Source: a candidate division WOR-3 bacterium
GTDB lineage: Bacteria > Hydrothermota > Tepidihabitantia > Tepidihabitantales > Tepidihabitantaceae
Length of the DNA: 24,272 nucleotides
Assembly: GCA_039801225.1 (NCBI GenBank)
Contig: JBDRUH010000018.1
Location: 1-24,272 of the forward strand
Reading direction: 5' to 3'
In this document: positions 1-24,272 of the stretch, in pieces
Position numbering within the stretch: the stretch's first letter is position 1
How the letters are laid out: each line of letters begins with the position of its first letter
Position numbers and translations under genes: made by a program
The notes under the pieces: generated by a model
The model's database searches: none
The model's input: only the letters and a program-made list of their open reading frames with translations
Told to the model about the DNA's origin: nothing

Positions 1-399
1 GTCTATCTACGCTGGGAGAGTGAGACATTAGAATACCTACCGGCACTTGACCACAAGTGTAATGCTGGACTTAATATGGTTAGCATTTCTCCGCACGGGG
101 AAGTTTACCCGTGTGTTGCCCTGAAGATTCCGGCAGGGAATTTAAAAAAAGAAAAATTTGAACAAATTTGGCAACTCGCTCCGATTTTGGTAAAATTAAG
201 GAGTATGAAATTTACTGATTTCAAAAAATGCCCGGAATGTCCCCTCTTGGATATATGTTCAAGGTGTCCGGGATTTTCCCTTCCCGAAGAAGGGGATTTC
301 TTAATACCTTCTAAGGAGGAATGCCGAATAGCAAGATTAAGAAAGGAGGTCAGAAATGAAAAGGGCACAATATCAAAAGCCAGAACTTACCAAGCATAA
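1..399 (+). CDS. Radical SAM/SPASM domain protein, C-terminal part (5' truncated by window)
   Basis: Frame 1 is open from base 1: ...HKCNAGLNMVSISPHGEVYPC...GNL...FEQIW...CPECPLLDICSRCPG...EC. This is the typical SPASM auxiliary Fe-S pattern. The radical SAM core itself lies outside the window. Confidence 0.9.
   Translation, partial: VYLRWESETLEYLPALDHKCNAGLNMVSISPHGEVYPCVALKIPAGNLKKEKFEQIWQLAPILVKLRSMKFTDFKKCPECPLLDICSRCPGFSLPEEGDFLIPSKEECRIARLRKEVRNEKGTISKARTYQA
343..350 (+). promoter_or_regulatory. Shine-Dalgarno site of precursor peptide
   Basis: AAGGAGGT 5 nt upstream of ATG 356, embedded in the SPASM coding sequence. Confidence 0.8.
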
Positions 400-514
400 G
401 TCTTTGCGGAAATTGACTATGGCTGCGTATAAGCAGGATTCTAATCCCGATTGTCAGTCAAGTTGTGCCTATTGTGCTGGTGGTGGCGGTAACCCAGCAA
501 TGAACTGTGTATAA
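356..514 (+). CDS. Putative RiPP precursor peptide, 52 aa: MKRAQYQKPELTKHKSLRKLTMAAYKQDSNPDCQSSCAYCAGGGGNPAMNCV
   Basis: Hand-translated; absent from the ORF track. Strong SD, leader YQKPELxxxKxxxxxT matching the lasso/RRE-binding YxxPxLxxxGxxxxxT spacing, Cys-rich C-terminus, and position directly after an rSAM/SPASM gene. Confidence 0.85.
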   Translation: MKRAQYQKPELTKHKSLRKLTMAAYKQDSNPDCQSSCAYCAGGGGNPAMNCV

Positions 515-534
515 TGAAATAGTCTGTTTATTTA

Positions 535-543
535 TAAGGAGGT
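535..543 (+). promoter_or_regulatory. Shine-Dalgarno site of kinase gene
   Basis: TAAGGAGGT at the start of the stop-free frame that runs from 518 into ORF 803-1549. Confidence 0.65.
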
Positions 544-550
544 CGGAGAA

Positions 551-1549
551 GTATTTATAATTAGGTTTAAACTCGGTGGCAACTTAATAGAATTTTCAAC
601 CAATAATTTTAAATTATTTGAATATTTAATTTCTTCTTTAGGATTAACAGAAACTGACACGACAAATAATAATTTTTCCATTAAAGAGAGGATAATAAAA
701 ATTAGATGGCGGGCAATCAAAGAAAAGTCTTTAATAAAACTCCCGCTCAGTACCGAACTTATCTATATCGGACCGCGATGGCGATTTTATCGCCATAATA
801 GGTTGTGGTTCTGTCAATACAAAAAAGGCATTTTCTTCAAAGTCAACTTAAACCAAGAGACGATAACCGGGGATGTTAAGGTTCGATATCTACCAGAACC
901 GGAGTTCTTTCTTGAAGTCCTTTTTCCTTTATTTGAAATTTTGCGCCGGCGGGGATTGTATGCGGTTCACTGTGGAGCGGTTGGGTTTAAAGAAAAGAAA
1001 CCGAAAACTGGTGACCGGAGACAGAGTATTAAAGGAATAATTTTCCCTGGCAAGGCAGGAGCAGGAAAGAGCAGTTTAGTCCTCCATCTGGTTGCCCAGG
1101 GGGCGAAGTTTTTAAGTGACGACCGTTGCTTGCTGAGTAAGGATATGTTAGGTTTTCAGGTTTTCGGGCTTAGGGAAAAGGTGCGGATTTGTCCGGAAAA
1201 TTTCGCAGGGATTACGAAGTTGGCGGTTTTTGCCTCAGGCAACCCCGGATTTAAAAAAAGTTTTAACATTACTGATGTCTATCCAGATAGTATAATTGAG
1301 AAGGCAAAAGTTAAACTGATTGTTTTCCCATCTTGGCAACCACAAGAGAAAAGCCGGTTAACACCGATATCAGCCAGTGAGGCGCTGAAAGAAATTCTGC
1401 CACTTTCCCTTGAGGCGTTCTTTCCGGATTCGGCTAAAGCCAATTTTGAATTCCTCTCTGACCTGGTTACAAGTCTTCCCTGTTATAGATTTTATCTCGG
1501 CAAGGACAGGGAAAACTGGTATAATATAATCAAGAGGCTGGTCTGTTAA
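551..1549 (+). CDS. HPr kinase-related P-loop kinase (lasso/RiPP tailoring kinase-like); start uncertain (about 551-560 non-canonical, or TTG 803)
   Basis: VHCGAV catalytic-His segment, Walker A GKAGAGKSS and FLSDD motif. Frame is open without stops from 518, with a strong SD at 535-543. Confidence 0.75.
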   Translation, partial: VFIIRFKLGGNLIEFSTNNFKLFEYLISSLGLTETDTTNNNFSIKERIIKIRWRAIKEKSLIKLPLSTELIYIGPRWRFYRHNRLWFCQYKKGIFFKVNLNQETITGDVKVRYLPEPEFFLEVLFPLFEILRRRGLYAVHCGAVGFKEKKPKTGDRRQSIKGIIFPGKAGAGKSSLVLHLVAQGAKFLSDDRCLLSKDMLGFQVFGLREKVRICPENFAGITKLAVFASGNPGFKKSFNITDVYPDSIIEKAKVKLIVFPSWQPQEKSRLTPISASEALKEILPLSLEAFFPDSAKANFEFLSDLVTSLPCYRFYLGKDRENWYNIIKRLVC

Positions 1550-1581
1550 ATAAGGAACTTCCAGAAATTAAACCTGAAGAC

Positions 1582-2625
1582 TTGCAGGAGTTTCTTAAGG
1601 ATTTTGTCATTATGGAGAAGGTTCCCTTAGACAGCGAAAAGAGGCAGGCACTTAAACGGGTGATTGCGGCCAGAAACATCTTTTTGTTAAATGAACTGCG
1701 TCAGATACTTGATGCTTTTCATCGTTCTAAAATTGAAGTAATTATTCTAAAAGGGGCAGCCTTAACCGAAAGCCTCTATCCCCATATCGGCATCAGGGGA
1801 TTTGTTGACATTGACCTTTTGGTTCATCCTGAAGATATGTCGAGGGTAGCAGAAATTATCCGGAGTTTTAATTATCAGCCTGAAATCCCTGGGGCTGATT
1901 TGGGTCAACCGTGGACTGAGAAATTCGGCTGCATAGTTGATGTAACTTATATCAAGCAGAATGAACTGACCGTAATGGTGGATGTGCATTGGGGTTTAGG
2001 TCGTCCAGGAACCTATTTTGACCGGGTGGATATTAAAAGTTTGTGGCATAGGGCAAAGAAGGAAAAGGTTGCAGGTATTGATGCTTTGATCTTATGTCCG
2101 GAGGATTTGCTCATTTTCCTCTGTCTTCATATGTTCAAACATTGTCCTAATTTCAATTTCAACTCTCTCTGCGATATTGGCCAATTAATAAAGTTTAGTG
2201 GCAGTGATATTGACTGGCAGGACTTTGTGAATAGAGTTTTTCAGTTTAGAATATGTCTGCCGGTGAGATTCGCTATTCAGCAAACCTGCAGGGTATTTCA
2301 ATCTCCGGTGCCTGTTTGGGTGCTTAAAAAATTTGATAGTTATAATCCGGGCTTTTTAGAAAGAGTGTCTTTTCGAATAGGGAGAGCACCGGGACAAAGA
2401 TACAGTACTGGTAGATATACATTGTCGTGTATACTCATTGTTCAGGGTTTGGGCAGAAAAATCGGCTATCTTCGGCGGATATTTTTCCCCGACAGGAAAT
2501 TTATTCTCTGGCGTTATGGCAACAGGTTCAACTCTCTGCCCCAATACTATATTATGCATCTATTTAGAGTAATAATTGAATTCGGCGCGGCGATTTCCCT
2601 CAAAAGAAGTTCCCCTAATGAGTGA
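1582..2625 (+). CDS. Nucleotidyltransferase family protein (NTP_transf_5-like); alternative CTG start at 1543
   Basis: LKGAAL..YP..G.R...DIDLLV and VDVHW motifs characteristic of the uncharacterised nucleotidyltransferase family found in lasso/PqqD clusters. Confidence 0.85.
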   Translation: MQEFLKDFVIMEKVPLDSEKRQALKRVIAARNIFLLNELRQILDAFHRSKIEVIILKGAALTESLYPHIGIRGFVDIDLLVHPEDMSRVAEIIRSFNYQPEIPGADLGQPWTEKFGCIVDVTYIKQNELTVMVDVHWGLGRPGTYFDRVDIKSLWHRAKKEKVAGIDALILCPEDLLIFLCLHMFKHCPNFNFNSLCDIGQLIKFSGSDIDWQDFVNRVFQFRICLPVRFAIQQTCRVFQSPVPVWVLKKFDSYNPGFLERVSFRIGRAPGQRYSTGRYTLSCILIVQGLGRKIGYLRRIFFPDRKFILWRYGNRFNSLPQYYIMHLFRVIIEFGAAISLKRSSPNE

Positions 2626-3370
2626 ACCAATAACAATCGTTGATCTCACTAAACGTTTCCCCCAAAAAAGAGGAATGCGCGATTTGTTGCTTAAAAATAA
2701 AAATTACCTCTTTGCTCTTAATGGGGTGACTATCAAAGTAAAAAAAGGTGAGGTTTTTGGTTTGATGGGTCCGAACGGAGGGGGTAAAACAACGCTTCTG
2801 CGGATTTTGGCGACCCTGCTTCTGCCAGATGGTGGCAAAGCGTCTGTTAATGGTTATGATGTCATTACTCAGCCTGGAGAGGTGAAAATGAGCATCGGCT
2901 ACTGTTATGAGGGCGAAAGAAGTTTCTACTTCCGGTTGACCGGCAGGCAGAATTTGGAATTCTTTGCTGCACTTCAGAACTTAAGTGGACGCCGGCTCAG
3001 GGAGGAGGTTGCCCGTGTCCTTGACCTATTAGAACTATCCGCTTTTGCTGATCGCCTCTTTATGGAATACTCAACCGGGATGCGTCAGCGGCTCAATCTT
3101 GCCCGTGCCCTGTTAAATGACCCGCCAGTTTTACTTTTAGACGAGCCGACAAAAAGCCTTGACCCAATTGCCGCGCAGCACTTCCGGAAGTTTCTTAAGG
3201 AAAAAGTAGTTAAGGAAGGGAATAAGACCGTTTTGATCGCTACCCACAGTCTTGAAGAGGCGCAATATCTCTGCGACCGAATTGCCATTATTGAACAGGG
3301 GCGGGTTGTTGCCGAAGGCAATTATCAGAGAATAAGTGCTTACTTACAGAACAAAGGTGAGACTAAATAA
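2618..3370 (+). CDS. ABC transporter ATP-binding protein (ABC-2/DrrA-like exporter)
   Basis: Walker A GPNGGGKTT, signature YSTGMRQ, Walker B LLLDEPT, H-loop ATH. ATG 2618 overlaps the end of the upstream gene. Confidence 0.95.
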   Translation: MSEPITIVDLTKRFPQKRGMRDLLLKNKNYLFALNGVTIKVKKGEVFGLMGPNGGGKTTLLRILATLLLPDGGKASVNGYDVITQPGEVKMSIGYCYEGERSFYFRLTGRQNLEFFAALQNLSGRRLREEVARVLDLLELSAFADRLFMEYSTGMRQRLNLARALLNDPPVLLLDEPTKSLDPIAAQHFRKFLKEKVVKEGNKTVLIATHSLEEAQYLCDRIAIIEQGRVVAEGNYQRISAYLQNKGETK

Positions 3371-4166
3371 ACTTATTGCCTTTATAAAAAAGGATTTCGT
3401 AATTGCCCGGAACTACCGTTTTGCCTTTATTTTGGAAATCCTGGGGATTTTCTTTTCCACCGCTTCGCTTTATTTCCTCTCGCGGATTTTCGGGAGTAGC
3501 ATTTCACCTTATCTTGAACCATATGGTAACAACTACTTTGCCTTTGTCCTCATCGGTATTGCCCTTTCCTCCTATCTCAGTTTCTCGCTTTACAGTTATT
3601 CCTCCCAGTTACGGGAATCTCAAGTCCAAGGTACCTTGGAGGCGCTACTGGTTACGCCAACTTCGCTTAGCACAATTGTTCTTTTTTCATCCATTTATCC
3701 ATTCCTTTATACTTCGCTCTCGGTAATCATCTATCTAATCCTCGGCATTCTGGTATTTGGTTTCTCTCTGGACAATGCAAACTTCTTGGCTGCCTTTGTC
3801 ATTCTTATCCTATCAATTACCTCCTTTTCCGGACTCGGCATCCTTTCGGCTGCCTTTATTATGGTATTTAAAAGGGGGAGTCCAATCCAATGGCTTGTCG
3901 GCAGCCTTTCCTATCTCCTTTCTGGTACATTATATCCGGTTTCAGTCTTGCCCGCCTGGTTGCAAAAATTTTCCTACCTTTTGCCATTGACCTATTCCTT
4001 GCAGGGGATGAGAGGCGCTCTGTTACAGAACCTACCGCTGAGAAACCTTGCTCCTAATATTATTGCCCTTTTACTGTTCAGTGTCGCCTTATTACCTTTA
4101 GGTCTTGGTGCATTTTATTACGCAACCAGAAGGGCCAAGATAGATGGCAGTCTGACTCATTACTGA
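3357..4166 (+). CDS. ABC-2 type transporter permease
   Basis: About 6 hydrophobic segments, E..QGTLEALLVTP and LSGTLYPVSVLPAWLQ..SYLLPLTY motifs. GTG 3357 chosen as start (track gives 3336). Confidence 0.92.
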   Translation: MRLNKLIAFIKKDFVIARNYRFAFILEILGIFFSTASLYFLSRIFGSSISPYLEPYGNNYFAFVLIGIALSSYLSFSLYSYSSQLRESQVQGTLEALLVTPTSLSTIVLFSSIYPFLYTSLSVIIYLILGILVFGFSLDNANFLAAFVILILSITSFSGLGILSAAFIMVFKRGSPIQWLVGSLSYLLSGTLYPVSVLPAWLQKFSYLLPLTYSLQGMRGALLQNLPLRNLAPNIIALLLFSVALLPLGLGAFYYATRRAKIDGSLTHY

Positions 4167-4171
4167 AGTTT

Positions 4172-7100
4172 TCATTGCAGAAATACGCAGCGATAAGTCA
4201 TTGTTTTTTCAGCGGCTTGTAATTTAATAAAATAAACTCCTTGAGCAAGGTTTTCTGGCTGCCAAAATAGTTCGTAACTGCCTGCAGGCTGGGTCTGATT
4301 GATTAGGGTTATAACTTTTCTGCCGGTGATGTCAAAGGCAGTAACCGATACCTGACTGGCAAAAGGAAGTGAATAATGGATTTTTGCTTTTTTGTTAAAG
4401 GGGTTAGGCGAGACCGAGAGGGTAGGACTGCCGTTTCTAAGTTCTGTATTCATCTCTTCAATTATTCCGACATTAGTATTGAACCAATTCTGAGATGCAG
4501 AACAGGAGGCGATGTAGGAGATGGAGTCGGATGCGGCGATGAAGGCAAATGCCACCCTTTGTTTGCCATTGGGTAGGAGGTCAAAAGGACCTGTTGCTAC
4601 CGCGATTGACCAGTTGTAAGGACGGTCAGACCGTTGAGCACCAAGAGTTCCATTTAAGATGCGGAACTTCATCTCCTCGGTCAGCGCTGAATCTGGATAG
4701 ACATAGCGACTGTGGTCAATGCAGGTAAGGTTTACCGGGTTTTGGGGATAAAGTAGTTTGACACCAAGGTAACGGTCAGGGAACTGGATATTCGACATCA
4801 CCGCGGTGTTTAGCCCCGGCAGAGTAAAGGCGATATCGTGGAAACGGTCGTTTATTTTTACATCAAAGTCGGCAAGAATTCCAGCATAAAGCCCTAACAG
4901 CGGCTGAGTAGCAGTATTTTTGATGTCATAAATTAAAACCACGAAATTATCTGCCCCGGGTTTGTTCAAACCTAACGCCTTTTGTTCAACAAGCAGACCC
5001 TTGGGTTGAGGGTGACCTTCGTCGGTAAACCCCCCATAAATAAATTCATCCGAGTTCCAGAGTGGCAGCCGCACTCGGAGGCTTTCGTGAAGTCGCCAAT
5101 CTTGGTCAAAGCCATATTTACTCTGGTTGTAAAACCGGTCAACAAGATAATCTGCTGAGTTACCTACTGAGAAACTGGCGATGTTTAACCCGGTGGTGTC
5201 CGATTTGGGATAACGAAACCCCTTTCCCTGACGCGAGGAGGAGATGTCAAAACCGATTGTTCCACGGGCGGTTACGGTTAAGGCACAGATACCGGTGTCA
5301 ATCTCAACCCAGGTTCTGCCCGGATACCCCAGGTCAAGAGAAAACCAGAATCCAAATTCACCCTGGTCGGAGTGAACCAAGGCGAAAAGTTCTGGACTTG
5401 AGCCGGGCAAGGCAGAAGACCGGGCAGAGACGACGAGGCTGGTTGCTTGAACAGGATTATCAGGAAAAATGGTGTCAATAAAGGTGGTTGAGTCGAGAAT
5501 AGAGATATCCGGGTTAACTGTTGATAAGGTGAGATTGATGTTGGTTGCTGGAGAGAGACCTATGTTGAGAAAAGTCAGTTTTAGACCAGCGGTCTCGCCG
5601 GGCTCAAGGATGCGGTTTGGGTTGGATTGGGTGCTGTCATCAATTTCGTAGTTTTGGTAGATGATAACCGGTTCTGGGATGCCCTGTTTGATAATAATGG
5701 TTTTCTCTCCAGACAGGCTGTTATGCCGGGTGGCGGTAATTTTTAGTTCACCCGGGGTTAGTGGATGAATGGTTAGATTCGCTTCTCCATTAATATTAGT
5801 GTTAGCCCGGGCAAAAACATCGTTATTTTTATAAGCGGTTACCACAGCTCCAGGAGCGGGACTGCCATTTTCGTAGACGGTAACCTTCAATGTCTGGGGG
5901 CCGGTAAGAATGGTGTCAGGAGCGTTAAGAGTGAGGTCAAAAGGAGGCTCAGTCCAGATGTCAATCGTTGGGTCGCCGAGAAGGTTAAATTCGGTGAAGC
6001 ACCAGCGCCAGATTTTATCCCATTGAGCATAGATAACATATTGCTCGCGCGACCGGTTGTGGCAGGAACCGATAACCGATTGCTGGCAGTTGAATAAAAA
6101 GTCATAAAAACGAATGCAGAGTAGTTCTGAAGGACCAATATAAGGGGGTGTCCCCCAGCCATAGCGGGAGTTCATCATTACACCAATTGCACCACCATTT
6201 GGGCAGTTCAATGCTGCTTCAGCTAGGCAGTCCTCAGCCTCAAAGTTGCCGGGGTTGCAGGCGAGCGAGGTGATAATAGTAAATCTTTGGTCGTTGTGCT
6301 GATTACCGGCAAGACCGGAGGTATAAATTGGTGTGCCATCTTCGTCATATACCCCGTATTCATTGCCATGTCCTGCCGGGTCAAAAATGGCAAAACCGTT
6401 ATCAAAAGAGTCGGCAACTAATTGGGAGTTGGGCGAGTTCTCCATCTTTCGGTCAATCCAGTCTGAAGGGGTAATGTTGGCGATGGAATCATTGACAAAC
6501 TTGCCATGATAACCGATTGACCGCCAGAGCCAGCCCGAGGGTAAGAGGGCGCGTTTGATGTAGTCGGTTGCCGGGTTGTTCTCATAGGTTTTGACCTTGT
6601 TAATAAAGTTATAAACCTGAATTGAGTCCTCAACTGAGACACGACCGACAATAACATCGGCATAGAAGTCAACCGAATCCGCCATTTCCCCAAAGAGGTT
6701 ATTATTGTTTGAGTCCCAGGAGTAGTCCAAATCGCCAAAATAGAGGTCGGTAGGAATATCCCAAGGTTCGGGAATTTCTAACCGGATGCGCCTTGAGGGA
6801 ACCTGTTGAACATCGCCGGCGAGGAGTACATAGCAGAGCCCGCGATTCTGGAAGTAGTTGATAATTAGGTTACGAATCTTTTCCTGAATGTCCCGTCCAG
6901 AAAAGTTGTGCTCAACCCACTCAACGGTTCTTATTTCGGACTTAAGCCCCCTAGAATTTTTATATTCAATATAGGAGGTAAAAAGCGGAGCAAGTTTCTG
7001 AGTGGTTATTATCAGATAGTTAATCTGAGGCTGAGTGAGTTTTTTAACCGGTGGGGCAAAGGTTGAAAGATTTTCCGGGTTGGTTATTAGTGGGCCGAGG

Positions 7101-7672
7101 CTTTTAAGAGTGATTTCCTTTTGGAGAGGTGTGAGGGTGATTGGCAATATGGCGCTCTTTTGATAATAAATAGCAATTTCTACCTGGGTGTGCAAGAAAA
7201 GTTCACCAGAACGGGGATGGTATTCAAAAGGGCAAAGGGTAATTGAGACAAGCCGGAAACCGGTGGCGTTGCCGGTGGAGTAACGGATAAGCGGTTGGTT
7301 CGGAAATGGTTCATCTGAGGAGTAGGTTGCAGAGTCGGGTGGAACGAAAGTGCTAATTTCTCTTTGGGAAAGGGGCGTTGGTAACTGAGCGGGAAAAATG
7401 TTAAATTTGCCGGGGATGTTTTCAGTGATTAGTGGTTTGACGAGCACATCACTGAGATGGGCATCGGCAGGGATGACAAAGGTTAGAGTGACAAGGGGGA
7501 GAGCAGGTTTGCCCGGGTCAGACAGGGTAAAACTCTTGGGAAGTTCTACCACATCATAGCCCTGATAATTACGGAAGTTTAACGTCTTATCAGAAAAATT
7601 CACCGTTTTCCTCAGAACACTGGAGAAAAGGTGAAGAGAAGCCAGTAAAAGTAAAAGAATAATCCTTTTCAA
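4172..7672 (-). CDS. Secreted C25-family (gingipain-like) cysteine peptidase with propeptide and T9SS-type C-terminal domain
   Basis: Signal peptide, propeptide (PGKPALP), YVLLAGD, DLYFGDLD, VIVGRVS, catalytic GHG and ACNPG, FNLLGDP, and C-terminal SPNPFN...DITGRKV...GVYFIKL. TTG start with GGAGG RBS. Confidence 0.9.
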   Translation of the reverse strand: MKRIILLLLLASLHLFSSVLRKTVNFSDKTLNFRNYQGYDVVELPKSFTLSDPGKPALPLVTLTFVIPADAHLSDVLVKPLITENIPGKFNIFPAQLPTPLSQREISTFVPPDSATYSSDEPFPNQPLIRYSTGNATGFRLVSITLCPFEYHPRSGELFLHTQVEIAIYYQKSAILPITLTPLQKEITLKSLGPLITNPENLSTFAPPVKKLTQPQINYLIITTQKLAPLFTSYIEYKNSRGLKSEIRTVEWVEHNFSGRDIQEKIRNLIINYFQNRGLCYVLLAGDVQQVPSRRIRLEIPEPWDIPTDLYFGDLDYSWDSNNNNLFGEMADSVDFYADVIVGRVSVEDSIQVYNFINKVKTYENNPATDYIKRALLPSGWLWRSIGYHGKFVNDSIANITPSDWIDRKMENSPNSQLVADSFDNGFAIFDPAGHGNEYGVYDEDGTPIYTSGLAGNQHNDQRFTIITSLACNPGNFEAEDCLAEAALNCPNGGAIGVMMNSRYGWGTPPYIGPSELLCIRFYDFLFNCQQSVIGSCHNRSREQYVIYAQWDKIWRWCFTEFNLLGDPTIDIWTEPPFDLTLNAPDTILTGPQTLKVTVYENGSPAPGAVVTAYKNNDVFARANTNINGEANLTIHPLTPGELKITATRHNSLSGEKTIIIKQGIPEPVIIYQNYEIDDSTQSNPNRILEPGETAGLKLTFLNIGLSPATNINLTLSTVNPDISILDSTTFIDTIFPDNPVQATSLVVSARSSALPGSSPELFALVHSDQGEFGFWFSLDLGYPGRTWVEIDTGICALTVTARGTIGFDISSSRQGKGFRYPKSDTTGLNIASFSVGNSADYLVDRFYNQSKYGFDQDWRLHESLRVRLPLWNSDEFIYGGFTDEGHPQPKGLLVEQKALGLNKPGADNFVVLIYDIKNTATQPLLGLYAGILADFDVKINDRFHDIAFTLPGLNTAVMSNIQFPDRYLGVKLLYPQNPVNLTCIDHSRYVYPDSALTEEMKFRILNGTLGAQRSDRPYNWSIAVATGPFDLLPNGKQRVAFAFIAASDSISYIASCSASQNWFNTNVGIIEEMNTELRNGSPTLSVSPNPFNKKAKIHYSLPFASQVSVTAFDITGRKVITLINQTQPAGSYELFWQPENLAQGVYFIKLQAAEKTMTYRCVFLQ

Positions 7673-7708
7673 TTGTCCTCCTGGGTAAAATAAAACTAAT
7701 ATAAGCTT

Positions 7709-7736
7709 ATTTTAAAGAAAAATAAACCAAAGGCAA
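7709..7736 (-). promoter_or_regulatory. Putative sigma70-type promoter of C25 gene
   Basis: TTGCCT-16 nt-TAAAAT on the minus strand, upstream of the GGAGG RBS. Confidence 0.45.
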
Positions 7737-7753
7737 GAAGAAAATTATAAATT

Positions 7754-8506
7754 CTACTTTTCTTCTCCTTGTACCTCTTTACTCTCCTTTTCTTCTTCAG
7801 TTTTACCTTCTATTTCCATTTTAAGCGAACTTTTGACTTTCTCCCGGCTAAATCCGCCAAACAGAACATTAAGGCTGAAAAAAGGATTGGCATTAGCCAT
7901 TTTGGGACTATCCCGTAGAACCGAGTTGTCGTCAAGTTCCCATCCGGAAGCGAAAGGACCAAATGTGTAACCACCCCTTAACTCAACACCAACGAAGGAG
8001 ATAGGTATTATCAATGCAATATGCGGTGTCAATATAAATCCGGAATAAGAGATTCTGGTTGAGCGTCCGGGATGGAGAAGGAGAGAATCAAAGTGGGGTG
8101 GGGATTGATTGTAGGGTTGAAGGTGCATAGTGTAACCGCCACCACCGATGCCTAATGTTGGCGCGACCAAAAGATGTTTTAAATCTAAAACCACATAACC
8201 GGCACGAAACTCACCACCGCCGTAACTCAGCCGGCAGGTTACCGATTCTGAGGTCACGGTCTGGGTTCCACCCCAGCCAGCACCACCGATGAGTACCCGG
8301 TTGGCAATCGCATAGCCGCCACCGCCAAACATCCAGTGCGGAGATGAGAGTTTTTTAATTCCGGCGCGCTCAAAAGCAGCATTCACTTCTTTGAAATTAA
8401 TTAGACCGAGGGTTGGTCCAAATGTCCCCATACCACCGGTTGTTCCTTGAGCGAACAGGGTAACGGTGATAAGGAATGCCATCAGTATAATAAAAACTCG
8501 CTTCAT
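7754..8506 (-). CDS. Exported hypothetical protein, probable outer-membrane beta-barrel
   Basis: ATG 8506 follows AAGGAGG. Signal peptide MKRVFIILMAFLITVTLFA, Gly/aromatic-rich amphipathic strands, acidic tail. Confidence 0.65.
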   Translation of the reverse strand: MKRVFIILMAFLITVTLFAQGTTGGMGTFGPTLGLINFKEVNAAFERAGIKKLSSPHWMFGGGGYAIANRVLIGGAGWGGTQTVTSESVTCRLSYGGGEFRAGYVVLDLKHLLVAPTLGIGGGGYTMHLQPYNQSPPHFDSLLLHPGRSTRISYSGFILTPHIALIIPISFVGVELRGGYTFGPFASGWELDDNSVLRDSPKMANANPFFSLNVLFGGFSREKVKSSLKMEIEGKTEEEKESKEVQGEEK

Positions 8507-8530
8507 CTTTCCTCCTTTATTAGTTATCAT

Positions 8531-8587
8531 TTTTCAGTCTTGTGTTCTTAGTTTTTAGTTTAGAGTCACGAAATATGAACTAAGAAC
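8531..8587. repeat. Degenerate 7-nt periodic array forming a hairpin in a 5' UTR
   Basis: TTTTCAG TCTTGTG TTCTTAG TTTTTAG TTTAGAG; GTTCTTAGTT (8544-8553) is complementary to AACTAAGAAC (8578-8587). Confidence 0.55.
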
Positions 8588-8602
8588 CATTTGATTATAC
8601 AA

Positions 8603-8631
8603 ATGTTAACATCGTCATCGGTTAGTGTCAA
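8603..8631 (-). promoter_or_regulatory. Putative sigma70 promoter of 7754-8506 gene
   Basis: TTGACA-17 nt-TAACAT with extended -10 TGn on the minus strand. Confidence 0.65.
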
Positions 8632-8678
8632 TATCTACTATCAGCAGAAGGTTAGTTATTCTAAACCCTGTCTGATAT

Positions 8679-8706
8679 TTGACTCTTATGATATAGTGTT
8701 TAATAT
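8679..8706 (+). promoter_or_regulatory. Putative sigma70 promoter of glycosyltransferase-patatin operon
   Basis: TTGACT-16 nt-TAATAT. Confidence 0.5.
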
Positions 8707-8758
8707 AGACTGAGCGTGGTGAAAGTTGATGAGAGTGTGGTCACAGCAGAGGCTCGAA

Positions 8759-8856
8759 GCAAGGCTGAAGAATTGTTCTACTATCACTGTGCAATGTAGG
8801 GCAGACCTTCAGGTTTGTGTCCCGAAAAGGAAAGCAAGGCTAAAGCCTTGCCCTAC
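8759..8856. repeat. GTAG-type REP doublet (REPIN-like) plus one degenerate copy
   Basis: GTAGGGCAGACCTTCAGGTTTG (8796-8817) and inverted GCAAGGCTAAAGCCTTGCCCTAC (8834-8856), each with an internal palindrome. Degenerate copy GCAAGGCTGAAGAATTGTTCTAC at 8759-8781. Confidence 0.7.
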
Positions 8857-8882
8857 GGTTTACCTCCGTAAGAGAGGTGAGA

Positions 8883-10151
8883 ATGAGTATTTCTCTGTTG
8901 AATTGGATTGAGCGGAATTACCGCCTTTTGTTAATGATTTCCCTTTTTTCCCTTTTATTAGCAGGGGGGTTCTATAGCATCCACTTAGGAAACAATTTAC
9001 GATTTCAGGATGAACGGGATTTTTATGCCATTGCCAAAAACCTGGCTGAAGGGAAAGGTTATTCCATTGACGGCATTAACCCAACCGCCTACCGAGCACC
9101 GGGCTATCCGTTGTTTCTGGCGATTTTCGCAAAATTAGGTGCTGGTGTTTTTTTCTGCCGAATGCTGAACTTTCTCTTCCTTGCCGGCACAATGGTATTA
9201 ATTTTTATCATTGGAAATAGAGAATCAGGGCGGTTAGCTGGTGTTATATCTTCTCTCTTGATTCTATTATATCCAGTGCTTTTTTTTACCGCCAGCACGT
9301 TATACGCTCAGACGCTGGGTACTTTCCTCCTTATCAGCACAATCCTTTTACTTAACTACACTGATGTGAAAACTAAATCTAAAGCAGTGCTGCTCGGCGC
9401 TATTAGCGGGTTTCTTCAAGGTTGGCTGATGCTTACCATTCCCGGATTTATCCCGACATTTTTTGTTATCAGCGTCTGGTTCTTAATTGCCCGAAGAGAA
9501 CTTTTTCTCAGCCGGCGAATCATTACTTTATTAGTGATGTTCATCATTGCCTTTCTTTTGTTCTTTTTGTGGACAGTCAGGAATTACCGAACTTTTCACA
9601 AATTTATTCTTTTAACGACCAATGAGGGTATTACATTGCTTCATGGCAATTCAGAATTTGCTACACCCAACTCTGGTGCAAGTACCGATATCGGTCAATA
9701 CCTTCCCGGTGCCGAAGGACTGAGCGAGGTGGAACAGAACGATTACTTTCGGTCTCAGGCGATTCAATGGATATTAAATAATAAAGGGAGGGCGGTGAAA
9801 CTATATTTTTTGAAAGTTCTCAACTGGTTTAATTACCGAAACCAACTGGCGCAAAAATCCGAAGCATCCCGTTTTCGGGACTTTGTTATGTTGATAACCT
9901 ATTTGCCTTTACTTTTATTGTTTTTAATTCGGCTTTTCTTGGCGCGGCGATTTAGACTAGTACAAGTAGAGTGGTTGTTATTGATATTATATGTAATTAA
10001 CGCCTTTACCTATGCGGTATTTCACACTCGGATTCGTTATCGTCTGCCATTTGATGTGGGGATGATAGCCGTAGTGGCAGTTTTTATCAGCAACTTAATC
10101 CAACTATTTAAGGAAAGATTCGGAAACCGGTTGAAAGTTGGTGGTATATGA
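8883..10151 (+). CDS. ArnT/GT39 (PMT_2-like) GT-C integral membrane glycosyltransferase
   Basis: FQDE..FY.IAKNL..GKGY....PTAYRAPGYP motif, many transmembrane segments, W.VRNY and RYRLP motifs. ATG 8883 (GTG 8877 alternative). Confidence 0.85.
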   Translation: MSISLLNWIERNYRLLLMISLFSLLLAGGFYSIHLGNNLRFQDERDFYAIAKNLAEGKGYSIDGINPTAYRAPGYPLFLAIFAKLGAGVFFCRMLNFLFLAGTMVLIFIIGNRESGRLAGVISSLLILLYPVLFFTASTLYAQTLGTFLLISTILLLNYTDVKTKSKAVLLGAISGFLQGWLMLTIPGFIPTFFVISVWFLIARRELFLSRRIITLLVMFIIAFLLFFLWTVRNYRTFHKFILLTTNEGITLLHGNSEFATPNSGASTDIGQYLPGAEGLSEVEQNDYFRSQAIQWILNNKGRAVKLYFLKVLNWFNYRNQLAQKSEASRFRDFVMLITYLPLLLLFLIRLFLARRFRLVQVEWLLLILYVINAFTYAVFHTRIRYRLPFDVGMIAVVAVFISNLIQLFKERFGNRLKVGGI

Positions 10152-12316
10152 GAAAGTTATTTTTAGTTATTCTTCTTTTTGAGGTAATTTTTGCTCAGCC
10201 GGTGCGAGTAGGAGTTGCTCTTTCTGGTGGTGCGGCGTTAGGGTTGGCACATATCGGAGTTCTTAAGGTGTTAGAACGGGAGGGTATAGTGCCGGTGGGA
10301 ATTTCCGGTAACAGTATGGGCGCGCTGGTGGGTGGGGTTTATGCGGCAGGTTACCGATCAGCACAGATTGAAAGTATTGCTTTGACAGCGGACTGGAACC
10401 GACTTTTTTCCTCCCGCCCCAGTTTTGGTTCCCAGTATCTACCAGAGAGACAACAGGTTCAGCGCTACTTTCTCCAACTGCGGCATAAAAACTTCATTCC
10501 CTATCTACCCAGCGGTTTGGTGCCGCTCCAGAATGTTGAGGTTTTACTCAACCGGCTTTTGGGCGAAATAGAGTTCTATACCGGGTTTGATTTTGACAGC
10601 CTGCCGATTCCCTATCGGGCGGTGGCGGTTGATATCAATGGGGAGAGGCGGGTAGTTTTGAAAAAGGGCAGGCTGGAACAGGCAATACGAGCAAGTATCG
10701 CCATACCGGGGGTTTTCGCCCCGGAGGTTATAGAAGGTGTTGAACTGGTTGATGGTGGGGTGATGGAGTATCTGCCAGTTGAGCCCCTTTTGGAATTTAA
10801 ACCCGATTTTATTATTGCGGTCCTGACGATGCGTCGGCGGCAGGGTGATGGCAGGACACTTATTGATATTGCATCCCGCAGTCTGGATTTGATGGGTTTT
10901 TCCGGAATTGAAAAATCCAAGATGCTAGCCGATGTGGTTATTGAGCCCGACCTATCAGGTTTTCTCCATTCCGATTTTGCCCGAGCAAAGGAACTGATTG
11001 CTGCCGGAGAGTCTGCGGCGATACGGGCGTTGCCTTTAATTAAGGAAAAGTTGAAAGGAAAGACGCCAGTAATAAATCGGCATATCGTGAAAAGGAAATT
11101 CTTACCAACCGTCCAAAAGATAAGGTTTGAAGGCGCAAGGCGAACCGGCGAGGGTTTTTTGCGACGCTATGTTCATCTGAAAGAGAAGAGCACTTTATCA
11201 TTTGCCACGCTTTTTGATGACATTGAAAGGCTTTTTAATACTGGTCTTTTTGAAGAGGTGAACTATCGTTTGGAGAAAAAAGAAACTGATAGCATAATAG
11301 ATGTCGTTTTTGAACTGGCAGAACGTCCTTATGGTTTTTATTCAGTTGGCTTGCGTTATGACAATTATGACAACATTGTGTTAGGTTTTGAGGGTGGTGA
11401 GGAAAATATCTTAGGTTCCGGTGCTGCGGTGAGAGTGGCTTTTACCTTGGGAAATCCCAATGAGTTCCGGTTTGGGCTAACCGGAACAAGAATTTTTTGG
11501 CTACCGCTTGGTTATCGGCTTGACGGCTTTTTCGGTTCAATTAACCGAAGCGTTTGGCAGAACGGTTCCTTTGCTTCCAACTACCTCATTCGGTATAGTG
11601 GTGGGTTGGCGGAAGCCGGATATATATTGGGGAAAAACGGCTTTTTCAATATCGGTATTCAGGGAAAGAGAAACTATTACGAGGGAGAGATGGTTGACAC
11701 ATTAAAGCCAGAATGGGTTATTGGTCCAGTTTTCAACCTGGAGTTTAACAACCAAGAGGATATTTATCTCGCCAGGCGTGGTCTTGCTTACCGATTAAAT
11801 CTTTTTTACGCCACGAAGCGATTAAAGAGTTCAGCGGATTTTTTCCGATTTGATTGGCGAAGCGAGCAGATTCTACCAATTTTTTCTTTTGTTGGTCTCC
11901 GTTTCTGGTCGCAATTGGGATTCTCACTTGGCGAACTGCCATTGAGCGATTGTTTTAAGAGTGGGGGAGAGGGGCTTATCGGTTTTGCCCAGGATGAGTT
12001 CCAGACCAATCAAAGGCTAATATTGGGCATGGGGCTCAGGTTCCGGCTTCTTCACTTGTTTGGTCAGGAGAACTATCCTTTGTTCTTAGAGTTACTTGCC
12101 AATGGTGCAACATTCAGCCGTTTTGATTTATTGGTCAGGAGCAAAAAGGTATTAAACCAGCTCCAATGGGGCACGGGTTGCGCAGTGGAGACGAACACGC
12201 CAATAGGTCCTTTGCGATTCTCCTGCGGTATCGGTGATTTTAGGAAAGAATCGCCCCATCCTGGTGGTATCAGGTTCGGTTTCTCTGTCGGTAGGGAGTT
12301 CCGTTATACTAAGTAA
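10148..12316 (+). CDS. Patatin-like phospholipase with POTRA and C-terminal beta-barrel (PlpD/type Vd-like)
   Basis: Signal peptide, LSGGAALG oxyanion motif, GNSMG nucleophile, DGG, POTRA-like segment (FEG..RT...LFNTGLFEEV), and barrel end TPIGPL...FSVGREF. Confidence 0.88.
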   Translation: MRKLFLVILLFEVIFAQPVRVGVALSGGAALGLAHIGVLKVLEREGIVPVGISGNSMGALVGGVYAAGYRSAQIESIALTADWNRLFSSRPSFGSQYLPERQQVQRYFLQLRHKNFIPYLPSGLVPLQNVEVLLNRLLGEIEFYTGFDFDSLPIPYRAVAVDINGERRVVLKKGRLEQAIRASIAIPGVFAPEVIEGVELVDGGVMEYLPVEPLLEFKPDFIIAVLTMRRRQGDGRTLIDIASRSLDLMGFSGIEKSKMLADVVIEPDLSGFLHSDFARAKELIAAGESAAIRALPLIKEKLKGKTPVINRHIVKRKFLPTVQKIRFEGARRTGEGFLRRYVHLKEKSTLSFATLFDDIERLFNTGLFEEVNYRLEKKETDSIIDVVFELAERPYGFYSVGLRYDNYDNIVLGFEGGEENILGSGAAVRVAFTLGNPNEFRFGLTGTRIFWLPLGYRLDGFFGSINRSVWQNGSFASNYLIRYSGGLAEAGYILGKNGFFNIGIQGKRNYYEGEMVDTLKPEWVIGPVFNLEFNNQEDIYLARRGLAYRLNLFYATKRLKSSADFFRFDWRSEQILPIFSFVGLRFWSQLGFSLGELPLSDCFKSGGEGLIGFAQDEFQTNQRLILGMGLRFRLLHLFGQENYPLFLELLANGATFSRFDLLVRSKKVLNQLQWGTGCAVETNTPIGPLRFSCGIGDFRKESPHPGGIRFGFSVGREFRYTK

Positions 12317-12989
12317 CACCTTTACCACGGCAGACCCGAACACAGATACCGCAGATGAACTGGTTCACATAGCGCAGACGCTGAAACTCCTTTAGTTTTT
12401 CAAAGCAGGCGCGAAAGTCAAAATCTTTTGCTGACTCCTTTATTGCCTTTGCCGGACAGGCCGGTATGCACCCCCGGCAGGTGCCACAATTACCGGAAAG
12501 TGGTGCGCCGGGTTCAAGAGGAAAATCGGTAAGGACAGTAACCAGTCTCACCTGAGCGCCAAATTCCGGGGTAACTAATAAATTGTTTCTCCCCAACCAG
12601 CCTAAGCCACTGGCTATTGCAATCCGTTTATGGGAGAGGTGTCCGCGTTGATTCTGCCAGTCAACAATCTGCGAGGCGGGGACGGGCAGTGCCCGATAGC
12701 CACTTTGTTGGAGTCGGTTTGCCACCTCAAGGGCGACCCGGTCTAAGGCGAAGTTAACCTGACGGTAGTGGTGTTCGTAGAGTTGATTGGGATGGTCGGT
12801 TATCGTGATCAGGACTTCATAGGAGAGTCGCATCACCAGACTGATGGCAAAAGGCATGCGGTTAAGGGTTTCTTTTGGCAGAAGAAAGTCTTCAATTTTT
12901 ATGCTTTTAAGTTCTGCAACACCGAAGGCGACTACCCCCCGTGAGCGACAGAATGTTTCCAAGTCACTCCGCAATTGAATCAAACTCAT
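12309..12989 (-). CDS. QueG-like (epoxyqueuosine reductase/reductive dehalogenase-related) 2x[4Fe-4S] protein
   Basis: SHKRIAIASGLGWLGRNNLLVTPEFGAQVRLVTVLTD, CGTCRGCIPACP and CGICVRVC motifs. Confidence 0.8.
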   Translation of the reverse strand: MSLIQLRSDLETFCRSRGVVAFGVAELKSIKIEDFLLPKETLNRMPFAISLVMRLSYEVLITITDHPNQLYEHHYRQVNFALDRVALEVANRLQQSGYRALPVPASQIVDWQNQRGHLSHKRIAIASGLGWLGRNNLLVTPEFGAQVRLVTVLTDFPLEPGAPLSGNCGTCRGCIPACPAKAIKESAKDFDFRACFEKLKEFQRLRYVNQFICGICVRVCRGKGVT

Positions 12990-14848
12990 CTCTTTCCCTC
13001 CAAAAATACTGTTAAAGCGAATATGGCTGATGGGGTTATACCGGGGATACGTCTTGCCTGTCCCAATGAAAGCGGCTTAATTCGGGCAAGTTTTTCCTTT
13101 GCCTCGGTAGAAAGCCCAGGAACTTTAAAGTAGTCTAAATTCTCGGGAATTCGGACCGATTCCAATTTCTCAAAATCCACTACCTGTCGTTTGGTGCGAG
13201 CGATATAACCTTCATATTTCACCTCCACTTCAATTAACTCTTCAACGGTAGGGGAAATTTCTTCTGCATCGGGAATGAGCCGGATGATGTCCTTGTAGGA
13301 GATTTCTGGTCGGCGCAAAAGTTCCAGCACCGGGGTAGTTTCGGTCAAAGGAGATGTCCCTAATCGCTTCAAAAATCTATTGATTTCAGCAGTCGGTCGG
13401 ACTTGAGTAGTCTTCAGCCATTCCATCGTTCTATTAAAAGTCTCCTGTTTTTGGCGGATATTTTTATATCGTTCTTCATCTATCAGTCCCAAGGCGTAAC
13501 CCTTAGGTCCTAAACGCAAGTCGGCATTGTCCTCCCTTAAAATAAGGCGATACTCCACCCGGGCGGTAAACATCCGGTAAGGCTCATCAGTGCCCTGAGT
13601 TATCAGGTCGTCAATCATTACGCCAATATAACCATCAGCCCGACTGAGAATAAAGGGCTCTTTCTTTTTGACCTTGAGACTGGCGTTGATTCCGGCGACA
13701 AGCCCTTGGGCAGCCGCCTCTTCATAGCCGGTTGTGCCATTAATCTGTCCGGCAAAATAAAGGTTCTTGATAAGCCGGGTTTCTAAGGTAGGAAATAACT
13801 GGGTGGGGTCGCAATAGTCGTGTTCAATTGCATACCCTGGTCTTAAAATCCGGCATTCTTCAAGCCCAGGGATTGAGCGGACCATTTTCTCCTGAATGGA
13901 AATCGGCAGGCTGGTAGAAATGCCGTTGGGATAGCACTCAATCGTATCCAGTCCTTCTGGTTCAATAAAGATATGATGTTGCTCCCGGAAAGGGAATTTC
14001 ACCACTTTATCCTCTATTGAAGGGCAGTAGCGAACACCTCTACCTTTAATGATACCGGTATACAACGGCGACTCCTTCAAACCTTCTTTAACAATCCGAT
14101 GGGTATTAGGTGTAGTATAGGTAATGTAGCAGGACGCCTGATTACACAAATCGGTTTGAGTCCAATATGAGAAAGGGCGCGGGTTTTTATCCCCATCCTG
14201 TTTCTCCATTCTTTCCAACCGGACGGTGCGAATGTCAAGCCGAGGGGGCGTGCCGGTTTTAAACCTGCCTAACCTAAAGCCCAACTCCCGCAGGTTTTCA
14301 CTCAAAAGGTTGGCAGGCATTTCACCAAGTCTACCGGCAGGAAAGTTGACCAACCCAATATGAACAAGACCGGAAAGAAATGTTCCAGGAGCAAGTATTA
14401 CGGTGTTAGAGTAAAACCTTTCCTTAGTTTCGGTCTCAACTCCGATAGCGGCTTTTTTTTGCACCAGGACTCGGGCAACCGACCCCTGGCGGAGATAGAG
14501 ATTTGCAGTCTTTTCTAAGACCAGACGCATCAACTTCTTATACAACTGCCGGTCAACTTGAACCCGGGAGGAACGAACCGCCCTACCTTTACTGGTATTT
14601 AACTGCCGGAAATGGATTCCGGCTTGGTCAGTTATCTGTGCCATCTGACCACCCAGTGCATCAATCTCCTTTACCAACTGTCCCTTACCAATTCCACCAA
14701 CTGCTGGATTGCAGGACATCAAGGCGATTGTGTCTAAGTTTTGCGTTAAAAGGAGTGTGGTGCACCCCATCCGGGCGCAGGCAAGTGCCGCCTCACACCC
14801 AGCATGACCAGCACCAACAACTATAACATCATAACGCTCTGAAACCAT
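12986..14848 (-). CDS. mnmG: tRNA uridine-5-carboxymethylaminomethyl(34) synthesis enzyme MnmG (GidA)
   Basis: YDVIVVGAGHAGCEAA, MSCNPAVGG, FKTGTPPR, RYCPSIEDK, GQINGTTGYEEAAAQG, EPYRMFT. ATG 14848. Confidence 0.98.
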   Translation of the reverse strand: MVSERYDVIVVGAGHAGCEAALACARMGCTTLLLTQNLDTIALMSCNPAVGGIGKGQLVKEIDALGGQMAQITDQAGIHFRQLNTSKGRAVRSSRVQVDRQLYKKLMRLVLEKTANLYLRQGSVARVLVQKKAAIGVETETKERFYSNTVILAPGTFLSGLVHIGLVNFPAGRLGEMPANLLSENLRELGFRLGRFKTGTPPRLDIRTVRLERMEKQDGDKNPRPFSYWTQTDLCNQASCYITYTTPNTHRIVKEGLKESPLYTGIIKGRGVRYCPSIEDKVVKFPFREQHHIFIEPEGLDTIECYPNGISTSLPISIQEKMVRSIPGLEECRILRPGYAIEHDYCDPTQLFPTLETRLIKNLYFAGQINGTTGYEEAAAQGLVAGINASLKVKKKEPFILSRADGYIGVMIDDLITQGTDEPYRMFTARVEYRLILREDNADLRLGPKGYALGLIDEERYKNIRQKQETFNRTMEWLKTTQVRPTAEINRFLKRLGTSPLTETTPVLELLRRPEISYKDIIRLIPDAEEISPTVEELIEVEVKYEGYIARTKRQVVDFEKLESVRIPENLDYFKVPGLSTEAKEKLARIKPLSLGQARRIPGITPSAIFALTVFLEGKR

Positions 14849-14861
14849 CTTTATTAAATAT

Positions 14862-14889
14862 ATTTTAAACGGAGGGGTATATAAGTCAA
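14862..14889 (-). promoter_or_regulatory. Putative sigma70 promoter of mnmG (very short leader, no clear SD)
   Basis: TTGACT-16 nt-TAAAAT ending 13 nt before ATG 14848. Confidence 0.55.
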
Positions 14890-14912
14890 AGACAAAGTGC
14901 AATAGGTTTTAC

Positions 14913-15070
14913 CGTCATTCCGAGCAAGACCGGAGACCGATGACCGGTGACCGTCTTCTGTCCTCCGTCTTCGGTCTCCCACTATTGAGAAACCAAAACT
15001 TTGTCCCGAGCGAAGCCGAGGGGTATGAACTTCAAACCACGAACTAATTAGGGTTCGGGACAGTGGTTTG
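14913..15070. repeat. Composite repeat cluster: heptamer hairpin array and short palindromic elements
   Basis: AGACCGG AGACCGA TGACCGG TGACCGT followed by CTTCTGT CCTCCGT CTTCGGT CTCC; GGAGACCGA pairs with TCGGTCTCC. Also CGTCATTCCGAGC, TGTCCCGAGCGAAGCCGAGGGG, and inverted pairs TGTCCCGA/TCGGGACA and CAAACCAC/GTGGTTTG. Confidence 0.65.
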
Positions 15071-15152
15071 CTTTGCGTTTAGGTTTTTCGGGAAATTTGC
15101 TCCTACAGAAGGGACGGAGTTCACCAAAATCGGGCAAAAGAGATATTAATAA

Positions 15153-15170
15153 TTCTACCTATAGGTAGAA
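15153..15170. other. Perfect 18-bp palindrome, possible operator
   Basis: TTCTACCTATAGGTAGAA is its own reverse complement. Confidence 0.5.
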
Positions 15171-15535
15171 CGGGAATAAAAGGGGTTTATTAGTCTATCT
15201 TTCGGAAAATCACAATGTTATAAGAAATATTTAAAATTTTAGACCCCAGCCCCCTGGCAGCCCCCGATGTTATTAAGTAAGTTTTCATCCGGCTAAACTC
15301 ACAGGTGGTTTCCTTCGTAAGTCTCAAATTTATTTCTTTTGTGAGTTGAGTAGTGAACACCAAAACTGGTTAGCGTTTAATTCCTCTAATAATTGTAATT
15401 GGTCAATTAGTCTCCAAAGGAATCTTTTGGGTCCATATCAGAATTACCGCCCCCTTAAATCTTCCAATTATCTTTGCTATCATCTGCGTGATTACTTTTT
15501 AGGGTTCTGAACTAAAGACCGAGAGCCAGTATTAC

Positions 15536-16546
15536 CTATTGGGTTTTGAGCGCATAGCCTAAAGCGCCAACGAAGTCAATCGCCTTAACCGGGCAGACCA
15601 GGGCGCATTGACCGCAGCCAATACATTTTTCTGGTAAAACTCTGTGCTGGTGGTTTGGCTCGCCTTCAATCGCCTTGAACTGGCAGACTTTGACGCAGGC
15701 ACCACAACCAGTGCAGCGCGGATTGATTGATGCCTTTGGTCTGCCCGGTGCTCGGTCAACAAATGATTTGCTCGGGCATTTGTGAACGCAGATGGCGCAG
15801 TCAATGCATTTTTCAAAGTCCATTACCGGCAGATTGCCTTCCATCTTCAAAGCGCCAACCGGGCAAACTTTCACGCACAGTCCACAACCGATGCAACCAA
15901 CCTGGCATACATCCTTGACCGCCTTGCCCCGGTCCTGGGAAACACAGGCGAGGTAAACCAGTTTAGAGCGAGGTATTAAACGCAGTGTCCCTTTCGGGCA
16001 TTCCCGAATACATTTACCACAGCCGATACAGACTTTTTCGTCAATAACCGGTAGGCGGTTTTCGTCCATTTTAATCGCCTGAACCGGACACACTTTGACG
16101 CAGTGTCCCATTCCGATACAGCCGTAGATGCAGGCTTTTGGTCCGCCCAGGAGAAGGGTCGCCTCACGACAGCTCTCAGTGCCGTAGTATTCAAATCGCT
16201 CGGTTGCTTCTCTTTTACCTCCCCGACAGATTAATACTGCAACCGGGGGTTCGGCAGCGGTAACCTCCTGTCCCATAATCTTCCCTATTTTTTCTGCCAC
16301 CGCTGGTCCACCAACGGTGCAGGCGTTGAGAGGCGCTTTGCCAGTAACGATTGCGTTAGCATAGCCATCACAGCCCGGATAGCCGCAGGCACCACAGTTG
16401 GCACCGGGTAGAACTGAGCGGATTTCTGCCTCCCTTTCGTCAATTTTAACAGTGAATTTTATCTGGGCGATAAGAAGAATAATAGAAAGGAGTAGTCCAA
16501 GTCCACCGAGGGCGATGAGTGATTTAATAATTAATAGCCAGCCCAT
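15536..16546 (-). CDS. rsxB: Rnf/Rsx electron transport complex subunit B (long polyferredoxin type)
   Basis: N-terminal TM helix, LPGANCGACGYPGC and five further CxxCxxCxxxC motifs. ATG 16546 or TTG 16558. Confidence 0.93.
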   Translation of the reverse strand: MGWLLIIKSLIALGGLGLLLSIILLIAQIKFTVKIDEREAEIRSVLPGANCGACGYPGCDGYANAIVTGKAPLNACTVGGPAVAEKIGKIMGQEVTAAEPPVAVLICRGGKREATERFEYYGTESCREATLLLGGPKACIYGCIGMGHCVKVCPVQAIKMDENRLPVIDEKVCIGCGKCIRECPKGTLRLIPRSKLVYLACVSQDRGKAVKDVCQVGCIGCGLCVKVCPVGALKMEGNLPVMDFEKCIDCAICVHKCPSKSFVDRAPGRPKASINPRCTGCGACVKVCQFKAIEGEPNHQHRVLPEKCIGCGQCALVCPVKAIDFVGALGYALKTQ

Positions 16547-16561
16547 AATCAAATCCAAAAG

Positions 16562-16596
16562 GCGGAAGTTGGAGTGCGGAATGCGGTCCTCGGTCT
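16562..16596. repeat. Degenerate heptamer array in rsxA-rsxB spacer
   Basis: GCGGAAG TTGGAGT GCGGAAT GCGGTCC TCGGTCT. Confidence 0.55.
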
Positions 16597-16600
16597 CTCA

Positions 16601-17182
16601 TTAGGAAATTCCAAAAAGGGCGGTGAAGCCCATAAACGCCAGCGATACCAAAGCGGCACTGACAAAGGCGATGGGAAACCCCTTGAATGCCGGGGATATC
16701 GGTGCGGATTCCAGTCTTTCCCGGAGAGCGGCGAATAGAATGATGACCAGGGCAAAACCTAGCGCGGTGCCCAGGGCAAAAATGGTCGCCTGGAAAAGAT
16801 TGAATTTGTAGTCAATATTTAAAAAGGTAACCGCCAGGATGGCACAATTGGTGGTGATTAATGGCAGGTAAATGCCCATTGCCGAATAGAGATGGCGGAC
16901 ATACCGTTTTAAGAACATCTCAACAAACTGCACTAACGCTGCAATCACCAAAATAAAGACCGCGGTGCGCAGAAATACCAATCCAAGGGGTAAAAGCAAC
17001 GCGTGGTATAAAATCCAGGATACCCAGGCGGCTAAAAGCATTACAAAAAGGACCGCGGCACTCATTCCGATTGAGGTGTTGAGGGATGTGGAAACGCCGA
17101 AAAATGGGCAGAGACCAATAAAGCGCATCAGAATGATATTGTTAACTAAAAAGGCAGCGAGAAATATTTTTGCTGGGTTCAT
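16601..17182 (-). CDS. rsxA: Rnf/Rsx subunit A
   Basis: NNIILMRFIGLCPFFGVS, GIYLPLITTNCAIL, LRERL motifs. Confidence 0.96.
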   Translation of the reverse strand: MNPAKIFLAAFLVNNIILMRFIGLCPFFGVSTSLNTSIGMSAAVLFVMLLAAWVSWILYHALLLPLGLVFLRTAVFILVIAALVQFVEMFLKRYVRHLYSAMGIYLPLITTNCAILAVTFLNIDYKFNLFQATIFALGTALGFALVIILFAALRERLESAPISPAFKGFPIAFVSAALVSLAFMGFTALFGIS

Positions 17183-17184
17183 TT

Positions 17185-17829
17185 CTACCTCCTTGCTAAT
17201 CCGAGTTTATTTACCAGCGCCTTGAGGAGTCCGATGAGGAAAAATGCCCCCGGGGGGAATATAGCAAAGAGCATTGGTGCTGAGCGGTAAGCGGCGGGTA
17301 GAACCGGTTTAGAGAAGAGAGTGCCAGCACCAAAGATCTCTCTTAAACTTCCCATTATGAAGAGAACCAGGGTAAACCCTAACGATTTACCAATAGCATC
17401 AAGGAGAGAGTCAAAAATTCCGTGGTGGTAGGCGAATGCCTCGGCACGACCCAGGATGATACAGTTGACGACAATCAAAGGAATAAACACGCCCAGCGCT
17501 CGATAAAGGGCGGGTTGATAGGCTTGAATTAGGTAGTCTATCAGGGTAACAAATGTGGAGATTATGATAATAAAGATGGGAATGCGCACCGATTCCGGGA
17601 CCAGTTTCCGCACCGCAGAAATGACGATGTTGGAACAGATGAGGACAAAAGATGCGGCAACACCCATTCCTAAGGCGTCGCGGGCAGAGACGGTAGTTGC
17701 CAGGGTGGGACAGAGACCAATCATCAGAATAAGTGTGGGGTTTTCTTTGATTATGCCAGATAAGAGGTAATCAAATTTAGCCGTTCGCTGTCTGCTGTTG
17801 GCTGTCGGCCGGTTGGTTTGGGTTTTCAT
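17185..17829 (-). CDS. rsxE: Rnf/Rsx subunit E
   Basis: ENPTLILMIGLCPTLA, VRIPIF, FIPLIVVNCIILGRAEAFA, PPGAF motifs. Confidence 0.96.
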   Translation of the reverse strand: MKTQTNRPTANSRQRTAKFDYLLSGIIKENPTLILMIGLCPTLATTVSARDALGMGVAASFVLICSNIVISAVRKLVPESVRIPIFIIIISTFVTLIDYLIQAYQPALYRALGVFIPLIVVNCIILGRAEAFAYHHGIFDSLLDAIGKSLGFTLVLFIMGSLREIFGAGTLFSKPVLPAAYRSAPMLFAIFPPGAFFLIGLLKALVNKLGLARR

Positions 17830-18377
17830 TGTGGTTTGAGAATTTCCTGGTATTTTTCCATTCCTTCGCGCAGTGCCTCAGTTATCGCCCGAGAGGTTAT
17901 TGTGGCACCAGTAATCGCCTGGATTGTGCCACCATCCTTCGTAAGTTGAAGTTGAGTAGCGGTTTTGCCGCTAAACTGTTTGCGGAAATCTTCTTCGGTT
18001 GCCTTAAGCCCCAGTCCCGGAGTCTCTTTCAAACCTTCGGACGGACTGGCGACCTTAATCGCCACAATTTTGCCGTCCAGGTCAATACCGGCGGTTACCG
18101 GTACCAAACCGCCATAACCCTGTTTTGCCACTTTGATGATGCTGCCGATGCGTTCCCCTTTAACAAAAGCAAGCCAGACTAAAGAATCAGGTGTTGCCGG
18201 TTCAAAACGCTCGGCATTAGGGAAGACCTGAGCGAAAGCCTCCTGGAATGCCAGCACATTCCTCTGGAAGTCAATTCTTGATTTTGTCAGACTGTATACC
18301 TGCGAGAGGGCAAATCCCGCGATTAGGCAGGTGATGAATAAAGAGAAAACTGTCCAGAGGGGTGATGTCCTTTTCAT
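17826..18377 (-). CDS. rsxG: Rnf/Rsx subunit G (FMN-binding)
   Basis: N-terminal TM helix, GYGG, ETPGLG and the ITGATITS flavinylation motif. Confidence 0.94.
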   Translation of the reverse strand: MKRTSPLWTVFSLFITCLIAGFALSQVYSLTKSRIDFQRNVLAFQEAFAQVFPNAERFEPATPDSLVWLAFVKGERIGSIIKVAKQGYGGLVPVTAGIDLDGKIVAIKVASPSEGLKETPGLGLKATEEDFRKQFSGKTATQLQLTKDGGTIQAITGATITSRAITEALREGMEKYQEILKPQ

Positions 18378-19420
18378 TTTTGTTTCCCAAAGAGTCGGGG
18401 TGGTGTAAGACGGTCAATTAAAGGGGTGGCAACATTCATTAATAGTATGGAGTAGCACACCCCTTCGGAGTAGCCACCCCAGAGCCTGATAAGAGTGGTA
18501 AAAACACCACAACCGATGCCGAAAATTATTCTACCCTTATGGGTAAGAGGGGAGGTAACATAGTCGGTCGCCATATAAAATGCACCTAAGATTAAACCGC
18601 CGCTTAAAAGGTGGAAGAGGATGTAGTTCAATAAATTAGATTTGTGTCCGGGAAGAACTGTTATCAATATCAAAACGGTTAAAAGGTAACTGAGAGGTAT
18701 CCGCCAGTCAATTACCTTGGTGAGGAGCAAGAATATGCCGCCGATAAGGAGAAGGAGTGCTGAAGTCTCACCTAAACACCCGCCGGTATTGCCGAGAAAG
18801 AGGTTTTTAATAACTGACCAAGATTGGAGGTCCTGGTAAAGTTTCTGTGGGACAAAATTCGGCGGGAGTAGTTTTCCACCCTGTTTAAGAAGGCTTAATG
18901 GAGTTGCAGAACTTACCGCATCAGGATATAGTTTCAGTATTTCGGGTAGAAGCCCGGGGGTGGTGCCACCGCGGGGTGCGAGCCAGGTGGTCGTCATCTG
19001 AGTTGGCCAGGAGGCGACAAGGAATGCCCGAGCACCGAGCGCCGGGTTAATAAAGTTGTGCCCCAGACCACCAAAAAACTGTTTGACAACAATCATCGCA
19101 AATGCGGCACCAACTACCGGCAGCCACCAGGGAACATTGGGTGGAAGGTTAAAGGCAAGGAGTATTCCGGTAATAACGGCGCTGCCGTCGCTCGTGGTTA
19201 CCTTCCGACCGAACATCAACTGACCCAAGGCGTCAAAGAGAACCGCTGAGGTAATGGAAATCAATGTTATTATCAGCGCCTTTACTCCGAAGAAATAAAT
19301 TGCCCCACCGAGAATCGGAAGGAGGGCAAACACCACCGCCCACATCAATTTTGCTACAGTTACACCCGATCGGATATGGGGTGAGACGGTTACCCGAAGT
19401 GGAGAGGTTTTTTCGCTCAT
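18374..19420 (-). CDS. rsxD: Rnf/Rsx subunit D
   Basis: SPHIR, KQFFGGLGHNFINPAL, SSATPL FMN site, GCLGETS, MATDYVTSP. Confidence 0.96.
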   Translation of the reverse strand: MSEKTSPLRVTVSPHIRSGVTVAKLMWAVVFALLPILGGAIYFFGVKALIITLISITSAVLFDALGQLMFGRKVTTSDGSAVITGILLAFNLPPNVPWWLPVVGAAFAMIVVKQFFGGLGHNFINPALGARAFLVASWPTQMTTTWLAPRGGTTPGLLPEILKLYPDAVSSATPLSLLKQGGKLLPPNFVPQKLYQDLQSWSVIKNLFLGNTGGCLGETSALLLLIGGIFLLLTKVIDWRIPLSYLLTVLILITVLPGHKSNLLNYILFHLLSGGLILGAFYMATDYVTSPLTHKGRIIFGIGCGVFTTLIRLWGGYSEGVCYSILLMNVATPLIDRLTPPRLFGKQK

Positions 19421-20748
19421 TGCCGGCGTGCCAGTTCTGACTTAGCGAACTTAAAACTGTGAACTAAACGGATTTTTGCCGGGCAGACATAGGCGCAAGA
19501 GCCACATTCAATACAGTCAAGGATATGCCCGGCTTTCGCTTTGGTTAACCGCCCCATTTTGATATGATAATTTAGTTGCGTGGGCGAAAGACCCATCGGG
19601 CAGACTTCAATACAGCGACCGCAACGGATGCAATCACCCTCATCAGGTTCTTTCTCAGGGGGAAATACGATGATTCCCGATGTTCCTTTCAAGACCGGGA
19701 CTTCATCACCGGCTAATGCGACTCCCATCATCGGGCCACCCATAATAATTTTCCCCGGGGTGTTGTTATAACCGCCACAGAATTCAATGAGATGTTTAAC
19801 TAATGTGCCGATACGAACCAATAGATTTTTCGGCTCTTTTACTCCCGGACCGGTTACCGTTATCACCCTTTGATAAAGCGGGCGATTAAATCTGACCGCC
19901 TCTCGGACGGCAACGGCGGTGCCAACATTCTGAACGATACAGCCAACATCGGCTGGTAGCCCCCCAGAGGGAACTTCGCGGTTCAAACAGGCTTTGATTA
20001 ATTGCTTTTCCGCACCTTGAGGGTATTTGGTTTTCAGGCGCCGAATAGTAATCCCTTTTCCCTCTGTCATACGCGTCATAATATCAATCGCATCCGGTTT
20101 ATTGTCCTCAATAGCAATTAATATATTCTCCACCCCTAAGGCTTTAGCAATAAACTCTACCCCTTCAACAATTTCTTTTGGTTTTTCTAACATTAGACGA
20201 TGGTCACAAGTAAGGAAGGGTTCACACTCACACCCGTTGATAATGAGGGTGTCAACCGGCTTTTTTAAAGAGAGTTTAAAGAAGGTGGGAAAGGCAGCAC
20301 CGCCCAATCCCACAACCCCTGCCCGTCGCACCGATTCAATAATATCAGCGGAAGTTAAGTTACTCAAATCTTTTTCGCCAATTTCTTCTGAAAGGGTGTC
20401 ATTGCCATCGGAATCTATTATTACGGTGGGAATTAACTTACCGGTCAAAGGGTGGGGTAGGTTTATAACATCGGCAACGGTGCCTGAGACCGAGGCGTGG
20501 GTTGGGGCAGAAATTGTTCCTCCTTGTTCACCAATTACACTGCCGGTCTTAACCGGGTCACCCTTTTTTACTACCGGCTTTGAAGGTGCCCCGGTGTGTT
20601 GAGAAAGAGGGATATACACCCGTGAAGGCAAAGGAGCAATCTCAATCGGTTTATGTTCGGTTGCTCCCTTATACTCACGGGGGTGAACTCCGCCATGAAA
20701 ACTACCCATTAATGCTGGCAATTTTAACTTTGATTGACCAACTGTCAA
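19417..20748 (-). CDS. rsxC: Rnf/Rsx subunit C (start TTG 20748 or ATG 20709)
   Basis: FHGGVHP, QHTGAP, GVVGLGGAAFPT, NGCECEPFLTCD, KYPQGAEKQL, GGPMMG and two ferredoxin motifs. Confidence 0.96.
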   Translation of the reverse strand: MTVGQSKLKLPALMGSFHGGVHPREYKGATEHKPIEIAPLPSRVYIPLSQHTGAPSKPVVKKGDPVKTGSVIGEQGGTISAPTHASVSGTVADVINLPHPLTGKLIPTVIIDSDGNDTLSEEIGEKDLSNLTSADIIESVRRAGVVGLGGAAFPTFFKLSLKKPVDTLIINGCECEPFLTCDHRLMLEKPKEIVEGVEFIAKALGVENILIAIEDNKPDAIDIMTRMTEGKGITIRRLKTKYPQGAEKQLIKACLNREVPSGGLPADVGCIVQNVGTAVAVREAVRFNRPLYQRVITVTGPGVKEPKNLLVRIGTLVKHLIEFCGGYNNTPGKIIMGGPMMGVALAGDEVPVLKGTSGIIVFPPEKEPDEGDCIRCGRCIEVCPMGLSPTQLNYHIKMGRLTKAKAGHILDCIECGSCAYVCPAKIRLVHSFKFAKSELARRQ

Positions 20749-20749
20749 A

Positions 20750-21319
20750 TTATTCGGCTTTTTCCTTTTGATAGTGGTTAATGAAAGCAACTTTTTCCAG
20801 AGGTAACCGGGGAGGACGACTCTTCTCCCACTCAATCTGTTTTTCTGAAAGTAACGGGCTAATCTCGTCAGAATGTTTGCCTACTATTATGAGAGTAATA
20901 ATGGTAAACTCATCGGGTATCCCAAGTACCTCCCGCACTTTCTCAGAATTATACCCGGCAATCGGATGGGCAACAAGACCGAGTTCAGTTGCCCGTAGTA
21001 TTAGAAAGGCGGTTGTCATTCCCGTGTCAAAGAGGTAGTATTCCCGTTCCTTTATTATGCAGTCCATTTCTTTCTTGGTGAAGACTACTATGACCATTGA
21101 GCCGGTAAAGCACCATTCGTTGCCCTTAGAAAAGGCGGGTTTGAGCCGGTTTAGTTGTTCTTTGTCGTAAACAAATACAAACCTTGCTGGCTGGTTGTTG
21201 AAACAGGATGGTGCCAGTTGGGCATGGCGTGCTAAGTCGCGAACAAGGTCTTCATTGATACTTACTGGCTCAAGCGAGCGATACGCCCGCCGGCTTTGGA
21301 TTGCTACACTGACATTCAT
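20750..21319 (-). CDS. Nitroreductase family protein
   Basis: RRAYRS, APSCFNNQP, DTG.....LILRATELGL..HPIAG motifs. AGGAG RBS. Confidence 0.92.
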   Translation of the reverse strand: MNVSVAIQSRRAYRSLEPVSINEDLVRDLARHAQLAPSCFNNQPARFVFVYDKEQLNRLKPAFSKGNEWCFTGSMVIVVFTKKEMDCIIKEREYYLFDTGMTTAFLILRATELGLVAHPIAGYNSEKVREVLGIPDEFTIITLIIVGKHSDEISPLLSEKQIEWEKSRPPRLPLEKVAFINHYQKEKAE

Positions 21320-21332
21320 ATCGCTCCTATTT

Positions 21333-23909
21333 TTAATTAACTAAAACAACTTTTACAATTTCACTCCGTTTCTCCAGCAATTTTAGAAAATAGATTCCCG
21401 GGGTAAAGGCACGGGTGTCCCATTTAATGACGGGTTCAAAGTGGCTTCTTTTCAACCGGCAAACCTCTCTACCCAAAAGGTCGTATACTGCAATTGTTGC
21501 CTTTACTGGCACAGAGGGGCTAAGCCGAAGTTCAGTAACACCTTTTATTGGATTGGTGCAGAAAATAGACCGAGGATAAAGAGGTTTAGAGGGAATATCG
21601 GCTAAGCCGGTAGGCGCAATAGTAGTGAACTTTATCGCCCTGCCCGGAGCAATTGGTGCGGCGCCTGAGGTATAAGAACCGTTATAGAGAACCTGAATCC
21701 CAATTGTTTGAGTATGGTCCTGAATCCCGACAGTGGAACTGGTATAACCGTTAGCGGTCATATATTGGAAAACAATCACGTTGTCGTTAGTGGGTGTGGT
21801 GAGCGTGGAGTCATAAATTAACACTTCAAACTTATCCCGGAGCGAGCGGGGGCTGTAGTAGCAGACACTGTCATACTCAATTACCAACCGATGATTGGTG
21901 GTGTCGTAATAATAATATACAAACCCGGTGTTATTGTAATTGGGATACAAATCGTCCCAGTTAACACATAAGATGCTGGCTGGCGCCTGGGTATTGGGTA
22001 AAGGCAGATTCTGGTACTGAGGTTGGGTGTAGGAGCCGGGACAAATCCAGCCGTCTGCCGATATAGAAAGTGAATGGAACTCTTCGCCATAAAAGTGCAG
22101 AGGTCCGAATCCGGAAGGCAATTCAATAACGACCACGCTGTCGTTGTGAGAAAATGAGACCTTAGTGCCGATGTTGTTAATTTCCACCCAATCATACTGG
22201 GGATGTGCTTCATAGCTAGTGTCAATGTCATCATAAGCCCAGTAGCGCGGTGGCTGGTTGTTATCGGGAATCGGGTCGGTGATGAGATAGCGTCCGATCT
22301 GTAAACTGATGTTAGTAGAGAAGGTGGTTTCGCTGGCGGTGATGGTTAAGTCAAAAGACACTTTGTGCTCACGCGGAGTTTTGGAGGAGGCAATCATTGT
22401 GTAAGGCAGGAGATTTACTGCGGTATCGCCACCGGCAATGTTACCAAACCAGGCACTGTCCTCCTTTACTGTTATAAATGTATCGTTTGTTATTAGAGTT
22501 GCGTTGACATTGTGAGCATAAACTGTGCCAAAGTTTTTCAGCGTCAGGTAGACACTGACGCTCTCACCGGCATCCCAGAAACCGTCTGCGTTGCCCGCGG
22601 CATCGTCAATTTTAATATGACTTAAACCGAGCAAGGGAATGTTGGCAGGGAGGGGCTGACCAAGGGTGGCAATTCCGGCAACAGCCGCTTTTGTTACCTC
22701 GGTGCAGAACTCATTGTCATTATAGCCAGCACCGATTGAGTCACCCGGGGTGTGATAATAGGGGTTAGCCGGCCAGAAATCTTCAATCCCACAAAATGCC
22801 AAATAACCGTTGTTCCAGAAAGGTCCATGGTCAGAGTTTTGGTTGTTGTTTACCATTCGTTTGAAGGTGAAAAGGTCGGTGTAGGTGTCACACACGGCGA
22901 TGAACCAGTCAACGAAAGGCTCACAGGGTGGATTGGCAATCTTACCCATAAGGTCAAGGCTTTCCGGTGAAGCATCCACATAACCAATCATATCAAAGTT
23001 TAAGACGCCGAGGATTGAGTCACCTTGATTTCTTGCCATTCCGGCATAATAATCACTGCCATAAAGCCCGAACTCTTCGCCGGAAAAGGCAATGAACCGT
23101 AAGTCGTGAGTGAAATTAAAATTTTGTGTTACCCGGCAGGCTTCTATCACCGCCGCGGTTCCTGAGGCATTATCATCGGCACCAGGCGCATTATTCGGGG
23201 CATAGGAGTCAAAATGGCCACAAATAATTGCATAGATGTCACGGCGGCCGGTGGTGCCATATCTCACTCCAACTACATTGGGTGCATGACCCGATGTGTG
23301 GTTTTGCATTATTACCGTGTCACAGCCATAGGCAAGAAACTTTGCCTTTATCCATTCTGCGGCCGCTTTACAGGAGTCTGAGGTTGAGTAGCGGGTGCCA
23401 TATTTTTGGAGTCGCCAGACATAGGAAAGAACCGATTCCGGCGAGACCAGTGCTACCATCGCCTCTATCAACGGGTTGGTGGTGACCGACGGTAATTTGA
23501 CCTCTCTCGGTCGGAAGACCCAGCCTTGTAGGCTCACCCGGCTGAGCATTCCACCTAAGGATAAGAGATGCGCCACATCCTCCGGTTTCACCGCTATTAG
23601 GTAGTTCTCACCATCAAAGTCAAGTATCCGGGCAATTTGCGTAAGGTCTTTTTGGCGACTCCAGTCAAAAAGATGAACCTGGTAATAGCGGTTTTCTGTT
23701 ATATTGGCATCAAGAATTCTGCCATTCAGCGCCGAGAGGAGTGCTATATCATTATCGTTACCGATAATTAATACACCATTGTTCGTCTGGTCTACAACTT
23801 TGAACTTCACTGCGAGTTCTTCTGGATTGATACCCGGGACAATGGCTAAGAACTCACCACCAAAAAGGATGGTGAATAGCACGAAAGAGAAAACCAAGCA
23901 TTTTTTCAT
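21333..23909 (-). CDS. Secreted M28-family metallopeptidase with T9SS-type C-terminal domain
   Basis: Signal peptide after AAAAGGAG RBS. GHFDS, GADDNASG, GEEFGL, NFDMIG, SDH and YYHT zinc-site motifs. C-terminal VYDLLGREV...WD.....PGIYFLKL. Confidence 0.9.
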   Translation of the reverse strand: MKKCLVFSFVLFTILFGGEFLAIVPGINPEELAVKFKVVDQTNNGVLIIGNDNDIALLSALNGRILDANITENRYYQVHLFDWSRQKDLTQIARILDFDGENYLIAVKPEDVAHLLSLGGMLSRVSLQGWVFRPREVKLPSVTTNPLIEAMVALVSPESVLSYVWRLQKYGTRYSTSDSCKAAAEWIKAKFLAYGCDTVIMQNHTSGHAPNVVGVRYGTTGRRDIYAIICGHFDSYAPNNAPGADDNASGTAAVIEACRVTQNFNFTHDLRFIAFSGEEFGLYGSDYYAGMARNQGDSILGVLNFDMIGYVDASPESLDLMGKIANPPCEPFVDWFIAVCDTYTDLFTFKRMVNNNQNSDHGPFWNNGYLAFCGIEDFWPANPYYHTPGDSIGAGYNDNEFCTEVTKAAVAGIATLGQPLPANIPLLGLSHIKIDDAAGNADGFWDAGESVSVYLTLKNFGTVYAHNVNATLITNDTFITVKEDSAWFGNIAGGDTAVNLLPYTMIASSKTPREHKVSFDLTITASETTFSTNISLQIGRYLITDPIPDNNQPPRYWAYDDIDTSYEAHPQYDWVEINNIGTKVSFSHNDSVVVIELPSGFGPLHFYGEEFHSLSISADGWICPGSYTQPQYQNLPLPNTQAPASILCVNWDDLYPNYNNTGFVYYYYDTTNHRLVIEYDSVCYYSPRSLRDKFEVLIYDSTLTTPTNDNVIVFQYMTANGYTSSTVGIQDHTQTIGIQVLYNGSYTSGAAPIAPGRAIKFTTIAPTGLADIPSKPLYPRSIFCTNPIKGVTELRLSPSVPVKATIAVYDLLGREVCRLKRSHFEPVIKWDTRAFTPGIYFLKLLEKRSEIVKVVLVN

Positions 23910-23932
23910 AAATTGACTCCTTTTTAGAATCA

Positions 23933-23960
23933 ATATTACAGTTTTTATAAAAAAGGGCAA
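23933..23960 (-). promoter_or_regulatory. Putative promoter of M28-nitroreductase-rsx transcription unit
   Basis: TTGCCC-16 nt-TAATAT on the minus strand. Confidence 0.45.
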
Positions 23961-23981
23961 ACAAAGCCTTTGTTGTATTAA

Positions 23982-24012
23982 TTGACAGTTGCTAACTAAG
24001 TAGATATATATT
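23982..24012 (+). promoter_or_regulatory. Putative sigma70 promoter of terminal glycosyltransferase gene
   Basis: Perfect TTGACA followed 17-19 nt later by TATATA/TATATT. Confidence 0.45.
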
Positions 24013-24016
24013 TACA

Positions 24017-24272
24017 TTGAGCGAACAAGAACAGAAGCGGTGGTATATCATTCTCCTAATAGTTCTCTTTGGACTTTTTCTTCGGATAGGCATTACCGCA
24101 TTTTTTAAGAACCGCTCTTCCCCTGGTGAGGTGGTAAAGAACCCGGCTTCTGAGGTGGAGTATCTCCGGCAGGCTTATATGGAGTTGGGTGACTCGCAAC
24201 AGTATCAGTTATTGGCCAATAATTTACGGACCCAAGGTCGTTTTACTTGGAATGAGACACCGGTGACATTTC
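24017..24272 (+). CDS. Second ArnT/GT39-like membrane glycosyltransferase, N-terminal part (3' truncated)
   Basis: Hand translation from TTG 24017: MSEQEQKRWYIILLIVLFGLFLRIG...GDSQQYQLLANNLRTQGRFTWNETPVTF. This parallels FQDERDFYAIAKNLAEGKGYSIDGINPTAY of the 8883 gene. Confidence 0.7.
   Translation, partial: MSEQEQKRWYIILLIVLFGLFLRIGITAFFKNRSSPGEVVKNPASEVEYLRQAYMELGDSQQYQLLANNLRTQGRFTWNETPVTF

Follow-up and report, generated by a model that had tools for sequence, protein, structure and literature searches.

The closest described system, as set out in the main text of its report, is the pathway of linear polyphosphorylated peptides (LPP), encoded by lppA-K-B-S-D-N of Paenibacillus alginolyticus (Popov et al., Nat Commun 2026; PMC13381572), followed by the paeninodin and pseudomycoidin lasso clusters. 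According to that main text, LPP leaders follow the consensus YxxPxVLxHQxIxFETxxS, the internal Ser3 is phosphorylated by LppK, and the motif [Y/W]xxPx[L/V/I] is quoted for the RREs of both lasso and LPP systems (PMC13381572). In pseudomycoidin, the action of PsmK and PsmN, a kinase and then a nucleotidyltransferase that extends the phosphate, supplies a precedent for this pair of enzymes, as outlined in PMC9266682.

The window analysed here, a stretch of 24,272 nucleotides, corresponds to contig C18 from its first base, in a genome (G000) of 1.50 Mb distributed over 72 contigs and 88.8% complete. It carries a short peptide gene and the genes that follow it in a compact cluster of 7-8 genes, whose complete form was recognized in L133, a 9.85-kb metagenome contig almost identical to that of G199, a genome from the same family as the host. 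Set against the LPP pathway as its main text describes it (PMC13381572), this cluster shares a discrete RRE, a YxxP leader in which Y, P, H and T are spaced alike, an HprK-like kinase (in the window scoring below the curated cut-offs), an NTP transferase and an exporter, and likewise has no macrolactam cyclase; an LPP-like SipW-like (SpI) peptidase occurs in the sister clusters L030, L137, L140, L144 and L145 of a wider family. It differs from LPP, within the same description, by the addition of a radical SAM (rSAM)/SPASM enzyme and of Cys-bearing cores, by the presence in L133 of a B2 peptidase and no SpI at the place of the archaeal-type signal peptidase I (LppS), by an ABC-2 exporter instead of one of the MsbA type, by Ala24 (Glu in G199) where LPP has Ser at core position 3 (Y+18), and by its occurrence outside Bacillota. 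Similarly, the paeninodin and pseudomycoidin clusters, to the extent described in PMC9266682, have in common with it the split B1/B2 proteins, the Thr(-2) leader, the HprK-like kinase, the PF14907-type nucleotidyltransferase and the ABC exporter, whereas the present cluster lacks cyclase C, an Asp/Glu at core positions 7-9 and a C-terminal Ser, and places a rSAM/SPASM gene between B2 and the precursor.

With sactipeptides and ranthipeptides (SkfB, CteB, PapB) the cluster shares the combination of a rSAM/SPASM enzyme and a PqqD-type RRE acting on a short Cys peptide. Unlike in those systems, the RRE is discrete and not fused, the scores lie far below the StsB, AlbA and PapB cut-offs, a kinase, a nucleotidyltransferase and a B2 peptidase belong to the cluster, and the thioether is putative. 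The GeoRSP and SynChlorMet cassettes (NCBIfam TIGR04302-04304, TIGR04355 and TIGR04248-04251) are computational definitions, in which an HprK-related kinase, a PqqD family protein and a rSAM/SPASM protein also co-occur. The kinase, the PqqD protein and the rSAM enzyme studied here match their models weakly, all scores being far below the curated cut-offs, and a literature search for GeoRSP, SynChlorMet and HprK-related found no relevant paper. Literature searches, which covered main texts, found no description of a rSAM-containing, cyclase-less B1/B2 cluster, and the words "kinase" and "HPr" had 0 matches in the text of PMC7470986 and PMC12710340.

Gene content of the window and of its complete relative

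The window opens on the + strand with the C-terminal 132 aa of a rSAM/SPASM maturase (1..399; PF13186 SPASM, E 4.5e-11), which is cut by the contig start. The 7 Cys of this ORF follow a SPASM-like pattern, and the fragment presented 54% identity to residues 218-338 of the G199 rSAM enzyme, while no NCBIfam family reached its cut-off on it. The N-terminal half of the gene was not found on any other contig of the 88.8%-complete G000 assembly. The precursor ORF (356-514, + strand) starts with the ATG at 356, encodes 52 aa, MKRAQYQKPELTKHKSLRKLTMAAYKQDSNPDCQSSCAYCAGGGGNPAMNCV, and ends in TAA followed by TGA. It is preceded by the Shine-Dalgarno (SD) sequence AAGGAGGT (343..350, + strand), placed 5 nt 5′ of the ATG and within the 3′ end of the rSAM gene, and it shares 44 nt (356-399) with the 5′-truncated SPASM ORF 1-399 in a different frame.

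The leader comprises residues 1-22 (356..421, + strand), with a basic N-terminus, the RRE-binding-type motif Y6-x-x-P9-x-L11, and H14, K15, L17 and T21, the last at Y+15. The Thr(-2) rule of B2 peptidases is established knowledge, and because of it the start of the putative core was placed at A23, giving residues 23-52 (AAYKQDSNPDCQSSCAYCAGGGGNPAMNCV) and the stop (422..514, + strand), with Cys at positions 33, 37, 40 and 51. Counted from A23, D28 is the 6th and D32 the 10th core residue, and the peptide ends in Val. A sequence-only reading of this DNA had already described the SD, the ATG, the 52-aa ORF and its 44-nt overlap with the SPASM gene, together with the lasso-type spacing of Y6, P9, L11 and T21 with Lys15, the two core Asp positions and the C-terminal Val, and all of these were borne out when the sequence was read again. 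The peptide had no match in Pfam or NCBIfam, the NCBIfam lasso-leader models included.

Downstream and on the + strand, an HprK-like peptide kinase (518..1549) was recognized by its P-loop GKAGAGKS and by matches to TIGR04352 (49 bits) and TIGR04355 (38 bits), both below the cut-off, and to PF07475 (22 bits); no relative was found among solved structures. The kinase frame is open from 518, a second AAGGAGGT stands at 536-543, and no ATG, GTG or TTG precedes position 803 in this frame; from about position 551 on, the encoded protein aligns with the N-terminal domain of the L133, L131 and L136 kinases. The kinase is followed on the same strand by an NTP_transf_5 nucleotidyltransferase of the PsmN/LppN type (1582..2625; PF14907, E 6e-45, 154 bits), an ABC transporter ATPase (2576..3370; PF00005; TIGR01188 231 bits, below the cut-off) and an ABC-2 type permease (3336..4166; PF01061, E 1e-18), the last gene of the cluster. 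Convergent to the cluster lies a gingipain-type C25 peptidase with a T9SS C-terminal domain (4172..7672, - strand; PF01364, 185 bits), whose membership is doubtful. C25 genes adjoin PqqD-rSAM genes in L026, L028, L034, L036, L038, L041 and L149; this one was not adopted as a cluster member, there being 9 such genes in G000, no C25 at this place in L133, and only 21% identity to the C25 of L026. The remainder of the window is housekeeping in nature (Rnf, MnmG, a patatin-Omp85 protein).

No PqqD-type RRE was found in the window or in the G000 assembly (88.8% complete), as the first base of the contig already falls within the rSAM gene; the sole PF13471 match in G000 is an unrelated 469-aa lipoprotein. 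The missing part of the gene order was supplied by relatives. A tblastn-like search with the peptide in 272 genomes of the phylum gave matches in 62 genomes at E<=1, among which only G000, with 2 copies, and G199 (E 3.7e-4) were credible; a match in L023 was rejected, as it sits inside a large reverse-strand ORF. In G199, a 43-aa ORF with the leader QYEKPELTKHEPLRSVT overlaps the end of a 342-aa rSAM/SPASM gene. The contig ends after this precursor, and no kinase was found in G199 with the window kinase as query. Metagenome contigs scanned for the leader pattern gave 218 matching stretches, of which 6 were confirmed, L133 among them.

The L133 contig carries, in this order, a T9SS-tailed protein, PqqD, a lasso B2 peptidase, rSAM/SPASM, the overlapping precursor, the kinase, PF14907, ABC and ABC-2 genes, and from the SPASM domain onward the gene order of the window is the same. 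Its PqqD protein matched PF05402 with 78 bits and lasso_PqqD_Bac with 63.6 against a cut-off of 80, while the B2 protein of G199 and L133 (PF13471) reached 53-54 bits with NF033537, for which the cut-off is 33. B2 fragments with Cys and His motifs were also found directly 5′ of the rSAM gene in L132, L135 and L136. Judging from these relatives, an RRE and a B2 peptidase are presumably encoded in the window's organism as well.

A side branch of a large peptide family and its proposed pathway

The sequence-only reading had suggested that short ORFs be collected next to homologous SPASM genes, and peptides with the same leader were indeed found there: in G199/L133, L136 and L131/L132, precursor and homologous rSAM gene overlap at the 3′ end of the latter. 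The pattern QY[QE]KPELTKH..LR..T recurs in G199/L133 and L136, and a close variant, YVKPELTKH, in L131/L132, whose peptide represents a third precursor type (...YVKPELTKHKSLRKITMAPAVEGQCSTCYNGDTPF). The leader motif YxxPxL...T is kept in all five members of this branch. In a three-way alignment of both copies from the window's genome and the G199 peptide, Q27, P31, C33 and S35 are invariant. The relatives in the branch have only 2 Cys, the first being the sole Cys common to all, and a related leader in L134 is followed by no Cys.

Beyond this branch, Cys peptides with a YxKPxL leader were found beside homologous rSAM genes at 13 of 16 genome_contigs loci and, in 22 loci of the phylum, at 12 distinct places; they are short ORFs beside a rSAM gene that combine a basic N-terminus with [YW]x[KE]Px[LIV] and Cys, chosen by eye from the output of a permissive regular expression. 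Their neighbours are PqqD, an HprK-like kinase of about 300 aa with weak TIGR04355 and ScmC matches, and often PF14907. These clusters carry a SipW-like peptidase and/or a large C25; the SipW-like signal peptidase, free or fused to the nucleotidyltransferase, was observed in L030, L035, L137, L140, L144 and L145, and PF13471 was absent from the 115 wider-family neighbour proteins scanned. A profile built from 19 precursors retrieved at least 223 proteins at E<=0.01 among 731 candidates. The 120 profile matches listed are each named "hypothetical protein" or nameless and have no Pfam domain, so that this large family has no informative name among its listed members.

The leader motif is present in all 120 listed main-family peptides; Ser is the last residue in 113, preceded by Gly in 95 of these, and 114 have three Cys, with Cys1 exactly at Y+20 in every one of the 114, followed by Lys in 111. 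At Y+15 the same 120 peptides have Ala (92), Val (27) or Thr (1). In the branch of the window, Thr stands at Y+15 in 5/5 members, the Cys number 2 or 4 and sit at other positions, and a C-terminal Ser is lacking; in the window precursor, Y+20 is Lys26. Having leader motif and enzyme set in common with the large peptide family, yet not its Cys and C-terminus features, the window branch is, on these features, a rare side branch of that family and not a member of its three-Cys type. Moreover, Thr at Y+15 and B2 co-vary, Thr being present in 5/5 members of the B2 branch and in 1/120 of the listed main-family peptides.

The rSAM enzyme itself, as judged by profile scores, fits no curated maturase family. 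Its best curated model is AhbD, with 177 bits against a cut-off of 500, and the sactipeptide and ranthipeptide models lie far below their cut-offs: the L133 enzyme obtained 134.6 bits with StsB (cut-off 625) and 87.6 with AlbA (850), and the window fragment 17.7 with PapB (340). The nearest solved structures are SkfB (E 1e-15) and PqqE, over the rSAM domain only. Relatives of the G199 enzyme with 30-41% identity occur in Acidobacteriota, Omnitrophota, Gemmatimonadota, Nitrospirota, Myxococcota, Bacteroidota and the host's phylum, in the last of which 15 of 272 genomes have one at E<=1e-40; in the genome_contigs search, 601 stretches matched, of which 572 proved to be relatives, and 80 loci were retained. 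Among 33 rSAM sequences placed in a maximum-likelihood tree with an unresolved backbone, the four B2-type sequences formed one clade (100/99), which lies within the PqqD/kinase-associated group and apart from 6 of the 7 added outgroup rows, L064 having fallen inside the group.

The 52-aa ORF probably encodes the A peptide (precursor) of a lasso-like RiPP cluster devoid of a cyclase, a substrate of a rSAM enzyme to which it is recruited by an RRE. The sequence-only reading had proposed an RRE-recruited substrate of ranthipeptide or sactipeptide kind: a RiPP precursor whose leader is of lasso type and whose core is not was borne out, and the thioether chemistry, the acceptors and the Ser/Tyr kinase targets stay hypothetical, as do the four Cys donors, the relatives having only 2 Cys. 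The second precursor copy, the wider peptide family and the closeness to LPP were absent from that reading. The peptide is translated from an SD of its own, in coupling with the rSAM gene through the 44-nt overlap, and the leader Y6xxP9xL11 would then dock on the discrete PqqD-type RRE, as homology to lasso and LPP systems suggests. The modelling of leader and RRE that had been suggested earlier was carried out on the L133 pair, and the co-fold of PqqD with its precursor scored 0.58 against 0.03 for the best control, against a mark that 116 of the 157 solved complexes and 2 of the 215 mismatches attained; of these, 18 complexes and both mismatches did so at <=0.60. At least 87% of the contacts recur between the runs, for which alignments were made in this analysis, and the pLDDT of the partner does not fall below 53. 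This model weakly supports RRE-precursor binding and may reflect memory, because like complexes have been solved.

Once presented, the core would be modified by the rSAM/SPASM enzyme, most likely by a thioether-type crosslink from Cys33, a donor proposed because the first Cys is the only core feature common to the whole family; this is the weakest step of the scheme, and the remaining Cys may form further links or disulfides. The HprK-like kinase would phosphorylate a hydroxyl residue, and the NTP_transf_5 protein would then extend the phosphate. The Ser/Thr two residues past the first Cys is the sole hydroxyl residue common to all five branch members, and as it is kept in these five variants, Ser35 is the candidate. 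Naming it as the kinase target is a guess, because the branch has neither the C-terminal Ser that is the paeninodin-type target nor the Ser of LPP at Y+18. Cleavage after Thr21-Met22 by the RRE-presented, lasso-type B2 cysteine peptidase is suggested by the co-occurrence of Thr (Y+15) with B2, and the ABC-2 exporter would secrete a product of about 30 residues. The second precursor copy of the genome may act as an alternative substrate, supplied in trans with the same leader.

It is unlikely, although conceivable, that the product is instead a linear phosphorylated peptide of LPP kind, whose defining modification is made by the kinase and the nucleotidyltransferase, with the rSAM enzyme performing epimerisation, a C-C/C-O link at Tyr/Trp or methylation, and with the Cys serving in disulfides or metal binding after export. 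The RRE, HprK-like kinase, NTP transferase, exporter and YxxP leader together are the LPP toolkit as described in the main text of PMC13381572, and the window leader fits the consensus given there at Y0, P3, H8 and T15, with Leu replacing Val5 and Ile11. Aromatic residues recur in all cores, and the best scores of the rSAM enzyme are those with enzymes that make no thioether (AhbD/NirJ, mycofactocin). However, the LPP phospho-site Ser at Y+18 is Ala here, the LPP clusters of that main text have no rSAM gene, the term occurring in it 0 times (PMC13381572), and the first Cys is the only core residue class common to the whole family, with Cys1 of the main family at Y+20 in 114/114 of the three-Cys members listed.

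Returning to the RRE-recruited rSAM substrate, the broader proposition is as likely to hold as to fail: that the locus represents a new RiPP class, in which a lasso B1/B2 module is uncoupled from the cyclase and wired to rSAM/SPASM crosslinking and to phosphorylation with nucleotidyl (or glycosyl) transfer, giving a Cys-crosslinked, phosphate-decorated hot-spring product from two diverging precursors that share a leader and one enzyme set. If so, B2 peptidases and the Thr(-2) rule would not be exclusive to lasso peptides, and genome mining that calls "lasso" from B1/B2 plus a leader motif would mislabel such loci. The lasso, LPP and rSAM/SPASM toolkits would also be joined in one evolutionary continuum, in which the peptidase is swapped (B2, SipW-like, perhaps C25) while the leader motif stays.

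The question of ring closure

In gene content, the pathway keeps the leader-handling parts of lasso systems, with rSAM, kinase and nucleotidyltransferase standing where the ring-closing enzyme would be. A cyclase upstream of the SPASM gene had been named as the finding that would speak for a lasso peptide; in L133, a PqqD-type RRE and B2 lie upstream of rSAM/SPASM and no cyclase does. A Pfam scan of the 10 large ORFs of the L133 contig revealed no lasso cyclase, all 10 being assigned otherwise or matching no family, and no Asn-synthetase-like cyclase (PF00733) was found in the 88.8%-complete G000. The only Asn-synthetase-like match in G199 has 27.9 bits and comes from a 332-aa ORF of a different contig. 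Core positions 7-9 of the window precursor hold no Asp or Glu, D28 being at 6 and D32 at 10. The acidic residue after Thr(-2), which is E in the relatives, stands at core position 6 here, 6 in G199 and 5 in L131, or at 7, 7 and 6 when numbered from the residue right after Thr. The paralog has N in place of D32, and a strain variant has T. Neither the complete relative cluster nor the two genomes yielded a cyclase, and the acid shifts relative to Thr(-2); on these grounds the precursor at 356-514 is, as far as sequence can tell, not a lasso peptide.

The opposite reading is a modified lasso peptide, with the cyclase encoded elsewhere, a ring from Met22 or Ala24 to Asp28 or Asp32, and the rSAM enzyme and kinase as tailoring enzymes. 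The lasso-type leader with its penultimate Thr and the presence of B1 and B2 in the relatives agree with it, and Met22 to Asp28 would give a 7-membered ring. It is nevertheless very improbable: the 9.85-kb L133 contig has no Asn-synthetase-like gene, none was found in G000 and G199 has a mere 27.9-bit match on another contig, while the acid lies at 7 here and in G199 and at 6 in L131, counted from the residue after Thr, and D32 is N or T in other copies. The earlier preference for a non-lasso core over the alternative rings M22-D28 and A24-D32 was thus upheld by the replacement of D32 and by the varying position of the acid among relatives.

The second copy and selection on the precursor gene

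A second copy of the precursor gene, encoding 53 aa, was found in the same genome (G000:C10:728-889), where it stands alone amid unrelated genes. The similarity of the two copies is limited to the SD and the ORF, covering window positions 337-526 with 82% nucleotide identity and starting at window position 337, and the C10 copy keeps a similar SD, AAGGAGT. Promoter and terminator scans around both copies gave sites no more numerous than in shuffles. The two copies differ in 19 codons, 12 synonymously and 7 non-synonymously, and in the leader (1-22) by 4 synonymous changes and one R>K; residues 4-31 are identical in both. All four Cys are retained in the C10 copy, in which D32 is replaced by N, and the precursor frame is the only one open in both copies. 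The paralog substitution pattern, the kept Cys, the sole open frame and the relatives at the same place indicate that ORF 356-514 is a real gene under protein-level selection. As a single query, the peptide retrieved only its own entry among 5.8 billion proteins, and its exact sequence is a singleton in the protein collection, entered there without a name.

That the ORF would be a chance frame, or a relic without function where two genes overlap, as the lack of a Pfam or NCBIfam match and the retrieval of its own entry alone might suggest, is hardly credible and is contradicted by the conservation data, namely the purifying selection on the paralog, the conservation of the peptide with its own SD at the same place in other organisms, and the 223 proteins retrieved by the family profile.

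Both copies, together with further variants (codon 32 as ACT, i.e. D32T, and V52L), are also present in public hot-spring DNA runs, the variants being known from single low-depth contigs in which errors are possible. One contig of 1510 nt, from run X1, reaches 1066 nt past window position 1 and would be expected to carry the N-terminal half of the rSAM gene and the end of a B2 gene. The contigs of these runs break inside the precursor ORF, which explains why the source assembly was cut at this point.

Precursor copies and the contig boundary

The genome of the window carries a second, stand-alone precursor gene of 53 aa with its own Shine-Dalgarno (SD) sequence, placed at positions 728-889 of another contig (G000:C10; L002 728-889). 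Its leader is the same as that of the window precursor, and the two cores differ at six positions (D32N, Q34A, G43T, A48T, N50S, and V52T); no maturase genes lie near this copy. In public hot-spring DNA runs, the precursor ORF is itself a breakpoint of contigs (window 1-444 and run X1), and one contig of this run continues past the window start for 1066 nt on the upstream side. The assembly break, and with it the loss from this genome assembly of B1 (the PqqD-type RRE), B2 (the leader peptidase), and the N-terminal half of the radical SAM (rSAM) maturase, was probably caused by the near identity of the two precursor copies.

Start of the kinase gene

In the HprK-like kinase gene, 95 open codons (window 518-803) precede the first ATG, GTG or TTG and align with the N-terminal domain of its homologues. 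An SD sequence is also found in this region (536-543), followed by GTA (551), ATA (557), and ATT (560). This arrangement suggests that the start is non-canonical, that a GTG has mutated, or that the sequence contains an error. Across positions 457-885, an independent contig from run X1 was identical to the window.

Neighboring genes and related loci

A C25 (gingipain-type) peptidase gene with a T9SS tail lies on the reverse strand (window 4172-7672), convergent with the ABC-2 gene and ending 6 nt past it. C25 genes adjoin PqqD-rSAM at seven other loci, but the genome of the window encodes nine of them, and none occupies the corresponding place in L133, the closest complete relative cluster. 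Outside the phylum, the best rSAM relative (41% identity) comes from an uncultured Cytophagia (L026 7658-10097), in a locus comprising C25, kinase, PqqD, and rSAM. This locus has no small leader peptide; in its stead, the rSAM gene is followed by a Laminin_G_3/T9SS-tailed gene, split over three frames.

Locus L134 encodes a Cys-free 36-aa peptide (3972-4082) with the leader spacing of the window precursor (YQKPEIIEHENLSDVT). Its core is short, GSIRQSNPEIN, with Gly1 and Glu9. This 5.9-kb contig presented no SPASM-type rSAM gene, and a 403-aa ORF on the opposite strand presumably resembles a nucleotidyltransferase.

Proteins of ~540-550 aa with a C-terminal NTP_transf_5 domain are encoded at three further loci, L027 (4237-5895, with an N-terminal extension), L035 (4836-6464), and L145 (3214-4842). 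In the latter two, a signal-peptidase-like domain makes up the N-terminal part, matching S24 in L035 and signal peptidase I in L145.
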